Part shown: positions 1 through 64,000 of the stretch, piece by piece
Numbering within the stretch: position 1 is the stretch's first letter
How the letters are laid out: each line of letters opens with the position of its first letter
Source: Microcoleus sp.
GTDB taxonomy: Bacteria; Cyanobacteriota; Cyanobacteriia; Cyanobacteriales; Microcoleaceae
DNA length: 64,000 bases
Assembly: GCA_042408215.1 (NCBI GenBank)
Contig: JAYFMW010000028.1
Location: 192,001 to 256,000 of the forward strand
Reading direction: 5' to 3'
Notes under the pieces: generated by a model
What the model was told of the DNA's origin: nothing
Database searches by the model: none
Seen by the model: the letters and a program-made list of their open reading frames with translations, nothing else
Translations under genes and position numbers: made by a program

Positions 1-1
1 A

Positions 2-445
2 CTACCGCAAAAACGCCCGGTGACTCTCCCAGAATTGATCGAGCAGTTGCAGCTCATGAAAGCAGCAATGGAGCAGACTGTCACCCCCCGGCGTCGCCAA
101 CCCTCAAAAATGCGCTCCCAAGCGGCGCAGGCTATATTTGAGCTGGCTCACCAAGAAAATCTGGTGGAAACTGCTAGTGAACTAGAACGGTTTCTGGCCG
201 AACGCGGCCCGGAAATTGACGAGGGTTGGCTCGACTTGGAGAAACTGCTGGAACTTTGGCCTCATCACGATTTGCACTCGCCTGTTGACTCAGAACTTCC
301 GGTATTGACGGAGGAAGCACACTTGCCAAATCATGACCGCGTGGGCATTTTTTGGGCGCTGTTGCTGCTGTCGGCTCAGTCTAAAGTAGAGTTGGTTCAA
401 GAGGAGTTTTACCGAGACCTCAAAATCCGGGCGCTCTCCAGTTAA
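2..445 (+). CDS. scpA: Segregation/condensation protein A, C-terminal part (gene starts before the window)
   Basis: VTLPELIEQL and C-terminal DRVGIFWALLLLSAQSKVELVQEEFY resemble cyanobacterial ScpA; frame is open to the window edge. Confidence 0.8.
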   Translation, partial: LPQKRPVTLPELIEQLQLMKAAMEQTVTPRRRQPSKMRSQAAQAIFELAHQENLVETASELERFLAERGPEIDEGWLDLEKLLELWPHHDLHSPVDSELPVLTEEAHLPNHDRVGIFWALLLLSAQSKVELVQEEFYRDLKIRALSS

Positions 446-703
446 ATGGGAATCAAGGTTCTTGGGCCGAAACTAATAACTATGTGGCTGCGTCGGTTAA
501 TATTCCAGACAGTCGGTCCAGCGCTAACTTATTCCTGATTCCTGATTGCTTAAATCCAGCTTCATCTGGAATAAATGATTGATAGCCTGGTACGCTGTCG
601 CCTAGAAACAGGTCAGGATTTTGCTGCGATCGATTGATGCGATCGCAACCGCTAGGATCAAATTGTTGAGTTGATATCAATAACAGAGGGTTGAGGAAGT
701 TAA

Positions 704-1867
704 ATGAAAGCGATGATTCTGGCGGCCGGTAAAGGCACTCGCGTCCGTCCCATTACTCACACAACGCCCAAACCGATGATTCCCATTCTGCAAAAGCCAG
801 TGATGGAGTTTTTGGTTGAATTGCTCCGCCAGCACGGCTTTGACCAGATTATGGTAAATGTTTCTCACCTGGCTGACGTGATTGAAAATTACTTCCGTGA
901 CGGTCAAAAGTTTGGGGTACAAATTGCCTATTCTTTTGAAGGGCGGATTGAGGAGGGCAAAATGATTGGAGAGGCCCTCGGTTCGGCTGGCGGCATGAAG
1001 CGGATTCAGGACTTCTCGCCGTTTTTTGACGATACTTTTGTGGTGCTGTGCGGGGACGCTTTAATTGACTTGGACTTGACTGCTGCTTTGAAGTGGCACC
1101 GGGAAAAAGGGGCGATCGCTACTATTGTTATGAAATCGGTTCACCGTCAAGAGGTTCCCAGTTACGGAGTTGTCGTCACTGACGATTCTGGCAAAGTTAA
1201 AGCATTCCAAGAAAAACCCTCCGTAGAGGAAGCTCTGAGTACCGATATCAACACTGGTATTTACATTTTTGAACCAGAAATATTCGATTATATTCCCTCT
1301 GATACACAGTACGATATCGGTTCGGAATTATTTCCCCACCTCGTAAAAATAGGCGCGCCTTTTTACGGGATTAGCATGGACTTTGAGTGGGTGGATATCG
1401 GCAAAGTTCCTGACTATTGGCGAGCTATTCAGAGCGTGCTGCTCGGACAAGTTAAAAATGTTTCTGTTCCGGGAATTGAAGTGCGCCCCGGCATTTACGC
1501 TGGTTTGAATGTAGCTGTGAACTGGGACAAAGTTGATATTACTGGCCCTGTTTACATTGGCGGGATGACTAGAATTGAGGATGGAGCAAAAATTATCGGC
1601 CCAACCATGATCGGTTCAAATTGTTGGGTGTGCCGCGGTGCAACTGTGGAAAATAGCGTGATTTTTGAATATTCCCGTTTGGGGCCAGAAGTGCGGTTGG
1701 TTGACAAACTGGTGTTCGGGCGCTATTGCGTTGATAAAACCGGGGCTGCGATCGATTTGCAAGCAGCGGCTCTCGATTGGTTGATTACTGACGCCCGCCA
1801 AGTTTTGCCGACTCAAGTTGGAGAAGAACGGCGGGCGATATCTGAAATTCTCGGTATTGCTGAATGA
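704..1867 (+). CDS. cugP: NDP-sugar pyrophosphorylase, CugP-type UDP-glucose pyrophosphorylase / mannose-1-P guanylyltransferase family
   Basis: MKAMILAAGKGTRVRP..PKP nucleotidyltransferase motif, FQEKP, C-terminal beta-helix; GAGG RBS upstream. Confidence 0.75.
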   Translation: MKAMILAAGKGTRVRPITHTTPKPMIPILQKPVMEFLVELLRQHGFDQIMVNVSHLADVIENYFRDGQKFGVQIAYSFEGRIEEGKMIGEALGSAGGMKRIQDFSPFFDDTFVVLCGDALIDLDLTAALKWHREKGAIATIVMKSVHRQEVPSYGVVVTDDSGKVKAFQEKPSVEEALSTDINTGIYIFEPEIFDYIPSDTQYDIGSELFPHLVKIGAPFYGISMDFEWVDIGKVPDYWRAIQSVLLGQVKNVSVPGIEVRPGIYAGLNVAVNWDKVDITGPVYIGGMTRIEDGAKIIGPTMIGSNCWVCRGATVENSVIFEYSRLGPEVRLVDKLVFGRYCVDKTGAAIDLQAAALDWLITDARQVLPTQVGEERRAISEILGIAE

Positions 1868-2122
1868 TTGGTAATCAGTAATTAGTTATTGGTTATTGGT
1901 TATTGTGAGTTACTACCAATTACCCATTACCCATTACCCATTACCCATTACCCATGCCCCATGCCCCATTACCCATTACCCATTACCCATTACCCATGAC
2001 TAATGACTAATGACTAATGACTAATGACTAATGACTAATGACTAATGACTAATGACTAATGACTAATGACTAATGACTAATGACTAATGACTAATGACTA
2101 ATGACTAATGACTAATGACTAA
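1868..2122. repeat. Heptameric STRR runs (ATTACCC/ATGCCCC, then about 18x TGACTAA) between convergent genes
   Basis: Directly visible tandem heptamers. Confidence 0.95.
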
Positions 2123-4132
2123 CTAGGACTGAAGATAAGTGTACTGACTGAGACTCCGCTCGTAATTTTGCAGCAAAAGTTGAGCCTCAGAAAGAGTAAT
2201 TTTATTTTGCTGCAACGCTTCCTCTGTCTGACGGCGGATGCTTTCAATCAAACTTTCTGCATCGTACTGTACATAGCTGAGGACTTCTTTCATCGTGTCA
2301 CCTTTCACAACGTGTTCGATCTGATAGCCAGAAGGCGTTAGCTGAATGTGAACTGCATTTGCATCGCCGAATAAGTTGTGAAGGTTGCCCATAATTTCTT
2401 GATAAGCACCTCCCAAAAATAGCGCCAAATAGTAAGGTTCTCCGGGTTTGAGACTGTGCAGTTCCAAAACAGACTTCACATCTCGCAAATCGATAAATTG
2501 GTCGATTTTGCCATCGCTATCGCAGGTGAGATCGGCTAAAGTTCCTCGCTGAGTCGGTTCTTCATCCAGTCGGTTAATTGGCATAATTGGGAACAATTGG
2601 TTAATAGCCCAACTGTCGGGTACTGACTGGAAAACGGATAAGTTGATGTAATAAATGGAAGCCATCACTTTTTCTAAGTCTTCCAAATCCTCCGATACAT
2701 ATTCTTTTTGCCGCGCGATAGTCTGTATTTTATCGCAGCAAGCCCAGTACAACTGTTCGGTTTTAGCCCGTTCCGCAATTCCCAAATAGCCTAAGTTAAA
2801 TAAACTGATTGCTTCTTCCTTAAATTGGATAGCATCGTGATAGACTTCTTGGTAATTTTCTGGAGTAATAGATTGGTAGATTTCGTAGAGATTACGAGGA
2901 ATTTGGTGGGCGTTTTCGTCTACCGGTTCTGGTACTTCTCGGAGCACCTCGCTCGTACCGAGTACATCAAAAACTAACACTGATTGATGAGAAGCGATCG
3001 CCCGCCCGCTTTCGCTAATTAAAATTGGTACTGGCAATTTTCGCTCGTCGCAAGCATCTTTCACTCCCGCTACTACGTCGTTAGCGTAGTTCTGCATATT
3101 ATAATTTTTGGAAGCGTGGAAGTTAGTTTTAGAACCGTCGTAGTCAACGCCGAGTCCGCCACCGACGTCCAAGTAGTTCATATTAGCTCCCAATTTAGCT
3201 AATTCTACATAAATGTGACTGGCTTCTCGAATGGCTTCTTTGATCACGCTAATTGAGGAAATTTGAGAGCCGATGTGGAAGTGCAATAGTTGCAAACAAT
3301 CTAGCATTCCAGCTTTTTGAAGTTCGTCAACAGCCCGGATAATTTCAGGAATAGTCAAGCCAAATTTTGCCCGATCGCCCGTTGAGCCTCCCCAGCGGCC
3401 AACACCTGTGGTGCTGAGTTTTGCCCGCACTCCCAAAATCGGTTTAATTCCTAATGCAATGCTCGCTGCGATCGCCAGTTGCACTTCCTCAATTTGCTCT
3501 AGCACAATTACTGAAGTTTGCCCTAGTCGCTGTGCTAAAATTGCCGTTTCTATATATTGGCGGTCTTTGTAACCGTTGCAAATTAACAAAGCACCGGGGG
3601 TTGTTAAAGTCGCCAAAGCGATCATTAATTCCGGCTTAGAGCCGGCTTCGAGCCCGAAGTGGTGAGGTTGACCAAAACGCACCAAGTCTTGAATTAATTG
3701 TCGGTGCTGGTTGCATTTGACTGGAAAGACACCGCGATAGACATTTTTGTAATTATAGCGGGCGATCGCTCTGGCAAAACAAGAATTTAACCGCTCGATC
3801 CTGTCTTCCAAAATATCAGAAAATCGAATCAGCAGCGGCAGTGCCAAATTTCGCTGTTTCAGGGATTCCACCAGTTCGCACAAGTCGAGGGAACCGCCGC
3901 GATCGCCCTTGGGAGAGACAGTAACATTACCGGCGGCATTGATCGAGAAATACGGTTCGCCCCAACCTTGAATTCGGTACAGTTTCTCGCTATCTTCGAT
4001 CGTCCAAGATTTTTGTGGCAGTTGGGCAACAGTGGCTTCATCAGTTTCTGGTGTGGCTAAACTTGTGACTGTTGGTGGTTGAGTCGATAGCAGATCGAGA
4101 TCGGAGCTCGCAGCAGTGGTTGGGGAATTCAT
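2123..4132 (-). CDS. speA: Biosynthetic arginine decarboxylase
   Basis: FPVKCNQ PLP lysine, EAGSKPEL, HFHIGSQI, DVGGGLGVDYDG, DLTCDSDG. Confidence 0.97.
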   Translation of the reverse strand: MNSPTTAASSDLDLLSTQPPTVTSLATPETDEATVAQLPQKSWTIEDSEKLYRIQGWGEPYFSINAAGNVTVSPKGDRGGSLDLCELVESLKQRNLALPLLIRFSDILEDRIERLNSCFARAIARYNYKNVYRGVFPVKCNQHRQLIQDLVRFGQPHHFGLEAGSKPELMIALATLTTPGALLICNGYKDRQYIETAILAQRLGQTSVIVLEQIEEVQLAIAASIALGIKPILGVRAKLSTTGVGRWGGSTGDRAKFGLTIPEIIRAVDELQKAGMLDCLQLLHFHIGSQISSISVIKEAIREASHIYVELAKLGANMNYLDVGGGLGVDYDGSKTNFHASKNYNMQNYANDVVAGVKDACDERKLPVPILISESGRAIASHQSVLVFDVLGTSEVLREVPEPVDENAHQIPRNLYEIYQSITPENYQEVYHDAIQFKEEAISLFNLGYLGIAERAKTEQLYWACCDKIQTIARQKEYVSEDLEDLEKVMASIYYINLSVFQSVPDSWAINQLFPIMPINRLDEEPTQRGTLADLTCDSDGKIDQFIDLRDVKSVLELHSLKPGEPYYLALFLGGAYQEIMGNLHNLFGDANAVHIQLTPSGYQIEHVVKGDTMKEVLSYVQYDAESLIESIRRQTEEALQQNKITLSEAQLLLQNYERSLSQYTYLQS

Positions 4133-4151
4133 AAAAACCTCACGGAAGTTT

Positions 4152-4210
4152 GGAAACCCAGCGGCTTGAGCCTAGGGAGGAAAAGCGACACGGGATGCTT
4201 TAGCATCCCT
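4152..4210. mobile_element. Probable orphan IS200/IS605-type end fragment
   Basis: GAAACCCAGCGGCTTGAGCCTAGGGAGG imperfect hairpin followed by GGGATGCT-TT-AGCATCCC hairpin. Confidence 0.4.
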
Positions 4211-4230
4211 TGAATATTCTTAAAATCCAT

Positions 4231-4605
4231 CAGAAAATTGGGCGGAGCGAAGCGCAGGGTTGAAACCCCGTCCTAAAAGGACGGCTTTGTTTGATTCGAT
4301 AAATTAGTTGCCTACCTCTTGCGAGGTGGAGGGGTATGGTTGCCCCTCCCTTGGAGATATGGTTGTCTCCATTTTTTCCCTTTCGGGTAATGTTCGCTTC
4401 GCCAATGTTATAAGAGCTTTTTACGCTGAAAGCACTGTTCCAGTGACCTTAGAACTGTTTAACTAGCAGCGACAGAGCAAGGGACTAGCGTCGCATCCCA
4501 GGGTGTCTTGACTCAAATAACGTAGTCAGCTAAGACTTAGGCTGGTCAGAATGGCTTGTTTGATTACTCTTGCAAGCCCCGTCCCTTAAGGGCGGGGTTC
4601 CTGAC
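4231..4605 (-). mobile_element. Non-autonomous IS200/IS605 (IscB-type) element carrying only an omegaRNA
   Basis: End hairpin CCCCGCCC-TTAA-GGGACGGGG with terminal GTCA at 4605; the other end CCGTCC-TAAAA-GGACGG closely resembles the tnpB element left end at 50768-50808; no ORF inside. Confidence 0.8.
4375..4605 (-). ncRNA. HEARO RNA / IscB omegaRNA scaffold
   Basis: Minus strand reads GTCAGGAACCCC..GACCAGCCTAAGTC..ACTACGTT..GACACC..GGATGC..GCTAGTCC..CTCTGTCG..GTTAAACAG..AACATTGGCGAAGCGAACATTACCCGAAAGG, the block order recognised as HEARO/omegaRNA; 3' boundary approximate. Confidence 0.85.
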
Positions 4606-4787
4606 CTTGTCGGAAACCTCAAAATGACTGGTCGAATAGATAGTTTATCAAAAATTTGGGTTTCCTGATGTACTTGAAAATGCACTTGTTCTTTATAGGG
4701 CGATCAAGTAGGGGCGATCGAGCTGTGAGAAGTTCGATCGCCCGCGATAATTCATCCCCTTGGAAAAGTGAAAGTATCAAAAAAAGG

Positions 4788-6230
4788 CTAACCGAAAATC
4801 TCTTCCGGCGGCGCCATGTCAGCCCCCATAACCATTCCCCCATGACTGATAGACTTCTTCAAACCCGGTTTAGGCGCTGTTTCTTGGCGTTTCTGAGCCG
4901 GCGCAACAGACGGCGGTTTCACCTGGGTTTGGGGTACCGCCTGAGCCCCCGGCACAACGGGTTGCTGCGACAGCCAAGCCAAACCCCCCACCGCCCCAGC
5001 CATCAAAGCTGTGTAGCCCAGGTACAAATGCACCGGATGCATTTGAAACCCGTCCGTTGACGAGGAGTCGGAAACAGACAAATACGGGTTCACAATTTGA
5101 CTCGGCTCTGGCTTGGGTAAAGCATCCGCCATAGCATGGCCGTCTAGTCCTAAAGCGTCCCCGATCCGGCGGATAAAACCTCTCAGGTAAATATCTTGGG
5201 GCAATTTCTCGATTTCCCCATTTTCGATCGATTCGAGGTGGTGTAGCGGCACCAGAGTTTGATCGTGGAGTTGCTGGAGAGATAAGCAGCGAATTTGCCG
5301 TCCCTGGCGCAATTCTCTCCCCAACTCGCACAAGCAATCTTTCCGCTGTTGAACGGAAGGAGCTGCTGTCTCTTCAGGAGTGTTTTTCTGCCTCTTGGCG
5401 CTTCGACTTGGCTCAGCGACCCTATGACTTGGCTCAGCGACCCTATGACTTGGCTCAGCGACCCTATGACTTGGCTCAGCGACCCTATGACTTGGCTCTG
5501 TTACCCTATGACTTGGCTCAGCGACCCTATGACTTGGCTCAGCGACCCTATGACTTGGCTCAGCGACCCTATGACTTGGCTCAGCGACCCTATGACTTGG
5601 CTCTGTTACCCTATGACTTGGCTCTGTTACCCTATGACTTGGCTCTGTTACCGTATGACTTGGCTCTGTTACCGTATAGCCGAAGGAGCTTCCGGGAGCG
5701 ACTACAGCCAGGGGTGTAGCCAACGGACGCAGTGCCGGTGTCCCTACGGTTTCGTCTGTGGGCGGTTGTTTGCTTTTTTCTGAGGTGTCAGTATCTCGAT
5801 CGCGGTATGTTGTCAAAGAGTCAGTGTCAGATTTTATTTCCGGGGGCGATTCCAAAGTAGCGCTCTTGCGATCGAAGACAGCAGCAGGTAGAGGCGGTTG
5901 CAATTCTGTAACAGCCACGGCGGCGGGAATTCCCGCAGCGAAACTCTCTTTCGAGCATTGGAGTTCAGTTTTATTTTGTTTAGGAAGCCGCTGAAATGCC
6001 AGCTTGACTGCTTCTCTGCTAACAGCCCTAATTAAAATTTCCGCAGCCGAAGCAGCTTCGCCCAACATGGTTTGCAAGCTAGCTAGAGCGTGGCTGTAAG
6101 TGTCGCTACAGAGGAGTTCAGCTTCTATTTGACTGAGGACAGAGCGAAAACTTTCTTCAGAAAATTCAATAGTTCTATGATCTGTCACCCCAGTTGTTAC
6201 CAGAAGAGAGGCATCGGGTTTCAGTGCCAT
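4788..6230 (-). CDS. RodZ-like HTH (HTH_25) protein with a C-terminal TM segment and an internal 7-aa repeat
   Basis: LGRELRQGRQIRCLSLQQL..LESIENG..LPQDIYLRGFIRRIGDALGLDG, then a hydrophobic helix; start moved to ATG 6230 because the upstream extension is repeat-derived. Confidence 0.75.
   Translation of the reverse strand: MALKPDASLLVTTGVTDHRTIEFSEESFRSVLSQIEAELLCSDTYSHALASLQTMLGEAASAAEILIRAVSREAVKLAFQRLPKQNKTELQCSKESFAAGIPAAVAVTELQPPLPAAVFDRKSATLESPPEIKSDTDSLTTYRDRDTDTSEKSKQPPTDETVGTPALRPLATPLAVVAPGSSFGYTVTEPSHTVTEPSHRVTEPSHRVTEPSHRVAEPSHRVAEPSHRVAEPSHRVAEPSHRVTEPSHRVAEPSHRVAEPSHRVAEPSHRVAEPSRSAKRQKNTPEETAAPSVQQRKDCLCELGRELRQGRQIRCLSLQQLHDQTLVPLHHLESIENGEIEKLPQDIYLRGFIRRIGDALGLDGHAMADALPKPEPSQIVNPYLSVSDSSSTDGFQMHPVHLYLGYTALMAGAVGGLAWLSQQPVVPGAQAVPQTQVKPPSVAPAQKRQETAPKPGLKKSISHGGMVMGADMAPPEEIFG
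5405..5677. repeat. In-frame 21-bp tandem repeat x13 encoding V[A/T]EPSH[R/T]
   Basis: GACTTGGCTCAGCGACCCTAT and GACTTGGCTCTGTTACCCTAT units. Confidence 0.97.
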
Positions 6231-6307
6231 GATATTTATGTAGTCATTGCTAGAAGTTATCTGAGTACGTTCTTCGACAGGTTGACACTGAATCAGGATG
6301 TCGGAAT

Positions 6308-6548
6308 TGGGCCGAAAAGCATGGGGCCGAAAAGCATGGGGCATTGGGCCTTGGGCCTTGGGCCGAAAAGCATGGGGCCTGGGGCCTGGGGCCAAAAGGG
6401 CACTTGTACGCGAGCGTTGCCGAAGTATAGGGTCGAAAGGGCATGGGGCATTAATCTGCTTACTGACTAATAACTACTGACTAATGACTTCTTCCCTATG
6501 CCCAATGCCCTATGCCCAATGCCCTATGCCCTATGCCCCATGCCCTAT
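6308..6548. repeat. STRR-like runs (GGGCCGAAAAGCATG, GGGCCTT, TGACTAA, CCCTATG/CCCAATG)
   Basis: Directly visible. Confidence 0.85.
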
Positions 6549-6557
6549 TCCTTCTGA

Positions 6558-7148
6558 TTACTGTTTGTGTATGCGATCGAGCAACCAAAGAGAACCGACA
6601 ATCCCAACAAAGTGGGCAAAAGTAGCGTGAATGTTGGCCAGCACTACAAATATATCGAGGGGCTGAATGAATCGGCTGAAATCGACTGCTGCGCCGAACA
6701 AAACTTGCGGCTGAGATATAGATTTTACGAACAGCGTACCGCCGATCGCTTCTGCTCCGATCAGCGTCAGCAGCATTCCCGACAAATTGCTGATCAGTGC
6801 AAACCGCACTTCTTGAATGGTGTCTGCCTTTTTCGGGCGGACACCGGTGGCGGGCGATCGTAATTCTCTAGACAAGCGAGTAAAGCGAAAAGCCCGATAG
6901 GCGCTGTAGCCCAGGGCTAACAGCCCGCACACAGCAAAAAATACACCACCCCCCGTTCCAGCACTTGTCTGCCTCGTACCAGGGGCCCCACTCGACAGAG
7001 CAGACGGGATCGCCAGCAGCAAAATTAGCCCCGCCACCACGGCTAAGACTAACTGCACCCAGAAGCAAACCCAGCCTGCGGTCCGCAGGGCAAAGGCAAC
7101 TCGCTGTGCGGCTAGGGGAAGCCGATCGTTATCTAACTGATTTGTCAT
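6558..7148 (-). CDS. DUF3611-family membrane protein
   Basis: GWVCFWVQLVLAVV, RPKKADT and IQPLDIFVVLAN motifs. Confidence 0.8.
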   Translation of the reverse strand: MTNQLDNDRLPLAAQRVAFALRTAGWVCFWVQLVLAVVAGLILLLAIPSALSSGAPGTRQTSAGTGGGVFFAVCGLLALGYSAYRAFRFTRLSRELRSPATGVRPKKADTIQEVRFALISNLSGMLLTLIGAEAIGGTLFVKSISQPQVLFGAAVDFSRFIQPLDIFVVLANIHATFAHFVGIVGSLWLLDRIHKQ

Positions 7149-7331
7149 ATTGTGAGAGAGTTTAACTGGTTGGGTTGAGTTGGGAGCAGTTTTTTTGGGT
7201 TTTTATTTTTTTAAGTAGGGACGGTTGACGGCGGGTTAACCCTCTTTACAATAAAAGAAGAAATGTTTAAGAATTGTAACTAAGATTCGATTTCACATTT
7301 GAATAGCAGCGATCGCTAGATACCCAAAGCA

Positions 7332-7502
7332 ATGACACAACTACAACCCACCACCAATCCCAAGCTGTCACAGCCCAAGTTTGGCTTCAACAACTACGCG
7401 GAACGCCTCAACGGTAGAGCCGCGATGATCGGTTTTGTCCTAACTTTGATCGTCGAGTATGCCACAGGGCAGGGGTTACTCTCCTGGTTAGGGCTCAACT
7501 AA
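7332..7502 (+). CDS. hli: High-light-inducible protein (Hlip/Scp), 56 aa; missing from the ORF track
   Basis: Hand translation MTQLQPTTNPKLSQPKFGFNNYAERLNGRAAMIGFVLTLIVEYATGQGLLSWLGLN contains the ExxNGRxAMIG chlorophyll-binding motif. Confidence 0.95.
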   Translation: MTQLQPTTNPKLSQPKFGFNNYAERLNGRAAMIGFVLTLIVEYATGQGLLSWLGLN

Positions 7503-7654
7503 TTTTAGCGTGCGGTCAGCCTCACACTCTGTTTGAAAAAGGCAAAAATGGGTGTGAGTTCTCCTGACCGTGACAAGTTCTGGAATTTATGAGAATATAT
7601 ATAAAGGCCAGAGTGAGAGCGATCGGGTATGTATAGTAAAACTTCATTAAGATT

Positions 7655-7910
7655 GTAAGCATCAATAGACAATGGTAGTATCATATAGTCAGAAGTGTCG
7701 ATTGATTAACGCCGATGTTAACGGGTCTTACCATATTTTGAGAAAAGCAATCCCAAATGCGTTTAGCGATGGGATAGAGAGCTGCGTAGTTCAGCCGAGG
7801 CGGGTTAATCCGCTCGAAGTGAAAGCGAAAGGGGAGGGACTTCATGCCTCCCACGGCACTGTAATAAATGACTATACTTTTACCAGCTATAGGGTAAAAA
7901 ATTGATTTGA
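7655..7910 (+). pseudogene. tnpB: 3' remnant of an IS200/IS605-family tnpB (internally deleted element)
   Basis: LINADVNGSYHILRKAIPNAF..GIE..VVQPRRV is a TnpB RuvC-III C-terminus; the rest of the gene is absent; boundaries approximate. Confidence 0.8.
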
Positions 7911-8062
7911 CGAGGTTGGCAATTTTGCCGGTCGAGCGTACAATTCCCCACAGGCGAGAATATTAATTTAGGTTAAGCTAGTGTTTGAGCTAGAAATCCC
8001 GAATGTTCAGCCAACTCTAAGTTTTAGAGATTGTGGATAAATATAGAAAAGAGTAAACAGCA

Positions 8063-8356
8063 ATGAATGCTTCATGGACGCGACTTTTGAGGTCTGCTTA
8101 CCGTAGAGATCCTATTACCAGCTTTGTTGTAACAGTGGGCGTTGTCGATGCAGCGATCGGCAGTATCGGTGCCAGTGGCTCTTTATTGGCTTTTGGGCTG
8201 GGTACTGCTGGGGTGGCGATCGCTCTGAGGTGGTGGCAGATTTACCGCTCTCAATCCGAACAACCGGCGCCAGCTCCAGAATACTATCTCCCTCCTCACT
8301 CTTCTCGACCTCAGTTGCCCGTACTCAACCTGTCTAAGAAAAATCCTCCCTATTAA
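8063..8356 (+). CDS. Small hypothetical membrane protein
   Basis: 97-aa ORF, two hydrophobic segments, Pro-rich tail. Confidence 0.75.
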   Translation: MNASWTRLLRSAYRRDPITSFVVTVGVVDAAIGSIGASGSLLAFGLGTAGVAIALRWWQIYRSQSEQPAPAPEYYLPPHSSRPQLPVLNLSKKNPPY

Positions 8357-8744
8357 GGGTACTGGGCAATGGCAACTGGGTGAGGCAAATATAGATGTTA
8401 TAGGTGTTATCAAAGAGGAAGGGAAGGAAATTAACATTTCCTTCCCTTGATTGTTTTGTCGATCGCGAAGTCGATCGCGAAGTCGATCGTTTTGGGCTTT
8501 TAGCTGTTTTCGCAGAGTTTGCTGTTGCTTTTTGAGCTGTCGAGATCTGGCTGAGCCACCTTTACCAAAGTAGTAGAGATTTAATTTTTTTTTACAGCAA
8601 TGCAGTTGTCGCCAGAAATTTGTTGCTGAAATATGATGCCATCTGGCTGTTGCTGAAGCCAATTAATTTGTTTGTGAATAGCTTCTCAATTGCTAGCTTG
8701 CTAATTGTTGCGATAATTAGTCATTTCTCAAATGTCAAATCGAA

Positions 8745-9620
8745 TTACCTTAAACCCAATAATAGGGCGATTCCGGCGATCGCAACAACTACGCCCACAA
8801 CAGCCCTGAGACTCACCTTTTCGCCCGTCAGCGCAGAAGCAGGGAGTATAAATAGGGGGCTGGTAGAATTAAGTGCCTGAGCAATTCCTGCGGGTGCATA
8901 TTTAAATGAAGTCTGTTGTAGAAAAATGCCTAAATAAGTTCCTAAAAAAGCTGCTACTACAATTGCACCTAGGATTTTTGGCGCTTTTAATTGTTTCAAA
9001 CTTTCAGCGTTTGTTCGGTTAAAAAACAATAGCATTACCGTCATTCCGCCGCTCAAACGTAAAGCTGCTGTCCACAACGGATCGATATCTATTTGAGTAA
9101 AAGCTGCGCGGGATAAAATAGCGGCGCTGGCGTTAGCTGTTTGTCCTAATAAACTCATGCCTAATCCCAGCCAAATATGTTTTGATGGCCAGGCTGTTTC
9201 GGCGGTTCTTTCAGCAATTACCCAAGCTACGCCGCCGATGGTTAAAAGAATGCCAGTACAAGCAATGAGGGATAACTTTTCTTGCAAAAATATGAAAGCA
9301 AATAAAGCTGTTAAAGGGGGAGAAAGTGTTTCCAAAAGCAGTGTTCGCCTCGCTCCCAAATACTTTAATACTATAAACCAAGCAGTGTCTCCGATGCCAA
9401 TTCCCAAGGCTCCGCTGATGAGCAGCATTGCTAAAACATTGGGATTAATTGCGGGTAAAGATTTGCCGAAAATTAGTAGAGTTGAAAGGAGCATGAAAAG
9501 GGCGATCGCGCCTTTGAGTAAATTTAGCACAACTGCGGGAATTTCCTGTCCCACCCGCTGCCAAATGGTCGAAGATAGAGCCCAGACAAATGCAGCAGCT
9601 AAAGCGGCTAATTCACCCAT
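8745..9620 (-). CDS. DMT/EamA family transporter
   Basis: About 10 TM segments in two EamA-like repeats. Confidence 0.9.
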   Translation of the reverse strand: MGELAALAAAFVWALSSTIWQRVGQEIPAVVLNLLKGAIALFMLLSTLLIFGKSLPAINPNVLAMLLISGALGIGIGDTAWFIVLKYLGARRTLLLETLSPPLTALFAFIFLQEKLSLIACTGILLTIGGVAWVIAERTAETAWPSKHIWLGLGMSLLGQTANASAAILSRAAFTQIDIDPLWTAALRLSGGMTVMLLFFNRTNAESLKQLKAPKILGAIVVAAFLGTYLGIFLQQTSFKYAPAGIAQALNSTSPLFILPASALTGEKVSLRAVVGVVVAIAGIALLLGLR

Positions 9621-9626
9621 AAAATC

Positions 9627-9815
9627 AGTTTGCGGTTGACGGTTGACTGTTGTCTGTTGGCGGTTGACGGTTGACTATTGTCTGTTGACTGTTGTCATTC
9701 CCAATGCCCAATTCCCAATGCCCAATTCCCAATGCCCAATTCCCAATGCCCCATGCCCAATTCCCAATGCCCCATGCCCCATGCCCAATGCCCCATGCCC
9801 CATGCCCCATGCCCA
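9627..9815. repeat. STRR runs (GGTTGAC/TGTTGAC, CCCAATG/CCCAATT/CCCCATG)
   Basis: Directly visible. Confidence 0.9.
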
Positions 9816-9877
9816 ATATAAACTAGGGTTCCAAATGTATCATCTGGAACCCTAGATTTATTAAGATATTTTAGTAG

Positions 9878-9959
9878 TGGGCGGGGAGAGAATCGAACTC
9901 TCATACCTTTCGGTGTCAGATTTTGAGTCTGATGCGTCTACCAATTTCGCCACCCGCCC
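9878..9959 (-). tRNA. trnL: tRNA-Leu (CAA)
   Basis: GGGCGGGTGGCGAAATTGGTAGACGCATCAGACTCAAAATCTGACACCGAAAGGTATGAGAGTTCGATTCTCTCCCCGCCCA; anticodon arm TCAGA-CTCAAAA-TCTGA, variable arm, TTCGA loop; CCA not encoded. Confidence 0.97.
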
Positions 9960-10810
9960 TTGTGGTTGGCTTTACCATCATAACACACCGATCGCGATTG
10001 TGCAAGCAAAGATTCATAATTTTTTGAACTTGCCCATCGGTCGATCTCTCTGGCCCGCAATACTGGCACTGGATGGGACAACTGAGCCGTTTGAGCCTGT
10101 TTGAGCATTTCCCCCAGTTGAGTGCTGCTGAGGTCATCGTAGGCCCGCGCCTGGGCCAAAAACGCATCGACATTAAGTTTGGGAGCCAAAGTCGGGGAAC
10201 CTCCGGCCAGTTTCATCAGCACCGATGCTACCACTTTTGGGTCTTGGGTGGCGAGCAAAGCGGCGCGATCGCAAGTAAACTCGGCACACCGGAGCCATTC
10301 CAAGATTTGCGCCTGCAAACCCTGCACTAGGACAGTTCCCAAAGGCGAAACTTGACCAGCGGCTAACACAATTAAATTAGCCAGAGTCAAGTAAACTCCA
10401 TGTTCGCACTTCAAATGCCCCAACTCGTGACCAATTACCGCCTTAACTTCCTCATCTGTGAGTAAATCAATCAGAGAAGTGTGCATCACCACAAAAGGCT
10501 GCTTTCCCCGCATCGCAAAAGTGTAGGCATTCGGCATCGGATGCTGGCGCACATAAAGCTGCGGCACTTCCAAATCGAGAGTTTGGCAGGCATCCAAGAG
10601 CAAATGATGCAGATGAGGCAATTGATTTTCGCCGACTTGGACGCTGGAAGCCAGATGTTCGAGCATGAAAAACTGTTCGCCAAGTTGTCCAAGCAACTGC
10701 CGCACCATCAAATCCAGGCCGGGCAGTTGTTTGAGAGTATTGGTTGCTTCCAAGTCTAGGGGGTGACGAAACTGGTCTGCTTTCAAACCGATTAGCGGTA
10801 TATTCGACAT
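9938..10810 (-). CDS. M48 family Zn metallopeptidase (HtpX-like)
   Basis: HELGH, EFTCDRA and SHP motifs; start moved to ATG 10810 because the upstream extension is STRR. Confidence 0.9.
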
Positions 10811-10819
10811 TATTTTAGT

Positions 10820-11103
10820 CAGTTGGGAATTGGGAATTGGGAATTGGGAATTGGTCATTGGTCATTGGTCATTGGTCATTGGGAATCGGGAATTGGTCAT
10901 TGGTCATTGGTCATTGGTTATTGGTTATTGGTTATTAAAGTTTGTAGTAAGGACTTTCTACTAACTAATGACCCTTCGACTACGCTCAGGGCACCGCTAC
11001 TAACTAATGACTAATGACTACTGACTAATGACTACTGACTAATGACTAATGACTAATGACTACTGACTAATGACTAATGACTAATGACTGCTGACTAATG
11101 ACT
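10820..11103. repeat. STRR runs (TTGGGAA, TTGGTCA, TGACTAA) with a CCCTTCGACTACGCTCAGGG palindromic unit
   Basis: Directly visible; a related reverse unit CCTGAGCGAAGTCGAAGG lies near 41916. Confidence 0.85.
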
Positions 11104-12493
11104 ACTTTAATCCCGATCGCACGGGTTCGACAGGAGCCTCAGCATTAACTGGTTCTCCTGCCTCTTTCACGCGCTGCAATTTAGCTCCCAATTTTTGCAG
11201 TTTCGCCTCAAACTGCTCGTAACCACGGTCTAAATGCTGCAAACTGCTGATTGTGGTGACACCATCGGCTGCAAGTCCCGCCAGCACCAAAGCCGCCGAA
11301 GCCCGCAAATCTGTTGCTGTGACCGGCGCTCCCGATAGCCGCGACACCCCGCGCACCACAGCCACATTGCCTTTAACGCGAATGTCCGCGCCCATGCGAT
11401 TGAGTTCGGCTACGTGCCGCAAGCGGTTCTCAAAAACTGTTTCATTAATTATGCTGTCGCCCTCGCTCATAGTTAGCAAAGCCATAAACGGAGCTTGCAT
11501 ATCTGTGGGGAAACCTGGGTAAGGCAGAGTTTCGATGTCTGTAGCTGTATGAATCCGGCCTGGAACTATCCGCAAAATGTCGGGAGATTCGACAATAATT
11601 TGCGCCCCCATTGTCTGCAACTTGGCAATTAAGGCCGTCAGGTGGTCGGGAATTACTGGTGATAAACTGATTTCGGAGTGAGTAATAGCTCCTGCTAGTA
11701 AAAATGTTCCTGCTTCGATGCGATCGGGAATAATTGAATAGTCCACGGAGTGAAGTTTGGGAACTCCCGAAATGACGATCGTATTAGTACCAGCGCCCTG
11801 AATTTTCGCTCCCATTGCGCGACAGAAATTCGCCAAATCAGCGACTTCCGGTTCTTGAGCCGCATTTTCAATGATGGTTTCTCCCTCGGCTAAGGTAGCA
11901 GCCATCATCAAAGTTTCCGTGGCTCCGACGCTGGGGTAATCTAAATAAATTTTAGCTCCCTGTAAACGACGGTTGGGCCCTTTGACGTAGGCGTGAACGG
12001 TGCCGTGGTCGATGTGGACTTCGGCGCCGAGGGCTTGCAGACCCCGAACGTGGAGCTCAACGGGCCGGGCACCGATGGCGCACCCACCGGGTAAGGGGAC
12101 TTTGGCAAATCCCAAACGTGCTAACAGTGGGCCAATGATAAAGAAGCTCGCCCGCAGTTGGCTGACTAATTCGTAGGGAGCTTGAGCATCTATGAGTTGG
12201 CTGGCATTGATCTCTAAAACGTCCCCATTTGCCTCTATTTTGACTCCTACAGCCGACAAAATTTGCCCCATGCGGGCGACATCGACTAGGGAGGGAACGT
12301 TGCGTAGACGGCAATCTTCCGGGCAGAGGATGGCACCGGCCATGACTACTAAGGCGGAGTTTTTGGCGCCACTGATTTTGACCTGTCCTTTGAGGGGCTG
12401 GCGACCCCAAATTTTTAATACTGGTTGGTCGCTTTCGGGTGAAGATGGAAGATTGGACGAGTTCTGAGCTGGTGTAATGGGTTTGCCCTCCAT
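11102..12493 (-). CDS. murA: UDP-N-acetylglucosamine 1-carboxyvinyltransferase
   Basis: [17 protein letters not shown] with catalytic Cys, [21 protein letters not shown]. Confidence 0.98.
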
Positions 12494-12801
12494 AAGTGTT
12501 TCGTTACTTTATACTTTATTAATTTTGGTTTCGATTTTACCGGAAAGATTTGATATGTCTAGGGGGGATGGGAATAATTCTAGGGATTGAATTTGCTAAG
12601 TGCGGTGGGGTGAGGCTTTCCGGTTCCTTCGCCCAAATGCTTTGGCGATCGCCTCAAACATAAACCGTATCAAAGTTTACATTTTTTTGAGGGCTTTCGG
12701 TTTGGCCGATCGAAATCGCGAAAGTTGAAACTTGGTTCATCATCGATCGTGCTTGTGTTACCTTGGAACAACTACTTAGAGCCCAAAGCTAGTCCTAGCA
12801 T

Positions 12802-15800
12802 ATGGTTCACATTAAACGGATCGAACTAACTAACTTTAAATCTTTTGGGGGCACGACGGCCATTCCCGTGCTACCCGGTTTTACTGTGGTTTCGGGCCCC
12901 AACGGTTCTGGGAAGTCCAATATCCTCGATGCTTTGCTGTTTTGTCTGGGACTTTCGACTTCTAAGGGTATGCGGGCTGAACGTTTGCCGGATTTGGTGA
13001 ACAATGCCCAACATAAGCGCGGTACGATCGAATCTAGTGTAACTGCAACATTCGCTCTCGAAGGTGTGGGAGATGAATGGTTTGCTGATGACGAAGACGA
13101 GAATGAATATGAAGATGCAGCAGATGATTTATCTGAAGCAGCAGAAGCAGAAGCAGAAGTAGTAGAAGCGATCGATATTCCAGAGACTACCGAAAATAAC
13201 GGACAATTACCTACCAATCCAAAATCGTCTAATCGAAAATCCAAAATCGAAAATCGAAAATCGGATGAGTGGAGTGTGACGCGCAAACTGCGGGTAACTC
13301 GCCAAGGAACTTACACTTCGACTTATTATATTAATGGCGAACCTTGCACCCTGACTCAACTGCACGAACAACTCAATCGTTTGCGAATTTATCCCGAAGG
13401 TTATAACGTCGTATTGCAAGGCGATGTTACTAGCATTATTTCGATGAATTCTAAGGAACGCCGAGAAATAATTGATGAGTTGGCTGGGGTGGCTCAGTTC
13501 GATCGCAAAATCTCCTTAGCTAGGCAGAAATTGGATGAAGTTAAGGATGTGGAAGAACGCAGCCGGATTGTGGAGAAAGAGTTGATTTCTCAGCGCGATC
13601 GACTGGCGAGCGATCGCACAAAAGCGGAAAAATATCAAAAGTTGCGGGCGGAATTCCAAGAAAAGTCGCAGTGGGAAATTGTCCTAAAGTTCCGACAGTT
13701 GCAAAAGCAAGAATGGAAACTGCGGGAACAAATCGAAGCGGGCGATCGCAATTCTACCGAACTCACCGAACAACTGCAAACAACTAACACTCAAATTCAA
13801 GCAGCAACGGCAGAACTTGACGCACTAAATGCCCGCGTTAAAGCTTTGGGAGAGTCGGAATTGTTGGCGCTACAATCGACTATGGCGACGCAAGAAGCGG
13901 AACGGCGGCAATTGCAAAACCGCAAGCAGGAGTTGGAAACAACTGCTGGGCAACTGGCTGCTAATATAGCACAAACTGAGCAAGAAATTCGGCAATTCCG
14001 GCAAAGTTTGGAGCAAATTGAGATTGAAATATCTTATGTTAAGTCTCAAACAGGAACTTTGGCAGAACAGCGGGATGAAGCTGGGCAAATTTTAGAGAAG
14101 AATCGGGAAGTTGCAAATGCGATCGCCTCGACTGCGGAAGTTTGGGTGCAGCAGCAAACGGAACTGCACCGCCAAATAGAAACTCTTCAGCAAAGTTTGG
14201 AGCCGCAGCGCGCGGAACAAGCTGCGATTGGAGAAAGAGTCGATCGCCTGGAAAGTCAAATTCAAGAACAAAACCAATCCCTACAAGTATTAGCACAGGA
14301 AATTGCAGGGAAAAAAGTTGAGCAATCCCAACTTTTGGCAACTCAAGAAGTTGTATCTTTGCAAGTAGAATCCCTGACTCAAATTGGAGCCGGAAATGAA
14401 CAAGAATTGCAACTACAGCAAGAAACTCAAACTCGTTTGTTGTCAGAACAACGGGAAAGACAACGAAAATTAGACAAGCTGGAAATGCAGTTTCAAGCAC
14501 TGCAAGAAGCGACGGGAACTTTTACGGCAAAAATTGTCGTGCAAAGCGGAATTGGTGGGATTTGCGGGCTGGTGGCTCAACTGGGAAGGGTGGAACCTCG
14601 CTATCAGTTAGCCTTGGAAATTGCGGCGGGCGGCCGGATGGGAAATATGGTGGTGGAAGATGACAGTGTGGCGGCGGCGGCGATTGAATTGTTGAAAGAA
14701 AAACGGGCTGGTAGGATGACGTTTTTGCCGATGAATAAAATTAGAGGTGGCAGATTTTCGGTGAATGAAAATGTGCGGCGCGCCCAGGGTTTTGTGGATT
14801 GTGCTGTGAATTTGATTGAGTGCGATTCGCGGTATAATGAGATTTTTGCTTACGTTTTTGGCGGTACGGTTGTGTTTGGCAATCTCAGTGATGCTCGCCG
14901 CTATTTGGGACAGTACCGGATTGTTACTTTGGATGGGGAAATTTTGGAGACGAGCGGGGCGATGACTGGTGGTAGTTATAGCAACAGATCGACCTTGCAT
15001 TTTGGTACGGTTGATGTTAGTGAGGCGCAGGTTGAAGCGAGGACGATCGCCTATGAGCAAGAACGGCTTGAGGAAATTGAGCGGATTTTAGAACGGTGCA
15101 AAATTGCGATCGATCGCGCTTCTGTTGCTGTCAAAACCAACAGTCAGGAATTGATGGAAGCTAAACAAAATTTGCGGGAAAATCAGTTGCGGCGGTCACA
15201 GTTGGCGGCAGAAATTCAGAAGTTGGAAGCGCAACAGGAACAAGGGCGATCGCAAATTACGAAAAATACTCAGGAATTAACTAATTCCCAGTCCAGATTG
15301 CAGTTGCTGGAACGCGAATTGCCCGGAAAGGAAACCGAATTGCAGCAGTATCGCCAAACTTTGGCGCAGTTGGAAGAGTCCAACAGTCACAGCGAATGGC
15401 AGCAAATGCAATCAGGTCTTCGGACTCTGGAAGCGCAACTGCAAGAGCGAGAATTGGCTCTCAGAAACGTCCAGCAGCGCCTTGTAGACCTGGAAAATCA
15501 ATTCGGGCGTTGGGAGGAGAAAATTAAAGCAGGCAGCCAGAAGCTACAGGAATGGCAAATGCAGCAACATACTTGCGCGGATGCTCTTAACCTGATTGTT
15601 TCTCAGCAGTCGGCGATTGAGCAGCAAATTGCGGAAGCTAGGGCTGCTGTGGCTACAATTGAGGAAAAATTGGGTGTGCAAAAGGGCGATCGCGATCGGG
15701 CAGAATCGAACTTGCGAGAAAAACATTTAGCCAAACAACAGTTACAATGGCAGTTGCAAAAACTGCATGAAAGCCAGCAAGAGCGCCGGGAACAATTGAC

Positions 15801-16524
15801 CGCAGTTCGCGATCTATTGGCAGCTCAGCGGGCGGAAATGCCCGATCCCGTCCCGTCGATTCCCGAAAATGTTGAGAAAGGCAATTTGATGGAATTGCAG
15901 CAGGAAGTAAAGGCGATCGCCAAACGCATTCAAGCTCTAGAACCGGTCAATATGCTAGCCTTAGAAGAATACAATCGCACTCAAGAACGCTTGCAAGAAT
16001 TGAGTCAAAAATTGACAACCTTGGAAGGTGAACGGACGGAACTGCTGTTGAGAATCGAAAACTTTACCACCCTACGGCGACGCGCTTTTAAAGAAGCTTT
16101 TGATGCTGTTAATGAGAACTTCCAGACTATCTTTGCGGAACTTTCCGAAGGTGACGGCTATCTCCAGCTAGATGACCAGGAAGACCCTTTCAGCAGCGGT
16201 TTGAATCTAGTCGCTCACCCGAAAGGTAAACCTGTACAGCGGCTGGCTTCTATGTCTGGAGGCGAAAAATCCTTGACGGCGCTGAGTTTTATTTTTGCGC
16301 TTCAACGCTACCGCCCGTCTACGTTCTACGCTTTTGATGAGGTGGATATGTTTCTGGATGGGGCAAATGTGGAGCGATTAGCTAGAATGATAAAGCGACA
16401 GTCTGAACAAGCCCAGTTTATTGTTGTGAGTTTGCGGCGCCCTATGATTCAATCGGCTGAGCGTACAATTGGCGTTACCCAAGCGCGGGGAGCTTATACT
16501 CAAGTCATAGGACTGAAGTTGTAG
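12802..16524 (+). CDS. smc: Chromosome segregation protein SMC
   Basis: GPNGSGKSN Walker A, coiled coils, hinge GRMTFLP..SGAMTGG, MSGGEKS, FDEVD. Confidence 0.98.
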   Translation: MVHIKRIELTNFKSFGGTTAIPVLPGFTVVSGPNGSGKSNILDALLFCLGLSTSKGMRAERLPDLVNNAQHKRGTIESSVTATFALEGVGDEWFADDEDENEYEDAADDLSEAAEAEAEVVEAIDIPETTENNGQLPTNPKSSNRKSKIENRKSDEWSVTRKLRVTRQGTYTSTYYINGEPCTLTQLHEQLNRLRIYPEGYNVVLQGDVTSIISMNSKERREIIDELAGVAQFDRKISLARQKLDEVKDVEERSRIVEKELISQRDRLASDRTKAEKYQKLRAEFQEKSQWEIVLKFRQLQKQEWKLREQIEAGDRNSTELTEQLQTTNTQIQAATAELDALNARVKALGESELLALQSTMATQEAERRQLQNRKQELETTAGQLAANIAQTEQEIRQFRQSLEQIEIEISYVKSQTGTLAEQRDEAGQILEKNREVANAIASTAEVWVQQQTELHRQIETLQQSLEPQRAEQAAIGERVDRLESQIQEQNQSLQVLAQEIAGKKVEQSQLLATQEVVSLQVESLTQIGAGNEQELQLQQETQTRLLSEQRERQRKLDKLEMQFQALQEATGTFTAKIVVQSGIGGICGLVAQLGRVEPRYQLALEIAAGGRMGNMVVEDDSVAAAAIELLKEKRAGRMTFLPMNKIRGGRFSVNENVRRAQGFVDCAVNLIECDSRYNEIFAYVFGGTVVFGNLSDARRYLGQYRIVTLDGEILETSGAMTGGSYSNRSTLHFGTVDVSEAQVEARTIAYEQERLEEIERILERCKIAIDRASVAVKTNSQELMEAKQNLRENQLRRSQLAAEIQKLEAQQEQGRSQITKNTQELTNSQSRLQLLERELPGKETELQQYRQTLAQLEESNSHSEWQQMQSGLRTLEAQLQERELALRNVQQRLVDLENQFGRWEEKIKAGSQKLQEWQMQQHTCADALNLIVSQQSAIEQQIAEARAAVATIEEKLGVQKGDRDRAESNLREKHLAKQQLQWQLQKLHESQQERREQLTAVRDLLAAQRAEMPDPVPSIPENVEKGNLMELQQEVKAIAKRIQALEPVNMLALEEYNRTQERLQELSQKLTTLEGERTELLLRIENFTTLRRRAFKEAFDAVNENFQTIFAELSEGDGYLQLDDQEDPFSSGLNLVAHPKGKPVQRLASMSGGEKSLTALSFIFALQRYRPSTFYAFDEVDMFLDGANVERLARMIKRQSEQAQFIVVSLRRPMIQSAERTIGVTQARGAYTQVIGLKL

Positions 16525-16724
16525 TCCCGGAGCGTCTGTCGATGATCTACCCAAAAACGGACACAAGCCCCCGACTTAATTCGTGGATAGATCAAAATTT
16601 TAGACCAAAGTTCAAGCTCTCACATTCATCTGTGGAGTAAATCTAAAATCTAAAATCTAAAATCTAAAATCGATTGAACGTGTTGAGTGATATATGTACT
16701 TAATAAATCAGGATTAGAGTTAGA

Positions 16725-17738
16725 ATGACATCAGAACAAATCTGCCAACGCTCCGATATTCTAGGCACTCAAGTCATCACCCGCGACAGAGGTAAACGCC
16801 TGGGTGTGGTTAGTCAATTGTGGGTGGACATTGACCGACGGGAAGTTGTGGCGATCGGTCTACGAGATAATATATTTGCAGTGGCTGGAATGCCGAGGTT
16901 TATGTTCCTCACCAGTGTCAGCGAAATCGGCGACGTGCTGTTGGTGGAAGATGAAAGTGCGATCGAAGATGACGTTGATGTTGAAGTCTACAGCATTTTG
17001 ATTAACAGTGAAGTAATTACCGAAACCGGCGAACCTTTGGGTAGAGTGCGGGGCTTTAAGTTCGATCCCGAAGACGGTAAGTTAGTTTCTATCGTCATCG
17101 CTTCCCTGGGAATCCCCCAAATCCCCGACCAAGTTCTCAGCACTTACGAGTTGGGAATTGAGGAAATTGTCAGCAGTGGCCCGAATCGCTTGATTGTATT
17201 TGAAGGTTCCGAGGAACGGATGCGACAGTTGACGGTGGGTTTACTGGAGCGCGTTGGTTTGGGACAAGCCCCTTGGGAACGCGAAGAGGAAGCCGAAGGG
17301 TATTATCCGAAGCCTGTGGGCACGCCGAATCAATTGGGCCCAGGGGTGCGGATACCTGCACCGGAAATGCGTAGCAAAGTAGCGCAGCCTGTGGTTGAGG
17401 AAGCTTGGGACGAAGACTCGCAATGGAATCGGCCTCCGGTGCGACAGCCGATGCGGGCGGTACAGCCTGTTCCGGTGGAGGATGATAAGGATGATTATGA
17501 AGAGGATAATTGGGGCGGCGAGGAGGACGATTACGAGGAGGATGAGTACGAGGAGAAGGAGTATGCTCGCTCTGAGAGTTCTAGGGAAAAGAAACGGGCT
17601 CTGGAGTACGAGTACGATGATGATGTGGAGGCGGATGCTTGGGCTGATGATGAGGCCCCTAAGCCTTACAAAGCGCCTCGCGTGAATATCCCTGAGAAGA
17701 CTAAGGCTCCTGAGTATGAGGAGGAGGCGAATTATTAG
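16725..17738 (+). CDS. PRC-barrel domain protein with an acidic C-terminal tail
   Basis: Two PRC-like repeats (LGTQVITRDRGKRLGVV; LINSEVITETGEPLGRV). Confidence 0.85.
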   Translation: MTSEQICQRSDILGTQVITRDRGKRLGVVSQLWVDIDRREVVAIGLRDNIFAVAGMPRFMFLTSVSEIGDVLLVEDESAIEDDVDVEVYSILINSEVITETGEPLGRVRGFKFDPEDGKLVSIVIASLGIPQIPDQVLSTYELGIEEIVSSGPNRLIVFEGSEERMRQLTVGLLERVGLGQAPWEREEEAEGYYPKPVGTPNQLGPGVRIPAPEMRSKVAQPVVEEAWDEDSQWNRPPVRQPMRAVQPVPVEDDKDDYEEDNWGGEEDDYEEDEYEEKEYARSESSREKKRALEYEYDDDVEADAWADDEAPKPYKAPRVNIPEKTKAPEYEEEANY

Positions 17739-17805
17739 GAATTCATCGATTAGTCGGGCTCTGGCCAAAAATGCTTTGAGACATTATTGGTATGGGTAAG
17801 GTGCG

Positions 17806-18075
17806 AAAAACCCGGTTTCTGTGATTTTGGGCGTGGCTAGAAACCGGGTTTTTGCCGAGAATATCGTTACACCGCCTAAAAACTGCGAAAAACCCGGTTT
17901 CTTTGATTTGATGCGCGATCGGAAACCGGGTTTTTGAGATAATATCGTTACACCGCCTAAAAACTGCGTGGCTAGAAACCGGGTTTTTGCCGAGAATATC
18001 GTTACACCGCCTAAAAACTGCGAAAAACCCGGTTTCTTTGATTTGATGCGCGATCGTCGGAAACCGGGTTTTGGA
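17806..18075. repeat. Cluster of alternating inverted AAAAACCCGGTTTC / GAAACCGGGTTTTT units with duplicated spacers
   Basis: About 7 units; AATATCGTTACACCGCCTAAAAACTGCG x3; same family at 47294-47410. Confidence 0.9.
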
Positions 18076-18134
18076 GATGGTTGGTGAAACCCGCCCCGAC
18101 GATAAATTATGAAAAAAGATTTCATTAAAAACGG

Positions 18135-20285
18135 GTGATGGGATTATTTGATTTTGTTTCTTTTAAGTTGCGTCGCAAGTTTCTGGATGGGTTTTTCCTG
18201 TTTTTACTTGTTCTCGTGACAATCGCAGTATCGTCTATCTATGTCTCTAGCGAACATACTTTTTATTGGTGGGATTACGCTGGTTACAACAGCGCTACAG
18301 TCAGTATAGCAAATTTATTTCGGGAATCGCCAGACCAAGCGATACATGAAGTTATAGAATCGCTTGCTAAGGAAAAAAATCTGTTAATTTCGCTGCCTTT
18401 GGTGCCGTTTATTCTATTATTTGGCGATTCTCGCTTGAGTTACATTCTCAGTGTATCACTGATTTATGTAGTGCCATTTCGCTTGTTGTTGGGGGCAATT
18501 TCTGCTAAATTAATTCCTGTTTATCCCCGCCTGGTGTTTTGGTCAACTGTGTTGCTGAGTTTATTCATTCCGATGAGTTGGATTCCGACTCTGCGGGGAT
18601 ATCTCGATACTGGCGGCTGTTTGTTTGTAGGGTTGGCAATTTTAGTTTATTTGCAGGATGTTAAGCTTAAATATTGGTGGCAAATTCTGTTAATTGGCTT
18701 TTCGCTGGCTGTGGCGATTTTGTGGCGGCGACATTTTGCTTATAGTGCGATCGCATTTTTTGGTGCTGCTATTTTCCAGTATTTAATCGAGTTTGTTGCA
18801 GAATACAAAGCTATTAAAAATACAGCTTGGATAAATTTGTTGAAATCTGGTGTAAAATTGAGTGTGATAGCAGCAACTAGCTTGGCTGTTTTAATGCTGG
18901 TGGCGGGAGATTTTACTCGCAGCGCTGTGACGGTTGATTATCGCAATTTGTATGCGGCTTGGAGTTTGCCTGTTAATCATATTTTAACTCGTTATGCCGA
19001 TTTTTACGGTTTGGGAACTTGGCTGCTAGTAGCTATCGGTTTTTCGGCGGGAATTCTCACTCGGATGCTGGTGTCAGAGGCTACTATTTTTGTTTCGCTA
19101 TTTGGGATTTTGTCGCTGATTGAATGGCTGTTGGTCTTGCGTTATGGCTATTTGCACTATACAATACACATAACGCCGATCGCACTTTTAGGACTGTCGG
19201 CATTTTTCTGGACAACTTGGCTGACACGACCGGGGAAAATCCGCTATTTGATGCTGGGTGTGGCGGGTTTTTATCTGATTGCGAACGCGGTTTTGGGGTT
19301 GATTCCTGTAAAATTGGGTTTGTCAAGGCTGTTTGTGGCTAATTTTCCGCCGTTAGTGCGATCGGACTACGGTGAAGTGGTAAAATTAGTAGAGTTTCTG
19401 AGAAAAATAGCACCGAATCAAGAACCGATTTATATTGCCGGCGCTTCTAATAATTTTAATGCTAATATCCTCCGACAAGCTAACCGCAAATTAAATCCTC
19501 CCGAAGGTTGGTGGAAATTAAACACCATTGGTAGGCCACAAATTGACTCTCGCGATACTTACCCGCTACCGGAATTATTAATGTCGCAATATGTGGTAGT
19601 TGCTACGCCTTTTCAGCAGGTGTTGCTGAGTGATGAACAGGTTTTGCGTCCGGGGGAACAAGATGTTGTTAAAGTTGTGTATGATGCTTTTACTCAAAAT
19701 TGGGAAATTTCCCGTGATTTTCAGCTTTTACCCGAACAGTTTCAGCTAGAAAATGGTGTCACAGTCAGAGTTTATCGGAGAATGCGCCCAAGTGCGATCG
19801 CCACAGCCATCAAAACTCTGGATGCGATGCAGAAACAAATAGCCGAGAAGCCGGGGACTCAATTAGATTGGATTAGCTTAAATCAGTCAGTTTACACAAG
19901 TCCTAATTATTCCCTTAGCAAAGCATCGAATCACTTATATAATATTGTAACTCATCCCATTAAAAACACCAAGCAACTCGATACATCTTTTCTATATTTA
20001 GGTTCCCTATCCGAAAAAGTCAAAATTACCGGCAACCTCAATTTACCTAACAAACAATGTGAGGGAATTTCCCTGCGGTTGACTTTGTGGAACAATCAAG
20101 GTAAATTAATCAACTCAGCCGAAACAGCTTATAATCCGGCGACTTCCCCCAAATTAAATCTATTACTTGAGGGAAAAACTCCAACTTATTTACTCCTTGA
20201 GGTATTGAGTACCAATAAACAAGATTTAACCAACCAATGTCAACTGGAAATTAAAAATTTAGCCATATCAACTCAAAAAAGTTGA
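18135..20285 (+). CDS. Polytopic membrane protein, possible GT-C fold glycosyltransferase
   Basis: About 11 TM segments, first loop FYWWDY, soluble C-terminal domain; glycan cluster context. Confidence 0.55.
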   Translation: MMGLFDFVSFKLRRKFLDGFFLFLLVLVTIAVSSIYVSSEHTFYWWDYAGYNSATVSIANLFRESPDQAIHEVIESLAKEKNLLISLPLVPFILLFGDSRLSYILSVSLIYVVPFRLLLGAISAKLIPVYPRLVFWSTVLLSLFIPMSWIPTLRGYLDTGGCLFVGLAILVYLQDVKLKYWWQILLIGFSLAVAILWRRHFAYSAIAFFGAAIFQYLIEFVAEYKAIKNTAWINLLKSGVKLSVIAATSLAVLMLVAGDFTRSAVTVDYRNLYAAWSLPVNHILTRYADFYGLGTWLLVAIGFSAGILTRMLVSEATIFVSLFGILSLIEWLLVLRYGYLHYTIHITPIALLGLSAFFWTTWLTRPGKIRYLMLGVAGFYLIANAVLGLIPVKLGLSRLFVANFPPLVRSDYGEVVKLVEFLRKIAPNQEPIYIAGASNNFNANILRQANRKLNPPEGWWKLNTIGRPQIDSRDTYPLPELLMSQYVVVATPFQQVLLSDEQVLRPGEQDVVKVVYDAFTQNWEISRDFQLLPEQFQLENGVTVRVYRRMRPSAIATAIKTLDAMQKQIAEKPGTQLDWISLNQSVYTSPNYSLSKASNHLYNIVTHPIKNTKQLDTSFLYLGSLSEKVKITGNLNLPNKQCEGISLRLTLWNNQGKLINSAETAYNPATSPKLNLLLEGKTPTYLLLEVLSTNKQDLTNQCQLEIKNLAISTQKS

Positions 20286-20292
20286 ACCGTCA

Positions 20293-22140
20293 ATGCAAAA
20301 AAATCAAAAATCTGACTGGTATTTTAACTTATCCATCTATACCTTTGTCATCATCGGTTCGTTGATAGCAGTAGGGTATAAATTCCCCATAGGAGGCAAC
20401 TTTCCCGAATTGCCACAAATCCAACATCTCCTAAATCCTGAACTATATAAAAATGACTATCATGTTCAGGAAATGGTTAAATTTAATCCGAGATACTACT
20501 ATTATTATATCATTTATTTCTTGGCAAACTTAGGGTTAAGTATTCCCTTAGTGCATTTTATTTATCAATTCCTAGCTTTTGGTTCAGTTATCCTAGCTTG
20601 TTATGCCATTATCAACATATATACTAATGCAAAACTGCCAGCAGCAGCCATGACTTTCTTATGTTTAGCATCCTCATTTACAGATGTTGGTAACACGCTG
20701 ATATTTTCCACCAAATCAGTACCCAGCACCTTCGCGATGGCCTTCGCAATCTGGGGGATTTACTTTAGTTTACGTCAGAAATGGCTGACAGGATATTTCT
20801 TTTTTGGATTAGCTTGTTTGTTGCAATTTTTAGTGGGTTTATTACCAGGGTTAATGATGATGCCGGTGTTAATTATTGAATCGGTAAAACAGCGAAGGTT
20901 CAAAAACGTAATTTTGGCGATCGCACTTTTAGCAGCAATGGCAAGTATCGTTTATTTACCGATGTTGCTAACAGGTACTACCGGCACTCACACTATGAAC
21001 AATGCCGAGTTTGTATACATTCACGCAAGAATACGCAATCCTCACCACATCCTCCCCTCAAATTGGAATGTCGGCAACAATTGGTTAAACTTTATATCTT
21101 TGATAATTGGTGGCTTGCTTTGCATCAAAAATGCCGATTTACTGCGAAAAGAAGACAAAATTAACTTTTCTATAATTATTGGTACATCAATTTTGGCGCT
21201 GCTGCTGAATTACCTATTTGTCGAAGTTTACCCAGTGGCTTTGATTGCCAAACTCCAGTTAGCTAGAACCGTACCTTTTGCTCAAATAATTATATTTATC
21301 GCTATCAGTTTGCTAGTCGATCGACTTTACCAACAAAAACAAATAGCTATTAGTATTTTACTGTTAATTATCCTCACTTTATCCAACCGAGGTATTTTAT
21401 TCTTAGCCTTATTTATATTTTTATCAATTTGCCAAACCCCAAAATATACACTTCCCAAACGCTACACTATTTTGCCCTGGATTTTCACCGCAGTCACATT
21501 AACTTTCAGCTCGATCTATCCGCTGACTAATTCAGGAGAAATAATAGGCGATCGCCTAATTAGCATACCAGTCCTTTTCTCAATTCTAGCCTTTCCATTC
21601 ATCTTAGAAAAAACATCAATTTCTACACCAATAAAACAGATTTTCACCAATCTATTAGCTTTGCTAACTACCAGCATCTTAGTTTTGGGAATAGCAGGAA
21701 TTCTCCCCAAACCAATGTTAGATATATTTCAAACAAGAGTTAATATAAATGCCATTCCCAGCGACGACTTAAACCAATTAGCTTTACGCTTTTCCCAAAT
21801 TAGCAATCAAGATGCACTGGTATTAATTCCCCCCTCAGTCACCAGTTTTCAATACTTTTCACAAAGAGCAATTGTAGTCAACTTCAAGAACTTTCCCTTA
21901 ACAGAAAAAGGCATCAAAGAATGGCAAAATCGCATGGAAGCTGTGTTAGGAGTCCCCTTAAATCCGCAAATGATTTGGGGAGGAAATGACTTATTCAGCC
22001 GCCGCAACAGTGCCGATTTAGTCGAAGTAGCCCGAAAATATCATGCAGATTATATCCTAACTCGTACTGACTGGCATCCAAATATTCAAGCAAAAATCGC
22101 CGACAAACAAGGCAAATGGATACTCTACAAAATTAGGTAA
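20293..22140 (+). CDS. Polytopic membrane protein, DUF6798-like
   Basis: LYKND..V, RIRNPHHILP and FSQRAIVVNFKNFP..EWQNRM motifs. Confidence 0.6.
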   Translation: MQKNQKSDWYFNLSIYTFVIIGSLIAVGYKFPIGGNFPELPQIQHLLNPELYKNDYHVQEMVKFNPRYYYYYIIYFLANLGLSIPLVHFIYQFLAFGSVILACYAIINIYTNAKLPAAAMTFLCLASSFTDVGNTLIFSTKSVPSTFAMAFAIWGIYFSLRQKWLTGYFFFGLACLLQFLVGLLPGLMMMPVLIIESVKQRRFKNVILAIALLAAMASIVYLPMLLTGTTGTHTMNNAEFVYIHARIRNPHHILPSNWNVGNNWLNFISLIIGGLLCIKNADLLRKEDKINFSIIIGTSILALLLNYLFVEVYPVALIAKLQLARTVPFAQIIIFIAISLLVDRLYQQKQIAISILLLIILTLSNRGILFLALFIFLSICQTPKYTLPKRYTILPWIFTAVTLTFSSIYPLTNSGEIIGDRLISIPVLFSILAFPFILEKTSISTPIKQIFTNLLALLTTSILVLGIAGILPKPMLDIFQTRVNINAIPSDDLNQLALRFSQISNQDALVLIPPSVTSFQYFSQRAIVVNFKNFPLTEKGIKEWQNRMEAVLGVPLNPQMIWGGNDLFSRRNSADLVEVARKYHADYILTRTDWHPNIQAKIADKQGKWILYKIR

Positions 22141-22192
22141 TTGGGAATGGGGAATGGGGAATGGGGAATGGGGAATTGGGCATTGGTTTTAT

Positions 22193-22542
22193 ATCCGTTA
22201 AATCCGTTACAAAATCCGTTGCCAAACATCCGTTAAATCCGTTACAAAATCCGTTGCCAAACATCCGTTAAATCCGTTACAAAATCCGTTGCCAAACATC
22301 CGTTAAATCCGTTACAAAATCCGTTGCCAAACATCCGTTAAATCCGTTACAAAATCCGTTGCCAAACATCCGTTAAATCCGTTACAAAATCCGTTGCCAA
22401 ACATCCGTTAAATCCGTTACAAAATCCGTTGCCAAACATCCGTTAAATCCGTTACAAAATCCGTTGCCAAACATCCGTTAAATCCGTTACAAAATCCGTT
22501 GCCAAACATCCGTTAAATCCGTTACAAAATCCGTTGCCGAAC
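22193..22542. repeat. 35-bp tandem repeat x10 (ATCCGTTAAATCCGTTACAAAATCCGTTGCCAAAC)
   Basis: Near-identical units without spacers. Confidence 0.97.
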
Positions 22543-22551
22543 CTTCTTCCT

Positions 22552-23526
22552 TCAAACATCAACATCAGAATCATCAATAATTTCACAAATCTGCTTATCC
22601 ACATAATCAGCATCCACATTCCGCGCCATCAACTCCGCCAAAATCCCCAAAGAAATCAACTGTACCGACAGAATTGTACACAAAATCCCAAAAAATAACA
22701 AAGGTCGATTCCCGATCGGACCCAAATTCATCCCTCCTAAATTCAAAAACCAGATAACTATCAAATAACTCAGCGAAACAGTCCCAACCAAGCCAAAAAA
22801 TAACCCCAAACCTCCAAACAAATGACCCGGTTTGTGCAAATAATGCGTCGTCGCCAACACCGTCAACAAGTCAATAAAACCCCGCGCATAACGTTCCCAA
22901 CCATAATTAGATTTACCATGCTTTCGCGAATGGTGCTCGACAACTACTTCCCCAATTCTAAAACCTAAATTGTTGGCTAAAGCTGGAATATAACGGTGCA
23001 ATTCCCCGTACAATTTAATAGATGCTAAAACTTCCCGGCGATAAGCTTTAAAACCACAATTCATATCGTGCATTTGTACGCCAGTCAGCCAACACGCAAC
23101 TGCATTAAACAGCTTGGAAGGTAAAGTTTTAGAAATTGGGTCATTCCGCTGTTTTCGCCAACCGGAAACTAAATCAAATCCCGATTCTAAATGGTCTAAA
23201 AATTTGGGAATTTCGGCCGGGTCGTCCTGAAGGTCGGCATCGAGAGTAAAGATAATTCTCCCTGCTGCATTGCGAAATCCTGCGGCAAGGGCGGCTGATT
23301 TGCCGAAGTTTCTACGCAGTTTAATGGCTTTAATTAGTTTGGGATTTTTATTGGATAAATCTAGGATTTCTCGCCAAGAATAATCGCGGCTACCGTCGTC
23401 TATGAAAATTACTTCGTAATTGTCAATTTCTGTTTGGGACATGACTATTTGAATTTTTTCAAATAGCATTTTTAGGGTGGCTTCTTCGTTGTGAACGGGG
23501 ATTACGAAGCTGATGTGTTTTTGCAT
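22552..23526 (-). CDS. GT2 polyprenol-phosphate glycosyltransferase (ArnC/GtrB-like)
   Basis: VIPVHNEE, DDGSRD, RNFGKSAAL, DADLQDDP, C-terminal TM pair. Confidence 0.92.
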   Translation of the reverse strand: MQKHISFVIPVHNEEATLKMLFEKIQIVMSQTEIDNYEVIFIDDGSRDYSWREILDLSNKNPKLIKAIKLRRNFGKSAALAAGFRNAAGRIIFTLDADLQDDPAEIPKFLDHLESGFDLVSGWRKQRNDPISKTLPSKLFNAVACWLTGVQMHDMNCGFKAYRREVLASIKLYGELHRYIPALANNLGFRIGEVVVEHHSRKHGKSNYGWERYARGFIDLLTVLATTHYLHKPGHLFGGLGLFFGLVGTVSLSYLIVIWFLNLGGMNLGPIGNRPLLFFGILCTILSVQLISLGILAELMARNVDADYVDKQICEIIDDSDVDV

Positions 23527-23610
23527 GGGGCTATTCTAGATTTTTTTTTGAACCGCAGAGGGCGCAGAGGGCGCAGAGGGGAGAAAGCAGAGGGGTTGTT
23601 ATCTAATTTT

Positions 23611-25371
23611 TTAGTTGTTTTTGATAACTTGGGAATTTCGCATGGCTACCCAGCCTTGGCGGTTTTTGAATGAGGCGTAGGCTGTTAATAGTTGATCTTT
23701 TGGTGATGTTTGAATGTATCCTCTCCAAGCTGCGAATTTGTAGGCTGGCCCAAATAAGTTTACTAAATCTGGACGGGGAAATCCTGATATGGCGAAACCT
23801 CGAACGACATTTTCTTGATTGAGAATGGCTATACATTTTACATTGTTTTCGGGGTCTCCTACCCAGCCAATTACTCTGGCGGCTGTGGGTGCGAGTTTTG
23901 TGACTATATCGAAATATCCTGGTACTCCGTCTTTGGGGGCTGATAGTAAGTTTGAGTCGATTTTTGTATCTAATTCTGCACAGAAATTATGCTTTTTGAT
24001 GTTTCGATTAAATGGTACTAAATTGTTAGTTTGTAAGGCATCTATTAACCCTACGAAAGCGGCCGGTCTGTTGCCTACTTTTTCTTTAATTAAGGTCACG
24101 TCGGTGATGCCTAATTGCAATGATAATGCTACTAATGGTTGATAGGTTGCTCTGCGGGCGATCGCACTTGCTGTTTCGCCTCCCACGCCGTACATTAAAA
24201 CGATCGCAATTGTGGCGATTCCTAACAGCGGTGTCAGCCAACTTCTTTGCATTCTTGGTATTGGCTGCAACTGCCGCACGCACAATACTGTCAGCACAAT
24301 TGTGCTCATCCAAAACAGTGCTGGGAGTGTGGCGTAGCGGGAAGCTGTGGCCTGTTCGACTCCAAATCCCGAGCGACTAACGGCGGCCATTAATGCCGTT
24401 TGCAGGGTGTAAATCTGGATTGATAGCCAAGGCAGCCAATCCGTGCGATCGCTCTTTTTTGCAAACAACCAATAACCCACAAAACCTGTTACTGCTATCA
24501 AACCAATTATACCAATAATTGATGCAATAATAATATTATTGCTAAATATTCCGCCTAAATAAGTGGGAATATATTCGAGAGTTTTGAGCGGGTGAATTTT
24601 GGTTAAAGAAGGATGATGGGCGGGAGTTTTATAAGTTAAAAAATAAGTGCTAATCACTGCAATAGAAACAGCAAAATACAAGTAAGTAACTCGGCGGGGA
24701 AACCGCAGCACAACCGCCGCAGCACACAATATCGGCCACAAAGCTAAAGGAGTGCTGTAACTCATACAACCTAAAATCCCAAAAATAATGCTACCAATTA
24801 CCCAACCATCCCCTAGGGGCGGTGCCCCTGTGCCCGCCCCCGCCGTACCCGCAACAGTCGCATAGGATTGCAGACAAAATATCGAACAAATTACAAATAA
24901 ATTAGCAATTATCCAGTGAACACCGCTAAATCCCCGCATCCAATTGTGCGCCGCAGCCGGAGTAAAATTAAAAATAGAAATAGCAACTACAACTAAGATA
25001 AATTGCAGCGTAAAACGATTCAGTTTTAACGGCAGCAAAGCAATTAATACGTGGCACTGAATCAAAGCCAAAAACCAGGCAACTACACACAAACCAATAT
25101 TTGAACCTTGAGTTATGACTATATTCAAGGCATAGATAATGGCCGGAATCAAGACAAAATGCTCGTTCGCCCGAAATATCCAATTAAAAGGATTGGTAGA
25201 GAAACCGTCTACTGAATAGAAATTCCAAGTCATCCACCAATAGTCAAAATTAGACAAGTCTCCAGCTTGCGATATCAGGTACAAAATATAGGAGGCTGGT
25301 ATCAAAATGCCGACAACTGATCCGGCGATTAAAACATATTCTGACTTGACTTTCATTGGATTCGTAAACAC
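23611..25371 (-). CDS. Polytopic membrane protein, putative GT-C/glycan modification
   Basis: D(Y)W..NEH loop, SRSGFG..ASRY motif, C-terminal GYFD..GW domain; paralogue of 29931-31661. Confidence 0.55.
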   Translation of the reverse strand: MFTNPMKVKSEYVLIAGSVVGILIPASYILYLISQAGDLSNFDYWWMTWNFYSVDGFSTNPFNWIFRANEHFVLIPAIIYALNIVITQGSNIGLCVVAWFLALIQCHVLIALLPLKLNRFTLQFILVVVAISIFNFTPAAAHNWMRGFSGVHWIIANLFVICSIFCLQSYATVAGTAGAGTGAPPLGDGWVIGSIIFGILGCMSYSTPLALWPILCAAAVVLRFPRRVTYLYFAVSIAVISTYFLTYKTPAHHPSLTKIHPLKTLEYIPTYLGGIFSNNIIIASIIGIIGLIAVTGFVGYWLFAKKSDRTDWLPWLSIQIYTLQTALMAAVSRSGFGVEQATASRYATLPALFWMSTIVLTVLCVRQLQPIPRMQRSWLTPLLGIATIAIVLMYGVGGETASAIARRATYQPLVALSLQLGITDVTLIKEKVGNRPAAFVGLIDALQTNNLVPFNRNIKKHNFCAELDTKIDSNLLSAPKDGVPGYFDIVTKLAPTAARVIGWVGDPENNVKCIAILNQENVVRGFAISGFPRPDLVNLFGPAYKFAAWRGYIQTSPKDQLLTAYASFKNRQGWVAMRNSQVIKNN

Positions 25372-25572
25372 AAATATTTGGATTAGTAGGGGCGGGTTTT
25401 ACCAACAATCTCAGCCTAATACCAATAATCTAGTAAACCCGCCCCCACCCAACGGTAAATTGAAATGTACCTCTTTCAAGATACAAGGGGCGGGCTTCGC
25501 ATTAATTATTTGCATATCGCAAATAAATCTTGAACCAAACCAGCCCTAACTTTTTGAGTTTTACTCAATTTT

Positions 25573-26445
25573 TCATTGGACTTCTCTGGCTAGCATTTGC
25601 CTGAGTCCTTGCCGCCAGTGGGGAGGATGCGTACCCAAAAGTGCTGATATTTTTACCGATGAAAGTACAGAAAAAGCAGGGCGTTTTGCTGGTGTGGGAT
25701 ATTCGGAGGTGGTGATAGGAACCACGCGCTTAACTTTCAGGGGAAAACCGAGTTTTTCTGCTTCTTCAAAAATGGCGATCGCAAAATCGTACCAACTACA
25801 AACGCCGCTGTTCGTATATTGGTAAGTCCCGAAAATTTCTGGCTGAATGCGAGGAATTATCTGCGATATCGCCGCAGCTAAATCCCCCGTCCAAGTAGGG
25901 CTTCCCACTTGATCCGCCACTACCCGAATCTCTTCCCTTTCCTTTCCCAACCTCAGCATAGTTTTGACAAAATTGCCTTTGCCTCCGTTGCCATAAACCC
26001 AGGCTGTTCTGATAATAATGTGCCGATTTCCTGCTTGCCGAATTGCCTCTTCGCCCATCAATTTTGACTTGCCGTAAGTTCCCAGCGGGTTCGTAGAATC
26101 TGTTTCTAGATAAGGAGAACCCTGGCTACCGTCGAATACATAATCTGTGGAAATATGAATCAATGTCGATCGCAGTTTTTCGCATTCTTCTGCAAGGATT
26201 CCGGGGGCAATTCCGTTGACAGCCTGTGCTAATTCTGGTTCGATTTCTGCTTTGTCTACAGCAGTGTAAGCACCCGCATTGACAACTAAATCCGGTTGAA
26301 TTTCAGCCATTGCTTGACGGATACTTTCGGGTTTGGATAAATCGAGACTTGTGCGATCGACTGCAATTAACTCTCCCGAAGATAATAAAATTGGCTGCAA
26401 TTCTTGAGCGAGTTGTCCGCCGCTACCTGCGAGTAAAATTTTCAT
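25573..26445 (-). CDS. rfbD: dTDP-4-dehydrorhamnose reductase
   Basis: GSGGQL, AYTAVDKAE, STDYVFDG, YGKSK, DQVGSPT. Confidence 0.96.
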   Translation of the reverse strand: MKILLAGSGGQLAQELQPILLSSGELIAVDRTSLDLSKPESIRQAMAEIQPDLVVNAGAYTAVDKAEIEPELAQAVNGIAPGILAEECEKLRSTLIHISTDYVFDGSQGSPYLETDSTNPLGTYGKSKLMGEEAIRQAGNRHIIIRTAWVYGNGGKGNFVKTMLRLGKEREEIRVVADQVGSPTWTGDLAAAISQIIPRIQPEIFGTYQYTNSGVCSWYDFAIAIFEEAEKLGFPLKVKRVVPITTSEYPTPAKRPAFSVLSSVKISALLGTHPPHWRQGLRQMLAREVQ

Positions 26446-26448
26446 GAT

Positions 26449-26994
26449 CTAAAAAACTTGAGCTCTTTTCAATGTTTGTCCGGCTTTGTCTTTAGGTGAT
26501 AAAATTGGTTTCGCACCTTCTAGCGGCCAATCGATCGCCAAATCGGGGTCATTCCACAAGATACACCGCTCGTGACTCGGTGCATAGTAGTCTGTAGTTT
26601 TATACAAAACTTCAGCAGTCTCCGAAACCACTAAAAAACCGTGAGCAAATCCCGCCGGCACCCAAAGTTGCTGCTTATTTTGAGCACTCAGTAAACAGCC
26701 CACCCACTTTCCAAAAGTCGGCGAACTTTTTCTAATATCCACCGCCACATCAAAGATCTCGCCCGCAATTACCCGCAGCAATTTGCCTTGAGGCTGCTGC
26801 ATCTGGTAGTGCAAACCGCGCAGCACATTTTTAGACGATTTGGAATGATTGTCTTGAACAAACTCTGCCGTTACGCCTGTTTTTTCGACAAAAGCTTTGT
26901 GATTAAAACTCTCAAAAAAGAAACCGCGATCGTCTCCGAAAATTTTCGGCTCAATTATCAAAACTTCCGGTATTTCGGTAGATATAACGTTCAT
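26449..26994 (-). CDS. rfbC: dTDP-4-dehydrorhamnose 3,5-epimerase
   Basis: DDRGFFFE, VQDNHS, VLRGLHYQ, GFAHGF; ATG 26994 preferred over 27021. Confidence 0.96.
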   Translation of the reverse strand: MNVISTEIPEVLIIEPKIFGDDRGFFFESFNHKAFVEKTGVTAEFVQDNHSKSSKNVLRGLHYQMQQPQGKLLRVIAGEIFDVAVDIRKSSPTFGKWVGCLLSAQNKQQLWVPAGFAHGFLVVSETAEVLYKTTDYYAPSHERCILWNDPDLAIDWPLEGAKPILSPKDKAGQTLKRAQVF

Positions 26995-27043
26995 AGTTGG
27001 CTGCGAAAGTGATAAAGTCATACTTACTGAATACTATTTTACT

Positions 27044-27733
27044 ATGAAAGCCGACGCATATCTCAAAAAATTGTACGCCAATCGATTTGATTCCAGACAG
27101 ATGCAAGCTAAGGTAGTGCTTTGGAGGGTTTTAATTGACGATTTTTTACAAAAATATGTTCCTACTAAATCAGCGGTTTTAGATATTGGCGGCGGTTACT
27201 GCGAGTTTATCAATCAAATTCGAGCCGGAGAAAAATGCTTGATTGACCTCAATCCCGATTCAAAGTTATTTGCTAATCCTGATGTGAAAGTGCTGAATAT
27301 TGATGTTTTAAATTTTGGCGCTAGCCCAGCTTTTACCGAACATTTTGACAGGATATTTATCTCTAACTTTTTTGAACATCTCCGCAACAAAGAAGAACTA
27401 ATCCAAATTATATCATTTTGCTTTGAGGCACTCAAGCCAGGGGGTTCTCTCTTGGTGATCCAACCAAATTTTAAATACTCTTTCAAAGAGTATTACGATT
27501 TTATCGATCATCAATTACCGATTACACACTTATCGCTGCAAGAACTTTTACAAACCGTCGGCTTTGAAATCGACCTAATTATACCGAGATTTTTACCATT
27601 TTCGACAAAAGGCAGACCGGCATCGCCCTGGCTTTTAAAAGTTTACTTAAAATTGCCTTTTTTGTGGCGGTTTTTGGGAGGCCAAATGTTTGTTAAAGCA
27701 TCGAAACAAAAGAATGGAGGCAGAGCCTCCTGA
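27044..27733 (+). CDS. Class I SAM-dependent methyltransferase
   Basis: VLDIGGGYC motif I; SNFFEHL; LKPGG. Confidence 0.85.
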   Translation: MKADAYLKKLYANRFDSRQMQAKVVLWRVLIDDFLQKYVPTKSAVLDIGGGYCEFINQIRAGEKCLIDLNPDSKLFANPDVKVLNIDVLNFGASPAFTEHFDRIFISNFFEHLRNKEELIQIISFCFEALKPGGSLLVIQPNFKYSFKEYYDFIDHQLPITHLSLQELLQTVGFEIDLIIPRFLPFSTKGRPASPWLLKVYLKLPFLWRFLGGQMFVKASKQKNGGRAS

Positions 27734-27817
27734 CAGGCATTCCCAGTCAGATCCAGGCGAGCGATACATCTGCGTTTATCCGCGTTTATCCGCCTGCATC
27801 TGCGGTTAAAAAAATCC

Positions 27818-28882
27818 CTATAATATCGAACTCAACACCACCTCATTAGCAACAATCCAATCATAAACATCTTGCAAAGCAGCTTCCGGGCCGATCGCAG
27901 GTTGCCATCCAGTGCGCTCCATCACCCTAGAAGCATCAGTAATAAAAATCGGAATATCCCCCGCACGTTCCTCCAAAACAGGATGAATCGGAATCGATTT
28001 ACCCGTAATTTTTTGGCACAAATCAGTTGTTTCAACTAACGAAAGACTGTTGCTAAAACCGCCGCCAACATTAAATACTTCACCGTCAAATTCAGCAAAG
28101 TTTTCTAACTGATAATTAACTAACCTCAACAAGTCTTCAACGTGTAGTAAATCCCTAACTTGCTTGCCGCTGCCGCCAAAACCGATATAATTCAGTGACT
28201 TTTGAAAATAGTGCGCCGCCACCCACAAACCGCAAACTCCCTGATCGACTTTACCCATTTGCCAAGCACCTGTAATTAACCCGCAGCGGTTGATAATTGC
28301 TGGCACATTGTACGCTTCCCTGTATTCCTCAATCAGCAATTCCGAAGCTAATTTAGTTGCTCCGTAAAGTGAACGATGTCCTTTGAGAGGGAAGTCTTCA
28401 GAAATGCCTAATTCTGATATTCCAGGTATAGTTTGATTTGGGGCGATCGCAAATCGTGTCGGCAATTCCAATAACTTGATAGACTTGACAGTGGCGATCG
28501 GATAAACTCGACTCGTAGACAAAAACAACAAACTCGCACCAGTTTGTCTCGCCAACTCCAAAACATTCACAGTACCCAGTAAATTCGTCTGCAAAACATA
28601 CTGAGGTGAACTAAAACCCGCCAGCACAGAAGGTTCCGCAGCACAATCGATAATGCAGTCAACATTCAGCGCAACGGGATCTAAATCTGCCGCTGTGCGA
28701 ATATCTCCATAAACAAACTGAATCCCGGAACTTTTAAGCCGAGGTAAATTCAATTCCGAACCCCGGCGGCGCAGGTTATCCAAACAAATTATCTGCAATT
28801 CCGGGTGAAGTTTCTTGAGGCCAATTGCCAAACAACTACCAATGAAACCCGCACCACCAACAATCAAAATTCTTTCAATCAT
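27818..28882 (-). CDS. NAD-dependent sugar epimerase/dehydratase (CDP-paratose 2-epimerase-like)
   Basis: GGAGFIGS, YGATK, QMGKVDQG, GSGKQVRDLLH. Confidence 0.85.
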   Translation of the reverse strand: MIERILIVGGAGFIGSCLAIGLKKLHPELQIICLDNLRRRGSELNLPRLKSSGIQFVYGDIRTAADLDPVALNVDCIIDCAAEPSVLAGFSSPQYVLQTNLLGTVNVLELARQTGASLLFLSTSRVYPIATVKSIKLLELPTRFAIAPNQTIPGISELGISEDFPLKGHRSLYGATKLASELLIEEYREAYNVPAIINRCGLITGAWQMGKVDQGVCGLWVAAHYFQKSLNYIGFGGSGKQVRDLLHVEDLLRLVNYQLENFAEFDGEVFNVGGGFSNSLSLVETTDLCQKITGKSIPIHPVLEERAGDIPIFITDASRVMERTGWQPAIGPEAALQDVYDWIVANEVVLSSIL

Positions 28883-28922
28883 GCGCTTTATAAAATTTCC
28901 TTCGTAGTCAGGACTTTAGTCC

Positions 28923-29132
28923 CATTGGTGTCAACTTAACGTCAAACGTAGTATAGCAGTCTGCTGTCTGACGATGAGGCCTCGATCCCCCCTAACCCCC
29001 CTTAGTAAGGGGGGGACAAGAGTCTACTCAAAGTCACCCCCTACTCCCCTTATTAAGGGGGATTTAGGGGGATCTAGACTTTGCCTAAAAGCGACATTTA
29101 TTATGGGTTTCAGTCTTAAGTTGACACTAATG
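28923..29132. mobile_element. 210-bp MITE with 17-bp TIRs and a 9-bp target-site duplication
   Basis: TIRs CATTGGTGTCAACTTAA / TTAAGTTGACACTAATG (1 mismatch); CTTTAGTCC at both 28914-28922 and 29133-29141. Confidence 0.9.
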
Positions 29133-29162
29133 CTTTAGTCCTTATTCTTTCAATCATGCGCT

Positions 29163-29934
29163 TTATAAAATTTCCTTCGTAGTCAGGACTTTAGTCCTTA
29201 ATTCACTGCGATGATAATCGCCGCGAGAGAGATGTTTTTCCAGCCAGACATACAATACAATAAACAAATACCGGCTTCCCATCTCTTTAATTTTCAGCTT
29301 GGAAATACCAGCAGTCCGATTGTACCACCTTAGAGGAATCACATCATAGGAAAAACCCCTAACAATTGCTTTGAGAGGCAAGTTCGACAGTTAAATTAAA
29401 GTGATGGCTCAAAATCGGCTGCACTCCATCAATCACTTCTTTGCGATAAATCTTAAAAGCATTGGTGACATCGTTGTAACGCAATCCGAAAATACTTTTG
29501 ACAAACCAATTTGCCAAGCGGTTAATTGCTAGTTTGTGAATTGGATAGTCAACGACAAAGCCGCCTTTGATAAATCGGGAACCAAAAACGCAGTCATATC
29601 CTGCTTGTAACTGGCGATATCCTGCTACCAAATCCATCGGATCGTCGGAAGCATCCGCCATCACAATGGCGACAGCATCGCCTTCAAATTCTGCCAATCC
29701 CCGGCGCACAGCAAATCCGAAACCGTTGGGTGGTTGATTGTTGATGTATCTAACTGTGGGAAAAGTCTCTGATAATTCTTGGCAAATATTCAGAGTGCGA
29801 TCGACACTATTGTCATTCACAATCAGAATTTCGTGCTCAATGGCTTCTAAATCGAGCATATTGGCGATCGCCCGCACAGTACCTTCCAAACAGCCCTCTT
29901 CGTTGTGAGCTGGTATCACTACAGAAATCTTCAC
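29163..29934 (-). pseudogene. GT2 (DPM1-like) glycosyltransferase split by a 1-nt frameshift near 29382
   Basis: ..HHFNLTVE-L continues in another frame as LPLKAIVRGFSY..SKLKIKEMGSRY; removing one base from GAACTTGCCT restores one ORF. Confidence 0.8.
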
Positions 29935-31661
29935 TCCTCATCCTCCACTGTTACCCTAGCGCCGCCGCGCAACTTAACAAATTGGTTGTCCACAGGATTA
30001 TACACCCAAGCTTTTATTTCAGTTTGGGCGATCGGCAAATTCTTCGCCGAAAAATCAACAGCCCACCTTGCATTATTGTAAACCTGAGACTTCAAAGTCT
30101 TAGCAATGTCACCACTGTCTAAATTCACATAAGCGTTAGCAAAAAAAGATTTTTTGTCCCCGACAGATAGCAGTATAATATTAGGCTGTGGCAAAGTTTC
30201 CGGTAACACAGCCCATCCCGTAGCTTTTCTAGCATTATTTGGGTTAATTGTCAAGGATTTATCGACAATTTGTAGTTCATCAAAATAGCCGTAAACTTTC
30301 CCAGGATTAGCAACAAATTCTACATTTTTCGCCAACTTTCGCCAACCTATTTTATCAATAATTAGCGCCCCTTCTCTCACCAGCCAAGTTTTTTTGCTCA
30401 GCACCCTCAAACAGCTTTGCGGCGAAGTCTTGAAAAAATCCGACGGTTCCAGATAGTTAATCAACTCCAAACAATCTTTGCCACCTTGTTTGTAAGGAAG
30501 TGCAGCTTGAGATTGGGCTATAGCCTGTCCAGAGTTAACAATAATTATCCCAATTAACAACCCACATAACACCCGATAAACTAATTTGTAGTTGCGATTT
30601 ATCGCCGCAATCTTTCCTCTAACAAACAATTGCCCAAGCTGAACCAAAGCAATTAGCAACAAAATCGAATTAGTCGTATATCGCGACGATTCGATAGCCT
30701 GAATTGCCCCAAATTGCGCCCTCCCAGCCGTAATAAACAGAGCCGATAACACTGCAAACAAACCTATGGACAGCCAAGGTATAGCCTCGTGATGCTCATT
30801 CATCTTTCTTCCAAAGTGGAATGCCAAAAATAAGAAAGTTGCAAATATTGCCAATCCAACTAATGCGGAAATTCCAGGCGATCGCACAATTGGCGAACCC
30901 AACAAACTCAAAAAGTAATCAATTACCACAAGGGGCTTATTCAGCAATAAAATAATACTTGTTTTCCGACTGGGATGATAATCTATTGAGTAAACAGCAC
31001 AAGTTGCCACAAACAGCAACATCCATACAATAAGTCTTTTTCTTTTCTGTGCCACATTTCCTTCTAAAGCCACCACAGCCGGAATCGCAGCCAACCAAGA
31101 CAGCAACCCTTGAGCCAGGGAAAAACTCGCAATAAAGCAGAAGACAGCAGCAATAGACATTCTAATATCAGGCAATAATTTGTGATTTGAAACCAGCGCA
31201 TAAACAGCAGCTACAAAACACAAATTGACTAAAAACCAAGCCAATTGAAATCCCCACAGCCAGTTTTCATGCTGAACCAGGGAACACAGCAAAATACAAG
31301 TTAAAATATTAGCTAAATGCCACAAATCATCGCCGACATTCTTAAATTGCATCGAGGCTAACTTGTAAGTAGCAATAAAAGTGATGACAGCCAAACCAAT
31401 GCTGAGACACAACTGATAATTAATATTCCATCGGGAAACAAAAGCCAGAACCGCAATAATGATTTTTGGGAACACTATCCGGTGGTTGCTATGCAAAGCC
31501 CAAAAATCGTTAAAAGTTACATTTCCCGCAGCTATTTTTTCAAAAAGACTAGCTAACCTCCACTCGTCATCGATGGGAACGTTAACGCTAAAATTCGCGA
31601 CAAATCCGATTAACAAGACGACAGGAATTAGATATAGAGTAAATAATAGGATTTTTTTCAT
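29931..31661 (-). CDS. Polytopic membrane protein, putative GT-C/glycan modification
   Basis: VPIDDEW..HSNHRI loop, ENWLWGFQ, GRAQFG..SSRY; 4-bp overlap with the GT2 gene. Confidence 0.6.
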   Translation of the reverse strand: MKKILLFTLYLIPVVLLIGFVANFSVNVPIDDEWRLASLFEKIAAGNVTFNDFWALHSNHRIVFPKIIIAVLAFVSRWNINYQLCLSIGLAVITFIATYKLASMQFKNVGDDLWHLANILTCILLCSLVQHENWLWGFQLAWFLVNLCFVAAVYALVSNHKLLPDIRMSIAAVFCFIASFSLAQGLLSWLAAIPAVVALEGNVAQKRKRLIVWMLLFVATCAVYSIDYHPSRKTSIILLLNKPLVVIDYFLSLLGSPIVRSPGISALVGLAIFATFLFLAFHFGRKMNEHHEAIPWLSIGLFAVLSALFITAGRAQFGAIQAIESSRYTTNSILLLIALVQLGQLFVRGKIAAINRNYKLVYRVLCGLLIGIIIVNSGQAIAQSQAALPYKQGGKDCLELINYLEPSDFFKTSPQSCLRVLSKKTWLVREGALIIDKIGWRKLAKNVEFVANPGKVYGYFDELQIVDKSLTINPNNARKATGWAVLPETLPQPNIILLSVGDKKSFFANAYVNLDSGDIAKTLKSQVYNNARWAVDFSAKNLPIAQTEIKAWVYNPVDNQFVKLRGGARVTVEDEE

Positions 31662-31679
31662 GAATGTGCGATCGACAGA

Positions 31680-31796
31680 ATAGCCAGATCCCCCCTAACC
31701 CCCATAGCCAGATCCCCCCTAACCCCCCGCGAGTTCGGGGGGGAAAAGAGGTATTCTCAAAGTCCCCCTTATTAAGGGGGATTTAGGGGGATCGAG
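31680..31796. repeat. GATCCCCCCTAACCCCC / CCCCCTTATTAAGGGGGATTTAGGGGGATC palindromic repeat doublet
   Basis: Same family lies inside the 28923 MITE and in the 110-bp array. Confidence 0.8.
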
Positions 31797-31813
31797 ATTC
31801 GCCTCGACTCAAC

Positions 31814-33820
31814 CTACTTAACAGTCTTGAACGTATCCAATTTGCCAGTAAACCGATTGATAAACATCTGCAAAACAGTCCGCTTACCGATATTGATATT
31901 AGAACTCACGGACATTCCAGACTGCAAATTAACCTCCAGTTGATTGGGCTTGTTCTTATTCAAAACAAACTTTTGATTCTTGAGCTTAATTGTGGTTTTA
32001 AAAGCGTAGTATTTCCGCAGTTCAGTCGGAGCCACAGCATCGCTGCTAATCTCTTTCACTTCACCTTCAGCAGTACCAAATTCCATCGCCGGGAAAGCTT
32101 CTACATTCACTTCCACAGGTACGCAGTCGTAGTGCGTTAAACCCAGTTTCTCTCTGTTAATTTCCTTCTCAGGACACACACAACTTTTACCTTTTTCGCA
32201 GTCAATCTTTTCTCCATCTAATTGTTTGCCGTGATACGGCTCCAATTTTTCCCGCTTCTTCCTCAAAGCATCCAATACGAGAGCCACGTTGCTGTTTTCA
32301 AGGTAAACAATTGCTTGCAAACCATTTTCGTCATCCAAAACCTTGAGCAGCTTCTCGGTTTGCTGCGCTTCATAATAAGCCTCTTCGCAGCGTTGGGGAC
32401 GCGGTTCCCCTGGCTTTAGCACCGAGTTAATAATGGATTGGCAGATCGGATCTTTCGCCATATCCAACTTAGCTTTCTCCTTCGTAGAAGGTTTCAAATC
32501 AAAAATAACGCCGGATACTGGAGACTTCATAACTTGAGTGTTGCGGTTTTCTTGCGCCTTTTCTAGCTGAGCATTTACTTCGGACAGTTTTTTCAGGTTT
32601 TCCACTTTAAAGCGGCTGAGCTGAGAATCGCTGCTGGCAATTTGTTTCTGGTTTTCAGCAATTTTAGTATAAAGTTCTTTTGCCCAGGAATCCTTAGTGT
32701 TTTTCAACTGTTCCTGGGCGCGCTTAATCGACTCCTGAATGCGGGCTTGCTCTCCTTGCTGGCGTTGCACTTCCGCTGTAATTTTTTGAATATCACCTTC
32801 GCGCGCATTAATTTCGCCTCGGCGTGTATTTATCTCACCTCGGCGCGTGTTAATTTCACCCAGCCGCCCATTGATTTCGCCTTCGCGCTGTTTGATTTGA
32901 TCTTGCTGTTTCAGAACTTCGCTTTGGCCTCGGAAAACGTCTTGTTCCTGTTTTTCTTTTTGCAGTTCAGCGATGGCTCCAGCCTCCACCAGTGGGACGA
33001 GTCTGCTCAAAATGCCTTGATTCGACTTCAACACCTGTTGGGACTTAGTTAACTGTTCGTCAGCCAATTGTTTCTGAGCCACGGCAGATTTTACTTGCTC
33101 TTGCGAAGAAGCTAACTGCTGCTGAGCATAATTTAATTGGTTCTGAGCAAAACCCAATTGCTGCTGGGCTACTGTCATTTGATTTCCGGCCGCTTTCTCA
33201 GCATCCTCAGCTTGCTTCAGTTGTTTTTCCAACTCCTGAACTTGTCCTTGGGCTGCGGCTACACGAGACAGAAATTCCGATCGATAATTAACATAAAGCC
33301 CTTGCTGAGCTGCATCAAAATTTCCGCTCGCTCCCCGGTTGAGGTACAGTTCGTCAATCAAAGCTTGCAGCACTTGATTTTGTGCCGCCAGGCTCTGTCT
33401 GTCTTTGATGGTTGATTCTAGGTTAGAAGGAATAGGGCCTTGAATTTTGCCACTCACAACATCTTCGTAAAATTTATTTTCTTTTTCCAGGGCCTCTTTA
33501 GTTTTCTTAATAGAAGTTAAATCAGCACTGGATGCAACGGGGTTAAAAGTGAGGAGAGGCTGGCCTTTTTTCACCCGATCGCCATTTTCGACGTGAACTC
33601 TCACCACCGCACCCGTAGCAGGCGCTTGGATGTCTCTAGCACCATCTTTTAGTTCCAATTGGCCGACTGCGGGGACAGCTTGTTCGATGCTAGCAAAATA
33701 CGCCCAAACCACAGCAGAAGTGGTCATCAACATGATCATCCACAAAAACAAGTGCGACCAAATCGCTGGTTTTTCTAGAATGACTGGTTGTTCTGAAAGT
33801 ATGATCGATTTCATTGCCAT
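31814..33820 (-). CDS. hlyD: HlyD-family membrane fusion protein
   Basis: N-terminal TM, lipoyl-like half motif IQAPATGAVVRVHVENGDRVKKGQPL, long coiled coil, SPVSGVI, LQSGMSV. Confidence 0.9.
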   Translation of the reverse strand: MAMKSIILSEQPVILEKPAIWSHLFLWMIMLMTTSAVVWAYFASIEQAVPAVGQLELKDGARDIQAPATGAVVRVHVENGDRVKKGQPLLTFNPVASSADLTSIKKTKEALEKENKFYEDVVSGKIQGPIPSNLESTIKDRQSLAAQNQVLQALIDELYLNRGASGNFDAAQQGLYVNYRSEFLSRVAAAQGQVQELEKQLKQAEDAEKAAGNQMTVAQQQLGFAQNQLNYAQQQLASSQEQVKSAVAQKQLADEQLTKSQQVLKSNQGILSRLVPLVEAGAIAELQKEKQEQDVFRGQSEVLKQQDQIKQREGEINGRLGEINTRRGEINTRRGEINAREGDIQKITAEVQRQQGEQARIQESIKRAQEQLKNTKDSWAKELYTKIAENQKQIASSDSQLSRFKVENLKKLSEVNAQLEKAQENRNTQVMKSPVSGVIFDLKPSTKEKAKLDMAKDPICQSIINSVLKPGEPRPQRCEEAYYEAQQTEKLLKVLDDENGLQAIVYLENSNVALVLDALRKKREKLEPYHGKQLDGEKIDCEKGKSCVCPEKEINREKLGLTHYDCVPVEVNVEAFPAMEFGTAEGEVKEISSDAVAPTELRKYYAFKTTIKLKNQKFVLNKNKPNQLEVNLQSGMSVSSNINIGKRTVLQMFINRFTGKLDTFKTVK

Positions 33821-33827
33821 ATGTTTA

Positions 33828-34067
33828 GTTGTTATTTGTTAGTTGTTATTTGGGCATTGGGCATTGGGCATTGGGCATTGGGCATTGGGCATTGGGCATT
33901 GGTGATTTTAAATTACTGTTTGTGATGATTTTTGAGGGATTACCGATTACCGATTACCGATTACCAATTACCAATTACCAATTACCAATTACCCATTCCC
34001 CATTCCCCATTCCCCATTCCCCATTCCCCATTCCCCATGACCAATTCCCCATGACCAATTCCCCATG
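33828..34067. repeat. STRR runs (GGGCATT, ATTACCG/ATTACCA, ATTCCCC)
   Basis: Directly visible. Confidence 0.9.
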
Positions 34068-34068
34068 A

Positions 34069-37000
34069 TTAGGTGTTCGATGCCTCTTGTTGTTGGAAGA
34101 GGCAATAGTAACGTCCTTTAAGACCCATTAATTCTTTATGAGTTCCCTGCTCGACGACAGCACCTTGATCCATCATAATAATCACATCAGCATTTTGGAT
34201 GGTAGTTAGGCGGTGAGTAATGAAAAACACCGTGCGACCGGCGAAAGCTTCTGCTAAGTTATTACAAACTTGGCGTTCTGAATGATAGTCGAGCGCGCTT
34301 GTAGCTTCGTCCAAAATCAGCAGTTTCGGGTTTTGCAAAATTGTCCGGGCGATCGCCAAACGCTGCCTTTGACCCCCAGAAAGCGAAGATCCCCGCTCTC
34401 CCACTATCGTATTATAGCCAGCAGGTAAGCCCATAATAAAATCGTGAGCCACCGCTAGTTTGGCAGCTCGGACAATCTCATCCGTGCTCGCATCGGGATT
34501 GCTCAGAGCAATATTTTCCTGCACCGTACAGTTAAACAGCAAAGTATCTTGCAGCACCACCCCAAGTTGGCTGCGGAGCGAATACAATTCCACCTTAGCA
34601 ATGTCATATCCGTCAATAAAAATCCGACCAGACAGCGGGGGATAAAGACGCTGCAACAGCTTCATCGCTGTACTCTTACCGGAACCGCTTCCCCCCACAA
34701 TTCCCACAAAACTACCAGCCGCAAATTCTAAATTCACATTAGCCAATTGCAGTGACCCGCTCTCCAGGAATCGGAAGGAAACCTCCTCATATGTCACCTG
34801 GCCTTGAATTGCCGGCATCGGGATGTTGCTGCGGTCTTCATCGCTGGTTTCTGTCGGCGTATCGACCACATCCTTAAGCATATCGATCGACATTGACACT
34901 TCTTGGAAACTCTGCCACACGCTCACAAACCTGAGCAGCGAACCTGTCACGTTCCCCGAAATAATTCGGAAAGCAATTAACTGACCCAAAGTAATCTGAT
35001 TTCCCAGTACCAAATAAGCTCCCACCCACAACTGAGCTAAGTTACCCACCTGGTTTAAAAAGCTACTAATCGTCCCGGCCGTAGTCCCCGTAATAATAGT
35101 TTTAAAACTCGCCGTAATGTATTTAGCATAGCGGCTAGACCACTCCCAGCGGGATTTCAATTCAATATTTTGAGCCTTAACAGTTTGAATCCCGCTGACT
35201 ACTTCAACTAAATAAGATTGAGAGTCAGCAAAACGCATATTTCTTTGTTTAATCAGGCGCAGCACCAGGGGATTTATCAGGACGATCATCAAGGCAAGTA
35301 TCGGTACAACTGCCAAAGATACGAAGGTTAGCGGCACGCTGTAGGAGAGCATCACGGCGACGTAAACCACCGAAAATACTGCATCGAGAACCACTGTCAG
35401 AGCTGTGCTGGTCATGAATTCCCGAATCTGGCCCATCATGCTGAATTTGTAGACCAAATCTCCCACGCGCCGATTGTCAAAGTAATTTTGGGGAAGTCGG
35501 AGCAAGTGGTCGATGACTTCTGCGCTCAATTTGACATCGATGCGGTTTGAAGTGTCTATAAACAAGAAGGTACGCAAACCGTTGAGCAGTCCTTCAAACA
35601 GGGCAACACCTAACAGAAACGCCCCCAAAACATCCAAGGTGTCAATGCTGCGCTGGCCTAATACTTTATCAATAATTACTTGGCTGATTAATGGGTTTGC
35701 CAGACCGAATAGCTGCACGAAAAACGAGGCTAACAACACCTCAATAAATACTGTCTTGTGTTCCATCAGCGCCGGCACAAACCACCAGAAGCTGAACTGC
35801 TCTTTTTGTTCAACTTGCGGGGCTTGCAGCAGCAGGACTTCTCCTACCTCGCCCCAGATTTCTTTAAACTGAGGTACGCGCTTTCGCATCAGCCCTTCTT
35901 CGGGGCTGGCCATCACCAATTCCTGCTCGGTAATGCTGTAAATAATGGCAAAGCCGTCTTTCCATTTAATCATTACCGGGGCTTTGATGCGGTTGATGGC
36001 TTCTGCTGGTACTTGGGCCAATTGAGGGGTGAGGCCGATGCTTTGGGCGATCGCACCGCAGGCTTGCATACTGATGGAACCAGCGGTTTTTAACTGATTT
36101 TCTAGAACTTTGCGGATGATATCTCGACGAAATTTGATGGCGAAATACTTGCTCAACATCTGGAAGCAAGCTAGCGGCCCGTCTATTGGCCCTCTGCTTC
36201 GGAAAACTGGGTATCTACCGCTATCCTTTGGTTGGTTGGATGTCGGTTCTGGGGGACGCTCTGGGGCGATGGGTACATCGTTAAAGCTGATGGGCGGCTT
36301 TTTCCCTAAACCGACCGTTGCTGTCTCTGTCGAGCCATTTAGTGGATCTGGTAGCTCTGGTTGTGATGCTGGGCCTTCCCGGAAGCCTACCAAGCGCGCG
36401 CCTCTGGGGCCTTCTACTTTTAAGGATTTGGCTTCGCCGTCAATTTGCAAGCGACTGCCGGTGGGAAAGTCGCCCAAGACGCCGCTGCTGACGAGCCAAA
36501 TTCGATCGCCCTCTAACTGTTTGGCGAGCTCTTGGGTTTTTTTCTGACCGTTTGGCAGGTTGACAACTGTCGCGTCTTGCCAAGCTTGCAGGGTGATTTC
36601 CTTGAGGTTGGAGGTGCCGTCGGCCTGGCGCTGCAATTCTAGGCTCAACAGTTCAAATACTTCGCTCAAGGAACAGTGGTCGCGAAATGCTTCTCCAAAT
36701 TTCGGCTGTTTTTCCAGTACGCTCAGGAAATCTTCGGCTGGTAGGACGATCGCAATCACATCTGTAGAGGCGATCGCAGTTTCGCAGGGAACCCCTCTGA
36801 GTAACCCAGCCCAGCCGAGAATTTCCTGGGACTGCACCAGGCGCAAACTTACGTGGCGCTGCGACCTCTGGTCAAAGCCCAGCATTCGGGCCTGACCTTC
36901 ATAGATAATTGCCACCTGAGTCGGCATTTTTTCCCGTTCAAACAGGGGTTGCCCCGTCCGATAACCTAAGAGTTGGCACTTCGCCACCAAAGCGGTGAGA

Positions 37001-37083
37001 GCCGTCTCTGAGAGTCGGTCAAAAGGGGGAGTTTGAGCCAGGAAATCCTGAATCTGGGATAGGGAAACAGCGGAAGAAGTCAT
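34069..37083 (-). CDS. hlyB: HlyB-type type I secretion ABC transporter (cNMP-binding + C39-like + TMD + NBD)
   Basis: GGSGSGKST, LSGGQRQR, ILDEATSALD; N-terminal cNMP-like domain. Confidence 0.92.
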   Translation of the reverse strand: MTSSAVSLSQIQDFLAQTPPFDRLSETALTALVAKCQLLGYRTGQPLFEREKMPTQVAIIYEGQARMLGFDQRSQRHVSLRLVQSQEILGWAGLLRGVPCETAIASTDVIAIVLPAEDFLSVLEKQPKFGEAFRDHCSLSEVFELLSLELQRQADGTSNLKEITLQAWQDATVVNLPNGQKKTQELAKQLEGDRIWLVSSGVLGDFPTGSRLQIDGEAKSLKVEGPRGARLVGFREGPASQPELPDPLNGSTETATVGLGKKPPISFNDVPIAPERPPEPTSNQPKDSGRYPVFRSRGPIDGPLACFQMLSKYFAIKFRRDIIRKVLENQLKTAGSISMQACGAIAQSIGLTPQLAQVPAEAINRIKAPVMIKWKDGFAIIYSITEQELVMASPEEGLMRKRVPQFKEIWGEVGEVLLLQAPQVEQKEQFSFWWFVPALMEHKTVFIEVLLASFFVQLFGLANPLISQVIIDKVLGQRSIDTLDVLGAFLLGVALFEGLLNGLRTFLFIDTSNRIDVKLSAEVIDHLLRLPQNYFDNRRVGDLVYKFSMMGQIREFMTSTALTVVLDAVFSVVYVAVMLSYSVPLTFVSLAVVPILALMIVLINPLVLRLIKQRNMRFADSQSYLVEVVSGIQTVKAQNIELKSRWEWSSRYAKYITASFKTIITGTTAGTISSFLNQVGNLAQLWVGAYLVLGNQITLGQLIAFRIISGNVTGSLLRFVSVWQSFQEVSMSIDMLKDVVDTPTETSDEDRSNIPMPAIQGQVTYEEVSFRFLESGSLQLANVNLEFAAGSFVGIVGGSGSGKSTAMKLLQRLYPPLSGRIFIDGYDIAKVELYSLRSQLGVVLQDTLLFNCTVQENIALSNPDASTDEIVRAAKLAVAHDFIMGLPAGYNTIVGERGSSLSGGQRQRLAIARTILQNPKLLILDEATSALDYHSERQVCNNLAEAFAGRTVFFITHRLTTIQNADVIIMMDQGAVVEQGTHKELMGLKGRYYCLFQQQEASNT

Positions 37084-37138
37084 CCGATTTTTGATTTTTG
37101 ATTTTTGATTTTAGATTGAAGAATTGAGTCCACAGCCT

Positions 37139-37891
37139 TTACCGTTCAATGGCAGACACGGAAGAGAGGGGCTGTAGCGGGCCTATTTTCGATATCTGTT
37201 CGGCTAGCCAGCTTTCAAAGAGTTCGTCAATCAAGTGCCTACGCATCGAGTCATCGAGCTGAGCTGGCATGAACTTTTCTAGTCGAATAATTACCATCCA
37301 TTCTGCCAGAGGACGTGGCGTCCAGAGTTGATTTGGTTGGCTGACTGACAAAAGTTTACTGATTGCTGGGTGCGGCTGGCTGAGGGGTACTGGGCCCAAC
37401 AAGCCACCGGACTTGGACTCTGGGCCTTCGGAAAAGTCGCGGGCCACTTCGGCAAAGCTTTGTTCGCCTTCGAGGATGCGAAAGTAAAGCTCGTTGGCTA
37501 GTGCTGGATTTTTAGTGCGAACCAGGGAATAGACTACGTGGTCTAGGCTGGCCTTGCGGGTTAAAAAATAGTTATCTACTTTATGTCTCCAAGTGGCTTG
37601 CTTAAATTTTTCGATCAGCAAGGGCCTGACGGCCATCTCTTGAAGTTCTTCTACGGTCATATTCTGGCTACGCAGCCAAGCTTCTCTGGCTTCAGGGGCT
37701 GTCAGTTGGTACTGGGCGAGAAAGTTTTCGACGGCGGATTGTCGTTCTTCGTCGTTGCAACTAAAGGATGCGATCGCTTGGTCTACGATTACACCCCGCA
37801 AAAATTGTGGCATCAACTGATACCGCTTCAGGAGCGATGGCATATCCTGAGCTTGCAGTAATTTATCCCCGATCTGAAAAAGTCCTGTCAT
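37139..37891 (-). CDS. PpiC/parvulin-type peptidyl-prolyl isomerase
   Basis: FAEVARDFSEGPESKSGGLLGP; position upstream of hlyB. Confidence 0.9.
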   Translation of the reverse strand: MTGLFQIGDKLLQAQDMPSLLKRYQLMPQFLRGVIVDQAIASFSCNDEERQSAVENFLAQYQLTAPEAREAWLRSQNMTVEELQEMAVRPLLIEKFKQATWRHKVDNYFLTRKASLDHVVYSLVRTKNPALANELYFRILEGEQSFAEVARDFSEGPESKSGGLLGPVPLSQPHPAISKLLSVSQPNQLWTPRPLAEWMVIIRLEKFMPAQLDDSMRRHLIDELFESWLAEQISKIGPLQPLSSVSAIER

Positions 37892-38089
37892 TTTTGTATC
37901 TCCAACTGACTTGCGCTTCCCCTTTTAATCTAACTGTGGTAGGAAAAGAGCGACAACCTCTAACACCTAGATTTTCCGATGATAGCAGACGCGCTTGCCG
38001 ACAAGCGCTGTTGCCGTCTATTTCCTGACGCTCTGCCTTCCCAGGGGTTCCCCGGTTTATTCTTCTAACTAATGACTAATCACCAATGA

Positions 38090-41000
38090 CTAATCACTAA
38101 ATAGTTTTTCGATCTGAGCTGAGTAAGAGCGACTGTCGAGAAATCTGGGGTTGGCCGCCATTTGTTGCTGAATTCGATCGCGATATTTTTGCCGCCATTC
38201 GGGATTGCTTCCCAGTGCTACGCTTAGCTCTACATAAGAATTCTCACTGTTTGCTACCAGTTCAGGAAATTGCAGTTCTCTGAGCAGTGCTGCTGAAACG
38301 CGCTGCTGACTTATTAGCCCAGATCTTACCACCACCGGCAACCCAGCCAGCAACGGTTCTACCAGGGAGGCGACACCGCTGCAAGGATAGGAGTCTAAAT
38401 ATATATCTGCTAATTTCAAACATTCTTGGTAATCTGCACGGGTTGGCAGAGCCTCGATCGCAACTAAGCGCTTTTTGTCAATACCAAATTCGGCAAAGAG
38501 CGATCGCATTTGATGGTAAAAAGGCATCGTCGGATAGTTTTCCGGGCAGGAATGAAAGGGATATAAAACTAAAATCGAATGAGGTACGGCGGCAATAATT
38601 TTTGCCCAAGTTTCTCTCAATTCTGGGATAATTTCAAACGCCCTAGCACCCGACATGAACACTACAGATTTGTCGGTTGCTCCCCAACTCTTGCGAGTCG
38701 GTTGAACTCTGGGATTTTCTGATTCTACAGGATAGCTGAAACAAACTCCAGAGCCTTCTAAAGTAATTAATTTTTCGCGATATTCGGCTGGTGCATCGGC
38801 GGCTAAGGTCAATTTTCCGGCAAGGAAGCGATCGATATTTCGGGTTGTGGTGATGGCTGGGATTGATGCAGCGGCTGCTATTTGTAGCCTTGCTAGTCGG
38901 TGTACTGACAACCATGCGGTGGGTTTGGCAATGTCGGCGATATTCGTGCCAATTAGCAGAATGTCCAAATCGTGCGATCGCATTTTTTGTACTTGATTGT
39001 GCAAGTCTCCTGAAAGTTGCACTAGCTTATCGGCTCGACTTTCACAGTATTTACCCAATTCCTCGGCCTGGATTTGGAAATAATACACGATAATTTCAAA
39101 CTTGTTTCTGTCTAAATATTCAAAGGCAGGAATTGTGGCAAAAGTCTCCGATTCATCACTAATTTTTTCTAGCAAAATTCCCAGCCTGATTTTCTTTTTT
39201 TGTTCGGTAATTTTGTCAAAAGTATAGTTAATTTGACAGCCGATATTTCTCAAATAAAATTCTAGAATATCAGATTGCTGACTCAAAACATTCACAAGAT
39301 TTGCCTCCCTTAGAGCCAAAGCTTCGCAGCTAACATTCTTGACAAAAAATTGCGCCAAATAGCGCCAAACTTCCGACTCAGGAAAACTGGCTATATTAGC
39401 AGCAACATAACTGATTAGCTGCTGCCAATATTCCGAGTATTTTTCTAGTTCCCCGGTTTCTTGAAAATAACTGGGAGTCTGAAATAGGAATTGCAAAAAG
39501 TCCTCAAAAAACCACTGGGGAATCGCTGCATTTCTATACTCCAACGGCAACTGATAAGCCTCGCGGTACAGCATAGCTGCGAGGAAATATGGAAGATTAT
39601 TGGCAATTTTGCCTCGATCAAGTTGGGTGACTAGAGTCTGAAAAAAACTGGTTTCTGCATCAGTAAAGATTTCATTTCTTATCCCACTATCTAGCAGCAA
39701 TTTGTGAGCTTTTCCCGTTTCTCCCAAGTAAGCACTTTCCCATTTTTCAGCGGACAAATTCAGCCAATGTCTAGCTATTGCTTGGCGGTGTTGGCGCATT
39801 TGTGCGAGAATAGACTCCTTAGTTGGTGATTTTTTGTAATCTTCAACCAGCTTGGATAACTCAGATGAATTCCGCTGAGTTCTCAAATCTAATTTCTGTT
39901 GAATTGTCTGTTGAATTTGTGGATTCAGAAAACTGTATTCAGGACTATTTAGTAGTTTCTTGTAAAATCTGACTACATCTTTATGATTTTCGCCGGCAGC
40001 GAAGTTTTTCCAAGTTTGTTGTTCGGGATGAATCCGCAGCGATGAGAGTTTTTCGTCTACAAATCCGATGTGATAATTTCCCATAATTCGCCACCACATA
40101 TCTAAGTCTACATACTGAGATAATCCCGAATCAAATAATCCTATTTCGGCAAAAACGCGGGCGGCAATTAAGACTGTGCTCGGTTCGCCAATTTTGTTAA
40201 TTGGGTTGTTCATGCAGTTAGCATCTGCTAGCAATTCTTGTCCTGGCTGAATTGATTTTAAATTCGACCAACCTTTGTGCAAATCTTTAATTGATTGGGA
40301 AGCTTTTCGCAAAATGGGATTCGATTCTGCTGCGTCTATGGTGATACCACGGGGGGAGAAAACCATCCCAATTTTTGGATGTTGTTCAGCGACGGCGACC
40401 ATTTTAGCAATACATTCTGGTGCGAGTAAGTCGTCTTGAAATATAAATTTAATGTATTTACCTTTGGCTTGGGATATGCAGAAGTTCCAGTTTTGCGATA
40501 AGCCGTAGTTGCGGTGGAGGATGATGCGGAAATCGGTGGATGTTTGTGATGTGAATGATTGGGCGATCGCAATTGTTTCGTCTGTGGAACCGTCGTCGGA
40601 TATAATCACTTCTATGTTAGGGTAAGTCTGAGCCAAAGCGCTCTGAATTGCTTCCCCAATAAATGCTGCTCCGTTGTATGTGGGAATACAAATACTAACT
40701 AAAGGTTGTGCATTTTGTATTGTCGTAGCCTTAACCGCCGAGGACTTTTCAAACATTCCGCGAGACAAACTTTGAAAATTATCTGTAATTTCAGCAATAT
40801 ATTCCAAACGTTTTTTAATTTTACTCCCGGCTACTTGCGGATTGAGTAAAGTCTTAATTTCCTCAGCCCCTATTTGACCAATTTCCTGAGCTTCCTGGTA
40901 ATTTTTGAAGACATGACGCATTAAATAAGCAGCGTGTTCTGTATCCGGTTGAGCCCACATATTGCCTTTTTTGTAAGGCCCGCAATCTGCTTCAATTGGT

Positions 41001-41884
41001 ACTAACTTATATTTTACCAAAAAGCTATTGCCGACATTCATGAATTCTGTATTGGATGAATAACCTGTCGCAATTACAGGTTTGCCATAAAACATGGCTT
41101 CAGCCATTGTTAAGCCGAATCCTTCGCAGCGGTGCAGGGATAAGTAACAGTCGCAATTGTAGAGTAAACCGTTGATTTCATCTTTGGATAAATATCCGTC
41201 TAGATGTTTGATGTTTGTCGAATTTCCTAGGGCTGATTTTAACCATGCTAAATCTTTGACATTTTTTTCTGAGTTGGCAGATTTGAGGATCAATAATACG
41301 CTGTCATCTTCGCCAAAAGCTTGTTTAAATGCTTGAATTGCCGCTAAAGGATTTTTGCGTTCGATGCGGCTGGAAAAGTCGAATACAAACAGGAAAATAA
41401 ATTTATTTTCTGGCAAACCCAAGGATTTTCTGTTAAGATAAGATTGGGGTAAATCAATACTGGGCATGATTTTGATGACGGGAATTGGCGAGACTATGGA
41501 AATTGCTTCCGCGCAATAGTTGCTGTAAGTCCATATTTCGTGAAAGTTGTCAAATACAGGTTGCCATTTTTGGGGAAATTCGGGAATCTCCCATGCCCAA
41601 AATCCAATATTGTAGCGATTTGCTAAATAGCTGGAACCTGAATGTTTTAAGAAAGTGTTGACTTCATCGGCGTTGACTTGAATTAAGTTGACGGGATAAG
41701 GATTGTCTTGGCTAAAGTTTTGATAGGTGGTGTCTTGCTTGCGGTGCGGGCTGCGGGTAAAATTGTTGATTGCAAAGGGAATGCCGGCCGCTTCTATGGC
41801 TCTGATATTTGCTCGGACTCCTTCTCCAACTCCAAATTCGCCGTTGATGTAGCCGGCGATGTTAATTCCTAATTTATGGTTCAT
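38090..41884 (-). CDS. Multidomain glycosyltransferase (GT4 + GT2 + SPINDLY/HMW1C-like GT41 region)
   Basis: HRCEGFGLTMAEAM (GT4), SICIPTYNG..DDGSTD (GT2), ADIYLDSYP..EPLLAGLPVV (GT41-like). Confidence 0.8.
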   Translation of the reverse strand: MNHKLGINIAGYINGEFGVGEGVRANIRAIEAAGIPFAINNFTRSPHRKQDTTYQNFSQDNPYPVNLIQVNADEVNTFLKHSGSSYLANRYNIGFWAWEIPEFPQKWQPVFDNFHEIWTYSNYCAEAISIVSPIPVIKIMPSIDLPQSYLNRKSLGLPENKFIFLFVFDFSSRIERKNPLAAIQAFKQAFGEDDSVLLILKSANSEKNVKDLAWLKSALGNSTNIKHLDGYLSKDEINGLLYNCDCYLSLHRCEGFGLTMAEAMFYGKPVIATGYSSNTEFMNVGNSFLVKYKLVPIEADCGPYKKGNMWAQPDTEHAAYLMRHVFKNYQEAQEIGQIGAEEIKTLLNPQVAGSKIKKRLEYIAEITDNFQSLSRGMFEKSSAVKATTIQNAQPLVSICIPTYNGAAFIGEAIQSALAQTYPNIEVIISDDGSTDETIAIAQSFTSQTSTDFRIILHRNYGLSQNWNFCISQAKGKYIKFIFQDDLLAPECIAKMVAVAEQHPKIGMVFSPRGITIDAAESNPILRKASQSIKDLHKGWSNLKSIQPGQELLADANCMNNPINKIGEPSTVLIAARVFAEIGLFDSGLSQYVDLDMWWRIMGNYHIGFVDEKLSSLRIHPEQQTWKNFAAGENHKDVVRFYKKLLNSPEYSFLNPQIQQTIQQKLDLRTQRNSSELSKLVEDYKKSPTKESILAQMRQHRQAIARHWLNLSAEKWESAYLGETGKAHKLLLDSGIRNEIFTDAETSFFQTLVTQLDRGKIANNLPYFLAAMLYREAYQLPLEYRNAAIPQWFFEDFLQFLFQTPSYFQETGELEKYSEYWQQLISYVAANIASFPESEVWRYLAQFFVKNVSCEALALREANLVNVLSQQSDILEFYLRNIGCQINYTFDKITEQKKKIRLGILLEKISDESETFATIPAFEYLDRNKFEIIVYYFQIQAEELGKYCESRADKLVQLSGDLHNQVQKMRSHDLDILLIGTNIADIAKPTAWLSVHRLARLQIAAAASIPAITTTRNIDRFLAGKLTLAADAPAEYREKLITLEGSGVCFSYPVESENPRVQPTRKSWGATDKSVVFMSGARAFEIIPELRETWAKIIAAVPHSILVLYPFHSCPENYPTMPFYHQMRSLFAEFGIDKKRLVAIEALPTRADYQECLKLADIYLDSYPCSGVASLVEPLLAGLPVVVRSGLISQQRVSAALLRELQFPELVANSENSYVELSVALGSNPEWRQKYRDRIQQQMAANPRFLDSRSYSAQIEKLFSD

Positions 41885-42021
41885 AGTTTTTTCTTGCTAT
41901 AATAGCGAAGTGGTTCCTGAGCGAAGTCGAAGGCTCTTCTTCTTTTTCCTATATTTTTGCAGCTTTGGTGCTTGACAAATGTGCCGATCGCCATTGTATA
42001 CTGACATCGCCACGCTAATTA

Positions 42022-42126
42022 CTCCGTTCCGACTGGAATAATATCGAATTGTTGAACCGCGAAGACGCTTATGACACGAAGGAAGAGGAAAGAAGCAGTA
42101 GATTATCTTCTGCCGGGAAGGGAGTA
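42022..42126. mobile_element. Short TA-bounded MITE-like element
   Basis: TACTCCGTTCC..GGGAAGGGAGTA imperfect TIRs around an AACCGCGAAGAC..GAAGGAAGAG core also seen at 57138 and, reversed, at 62020. Confidence 0.5.
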
Positions 42127-42198
42127 AAGGATGACGGTCTGTGGTAATCTGTTATTCGGTTTCATTTTATTCAAAATTAATCAGGGAATTTGTAGAAA

Positions 42199-43869
42199 GT
42201 GATCGATCGCGTTAACCACGACTTCTTGAAGCTGCTACCCCCGGATGCCAAAGTCATTGTCGAAATTGGCTGCGGTACGGGCTCTACAGGGGCGCAGTAC
42301 AAGCCGATCAATCCCCACTGTCAATATATTGGCATTGAATGCGATCGAGAAAAAGCCAAAATTGCAGCCGATCGGCTAAACTGGGTGGCGATCGCCAATA
42401 TTGAAGAAACAGACATCGCAAGTCTCGACATCGCCCCAGAAACAGTCGATTGTTTGGTTTTTGGCGATTTGTTACCTTACCTCAAAAATCCTTGGGATAT
42501 CCTCAAACAGTATAGTGCTTTGCTGCATCCAGAAGGGCAAATTTTCGCCAGAATTCCCAATGTTCAATACTGGCGGCTCATTGTCAATCTGCTGCGGGGG
42601 CACTGGGAAAATCCCGACAACAAAATGCAGCACTGGTTTACCCTAGAAAGTATTAAATCACTGTTTGCTCAAGCCGGATTGCAGGTTTACGAATTGCAAG
42701 GGAAGGGACAGAAAACCGAAAATTTTGCCCACTTCCAGCAATTGCTGCATCCAATGGTAAAAGCCTTAGAGCTAGAATCGAGTAGTTTTGCTACGGAAAC
42801 TGGTGCTGAATATTATATTGTGCGATCGACCAAAACGCCCGTACAACCCCGCAGATTGCTGATTCAAACTATGATTATGGCTCCTACAGGGTGCGATCGC
42901 CTGCGAGTTTTGGAACCGGACAAATTTAGCGCCACAATTCCCGGTGTCCGCACCGTATCTGCGGTAAAAACAACAGAATTAATTCCCCCACTTCCCGCCG
43001 AAGAAAAGGTCTTCATTTGGCAGCGGACAATTATGCAGTATCCTGCCTATATTCCCAGACTTAAACAACTTTTACAACAAGGCTATTTAATAGTAGCTGA
43101 AATTGACGACAATCCCATCCGTCGCCGGGAATACGCAGACAACAATTACCTCAGTTATCGTGGCTGTCACTGCGTTCAAACTTCTACAGAACCCCTCGCC
43201 AAAATTTTGCGGCAGTACAATCCCAATGTTGCCGTATTTCCTAATCAATTAGCTTATTTGCCTCCACCACGAACTTATTCAGAAGATACAGTCACGATCT
43301 TTTTTGGGGCCCTCAATCGCGAAAAAGATTGGCAGCCAATTATGGCGGCGCTCAATCGAGTTTTAGTCGCTCACAAACACCGCATTAGAGTTAAAGTGAT
43401 TCACGATCGGCGATTCTTTGAATCCTTGAAAATAGAGCAAAAAGAATTTGAACCATTCTGCTCTTACGAAGGGTATCAAGAAATTATGTACAGTTGCGAT
43501 ATCGCTCTCTTACCGCTTGTTTCTAACCCGATTAATGAAATGAAATCTGACTTAAAATTTATTGAATGTGCGGCGCGGGGAGTAGCGGTTTTGGCAAGTC
43601 CCACGGTGTACGAAAACTCGATTGTTGAAGGTGAAACCGGGTTGATTTATCGCTCTGAAAAAGAGTTTGAAATTAAGCTGAATTTGCTGATTTCTGATGC
43701 TCAAACGCGCCGGATAATAGCTGGGAATGCTTACGAATGGGTACGCGACAACCGCTTGCTGTGCGCGCATTACCGACAGCGCCGAGACTGGTATCTACAA
43801 ATGCGCGACGAGTTGCCGCGTCTAAATGCTGAGTTGCGCGATCGGCTACCAGAGTTATTTAGTGACTAA
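42199..43869 (+). CDS. Methyltransferase-glycosyltransferase fusion
   Basis: IVEIGCGTG N-domain; EIDD and DIALLPL..NEMKSDLKFIECAA GT-B C-domain. Confidence 0.8.
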   Translation: MIDRVNHDFLKLLPPDAKVIVEIGCGTGSTGAQYKPINPHCQYIGIECDREKAKIAADRLNWVAIANIEETDIASLDIAPETVDCLVFGDLLPYLKNPWDILKQYSALLHPEGQIFARIPNVQYWRLIVNLLRGHWENPDNKMQHWFTLESIKSLFAQAGLQVYELQGKGQKTENFAHFQQLLHPMVKALELESSSFATETGAEYYIVRSTKTPVQPRRLLIQTMIMAPTGCDRLRVLEPDKFSATIPGVRTVSAVKTTELIPPLPAEEKVFIWQRTIMQYPAYIPRLKQLLQQGYLIVAEIDDNPIRRREYADNNYLSYRGCHCVQTSTEPLAKILRQYNPNVAVFPNQLAYLPPPRTYSEDTVTIFFGALNREKDWQPIMAALNRVLVAHKHRIRVKVIHDRRFFESLKIEQKEFEPFCSYEGYQEIMYSCDIALLPLVSNPINEMKSDLKFIECAARGVAVLASPTVYENSIVEGETGLIYRSEKEFEIKLNLLISDAQTRRIIAGNAYEWVRDNRLLCAHYRQRRDWYLQMRDELPRLNAELRDRLPELFSD

Positions 43870-43944
43870 ATGCGGTAAGATTTATAGGGGTTATTGTGCG
43901 ATCGTTCTGTTTTATTGTTTAATTTTTAATTGTTAATCCACACA

Positions 43945-44814
43945 ATGCGAATTCTATTCACTATTGCCCACTTTTACAATGCCAGCGGCGACGGAAAACA
44001 CGCTTCCCAGCGAAATGATCCGCAACCGCGACTCAATGCTTTAACCGCTTGCGTGACATCGCTGCAAGCTTTGTACGGCAAGTCTCAGTGCATGATTGAC
44101 ATTAGCGAATGTGCAACTATCCCCGCAAATCAAGCTCAAAGTCACGAAATTGATATTGTTATTTGCACTACTCAAGGCTATCATCTGTTGCCTCAACTGC
44201 CACTACAGCCGAAATCTTTTATGCACCATGCTACGAAATGCGAACCGCTGCTGTTGGGGTTTGAGTGTCAGGCAGTTTTACGAGCTTGCCTTGACAAATA
44301 TGATTATTTCTGTTACTTGGAAGATGATTTGATTTTGCATGATTCGTGGTTTTTTAATAAGTTAAACTGGTTTAACCATCACGGGGGAAATGGCAATTTG
44401 TTGCAACCAAACCGTTATGAAGTATCGCCTCAAGGGCCTGTTTTTAAAGCATATATCGATGGCGATTTAGCACCGTATGCGACTGCAAAATTTCAAAATG
44501 TGGAGGAACAGCGGCAGTTATTGGGCAAAATCATGGAACAAAAAATCGCATTTGAGCGGACTTTAAATCCTCATTCTGGCTGCTATTTTTTGAATGCGGA
44601 ACAGATGAAACACTGGGCTAAGCAGTCTCATTTTTTGGATAGGGATACTAGCTTTATTGGCCCGCTGGAAAGTGCGGCCACTTTAGGAATTATGCGGACT
44701 TTTAGAGTTTACAAGCCAGTTTCTGCTTATGCTAATTTTTTGGATATTCAACACTTTGGAGCGAGTTTTCTCAAGTTGATTGGTAATAAGGTGAGGCTGT
44801 CGGAAGCAGGATGA
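43945..44814 (+). CDS. Conserved hypothetical protein with a DxD-like YLEDDL motif, possible GT-A fold
   Basis: YDYFCYLEDDL, PNRYE, NPHSGC, GPLESAAT; follows the MT-GT fusion. Confidence 0.6.
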   Translation: MRILFTIAHFYNASGDGKHASQRNDPQPRLNALTACVTSLQALYGKSQCMIDISECATIPANQAQSHEIDIVICTTQGYHLLPQLPLQPKSFMHHATKCEPLLLGFECQAVLRACLDKYDYFCYLEDDLILHDSWFFNKLNWFNHHGGNGNLLQPNRYEVSPQGPVFKAYIDGDLAPYATAKFQNVEEQRQLLGKIMEQKIAFERTLNPHSGCYFLNAEQMKHWAKQSHFLDRDTSFIGPLESAATLGIMRTFRVYKPVSAYANFLDIQHFGASFLKLIGNKVRLSEAG

Positions 44815-44964
44815 GTTGCATTATCGGTAAGCCAAGTTAAAAAACAGAGTGATTTAACCGCAGAGGGCGCAGAGGGCGCAGAGTTAGAGTAGAGAGAGAT
44901 GAATAATTCGGATACCAAGGGATTTGATATTACGCAGGATTCACCGTCTTGATGTTGTTTTTGA

Positions 44965-45768
44965 TTAAGCTGTCAAAATATCGCCGATTCTCACATTGCC
45001 GCTGTTGATAATTTTGGCTAAAATTCCGGTTTGTGCGTGACCGAATTCTTGTTGCAGTAAACTGAGTAGGGCAATATCCCGATCGCCCGTTTCTGGATTC
45101 ACTTCTATATTGACACAGCGACCAATTCGTGCTGCAACTTCGATTCGGGCCGTACCTAATTGAAACTGTTTACCGATTAACTCAAATTCTGACCAAGCTT
45201 CCATACCTTCGAGCACAATATTCGGCCGAAATCGCCGCACATCAATGTTTTCGCCCGCCCTTTCTGTTAATTGGTCTAATGTTGCTTGACTGAGTAAAGA
45301 AATGTGTACGGGTTCTCTGTCGGGATAGCGAGTTTCGCCGCTGCTATTTCCTGCTAAATGCAAAGCTACTCGCTGCGGGTGTCTGGCTTCTTTTGTGGGT
45401 TCAATTGTCGCTAGATATTCGGTGAAAAAGCTGCTGATGCGATCGCGCCCCGCTGCTGTATTCGTTTCTGCTGTTAATGCTGCAACTCCTTGACGCTTAA
45501 CTGTTAAAAGGGCTGTTTCCGCTTCGTAATGGCACTCTAGGGCTGCTAACAGAGGCCAATCGTTTTGAACGGCAAAATGTTTTTTGCTCATCCAAGGCGC
45601 GTTTTCTGCGGGGTTTTTTGCTGCTTCAATACGATCGGCAAACATTAAGGCAAAAGCGCGATCGCCCTTAATTCCGTGTCCCATTGTTAAGGTAAACTCT
45701 GACATTTCTTGCGGTGTCAGCCCTTTAAATGGGTAAGTAAATAACTGTTTTACTGTTGCCGTTGTCAT
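44965..45768 (-). CDS. MOSC domain protein
   Basis: LFTYPFKG, GDRAFAL, RRFRPNIV, RCVN, G-V-IGD C-terminus. Confidence 0.9.
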   Translation of the reverse strand: MTTATVKQLFTYPFKGLTPQEMSEFTLTMGHGIKGDRAFALMFADRIEAAKNPAENAPWMSKKHFAVQNDWPLLAALECHYEAETALLTVKRQGVAALTAETNTAAGRDRISSFFTEYLATIEPTKEARHPQRVALHLAGNSSGETRYPDREPVHISLLSQATLDQLTERAGENIDVRRFRPNIVLEGMEAWSEFELIGKQFQLGTARIEVAARIGRCVNIEVNPETGDRDIALLSLLQQEFGHAQTGILAKIINSGNVRIGDILTA

Positions 45769-45785
45769 CTTTTTTTTAGCTGTTT

Positions 45786-46825
45786 CAATTTGAACTCAAC
45801 TCTTGTCCCCCCCCTTATTAAGGGGGGCTAGGGGGGATCTCCGGGTTGAAAAACACGCCCTGGGGATTCTGTTTTTTGAGGTGGACTTACTTAATCCAAT
45901 TTGAACTCAACTCTTGTCCCCCCCTTATTAAGGGGGGCTAGGGGGGATCTCCGGGTTGAAAAACACGCCCTGGGGATTCTGTTTTTTGAGGTGGACTTAC
46001 TTAATCCAATTTGAACTCAACTCTTGTCCCCCCCTTATTAAGGGGGGCTAGGGGGGATCTCCGGGTTGAAAAACACGCCCTGGGGATTCTGTTTTTTGAG
46101 GTGGACTTACTTAATCCAATTTGAACTCAACTCTTGTCCCCCCCTTATTAAGGGGGGCTAGGGGGGATCTCCGGGTTGAAAAACACGCCCTGGGTATTCT
46201 GTTTTTTGAGGTGGACTTACTTAATCCAATTTGAACTCAACTCTTGTCCCCCCCTTATTAAGGGGGGCTAGGGGGGATCTCCGGGTTGAAAAACACGCCC
46301 TGGGTATTCTGTTTTTTGAGGTGGACTTACTTAATCCAATTTGAACTCAACTCTTGTCCCCCCCTTATTAAGGGGGGCTAGGGGGGATCTCCGGGTTGAA
46401 AAACACGCCCTGGGTATTCTGTTTTTTGAGGTGGACTTACTTAATCCAATTTGAACTCAACTCTTGTCCCCCCCTTATTAAGGGGGGCTAGGGGGGATCT
46501 CCGGGTTGAAAAACACGCCCTGGGGATTCTGTTTTTTGAGGTGGACTTACTTAATCCAATTTGAACTCAACTCTTGTCCCCCCCTTATTAAGGGGGGCTA
46601 GGGGGGATCTCCGGGTTGAAAAACACGCCCTGGGTATTCTGTTTTTTGAGGTGGACTTACTTAATCCAATTTGAACTCAACTCTTGTCCCCCCCTTATTA
46701 AGGGGGGCTAGGGGGGATCTCCGGGTTGAAAAACACGCCCTGGGGATTCTGTTTTTTGAGGTGGACTTACTTAATCCAATTTGAACTCAACTCTTGTCCC
46801 ACCCTTATTAAGGGGGGCTAGGGGG
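45786..46825. repeat. 110-bp tandem repeat, 9 full copies plus a partial copy
   Basis: Units start at 45790, 45901, 46011 ... 46781; each has a CCCCCCTTA-T-TAAGGGGGG hairpin; one G/T polymorphic site. Confidence 0.98.
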
Positions 46826-46873
46826 TATCGAATATCTGTCACAAACATTAATATAATTGCTATAAAAAGCGGA

Positions 46874-47173
46874 TTACGCCAGCAATTGATAGCGACGAAT
46901 ATCTGGCGGTGCAACCGCTAAACCTTCTAATTTTAGCACGGCGGCTTGAATGTGATTTGAAGCTAGATGTAGTTCCAGCAAAGCGGCACTTTCCCACTCT
47001 TCAACAAAGGTAAAATCGGTGGGATCGGCTTGATTTTGCAGGAGTTCGTATTTGATACAGCCTGCTTCTCGGCGAGTTGGCTCGATAATGCTCAGCAGAA
47101 GAGATTTAAGTTCTTCTACTTTGTCGGGAAAGGCGACGAGGCGTGCGACTACTCGCAAGGTTGCTTGGGACAT
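46874..47173 (-). CDS. ABM family (putative quinol monooxygenase)
   Basis: TRREAGCIKYEL..FTFVEEWES..LELHLAS-H. Confidence 0.88.
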   Translation of the reverse strand: MSQATLRVVARLVAFPDKVEELKSLLLSIIEPTRREAGCIKYELLQNQADPTDFTFVEEWESAALLELHLASNHIQAAVLKLEGLAVAPPDIRRYQLLA

Positions 47174-47293
47174 AGGAGAAATGCCACTCACTCAAAAAAT
47201 TACGATTTTACTCACAATAACCCAAAAATGTCGATCGGTCAATCGATTTGAGATTTGAGATTTGAGATTTGAGATTTAGGCGCTTTGGCCTCA

Positions 47294-47411
47294 GAAACCG
47301 GGTTTCTTGCTAGATTTTTCGTTGCAAACGCTAGATGCTCGTAGAAACCCGGTTTCTTGCTAGATTTTTAGTGGCCCAACCCTAGATGCTCGTAGAAACC
47401 CGGTTTCTTGC
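47294..47411. repeat. AGAAACCCGGTTTCT palindromic repeat cluster with a 50-bp duplication
   Basis: CTAGATGCTCGTAGAAACCCGGTTTCTTGCTA x2. Confidence 0.8.
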
Positions 47412-47430
47412 TATATGATACCTTCGGCTC

Positions 47431-48108
47431 TCAATCTTTGGGATAAAATCGCTTGTTTTCTGTAGCATATTCCCAGGCGATCGCCTCCGGGTCTTTTTCG
47501 CGACTCCACTCGGCAAACTCCGGCTTAACTTTCCACTTACCAATAGTGCTAGCGTGAACCTTGAATCTACGAGATAGTTCCGTCTGCGTAAAAGAAATTT
47601 TCGGATTTTCAGCGACTTTTTTTGGGGCTATAGGAAATAATTCTGGACTTTTATCTGGTGTTTTTTCCCTGGTTATTTCTGGCTCTTTAACAGCTATTTT
47701 CTCCGCAGGTGTTTCGTTTTGGTTGACAGTTGGAGTCACTTGAAAATAATACAAGATTCCGCCTTGCTCAGTCACTTCAAAATCCGCTGCAAACTCAGAG
47801 GCTCGTTTGTCCAGATACTCTTGAACTTTTGAACCGGGGAGTTTCGCATTCATGGCTAAATCCAAAGCCGTCACTCGTCCTTTATTTTCCTTAATTAATC
47901 GGTAGAAAACCGAGTCTAAATGAGCGAGTTGATTTTTTTGCTGCTGCTGGTAGAGTTTGTAAACCCAGCCCAGGCCCGCCGCTGCTGCGATCGCCCAAAA
48001 CATCCTTCCCGACTCAAAACTGGCAACCGCCGTCAAGGAAATAGGCAAAAGTAGGGTAAGATATCCCCAAATGCTGCCTTTCTGTAGGTTATTGCTATTT
48101 TTGACCAT
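47431..48108 (-). CDS. Hypothetical membrane-anchored protein with a C-terminal HTH-like domain
   Basis: 2 TM, then GRVTALDLAM..FEVTEQGGILY; TQTELSRRFKVHASTI..WSREKDP. Confidence 0.7.
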   Translation of the reverse strand: MVKNSNNLQKGSIWGYLTLLLPISLTAVASFESGRMFWAIAAAAGLGWVYKLYQQQQKNQLAHLDSVFYRLIKENKGRVTALDLAMNAKLPGSKVQEYLDKRASEFAADFEVTEQGGILYYFQVTPTVNQNETPAEKIAVKEPEITREKTPDKSPELFPIAPKKVAENPKISFTQTELSRRFKVHASTIGKWKVKPEFAEWSREKDPEAIAWEYATENKRFYPKD

Positions 48109-48138
48109 AGTTCCTAAATAGGGACGTAGTGAGGATTC

Positions 48139-48621
48139 ATGTACTTTTTTCGCAAACAAATTGCTATCGTTATCATATTTTTTGCTGGTTGTCTGCTGAC
48201 AGTAAGTTGCGCCGATAGCCCAGTTGTCCAGTGTACTAAATTTACTGAAATTGTTACCAGAGGGAATGCTCTCATTGATACTCAGAAAAATAACAATGAT
48301 GTTGGAACTACAAAAAACTTAGCTAAAAACTTAAACCAGACAGCGCAACAATTGGAGTCTCTGCGACTCACAGATACAAACCTCAAACAAATTCAGATTC
48401 AGTCGGTTAAATCATTCCGGGAGATTGGTCAAGCATTGGGCGATATAGGCAAAGCTCTTGAAGCTGGAAATCTGGCTTCTACAAGTATAGAAGGTCGAGA
48501 GCAAATCCAAAAAGCTCAGACTGATATTGTCAAAGCTGGACAGCAGGCTAATCAAGCCGCTGAAAATCAAGATGCTTTGACTGACAAGCTGATTAATTAC
48601 TGCAAGAGCGATCGATCTTAG
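48139..48621 (+). CDS. Hypothetical lipoprotein
   Basis: Signal peptide with LTVSC lipobox; helical body. Confidence 0.7.
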   Translation: MYFFRKQIAIVIIFFAGCLLTVSCADSPVVQCTKFTEIVTRGNALIDTQKNNNDVGTTKNLAKNLNQTAQQLESLRLTDTNLKQIQIQSVKSFREIGQALGDIGKALEAGNLASTSIEGREQIQKAQTDIVKAGQQANQAAENQDALTDKLINYCKSDRS

Positions 48622-48636
48622 GAAAACCAGAGTATT

Positions 48637-48667
48637 CGCTCATCCCCCTTTTTAATGGGGATGAGCG
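48637..48667. terminator. 11-bp stem hairpin between convergent genes
   Basis: CGCTCATCCCC-N9-GGGGATGAGCG. Confidence 0.5.
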
Positions 48668-48752
48668 GGGGATTGAGACTCAACTGCAAGCTAGATTTAT
48701 CTGGAAATCAACGCGATTTTTGATACCAATGCTCAATGCCCAATGCCCAAAT

Positions 48753-49247
48753 TTAATGATGAATTTCTAAATTCAAAATATAGCAACCGAGTTGCACTTT
48801 TTCCGACCACAGCTCATATTCTAACCGCAGGTGTCCTGGTTCTGGCTGTCCTGTCAGCGTTAATTGGCGGGTGAAATTGCGGAGTCGCAATTGTGCAGGA
48901 GTCGCCAGTGAATCGCCCTGAAGCCAATAACGACTCAGACCGTACATTCCTCGCTCCCATCCGTGGCGGTAACTGTATTTGCCGTTTCCTTGCATGGTCA
49001 TCACTACTCTATATGGCGAAACTTCTAGCCACAATAACCTGGGTTTTGTAACAGTTGGCAAGATGGCCACTTGCTCGTCAGATTCCTCGGGAAATTCGCG
49101 CTCTAAAATTGCTGGTTCGTGCAATAGCAAGTGAAAGCGATCGCGGTCTTTTTGATACAGTGTACCAGCGGTTTCAACCACTGACCACATGGGTAAATCT
49201 GTGGATACCAGCGATAGACTTACAGGCTTGCGGTGATGCGTTAGCAT
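48753..49247 (-). CDS. Conserved hypothetical protein
   Basis: MLTHHRKP start; the longer ORF-track N-terminus runs through STRR. Confidence 0.7.
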   Translation of the reverse strand: MLTHHRKPVSLSLVSTDLPMWSVVETAGTLYQKDRDRFHLLLHEPAILEREFPEESDEQVAILPTVTKPRLLWLEVSPYRVVMTMQGNGKYSYRHGWERGMYGLSRYWLQGDSLATPAQLRLRNFTRQLTLTGQPEPGHLRLEYELWSEKVQLGCYILNLEIHH

Positions 49248-49469
49248 AAGAAAAAATTTATGATTGGTCCGGTGATTTGAAATTTGAGATTTGAGATTTG
49301 AGATTTGAGATGGGCTGGCTTCCCAATTCAGGAACTTTTGCCTCAAAAATGAAAAATCTATAATCGGCGATCGAACATCTTCAATTGTTCGATCGTCAGT
49401 CAACACTCAAAAACTTGCGAACAACTGACAGCAGCATATATAACTTACCCAGATACAGGGATAACATTT

Positions 49470-50808
49470 TTGACATTCTCACCGGGCTGAAGCCACGGTG
49501 ATTCTAAACATCACTGTTTAGGCTTCCTCTTTCGGCGATCCGACTTATTTAAAAGAGTTTCCTCATTCAAACTCTTGTTGATATCTCCAGAGGCGTTTGA
49601 GGTTTCCGTGTGCCCCACGGTACGCAATCCAAGTTCTAATATGTTGCGAGCGGCGTTCCAATCTCGGTCTAAAACGAATCCACAATGTGGACAAATATGT
49701 GTTCTTTGACTTAATGACTTTTTCGCCACTTTCCCACAACTAGAACAATTTTGACTTGTATAGTGTGGCGGTACTGCAACAGTTGCCACCCCAAACACTT
49801 TGCCAAAATATTCAATCCAATTTCTAAAAGCTGTCCAAGCCGCATCTGATATCGACTTGGATAGCTTTTTGTTTTTGACCATGTTACGCACCTGCAAGTC
49901 TTCATAGGCTACCAAGTCGTTAGACTGGACTACGCACCTTGCTAATTTCACAGCAAAGTCTTTACGCCGCCTGCTTACCTTGAGGTGTTTTCTACTTAAA
50001 CGATTTCGAGCCTTAGCTCTATTTTTAGAACCTTTCTGCGTTCGAGAAAGTCTACAATTAAGCTTTTTTAACGATCTTTCGGACTTTCTTAGATGGCGCG
50101 GGTTCTCTACGGTATTACCGTCAGAGTCTGTGTAGAAATGAGTTAGCCCTACATCCAAACCGATTGTTTTTCCGGTCTGCTCCCGCTTTTCGTTTCGTTC
50201 AGCGTCAATACAAAATTGCACGTAGTAGCCATCGGCTCGACGAACTACGCGCACTCGTTTAACTTGACTTAGCTGATAGAAATGTAGGTCACGAGTTCCC
50301 CATAATTTAAAAATTCCGGCTTTAAATCCATCAGTGAAAGTTATATTTCGTCGGTCTTCAGAAAGCTTCCACCCACAGGTCTTGTATTCAACAGAACCGT
50401 GCGTTTCATGCTTTTTGAAGCGCGGAAAACCTTTCTTTCCTGGTTTTGCCTTCTTGCAGTTGTCAAAGAATCGTGCAATCGCTGACCAAGCTCTTTCAGC
50501 AGAAGCTTGCCTTGCCATTGAGTTGAGTTTACTGGCCCAAGGAAATTCTTTGGCAAGAACTACGCAATAAGCGCTTAAGTCGTAGCGACCTACCCCTGGG
50601 GTATCCATCCAGTACCTGATGCAGCTATTACGAATGAAGCGAGCAGTACGAATGGCTTCGTCTAGCCGTTCGTACTGCTCGCTTTTCCCTTCTAGCTTGG
50701 CTTCAAATACTAACATTTACGTCGAGTGAGTGAATATAAAGACTATAACAGAGTTCTGGAGAAATTAAAGCCGTCCTATAAGGACGGGGCTTTAGACCCA
50801 GCTTTTTG
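49470..50808 (-). mobile_element. IS200/IS605-family tnpB-only element with IS608-like ends
   Basis: Minus strand: TTAC|CAAAAAGCTGGGTCTAAAGCCCCGTCC-TTATA-GGACGG left end; GAATCACCGTGGC-TTCA-GCCCGGTGAGAATGTCAA| right end; no tnpA. Confidence 0.9.
49511..50716 (-). CDS. tnpB: RNA-guided endonuclease TnpB
   Basis: RuvC D (GLDVG), E (AYEDL), D (LDRDWNAA) and Zn finger CSSC..CPHC all present. Confidence 0.95.
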   Translation of the reverse strand: MLVFEAKLEGKSEQYERLDEAIRTARFIRNSCIRYWMDTPGVGRYDLSAYCVVLAKEFPWASKLNSMARQASAERAWSAIARFFDNCKKAKPGKKGFPRFKKHETHGSVEYKTCGWKLSEDRRNITFTDGFKAGIFKLWGTRDLHFYQLSQVKRVRVVRRADGYYVQFCIDAERNEKREQTGKTIGLDVGLTHFYTDSDGNTVENPRHLRKSERSLKKLNCRLSRTQKGSKNRAKARNRLSRKHLKVSRRRKDFAVKLARCVVQSNDLVAYEDLQVRNMVKNKKLSKSISDAAWTAFRNWIEYFGKVFGVATVAVPPHYTSQNCSSCGKVAKKSLSQRTHICPHCGFVLDRDWNAARNILELGLRTVGHTETSNASGDINKSLNEETLLNKSDRRKRKPKQ

Positions 50809-51021
50809 GTAAATTTATAGTAAGATTATTGTGATTTCTATACATTTACGATCGATCTCTGGTACTGGTTACAACTGACAACTGACTGTCAGAGCCGGTT
50901 TAATTAGCCTTTGAGTTAACCGCAGACATTTTGAAAAAATCCGCCCCCATAACAAAAATAACTGACTTGGGACTGGGAAAACGGTAGGATAACTAACGCT
51001 GTCCCATCCCAGTTTATCTCA

Positions 51022-52377
51022 ATGCAAGCTGCCATCCTCACTACTACGCAAATCGGCGAAAGTCAAACTTTAACAATTCAAAAACCAGCCTCGGGTTTGT
51101 CCCTGACCGGGAGGATTCGCGTTCCCGGCGACAAGTCGATTTCTCACCGAGCTTTGATGTTAGGCGCGATCGCCAGCGGTGAAACCACCATTGAAGGACT
51201 GCTCTTGGGAGAAGACCCCCGCAGCACCGCTAAATGTTTCTCCCTGATGGGAGCCCAAATTTCCGAACTCAATGCCGAACGGGTCACAGTCCGAGGTGTC
51301 GGAATTGGCCAGTTAGAGGAGCCTATCGAAGTCTTGGACGCGGGTAATTCCGGCACAACGATGCGGCTGATGTTGGGGATTTTAGCCTCTCATCCGGGGC
51401 GTTTTTTTGCGGTAACGGGGGACAGTTCCCTGCGATCGCGCCCCATGTCCCGCGTCATTAAACCCCTGCAACAAATGGGAGCGCAAATTTGGGGGCGGCG
51501 GGCTAATTCTTTAGCTCCTTTAGCCGTACTTGGACAGCAGTTAAAAGGGATTCACTACCATTCTCCGATCGCCTCAGCTCAAGTTAAATCTTGCATTCTG
51601 CTGGCCGGCTTGATGGCCCAGGGAGAAACTACAGTTACAGAACCCGCTCTGTCGCGGGATCACAGCGAACGGATGCTGCGAGCCTTTGGAGCCCAATTGA
51701 CCGTCGATCCCTACACTCGCAGCGTCACAGTTACCGGCCCGGCCCAACTGCAAGGGCAGAATGTCATCGTACCAGGAGATATCAGTTCCGCAGCGTTTTG
51801 GTTAGTTGCTGCTGCGATCGTCCCCGGTTCGGAGTTAGTAGTGGAAAACGTCGGTGTCAACCCAACTCGTACAGGCATTTTGGCAGCTTTGGAAATGATG
51901 GGCGCCGACATTCAACTACAAAATCAGCGACTGGCTGCTGGGGAACCAGTCGCCGATATTTTAGTCAGGAATTCCTCCCAGTTGCGGGGATGCACCATTG
52001 CTGGCGACTTAATTCCCCGACTGATTGACGAAATCCCGATTTTGGCAGTAGCTGCGACATTCGCGTCCGGTACTACCATAATTCGAGATGCGGCTGAGTT
52101 ACGAGTCAAAGAGAGCGATCGGCTAGCTGTAACTGCTGCGGAACTCAACCGCATGGGAGCCCAAATTACCGAGTTACCCGACGGTTTGGAAATTACCGGG
52201 GGAACTCCTTTAACCGGCACTGATGTTGACAGCTACACTGACCACAGAATAGCTATGAGTTTAGCGATCGCAGCCCTCAATGCGATCGGCACAACCACCA
52301 TTCACCGCGCCGAAGCCGCTGCCATTTCCTACCCCGACTTTACCGCCACTTTGCAACAAGTTTGTCATCAAAATTAA
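51022..52377 (+). CDS. aroA: 3-phosphoshikimate 1-carboxyvinyltransferase
   Basis: [34 protein letters not shown]. Confidence 0.98.
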
Positions 52378-52489
52378 GAGACAGAGAGGGCCTTGGGCCT
52401 TGGGCCTTGGGCCTTGGGCCTTGGTAGAAAATAACTAATGACTACTGACCACTGACTAATGACTAATGACCAATGACTAATGACTTCTT

Positions 52490-52921
52490 CTAAGAATCTT
52501 TGCCCACAACTTGTTCTTTTAAAGATTCAATTTCCGCCAATAACTCTTGGCGATTAGAAGCTTTCAGCATATAACGGTAAACAAACCAGCCAGTATATCC
52601 AATGCCGATCAACTCAAAAATTGGGGCTGCCAAAGGTACATCGTTAAGGGCATCGAGCACCCCTAGCGTCACCTTAATAGTAATGCCGCCAGCCAGGATT
52701 AAACCAACAGTTACGATCGGCTTTTGATATTCTGCAAAAAAATTCGATACATAGGTCGGCAGTTCCGACAGAATTGTCACAACTTGGTCTTTAATATCTT
52801 GGAACTGGTCTGTCGGTGTCTCTGTGGTTGTCACTGTAGTTATCACCCCCGGTTTGTCAGTCACCATGTCTATTTTGGTGATTTCAGTTATTGTTTCGTC
52901 AGAAAAGTTAGCCTGTGTCAT
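52490..52921 (-). CDS. CAAD (CURT1-like) domain protein
   Basis: LDALNDVPLAAPIFELIGIGYTGWFVYRY..RQEL. Confidence 0.9.
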   Translation of the reverse strand: MTQANFSDETITEITKIDMVTDKPGVITTVTTTETPTDQFQDIKDQVVTILSELPTYVSNFFAEYQKPIVTVGLILAGGITIKVTLGVLDALNDVPLAAPIFELIGIGYTGWFVYRYMLKASNRQELLAEIESLKEQVVGKDS

Positions 52922-53161
52922 TTGATCCTTCCTCACTCTTAATAGTTTTGATTTTTCAGTTTTGAGTGCCTGAGTTTTGAGTTTAAATCCCCATCGCTAC
53001 AGCTAGGGTATTGAATATGATAGACAGTCTGGGAATTGCTCACCGTCTAATTCTCCCGAAATTAGCAGACACTCCACACTTCCCGGACTAATTTAGCAGA
53101 CTAAAGCAGATCTGCACAAATTGTCACCCAAACTAACTATCTAATCTGATTTTAAACAATT

Positions 53162-53545
53162 GCGATCGCGGTTGTAGGCAGGAGTGGATTTTGCGGTTGA
53201 GGGACAAAATCATCGCGACTGCGTGTGAGGCCACGGAGAAGGGAGAATCAGCGGGAACTCGCAGCAGAGTTAGGTCTAAATCCCTCGCTGCTGCTAAATC
53301 GACGTGATTGAATCCGGCGGTTCTCATGGCTAGTAACCGAATGCCGTTTTGGGCGATCGCCAACAGTGTTTTCGCGTCTAGCCGATCGTTGACGAAGACC
53401 CAGGCGGCGGTCAATCCAGCAGCCAAAACCCTGGTTTCCAGGTTCAGGCGCGGTTCAAAAAAACCAAGTCCTGTGTGCGATCGACATTCGCTGCTTCCAG
53501 AAATGTGCGATCGTAGAATTTGGTACTGAATACGGCTACCTGCAT
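53162..53545 (-). pseudogene. ldhA: Truncated, frameshifted D-lactate/2-hydroxyacid dehydrogenase
   Basis: MQVAVFSTKFYDRTFLEAAN.. from ATG 53545, frameshift in the T7 run (53457-53463), then FEPRL..FVNDRLD..AGFNHVDL..LSLNRKIH; similarity ends at GCGATCGC 53162-53169. Confidence 0.85.
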
Positions 53546-53679
53546 GATTTTTGCCTGCAAATCCAGTAATAGTTGGCAGTTCTTCCCAGCTTAACTCCAA
53601 ACCTTACTTTTTTTAATTAAATTTCTTAAACTAAACTAAGCAGCAATCATTAATCGACCATCACCCAGGAGTTCGCCAA

Positions 53680-54680
53680 ATGCGTAAACAACTCAAAACA
53701 ATCATCTCTGAAATTTTAGAAGTCTCAGACAGCACTAATTTCTACAGCTTCGCAGACGAGCTTATTATTCCTTTTTTAATAGTTTTAAATATAGCAGCTT
53801 TTATTGCTTCCACTTCCTCAAGCTTTTCCCGAGAATACAAACTACTTTTTGAATAGATCGAAATTATTTGCTCTTTGGTCTTCACAATAGAATATGTTTT
53901 GAGGATGTGTGTACCCTCGATCGCAAATACAAGCACCCCATTTGGGGAAGACTTAAATACGCCATCACACCGCCGATCCCGATCGACTTGATTTCTATTT
54001 TACCCTTTTACTTGTTGTTGTTATTTCCCAATTTAAGCTTTGTTCATGTAATTAGCGTGCTGCGCTTATTACGCTTGATAAAAATCAGCAGGTATTCTGA
54101 GTCAGTGCGAACTTTGGGAACAGTATTATACGCTAAAAAAGAGGAATTACTAGCTACCGCTTTTGCCGTTTTTATCTTATTAATTTTTGCATCTAGTCTC
54201 ATGTATTTTGTGGAATCATCAGCCCAGCCTAAAGTTTTTGGGAGCATCCCAGATGCTATGTGGTGGGGAGTTGTGACTCTAACTACTGTCGGTTACGGCG
54301 ATATTTATCCGATCGCTCCTATCGGCCGATTTTTAGGATCTATATTAGCATTTTTGGGCATCGGAATTTTTGCTTTGCCTGCGGGGATAATTTCTTCGGG
54401 TTTTTCGGAGGAATTGCAAAAGAGAAAGCAGCAAAAAACCACTGAAAATTTAGAGCAATATGCAAATAGTCAATCGCTAGAAATGCTGGCGGGGAGGGAG
54501 GTAAGTTTTGAACAGCAGCAAAGGGCGATCGCACTTCACATCGAAAATTCATCCGAATTGATGAAACTTTGCGTCGCTCAGACTAAACAGAATTTGGGAA
54601 CTGCTTTTGAAAGTGAAGAAATCCTTCGCGATTTCGCAATTCACTTGTATAATGAAGCCTGTCGCAAATTCGATATCTAA
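53680..54680 (+). pseudogene. Voltage-gated K+ channel-like ion transporter with an in-frame stop and a frameshift
   Basis: ATG 53680 MRKQLKTIISEILE.., TAG at 53854-53856, FTIEYVLR then frameshift near 53908; RLLRLIK S4 and TTVGYGD filter downstream. Confidence 0.85.
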
Positions 54681-54772
54681 TTACAAGCGACAGTCAAGTT
54701 TGAACAAATTCTTGTCGGGTGTCCCGCCCGCCCCAAAAATACAAGTTAGATGCGGGACAGCTTAATAACTAA

Positions 54773-55507
54773 TTACCAATCTGGCGGCAAATTGTAATAT
54801 TCGAGAGTCGATCGATCTTTCAGCAATTCTTGAGTTTGCTCATCGACCCGAATCTCACCCTCAGCCAAAATTAACGCCCTTTGAGTCGTTTTCCCAATCC
54901 AATTCAAGTCATGGGAAGCAATCAAAATTATCTCGATCGGCAATTGCGACAAAACCTTAGCCAAATGCCTGCGCCACGAGGGATCTAGTCCATTTGTCGG
55001 CTCATCCAAAATCAAAATTGCCGGCTCTAATGCTAAAATAGCCGCTAGCGCTGCTAACCTTCTCTGACCCCCAGAAAGTTCGTGGGCCGAACGGTTGGCA
55101 AATTCGACTAAACCAAATTCTGCTAAAAGAGACAAAGAGCGATCGCGCGCCACTCCCAGCGGCACCCCATAATTGCGCGGCCCGAACATGACATCCTCTA
55201 AAATAGTTGGCATAAATAGCTGATCGTTAGCATCTTGAAAGCAAAATCCAATCTGCCTCCTTACTTCCGATAAATTCCCCTGTTCCAACTTTTTTCCCTG
55301 CACTCTAATCTCCCCAGATAGAGGCATTTTTAAGCCAATTAAGTTTTCTAGCAAAGTGCTTTTTCCCGCCCCTGTCAAGCCGAGTAGAGCAACTCGTTCT
55401 CCCGGTTGTAAGGTAAAGGAAATTCCAGCCAATACTGGTTGTTGCTGCGGATAGCCGAATACTAAGTCTTGCACTTCGATTGTTGGCACTGATTGGAGAT
55501 TAGTCAT
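54773..55507 (-). CDS. cbiO: ECF transporter ATPase (CbiO/NikO)
   Basis: GLTGAGKST, FQDANDQLFMPT, LSGGQ, ILDEPT. Confidence 0.9.
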   Translation of the reverse strand: MTNLQSVPTIEVQDLVFGYPQQQPVLAGISFTLQPGERVALLGLTGAGKSTLLENLIGLKMPLSGEIRVQGKKLEQGNLSEVRRQIGFCFQDANDQLFMPTILEDVMFGPRNYGVPLGVARDRSLSLLAEFGLVEFANRSAHELSGGQRRLAALAAILALEPAILILDEPTNGLDPSWRRHLAKVLSQLPIEIILIASHDLNWIGKTTQRALILAEGEIRVDEQTQELLKDRSTLEYYNLPPDW

Positions 55508-55673
55508 CCGATTTTAGATTATAGATTTGAGATTATTCAAGAATTGCGACCGCGAATCAATCCCTTCCCAGGTCGAACGGACGCTACCCTACTGCCCTGG
55601 CTGTTGCTCTAGTCAGGGAAATTTTACTTGATTGAAATAAAAAAAAATCGCCATTTTTTTTAGGGTTAAACCC

Positions 55674-55788
55674 TTGACTCTCAGGATTTAATCAAGTACA
55701 ATCTAATAATGGGAGTGGTGGCATTTTTTTTATTTGTGCCACCACTCCCATTATCTAAAATATACCACAAAAAATCCACCAACGTCAA
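55674..55788. promoter_or_regulatory. Face-to-face sigma70-like promoters flanking an 18-bp perfect inverted repeat (repeated at +533 and +1066)
   Basis: Plus: TTGACT(55674)-N17-TACAAT(55697); minus: TTGACG-N18-TATATT with extended TG; IR ATAATGGGAGTGGTGGCA 55706-55723 / 55737-55754. Confidence 0.65.
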
Positions 55789-56961
55789 TAGGTAATCCTG
55801 CTTTTTTTGGGCCACAGATCAACGCAGCTCAACACTTCGGAAATTGCATCCGCGTTCATCCGCTGAGATCTGCGGTAAAAAACTCCCAATCCAACTATAG
55901 CACTCGCCCCATAGGTGAGGACAAATTCTGGTAGGGAGGGCACTGCTATCATCTTAGGAGAAATTTGGGTTCAGCAGTCAGTTCTGATGAGTTATTTGTT
56001 ATTCTCAAATTTACCAGCACCAATAACTAATAACTAATAACTAATAACTAATTTGAGATTTGAGATTATTCAAGAATTGCGACCGCGAATCAATCCCTTC
56101 CCAGGTCGAACGGACGCTACCCTACTGCCCTGGCTGTTGCTCTAGTCAGGGAAATTTTACTTGATTGAAATAAAAAAAAATCGCCATTTTTTTTAGGGTT
56201 AAACCCTTGACTCTCAGGATTTAATCAAGTACAATCTAATAATGGGAGTGGTGGCATTTTTTTTATTTGTGCCACCACTCCCATTATCTAAAATATACCA
56301 CAAAAAATCCACCAAAGTCAATAGGTAATCCTGCTTTTTTTGGGCCGCAGATCAACGCGGATCAACACTTCGGAAATTGCATCCGCGTTCATCCGCTGAG
56401 ATCTGCGGTAAAAAACTCCCAATCCAACTATAGCACTCGCCCCATAGGTGAGGACAAATTCTGGTAGGGAGGGCACTGCTATCATCTTAGGAGAAATTTG
56501 GGTTCAGCAGTCAGTTCTGATGAGTTATTTGTTATTCTCAAATTTACCAGCACCAATAACTAATAACTAATAACTAATAACTAATTTGAGATTTGAGATT
56601 ATTGCAGAATTGCGACCGCGAATCAATCCCTTCCCAGGTCGAACGGACGTTACCCTACTGCCCTGGCTGTTGCTCTAGTCAGGGAAATTTTACTTGATTG
56701 AAATAAAAAAAAATCGCCATTTTTTTTAGGGTTAAACCCTTGACTCTCAGGATTTAATCAAGTACAATCTAATAATGGGAGTGGTGGCATTTTTTTTATT
56801 TGTGCCACCACTCCCATTATCTAAAATATACCACAAAAAATCCACCAACGTCAATAGGTAATCCTGCTTTTTTTGGGCCACAGATCAACGCAGCTCAACA
56901 CTTCGGAAATTGCATCCGCGTTCATCCGCTGAGATCTGCGGTAAAAAACTCCCAATCCAAC

Positions 56962-57094
56962 TATAGCACTCGCCCCATAGGTGAGGACAAATTCTGGTAG
57001 GGAGGGCACTGCTATCATCTTAGCAGAAATATCGTCACAGCAGCGCCCACTCTACTGCTGTTACTATCTCTTAACTGCCCAGGCGGTTGCTATA
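56962..57094. mobile_element. TA-bounded MITE, complete only in repeat copy 3
   Basis: TATAGCACTCGCC..GGCGGTTGCTATA imperfect TIRs. Confidence 0.6.
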
Positions 57095-57101
57095 GAATTC
57101 A

Positions 57102-57205
57102 TACCAAATCCGCTGACCTAACCCCCCCTTTTTAATAAACCGCGAAGACGCGAAGGACACAAAGAAGAGGAGGAAGATCAGGGGGGTGTAGAGCCGGATT
57201 TGATA
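57102..57205. mobile_element. TA-bounded MITE-like element
   Basis: TACCAAATCCG..CGGATTTGATA TIRs around an AACCGCGAAGACGCGAAGG core. Confidence 0.6.
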
Positions 57206-57286
57206 TCAGAAGTCAGTTGTTATTAGTTATTTGTTATTATCTCATTTACCAGCACCAATAACTAATAACCAATAACCAATAACCCA

Positions 57287-57943
57287 TTACAATTTACCAT
57301 AAGAAGCTATGGTTAATCCGGCAGCCATTAACATTGTTACTGTCAGCCAGAGTCGCTCTTTTGGTGTCGATTTTGAGTCGTTCGGCAAACTTCCTTGATA
57401 GCCGCGAATTAGCATGGCTGCATGAACTCTCTCAGCCCGATCGAGACTTCGCAAATAAAGCGCTCCGATCATGGAAGCACTGGCGTATCTCAGCCATCCA
57501 CCCGTACCCGATAAGCCTCGTAGTTGAGCCGATCTTTTCATGCGGCTGACTTCGGCTAGCAAGATTTCTAAGTATTGTCCCGCTAAAAGCACAATCTCTT
57601 GTAAGCCTGCCGGTAGCGGCAATCCTTTGAGGGCTATGCCGAAACTGTGCGGCGGCAAGGTTAGCAGAAAACTGTTCATAATTAGCAGACAAATTAGGGA
57701 ACGTACCAACAGAAAACTCGCACGTTCCCAACCTTGCGGTAGCACTAATAAGGAGAGAAAAATTAATTCTGCTCCTAACAGTTGTACTAAGGTTCGCAGA
57801 GGCGCTCTCAGCCACAATGACCACACAAGTGCGATCGCCCCATAAATTCCCAGCCACAGCCAAGCGCCTGTCTTCATAAAACCAACGCCAATCACAATTG
57901 TGAGAGACAGTCGCAGTCGAAAAGGTATGGAGAATTTAAGCAT
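57287..57943 (-). CDS. cbiQ: ECF transporter T component (CbiQ/NikQ)
   Basis: AQLRG and RSLDRAERVHAAMLIRGY motifs; overlaps the cbiM stop. Confidence 0.9.
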   Translation of the reverse strand: MLKFSIPFRLRLSLTIVIGVGFMKTGAWLWLGIYGAIALVWSLWLRAPLRTLVQLLGAELIFLSLLVLPQGWERASFLLVRSLICLLIMNSFLLTLPPHSFGIALKGLPLPAGLQEIVLLAGQYLEILLAEVSRMKRSAQLRGLSGTGGWLRYASASMIGALYLRSLDRAERVHAAMLIRGYQGSLPNDSKSTPKERLWLTVTMLMAAGLTIASYGKL

Positions 57944-58862
57944 CTTTAGGTTTAACCAACTGAGCAATCCCAAAAGCCGCGCCGAAACTCACAGCCGAGC
58001 CGAAAAGTCCAGCAATGCTAGTACCTATAGGCTGTTCTTCTAATCCTTTAACTTTGTAATCTGCTAAAGGAGAGGGATTCTCGATCGCAGCAGCTTCTTG
58101 ATCTTTAAAACCGTATTTTTCCGCTACCGCTTCTAACCCGTCAGGCCAACTTGAAGCGAACAGCGACAGCACACCACTAATTAATAAAACCCCAATTACT
58201 GGCACTAACCATTTCTGCAATTGTGGCTGTTCTCCTGGTAACAAATCCGGCCGTACTTTGACGAGATAAGTTAAAACACTGCCTGTAATTAGCCCTTCGC
58301 CAAGGCCGATTAAAATATGAACACCTACCATTGCTGGCAATGCAATATTAAGTGCTACTGTTCCAGAAATTGCCAGTTCGATCGCCACACAAATCGAAGC
58401 AGCCACAACACTGAGGGCGGCTGCAATCCCTGCGGCTAAGGGCAAACGATTTCTGGAGCCTCCCAACAGTCGCTGCAATGGCTGCAACAGCCACCAGCCC
58501 ACCCAAATTCCGACTAGCCCCATATTAAAAATATTGGCTCCCAGGGCGGTGATACCCCCATCGGCAAACAAAACGCTCTGAATTATAAAAACCGTACTCA
58601 TCGCCAGAGTTGCCGCCCAAGGGTTCCCTAAAACCACAGATGCTAGCGCGCCTCCTAACAAGTGCCCGCTGGTGCCGCCTGCTACGGGAAAGTTAATCAT
58701 CTGAGCCGCAAACACGAAAGCTGTGGTTAAACCCATGATTGGGGCTTGTCGCAGCCCAAGACTTTCGCGCGTTCGATTCAAGGCAACTGCAATTACTGCT
58801 GCACTTGCTATGCCGGTGGCAATGGCTACGGGCGGTGAAAGAAAGCCATCAGGTATGTGCAT
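57936..58862 (-). CDS. cbiM: ECF S component CbiM/NikM fused to a PDGLE (NikN-like) domain
   Basis: MHIPDGFL metal-binding N-terminus, GTSGHLLG, ADGG; FASSWPDGLE. Confidence 0.92.
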   Translation of the reverse strand: MHIPDGFLSPPVAIATGIASAAVIAVALNRTRESLGLRQAPIMGLTTAFVFAAQMINFPVAGGTSGHLLGGALASVVLGNPWAATLAMSTVFIIQSVLFADGGITALGANIFNMGLVGIWVGWWLLQPLQRLLGGSRNRLPLAAGIAAALSVVAASICVAIELAISGTVALNIALPAMVGVHILIGLGEGLITGSVLTYLVKVRPDLLPGEQPQLQKWLVPVIGVLLISGVLSLFASSWPDGLEAVAEKYGFKDQEAAAIENPSPLADYKVKGLEEQPIGTSIAGLFGSAVSFGAAFGIAQLVKPKDA

Positions 58863-59059
58863 CGATGTATCCTAAACGCGAGAACTCCCAACCCTTTAGT
58901 CAACTCTTTTTTACAAAACTTTACAATCCCCTATGGGGGGATTGACAGAATTTTAGATTTGAGATTTTGGATTTTGGATTGAATAATTCACGCATATCAA
59001 TCGGATACTCACGCTCGGAAGGCTGAATTCAAAAAAAAATCAGTATATTTGGAAATTTT

Positions 59060-59074
59060 TGAGAAGTATTATCA
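59060..59074. promoter_or_regulatory. Candidate Fur box
   Basis: TGAGAAGTATTATCA, 12/14 match to TGATAATnATTATCA. Confidence 0.55.
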
Positions 59075-59188
59075 ATAACTTGCGATCGACCGGGTAGCAA
59101 AATCTAGCAAATGTAAGGTTTAGACAAAAATATTAAAAAAATATAAAGAAATAATTGAAAGCCGATAATTGGTTTTATTCTAAATTAT

Positions 59189-59203
59189 TGATAATTAGTT
59201 GCA
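59189..59203. promoter_or_regulatory. Candidate Fur box
   Basis: TGATAATTAGTTGCA, 11/14 match to TGATAATnATTATCA. Confidence 0.5.
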
Positions 59204-59458
59204 TTAAAGTATTTCTAATAAAAGCAGCAAAATTGCTAAAGAGCTAGTAAAAACAAGAGTTTTTGGTATTTTTTAACTCAAAAACCAGAGATTATTGCTA
59301 ATATATCTAGTTTGAGCAGTATTTTTGCGGTTGTCGATCTGGCTAATGTGCGATCGGCACTTCCCTCACCGCATATATTATCAAAAGCCTCAAAATACTA
59401 ATGTAACTATTCTCAAATAACTTCCTGAACAATCCACACTCAAGGAGACCCGCCAACG

Positions 59459-60091
59459 GTGCAACAATCAACACCAGACTCAACTACCGATTTAGCTCCA
59501 TCTGAATTTCCCAGACAGTTAGATATTGCTCAAGTTTCCATCTACGGACTGAGCTTTTTATCCGCTGGTTTATTTCTGTTTTTACCTCTAGTCAACCTCT
59601 TGCATCCCAGCCCTTGGCAGCGATGGATGGGAACAATTCACGGCATGGGTGCAATGTGCGCCTTACTGGTAATGGTTTATACAGGACATTTGGCATTTCC
59701 CTTGTTGCGGGGGGCCAGTAAAATCTTGCCACAAATGCGAACCTTAGCCTTTTGGTCAACTATTTTGAGCTTTTTGGCCATTGCTACTGGTAACTGGGCT
59801 TATATGCGTTATCGAGCCGGTATAAATTTCGGCGGAGCTAGGGCTTTGCTGAAAGAAAACTCACCTTTAGGGCAGTACGTTTTGATGGAATATCACGAAT
59901 TTAGCGTGCTATTTACATTGCCTTTGACAGTAGCTTGTACGTGGATTTTGTGGAACTATGGCGACTCAATTTTAGAAAAGAAAAATCGCCCCGTTTTAAC
60001 AGCTACCTGCGTGGCTTTGATGGCAATCATGTTTTTTGCAATGGGTGGCATGGTGAGCGGGCTTGGCGTCGCTAAAATTCAAGCCCTGTAG
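59459..60091 (+). CDS. Hypothetical polytopic membrane protein (His/Met-containing helices)
   Basis: AAGGAG RBS before GTG; about 5 TM; TIHG, YTGH, GNWAYMRYRA, MEYHE. Confidence 0.8.
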   Translation: MQQSTPDSTTDLAPSEFPRQLDIAQVSIYGLSFLSAGLFLFLPLVNLLHPSPWQRWMGTIHGMGAMCALLVMVYTGHLAFPLLRGASKILPQMRTLAFWSTILSFLAIATGNWAYMRYRAGINFGGARALLKENSPLGQYVLMEYHEFSVLFTLPLTVACTWILWNYGDSILEKKNRPVLTATCVALMAIMFFAMGGMVSGLGVAKIQAL

Positions 60092-60157
60092 TTAATAGTT
60101 AGTTAACTCTATTAGCAACGGCTAATTACCACTTACAAAAATTAGGAGAGTTGGGAC

Positions 60158-60631
60158 ATGACTAGACAATTAGTCCGCCAAAATAATGCGGGTCAGGAAC
60201 CTTTATACGGGAGATTTTGGAGCAAATTAAAACACTTTCCGAGCGGTTTAGCCGAAGGCTCAGAAACAGCACCTAGTTTTTCCGGGCCTGCAGCAGCCGC
60301 AGTCATTAGTGCAGCAATTGGTTGTTTTACAATGATGGTAACTCACCATTTGTCAGACACATCTAAAGCCACAGAAAAAATTGTTTGGAATCTCGGTACT
60401 TGGATTCCCGGAAGCAAGACTGATAGCGAATTGTGGGGAAATATCGGCAGTTACACAGGCAAAGAAACTATGTTGCTTGTGGGTTGGCTGATTAGTTGGC
60501 CAATTCTCCATACTCTCTGGAAAAATAAGAACATTAAAAGCCGCACCATATTTTTCTGGATGTTTGCTTTGTTAGTTGCAGCCACAGCTATGTGTTGGCA
60601 TCCTCTTTTCCCCTATTTGCCGTTAACTTAA
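60158..60631 (+). CDS. Hypothetical membrane protein
   Basis: AGGAG RBS; about 3 TM; GPAAAA..MVTHH, GSYTGKE..WLISWPILH. Confidence 0.8.
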   Translation: MTRQLVRQNNAGQEPLYGRFWSKLKHFPSGLAEGSETAPSFSGPAAAAVISAAIGCFTMMVTHHLSDTSKATEKIVWNLGTWIPGSKTDSELWGNIGSYTGKETMLLVGWLISWPILHTLWKNKNIKSRTIFFWMFALLVAATAMCWHPLFPYLPLT

Positions 60632-60645
60632 TTAATGCGAGGTTG

Positions 60646-61392
60646 ATGATGGAAACAAAAAATAAGCCGCTCCCAGCTAGGGAGATGCACAAAATAGTTT
60701 GGGTTAGCGTCGGAGTTTTGACTCTTTTCTTTATGACTTTTCCCATCGCAATGTGGCGCGTTAGCCAAAAAGAAAAGTTTCGCGGTTTTCACCTCAAGTC
60801 TTTCACGATTGAGGGGCAAAATCCCGCTAATGCTGTTGCTAATGCTGTTGCTAACGGGCTGGCGCAACCAGCTATTGCCAGTAGCAGTGCGCTTCCGGCT
60901 GCAAATAATTCCAATTTAGCTGTTGACACCCAAAAACAACTGCCTGACAAGTCTCTAGAGGTTTTACCTTTCACTAATACGTCTACTGAAACGGCTATTG
61001 CGAGTAGCCCTACAGATAAGACAGTCGAAGCTGTACCTGTATCAGCAGCTCAGCAGGAAGTTCAGGCGGTGGATGGAACAAATCAGACAGCAGAAATTAC
61101 GGATCGCACTAAACTAGATGAGTTAGCTCTGAAACTGTACGATCGCATAAATCAGACTTGGCAAACTAGCCCCACCTTCAATCAAAATCTAGTCTATCGG
61201 GTGGGTGTTAGTCAAGATGGGGCGATCGGCAATTTCGAGCCCCTCAATCAACCAGCCAAGGATTACGCCCAAGAAACTCCCCTGCCAAATCTGCTCAATT
61301 CTTCCGAAACTACCAGCAGCAACAGTGCAGCACCAGTCGCTAAGTTTACTGTAGTATTTGCTCCTACTGGAACCTTAGAAGTTAACCCGTAA
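60646..61392 (+). CDS. Single-pass membrane protein with a low-complexity linker and a C-terminal domain resembling that of DUF4335 proteins
   Basis: TM near N-terminus; LYDRINQTW..LVYRVGV..ETPLPNL..FTVVF..GTLEVNP; family link from memory, unverified. Confidence 0.6.
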   Translation: MMETKNKPLPAREMHKIVWVSVGVLTLFFMTFPIAMWRVSQKEKFRGFHLKSFTIEGQNPANAVANAVANGLAQPAIASSSALPAANNSNLAVDTQKQLPDKSLEVLPFTNTSTETAIASSPTDKTVEAVPVSAAQQEVQAVDGTNQTAEITDRTKLDELALKLYDRINQTWQTSPTFNQNLVYRVGVSQDGAIGNFEPLNQPAKDYAQETPLPNLLNSSETTSSNSAAPVAKFTVVFAPTGTLEVNP

Positions 61393-61511
61393 CTCACCTG
61401 CAAAATCTATCCGGTAAGGTGCTTAGGGCACACCTTACTTTGAATTTTTAACTTAAATGTGATACTCTTATAAAGAGCATCCTGTAAGGTCTTCTACATC
61501 TAAAACAACAA

Positions 61512-61946
61512 ATGAAAGAACTTGACGATAAAAAAACCCAGGAACTGCTATGTACCATCATGGAATGGGAACTAGCAGGAGTCGTGCGCTACACCCACTA
61601 TGCACTCATGGTGACAGGGCCAAACCGGATTCCCATCGTGCAGTTTTTTCAAGCACAAGCAACCGAATCCCTACTCCACGCCCAACAAGCCGGAGAAATT
61701 TTAACAGGTTTAGACGGACATCCCAGCCAGAAAATTGCTCCCATAGAAGAAACCTACAAACACTCCATCAAAGACTTGTTAGAAGAAAGCTTAAATCACG
61801 AGAAAAAAGCGCTCGACAAGTACAAATCATTACTTGAAGTCGTCACCGACTCCAGCGTTTATCTAGAAGAATATGCCCGCACCCTGATTGGACAAGAAGA
61901 ATTGCACCAAGTAGAACTGAAAAAAATGCTGCGGGATTACAGTTGA
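61512..61946 (+). CDS. Ferritin-like/bacterioferritin-family protein
   Basis: Di-iron pattern E(WELAG), ESLLH, E(HEKKA), EELH. Confidence 0.9.
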   Translation: MKELDDKKTQELLCTIMEWELAGVVRYTHYALMVTGPNRIPIVQFFQAQATESLLHAQQAGEILTGLDGHPSQKIAPIEETYKHSIKDLLEESLNHEKKALDKYKSLLEVVTDSSVYLEEYARTLIGQEELHQVELKKMLRDYS

Positions 61947-62681
61947 GTTAGTCATTAGTCCTTAGTCCTTAGTTACTCCCGAACCGCATTAAGAGTACCT
62001 AATCCTTTTCTTCTTTCTCTTCCTTCGCGTCCTTCGCGCCTTCGCGGTTCAATAATAAAAGGACTCAGGACTAACCACAAATTAGCAGTTATCAAAAAAT
62101 GAACTTTACTGAAGCCATCCCAACATTTGTAATCACCCTCCGCGAAGGCGTAGAAGCCGCCTTAGTCGTCGGAATAGTCCTAGCTTGCTTAAAAAAAGCA
62201 GAGCAAAGTCACCTCAATTCTTGGGTTTATACAGGTATCGGAGCCGGCATTGCTGCTAGCGCTTGTGTAGGTGCATTATTCAATCAGTTACTCCAAGTAG
62301 AACTGAAAAAAATGCTGCGGGATTACAGTTGAGTTAGTCATTAGTCCTTAGTCCTTAGTTACTCCCGAACCGCATTAAGAGTACCTAATCCTTCTCTTCT
62401 TTCTTTTCCTTCGCGTCCTTCGCGCCTTCGCGGTTCAATAATAAAAGGACTCAGGACTAACCACAAATTAGCAGTTATCAAAAAATGAACTTTACTGAAG
62501 CCATCCCAACATTTGTAATCACCCTCCGCGAAGGCGTAGAAGCCGCCTTAGTCGTCGGAATAGTCCTAGCTTGCTTAAAAAAAGCAGAGCAAAGTCACCT
62601 CAATTCTTGGGTTTATACAGGTATCGGAGTCGGCATTGCTGCTAGCGCTTGTGTAGGTGCATTATTCAATCAGTTACTCCA
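61907..62681. repeat. 386-bp tandem duplication (61907-62292 / 62293-62678)
   Basis: Ferritin 3' end + intergenic region + FTR1 5' end repeated; 3 SNPs seen. Confidence 0.97.
62099..62332 (+). pseudogene. Chimeric duplicate: FTR1 N-terminus fused in frame to the ferritin C-terminal 12 aa
   Basis: MNFTEA..REGVE..NQLL + QVELKKMLRDYS. Confidence 0.85.
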
Positions 62682-63441
62682 CGTACTCTCAACATCAAAT
62701 CAGCCTTACGCACCAGTAATCAAGCAATTGCTCGAAGGTTCTCTGGGAATTGTCGCCATAGTAATGCTAAGCTGGATGCTAATTTGGATGACTCAGCAAG
62801 CGCGCTTTCTCAAAGCTGAAGTGGAAGGAGCCGTTACAGCAGCTTTGAAAGAAAATACTAATGCTGGCTGGGGCGTATTCGGCTTAATTTTGATCGCTGT
62901 ACTTCGCGAAGGTTTTGAAACAGTTATATTTGTCAGCGCTCAATTTCAACAAGGTTTCACTCCGGCTTTAGGTGCTTTGGGCGGTTTGCTTGGGGCTGCA
63001 ATCATTGGCGCGCTAATCTTCAAGTGGGGTGTCAAAATTGAGCTCCGCCAGTTTTTCAAGTTTATGGGGATTTTGTTGCTGCTAATTGTAGCGGGTTTAG
63101 CAGTATCTGCACTCAAACATTTTGACCAAGCTGCTGCCATTTTGTCCCAGACGGATAGCAAGTATGCAGGGATTTGTGTTTATTTCGATCGCACTTCACA
63201 ACTCCACTCCTGTATTTTAGGCCCGATGGTCTGGAATGCAGCCGCAATTTTGCCCGATCGCCAATTTCCCGGAATCCTCCTCAAAGCACTATTTGGCTAC
63301 AGAGAGCGACTGTATCTTTTGCAAGCCGTTGGTTATACAATATTCTTAGTCACAGTCGGCCCCCTTTACTTCCAAAAATTAGGCGGCCAGCCAAATGTTG
63401 CCAGCAAAATTACTGAGTCTGCTAAAGAGCAAGCCAGCTAA
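62485..63441 (+). CDS. ftr1: FTR1/EfeU family iron permease
   Basis: Two REGxE motifs (REGVE, REGFE), about 7 TM. Confidence 0.95.
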   Translation: MNFTEAIPTFVITLREGVEAALVVGIVLACLKKAEQSHLNSWVYTGIGVGIAASACVGALFNQLLHVLSTSNQPYAPVIKQLLEGSLGIVAIVMLSWMLIWMTQQARFLKAEVEGAVTAALKENTNAGWGVFGLILIAVLREGFETVIFVSAQFQQGFTPALGALGGLLGAAIIGALIFKWGVKIELRQFFKFMGILLLLIVAGLAVSALKHFDQAAAILSQTDSKYAGICVYFDRTSQLHSCILGPMVWNAAAILPDRQFPGILLKALFGYRERLYLLQAVGYTIFLVTVGPLYFQKLGGQPNVASKITESAKEQAS

Positions 63442-63553
63442 TTCTCGGTAGTTGTCCCGGCGGTCGGTTTTTTCGGTGATTTACCTCCAGGGCGAGGGCA
63501 AAATTTTACCCAGAGATAAAAAAAAATCGGCCCAAATTTTCGGGTTTTGGGAT

Positions 63554-63667
63554 TGACTTCTTGATATTTGTATGATACCATTAGATAATGGAAATATTGA
63601 CATTTTTAGGCACAAGTAGTCATACTCCCATTATCTAATTATACAGTCAAGAGCCAAAAAAAGCAAG
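63554..63667. promoter_or_regulatory. Diverged second member of the face-to-face promoter / inverted-repeat element
   Basis: Plus: TTGACT-N17-TACCAT; minus: TTGCTT-N18-TATAAT; IR ATTAGATAATGG..CCATTATCTAAT. Confidence 0.55.
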
Positions 63668-63899
63668 GGCTAACCCTCAAAAAAACCCAAATTTTTTTTT
63701 CTCCCTTTAACAATTTTTAACCCAATTGTCTAATTTTCGCCTTAAAGACAGCGCTCGACCTGGAACTCAAAGGAAGCAGACTATTGAATGTGCGTGACTC
63801 CAAAGCAAGCTCGACTAATTTGGCATCCCATCGAGGCCCAGTCGGCTCTCAAATTTCCCAGAGAAGCACAGTCGGAGCCGGTGAAAGCGCCCGCACATT

Positions 63900-64000
63900 C
63901 GATCGCCAATTTCCCGGAATCCTCCTCAAAGCACTATTTGGCTACAGAGAGCGACTGTATCTTTTGCAAGCCGTTGGTTATACAATATTCTTAGTCACAG
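63900..64000 (+). repeat. Second copy of the FTR1 3' region (copy of 63255-63355), running off the window
   Basis: CGATCGCCAATTTCCCGGAATCC..TTAGTCACAG identical at a 645-bp offset. Confidence 0.95.

Follow-up and report, generated by a model that had tools for sequence, protein, structure and literature searches.

Pairs of promoters that face each other a few tens of base pairs apart are known from IS10 (pIN and pOUT, giving RNA-IN and RNA-OUT) and from phage 186 (pR and pL). In both systems the transcripts have complementary 5′ ends, one of the RNAs is a stem-loop, and regulation relies on pairing of the antisense RNAs and on transcriptional interference. The non-coding share of the genome is unusually large in filamentous cyanobacteria, in which repeats give rise to very abundant RNAs of unknown function. 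Cyanobacterial tandem arrays of non-coding RNA genes in which each unit has its own promoter are described, in the excerpted reports, for Trichodesmium and, as NsiR1, for the Nostocales (PMC4143802, PMC6596454); the Trichodesmium erythraeum array comprises seven units of 736-973 bp, and its RNA is more abundant than any other in the cell according to the excerpt (PMC4143802). Correia elements and other promoter-bearing MITEs are short, intergenic, multicopy inverted repeats with well-documented sigma-70-type promoters, which form an RNA hairpin and can alter the expression of their neighbors, as outlined in the sections consulted (PMC2649163, PMC10969869). Two further classes of palindrome are REPs, defined in the cited section as 20-40 bp long with a GTAG or CGTC head (PMC3733652), and the single-stranded DNA promoters of plasmid leading regions (Frpo, ssi1-3), which the cited excerpt describes as long imperfect stem-loops that rebuild the −35 and −10 boxes (PMC12672017).

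The window, a 64,000-nucleotide stretch of a Microcoleus sp. genome (GCA_042408215.1, contig JAYFMW010000028.1, positions 192,001 to 256,000), contains two versions, E1 and E2, of a promoter-bearing palindromic repeat. E1 is present in three copies on the minus strand, E1a (55619-55815; nhmmer with the family profile, E = 8e-52), E1b (56152-56348; E = 2e-52), and E1c (56685-56881; E = 8e-52), the family orientation being that of the P2 strand and thus corresponding to the minus strand of the window for E1. At the center of E1a lies a palindrome (55706-55754) whose two 18-nt arms (55706-55723 and 55737-55754) are 100% complementary and enclose a 13-nt A+T-rich loop; the same inverted repeat is found again at +533 and +1066. 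Two predicted promoters point into this palindrome: P1 (55674-55702, plus strand; TTGACT-17-TACAAT), whose −10 box ends 3 nt outside of it, and P2 (55759-55788, minus strand; TTGACG-18-TATATT, with a TG preceding the −10 box), whose −10 box ends 4 nt outside. Both score 10/12, and a promoter scan places the corresponding pairs at 56207-56235 (+) and 56321-56292 (−) in E1b and at 56740-56768 (+) and 56854-56825 (−) in E1c. The perfect repeat with facing promoters that the earlier note had described therefore stands, at 55674-55788 and in triplicate. The window as a whole has 24 promoter-like sites scoring at least 10/12, and the only face-to-face pairs of such sites 20-120 bp apart are the three in E1, against a chance expectation of 0.13 pairs on average (30 Markov simulations).

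Upstream of the −35 box of P1 in E1a is an A9-TCGCC-A-T8 tract (55639-55661, plus strand) that is conserved in the family and may be UP-element-like; it diverges by 0.185 among orthologues, compared with 0.34 for the promoter spacers. The RNA folds of the 197-nt E1 element have energies of −64.5 and −59 kcal/mol (z = −6.3 and −6.9), and when the element is folded as one strand the two −35 boxes pair with each other, as do the two −10 boxes. Directly 5′ of each E1 copy is a terminator-like hairpin on the plus strand (55595-55618, repeated at +533 and +1066). Each 533-bp unit contains P1, P2, and one such hairpin and could therefore yield a P1 RNA of about 440 nt.

The three units form a tandem array (55518-57117) that fills the spacer between cbiQ and a cbiO-like ABC ATPase gene (54773-55507, minus strand; Pfam ABC_tran, 3.7e-33). 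P2 of every E1 copy is directed at the cbiO-like gene, and cbiM (57936-58862; Pfam CbiM, 1.3e-63) and cbiQ (57287-57973; Pfam CbiQ, 1.9e-19), together spanning 57287-58862, are encoded on the strand of cbiO and precede the array. Units 1 and 2 share 98.9% identity, and unit 3 is about 90.5% identical to either. When the array is compared with the orthologous locus L022, units 1 and 2 resemble unit a (93%) and unit 3 resembles unit b (90%), a pattern that indicates stepwise tandem amplification, with two units older than the split from the UBA9251 lineage and the third added later. The array is thus a dated example of such growth. The remainder of the 533-bp unit is not a second dispersed repeat, as just a 53-nt piece of it recurs, at locus L091 and at 27778-27821 of the window. 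A search of the window for half-elements, such as a single arm in front of a gene, found none; the best additional nhmmer match (E = 0.37) falls inside a coding region.

E2 occupies 63503-63704 on the minus strand, as judged by nhmmer with the family profile (63676-63503, E = 5e-21) and by alignment. The earlier note had placed a diverged relative of the E1 element at about 63490-63770; the relationship is real, but the spacer of the minus-strand promoter is 17 and not 18 nt, and the stem is imperfect. From the sequence, E2 has a palindrome at 63585-63634, P1 (TTGACT-17-TACCAT) at 63553-63581 on the plus strand, and P2 (TTGCTT-17-TATAAT) at 63638-63666 on the minus strand, the latter with a hexamer type shared with a Limnospira/Lyngbya subfamily discussed below. 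The stem pairs better in minus-strand RNA, where G-U pairs stand at the positions of A-C mismatches in the plus strand. Like E1, E2 lies in tandemly duplicated DNA, as the earlier note had held for both: a 645-bp duplication (63255-64000) encompasses E2 and the 3′ end of an FTR1-family iron permease gene (62485-63441, plus strand; Pfam FTR1, 1.9e-53), which faces E2. Residues 63255-63355 are 100% identical to 63900-64000, and the rest of the second unit lies past the end of the window.

A genome scan with an exact pattern, in which a 13-mer and one arm were fixed, returned at least 115 loci. The family profile is matched by 106 of the 115 loci listed, all of which are cyanobacterial by record title; among the matches listed are Microcoleus, Tychonema, Limnospira, Lyngbya, Spirulina, Prochloron, and cyanobacterial MAGs. 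The profile does not recognize the remaining nine, which come from non-cyanobacterial genomes. Five of these were inspected: three are devoid of a palindrome, and two, in Hymenobacter (L003) and Chloroflexia (L038), are unrelated palindromes that share the 13-mer. Judged from these matches, the family belongs to filamentous and some other cyanobacteria. Its members are quasi-palindromic, non-coding elements of about 200-215 bp with the same plan as E1, which bears out the proposal of a symmetric non-coding element. Most of the 104 distinct sequences (82) have a central unit of 52 nt, with 51 and 53 nt also occurring, and the foot of the 49-bp palindrome (ATAATGGGAG and its complement) is almost invariant. 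In a second subfamily (Limnospira, Lyngbya, and Prochloron; 14 of 59 locus representatives), the −10 box of P1 is 16 nt from the arm, and the promoters are still convergent. A third group shares the hairpin alone, with no clear promoters, and tandem arrays of this type are seen at three loci (L032, L006, and L108); the hairpin therefore exists independently of the promoters. A flank motif, CCAGGTCGA, was considered as part of the element and rejected. The earlier note had listed it as a shared feature; outside the window it is near the element only at L113, and it is absent from the orthologue of the E1 array, L022.

The family does not correspond to a catalogued RNA in Rfam. At the gathering threshold, the window contains only HEARO, an IS200/605-type RNA, and one tRNA, both away from the element; at E values up to 10, the element itself retrieves only generic microRNA-precursor hairpin models, far under their thresholds. 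Four strings from the element have no occurrence in the published literature searched, and the element is not described in the excerpts seen of work on cyanobacterial MITEs, Arthrospira start sites and non-coding RNAs, convergent promoters, or Microcoleus small RNAs. A 2026 survey of RNA structures in 202 cyanobacterial genomes does not mention Microcoleus and reports no such element in the portion consulted, and its database or supplements could hold a match (PMC12873609).

The promoters are retained throughout the family. Among 59 locus representatives, P1 scores at least 9/12 in 57 and P2 in 46, compared with 153 of 1180 shuffled sequences (13%). The −10 boxes read TAnnnT at a fixed offset in nearly all representatives; P1 has the same position as in E1 in 38/59, and the −10 box of P2 is 4-5 nt from the palindrome in 50/59. 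Both arms accordingly have the sequence features of sigma-70 promoters, with hexamers 16-18 bp apart and T1, A2, and T6 of the −10 box kept. Within eight orthologous clusters, the per-site divergence of the four hexamers is 0.093 and that of the spacers is 0.337 (p = 7e-18), which points to purifying selection on the hexamers relative to the spacers and agrees with the earlier suggestion that selection maintains the promoter geometry. The inner stem likewise diverges less than the loop (0.152 versus 0.222, p = 0.04). In three orthologous clusters, the column identity is 0.63-0.9 in the element, compared with 0.1-0.6 in the spacer next to it; the element stands out as a conserved block within spacers that otherwise do not align. 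Orthologues are more similar to each other (identity 0.78) than are paralogues from the same genome (0.72, maximum 0.82; 53 pairs), and the conservation is therefore not due to homogenization among copies. These patterns show that the module is real and under selection.

Many copies at unrelated sites within one genome (at least 5-6 exact-pattern matches each in, for example, GLPB, A006_D1, Limnospira E05-005, and Lyngbya CCY1209), together with the inverted-repeat nature of the whole element, the sigma-70-type promoters of bacterial MITEs, and the presence of an IS200/605-type RNA in the genome of the window, are the features expected of a decayed, Correia-like MITE. Under this explanation, a non-autonomous transposon with arms derived from promoter-bearing IS ends would have spread in the distant past and had some of its promoters co-opted. 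We consider it rather unlikely. Neither a transposase nor a recombinase was found by Pfam among the flanking ORFs of 20 representative loci and five ORFs of the window, several of which have no Pfam match, so the copy preceding a transposase that the earlier note had asked about was not found at these loci. There are no near-identical dispersed copies, same-genome paralogues being at most 82% identical, and plasmid and phage records contain no match to the element at E values up to 1e-3. Conservation is highest at the center and in the promoter hexamers, and the outer ends diverge by 0.28-0.45, the reverse of what a MITE would show. In paralogue alignments from three genomes, the ends are fuzzy A/T runs with no evident direct repeat, and a target-site duplication is not definable. 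The selection on hexamers at orthologous sites also argues against this origin, and the alternative given in the earlier note, a MITE assembled from a pair of IS promoter ends, is not supported. Correia elements are alike in being multicopy intergenic inverted repeats with sigma-70-type promoters and an RNA hairpin; however, as described in the sections consulted, Correia elements have promoters that arise terminally and are themselves mostly upstream of genes, whereas the promoters here point inward and the copies lie at gene 3′ ends (PMC2649163, PMC10969869). The present family also lacks sharper terminal repeats, evident target duplication, and signs of recent mobility, and its copies are orthologous across species and under purifying selection.

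The copies occupy orthologous positions beside unrelated housekeeping genes. Of 20 independent loci, 11 are between convergent genes, nine are between co-directional genes, and none is between divergent genes, such that gene 3′ ends account for 31 of the 40 flanks; within the co-directional contexts, the orientation preference is only 7 to 2. At several loci, including purM and recG, the element begins −6 to +17 nt from the stop codon, which leaves no space for another terminator. This placement and the very stable stem would suit a bidirectional terminator or a hairpin stabilizing the 3′ ends of the flanking genes, with the promoter-like hexamers being secondary. The stem does not run into a U-tract on either side, however: the next 14-15 nt of the family consensus are mixed A/U on both strands, and a terminator scan of the window does not list the central palindrome. 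The FTR1 gene already has its own T-run hairpin ahead of E2, and a terminator role offers no reason for the strong selection seen on four hexamers whose spacing is fixed, making this function decidedly unlikely.

The enrichment between convergent genes is also compatible with a structural site in DNA, a cruciform or single-stranded hairpin that serves either as a gyrase or topology site, as in REP/BIME, or as a single-stranded promoter, in which case the facing double-stranded promoters would be a by-product of symmetry. In addition, the two strands fold about equally well (−26.1 versus −25.3 kcal/mol), many copies are perfectly palindromic through the A+T-rich center, the hairpin-only arrays exist, and the cited excerpt describes plasmid stem-loops in which −35 and −10 boxes are rebuilt (PMC12672017). 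As in Frpo and ssi1-3, a single-strand fold of E1 pairs −35 with −35 and −10 with −10. The family differs from those elements, however, in being chromosomal, dispersed, and vertically inherited, with promoters directed toward the loop; by reasoning, a plasmid-type single-strand promoter must point outward. The spacers are largely unpaired, of unequal length (17 versus 18 nt), different in sequence, and free to evolve, and each arm therefore looks selected as a promoter itself rather than for pairing. The variable positions of the −10 boxes obey the TAnnnT rule of double-strand promoters. REP and BIME palindromes likewise show enrichment at the 3′ ends of genes and in the gaps between convergent ones, but the palindrome here is 49 bp within a unit of about 215 bp, its foot is ATAATGGGAG, it carries promoters, and the GTAG and CGTC heads that define REPs in the section cited (PMC3733652) are absent. 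Selection for a DNA structure alone is thus quite unlikely.

The stem itself is well maintained, with 93.6% of alignment cells paired and five pairs altered on both sides, a covariation score that none of 500 shuffles reached; the covariation check proposed in the earlier note is positive, and the compensatory changes could reflect correction of a palindrome at the DNA level instead of selection on RNA. RNAalifold on both predicted RNAs returns the central stem alone, with no conserved terminator and no further structure. The asymmetry between G-U and A-C does not single out one transcribed strand: it favors the P2 strand in the lower stem and the P1 strand in the upper stem, in a sample for which the scan pattern fixed one arm. 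An advantage of the P2 strand in fold energy (24 versus 13 copies, p = 0.04) is confounded by the way in which the copies had been collected.

In Escherichia coli, long direct repeats are arranged as tandem units plus a distant copy. The three tandem units of about 530 bp and the one distant copy in the window resemble this arrangement, and the predicted plus-strand RNA of E1 opens with the ATG of a 28-codon hydrophobic frame that is found in 27 of 121 sequences, as might be expected of a type I toxin-antitoxin locus, in which the mRNA for a hydrophobic peptide is opposed by an antisense RNA. Frame lengths nevertheless range from 3 to 63 codons, and the reading frame is displaced between centers of 51, 52, and 53 nt; in E2, one strand encodes an unlike frame of 16 residues, and the other reaches a stop after three codons; and the conserved residues coincide with the hexamers of the opposite promoter. 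No conserved peptide was found in the family, and the small-peptide reading was rejected for want of a conserved frame. Such a locus is highly improbable.

Tandem duplication affects seven of 60 element-bearing intergenic regions, compared with two of 105 intergenic regions; it is enriched at element sites yet is not the rule. The association with local amplification raised in the earlier note is retained in the form of this enrichment, but it has weak support, as 53 of the 60 regions are unduplicated and the duplication junctions are at gene edges and not at the hairpin. The Trichodesmium units, according to the excerpt, carry a duplicated 3′ part of the neighboring gene, exactly like the E2 unit (PMC4143802). 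By description, the Trichodesmium and NsiR1 arrays are single loci, whereas the present family is dispersed and single-copy in 53/60 regions, and the excerpts cited mention no pair of convergent promoters in the arrays (PMC4143802, PMC6596454).

The explanation that we place first, with confidence a little short of even, is that E1 and E2 are old, vertically inherited, host-maintained convergent transcription modules that make two mutually antisense, hairpin-led RNAs. P1 and P2 would both fire, inward across the 49-bp palindrome. With −10 boxes 3 and 4 nt outside the repeat, starts about 7 nt downstream would fall about 3 nt inside each arm; across both strands, starts are predicted 2-4 nt inside the stem, and each RNA would therefore begin with the same 5′-terminal hairpin, which is expected to protect the RNA 5′ end. 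The two RNAs would be mutually antisense over about 45 nt, and polymerases starting 42-45 bp apart would be expected to interfere with each other. Paired sense and antisense hairpin RNAs, as first suggested from the sequence, are plausible. The IS10 and phage 186 pairs are asymmetric and control one adjacent gene, the transposase or the phage switch, whereas the module is symmetric, both of its predicted RNAs have the same hairpin, and it has no tie to any gene family.

Acting in cis at gene ends, each promoter of the convergent module would oppose read-through from the opposite neighbor and give an antisense RNA over the 3′ end of that neighbor. Where the downstream gene is co-directional, the module would also serve as its promoter, as for cbiO via P2. 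Tandem copies would be secondary, arising by unequal recombination of the whole spacer and afterward being tolerated or kept for dosage. A bolder version, which we regard as doubtful, holds that the element is a self-contained convergent promoter cassette, a dispersed counterpart of the Trichodesmium arrays, in which two strong promoters firing into one palindrome would produce a perfectly complementary RNA pair. Such a generator of double-stranded RNA would insulate gene 3′ ends and, because it would be highly transcribed and palindromic, could seed or stabilize tandem amplification of the spacer.

For the cyanobacteria that carry it, the family provides a concrete case of a non-coding module that is widely conserved and under strong constraint. 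From its architecture, one would expect primary 5′ ends at both feet of the stem, promoters that interfere with one another, and an influence on read-through at gene 3′ ends. If the RNAs are not real, selection would be acting on a DNA palindrome that mimics promoters; if they are, the module would define a new class of insulators or antisense generators that act in cis, and it would offer cyanobacterial engineering a compact strong-promoter part of natural origin.

The element at 55590..55800 consists of two promoter-like sites, termed P1 and P2, that face one another across an 18-bp perfect inverted repeat (55706-55723 and 55737-55754) with a 13-nt, A+T-rich loop, as the earlier note had described. 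P1 denotes the promoter that carries the long A/T tract and is on the plus strand in the window, and P2 denotes the other one. The P1-type site, TTGACT-17-TACAAT (55674-55702, plus strand), and the P2-type site, TTGACG-18-TATATT (55788-55759, minus strand), each match the sigma-70 consensus at 10 of 12 positions. The gap between -10 box and inverted repeat is 3 and 4 nt, respectively, such that the predicted starts, ~7 nt downstream of the boxes, fall ~3 nt inside each arm. Only 24 sites scoring at least 10/12 occur across the whole 64-kb window, and the only such sites placed face to face at a distance of 20-120 bp are those of the three E1 copies, compared with a chance expectation of 0.13 facing pairs (mean of 30 Markov simulations). 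The E1 copies are carried by three 533-bp tandem repeats that begin at 55518. Directly upstream of each copy is a candidate plus-strand hairpin with a 9-bp stem and an A/T-rich tail (55595-55618, again at +533 and +1066), which could be the end of a ~440-nt P1 transcript from the preceding unit. The relative proposed near 63490-63770 is a real diverged copy with the same plan, E2 (63503-63704), in which the stem is imperfect and the sites read TTGACT-17-TACCAT (plus) and TTGCTT-17-TATAAT (minus), the minus-strand spacer being 17 nt and not 18. The outer-flank motif CCAGGTCGA, thought to be shared by the copies, was rejected as a family feature.

A scan of species-representative genomes with a 20-base pattern, composed of one hairpin foot and part of the other, returned at least 115 loci. 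The profile built from the scan matches recognizes all four window copies and 106 of the 115 listed loci; the remaining nine comprise every non-cyanobacterial locus listed, and family features are absent from the five of these that were inspected. A Hymenobacter locus, L003, has a long perfect palindrome (~2990-3070) that shares the family's 13-base foot motif on both arms, but its flanks are unrelated to those of the cyanobacterial copies. The 106 listed profile-matching loci come from Microcoleus (many species), Tychonema, Lyngbya, Limnospira, Spirulina subsalsa, Prochloron, and cyanobacterial metagenome-assembled genomes. The conserved element is a degenerate palindrome of ~215 bp. Read along the window plus strand, it comprises an A-run, TCGCC, and a T-run at the outer left, a short G+C-rich motif, the P1 -35 box, a 17-nt spacer, the -10 box, 3 nt, the palindrome, 4-5 nt, the mirror -10 box of P2, a 17-18-nt spacer, the mirror -35 box, and a shorter A-run region. 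Most central units are 52 nt long (82 of 104 distinct sequences), the others being 53 nt (15) or 51 nt (7). The family is real and conserved, and apparently without earlier description: no Rfam family matches the element, and neither its literal sequence nor related descriptions were found in the article text covered.

Grouping the loci by flanking DNA gave 60 clusters with one representative each, 59 of them scorable. A score of at least 9/12 is reached by P1 in 57 and by P2 in 46 of the 59 representatives, compared with 153 of 1180 shuffled controls, and in nearly all of them the -10 box varies at its three inner positions only (TAnnnT). Offsets are fixed as well, the gap between -10 box and arm being 4-5 nt for P2 in 50 of 59 representatives and 3 nt for P1 in 38 of 59. 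Another 14 of the 59, a second subfamily that includes Limnospira, Lyngbya, and Prochloron, have a P1 gap of 16 nt and a different right arm, the promoters being convergent all the same. Divergence was taken as the mean pairwise difference per site in eight orthologous clusters, each of at least three species, with positions fixed by the scan pattern excluded. The four hexamers diverge by 0.093 and the two spacers by 0.337 (Mann-Whitney p = 7e-18), the inner stem by 0.152 and the loop by 0.222 (p = 0.04), and the A-run/T-run tract by 0.185. In the three largest clusters, column identity is 0.63-0.9 in the element and 0.1-0.6 in the remaining spacer, and in one of them the element equals or exceeds the adjoining coding DNA. 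Both promoters and the stem are under purifying selection, as had been suggested for the promoter geometry, and the architecture, wide distribution, and orthology are likewise established.

Orthologous copies share an identity of 0.78 (159 pairs), compared with 0.72 for same-genome copies at different loci (53 pairs, maximum 0.82); therefore, the conservation does not come from homogenization among copies, and these same-genome identities give no sign of recent transposition. A recently active MITE fits poorly, and a MITE built from two IS promoter ends, the alternative raised in the earlier note, fares no better: unlike that class, the element fails the MITE tests that were run, it has no match in plasmid and phage records, and no transposase or recombinase was found among the neighbors of the loci examined. 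A MITE co-opted long ago is unlikely, albeit conceivable. The window genome does contain IS200/605-type elements, as indicated by a full-length HEARO RNA (4387-4605, minus strand, 167.6 bits), HEARO being the RNA partner of IscB-type IS200/605 elements.

In the stem (41 sequences), pairing is seen in 93.6% of cells, five pairs are changed on both sides, and the observed covariation score is reached by 0 of 500 shuffles. Three loci of one uncultured cyanobacterium (L032, 1457-5356; L006, 28-1541; and L108) have only the hairpin in common with the family; there its foot recurs up to 11 times in arrays of 184-286-bp units that have no clear promoters and flanks unlike those of the main family. 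Compared with the main type, this group has lost one base per arm, a compensated change of which DNA-level palindrome correction could also be the source. Strand asymmetry is mixed, with lower-stem G-U pairs on the P2 strand and upper-stem G-U pairs on the P1 strand, and the fold energies of the two strands, -26.1 and -25.3 kcal/mol, form a comparison biased by the scan pattern. A palindrome acting at the DNA level, including a rebuilt single-strand promoter, is rather improbable. By RNAalifold, conserved structure in either predicted RNA is limited to the central stem. A role as a terminator or stabilizer hairpin is a little less probable again, and the canonical form of terminator does not apply because a U-tract is absent after the stem. 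A conserved peptide was rejected, the frames spanning 3-63 codons and the center length shifting the frame. We regard a toxin-antitoxin pair as highly improbable.

The neighbors are unrelated housekeeping genes, among them purM, hemA, gshB, recG, argJ, ilvH, lysC, a PLP-dependent enzyme (PALP domain), RNase J, lptF/G, and porins. At 20 independent loci, the flanking genes are convergent in 11, co-directional in 9, and divergent in none, gene 3' ends making up 31 of the 40 flanks, and at several loci the element starts only a few bases from a stop codon. P1 runs along the genes at seven co-directional loci and against them at two, which is not significant. E2 lies 3' of the FTR1 iron permease gene. 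The E1 array forms a 1.8 kb repeated spacer between cbiQ and cbiO in the minus-strand row cbiM-cbiQ-array-cbiO (54773-58862), which places P2 aimed at cbiO, 244 nt away.

The proposed link to tandem duplication is weakly supported. Among the fetched loci, duplications of at least 100 bp occur in 7 of 60 element-bearing intergenic regions versus 2 of 105 others (Fisher p = 0.012), an enrichment somewhat inflated because arrays offer more chances of an exact pattern match, but 53 of the 60 have none, and in one of the seven, L014, the duplicated piece excludes the element. Of the 35 internal intergenic regions of the window, 4 contain duplications of this kind, one of them holding E1; E2 lies in a fifth at the window edge, a 645-bp duplication (63255-63355 = 63900-64000) whose second copy extends past the window end. 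The 533-bp unit junctions lie at gene edges, so the copied piece is the whole spacer. In L022, a relative with flanks 92% identical, cbiQ and cbiO are also split, there by two units. L022 unit a is the counterpart of window units 1 and 2 (93%), which are 98.9% alike, and unit b that of unit 3 (90%), indicating an old duplication that both lineages retained and a more recent one gained in the window lineage. The tandem form parallels the NsiR1 array (PMC6596454) and a Trichodesmium array whose units include a duplicated 3' gene part and yield the cell's most abundant RNA (PMC4143802).

Tandem repeats of short and long period are unusually frequent in the window. A 110-bp unit, unrelated to the element, is repeated 9.5 times (45786-46829, 99% identity, a C7...G6 palindrome per unit), a 35-bp unit ten times (22193-22542), and 7-bp units form many arrays (1914-2122, 9700-9817, 10823-11104, and 33850-34066). 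A 386-bp unit occurs twice (61907-62685, 98%) directly upstream of the FTR1 gene, and its CTTCGCG-rich motif (62402-62444) recurs, inverted, beside the E1 array (57129-57171). A ~50-nt non-element piece of the 533-bp unit (55847-55899) recurs at 27778-27821 and also beside an element copy of another genome (L091, 435-487), and seems to be another dispersed repeat of small size.

Overall, the first interpretation is partly supported, in its symmetric element and selected promoters. Convergent antisense promoter pairs are known from IS10 and phage 186, and in its proposed working the element would be closest to these. In appearance it is closest to Correia elements and similar palindromic repeats that carry promoters (PMC2649163; PMC10969869). 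From the sequence, we tentatively favor, at somewhat less than an even chance, a convergent cis-acting module that makes two hairpin-led complementary RNAs at gene ends. Both promoters would fire, and each RNA would start with an identical 5'-terminal hairpin, a feature that stabilizes bacterial RNAs. The two RNAs would pair across ~45 nt, and the two polymerases would interfere with one another. The outcome would be a cis effect at gene ends, which may be antisense against read-through or a promoter for the downstream gene, for example cbiO.
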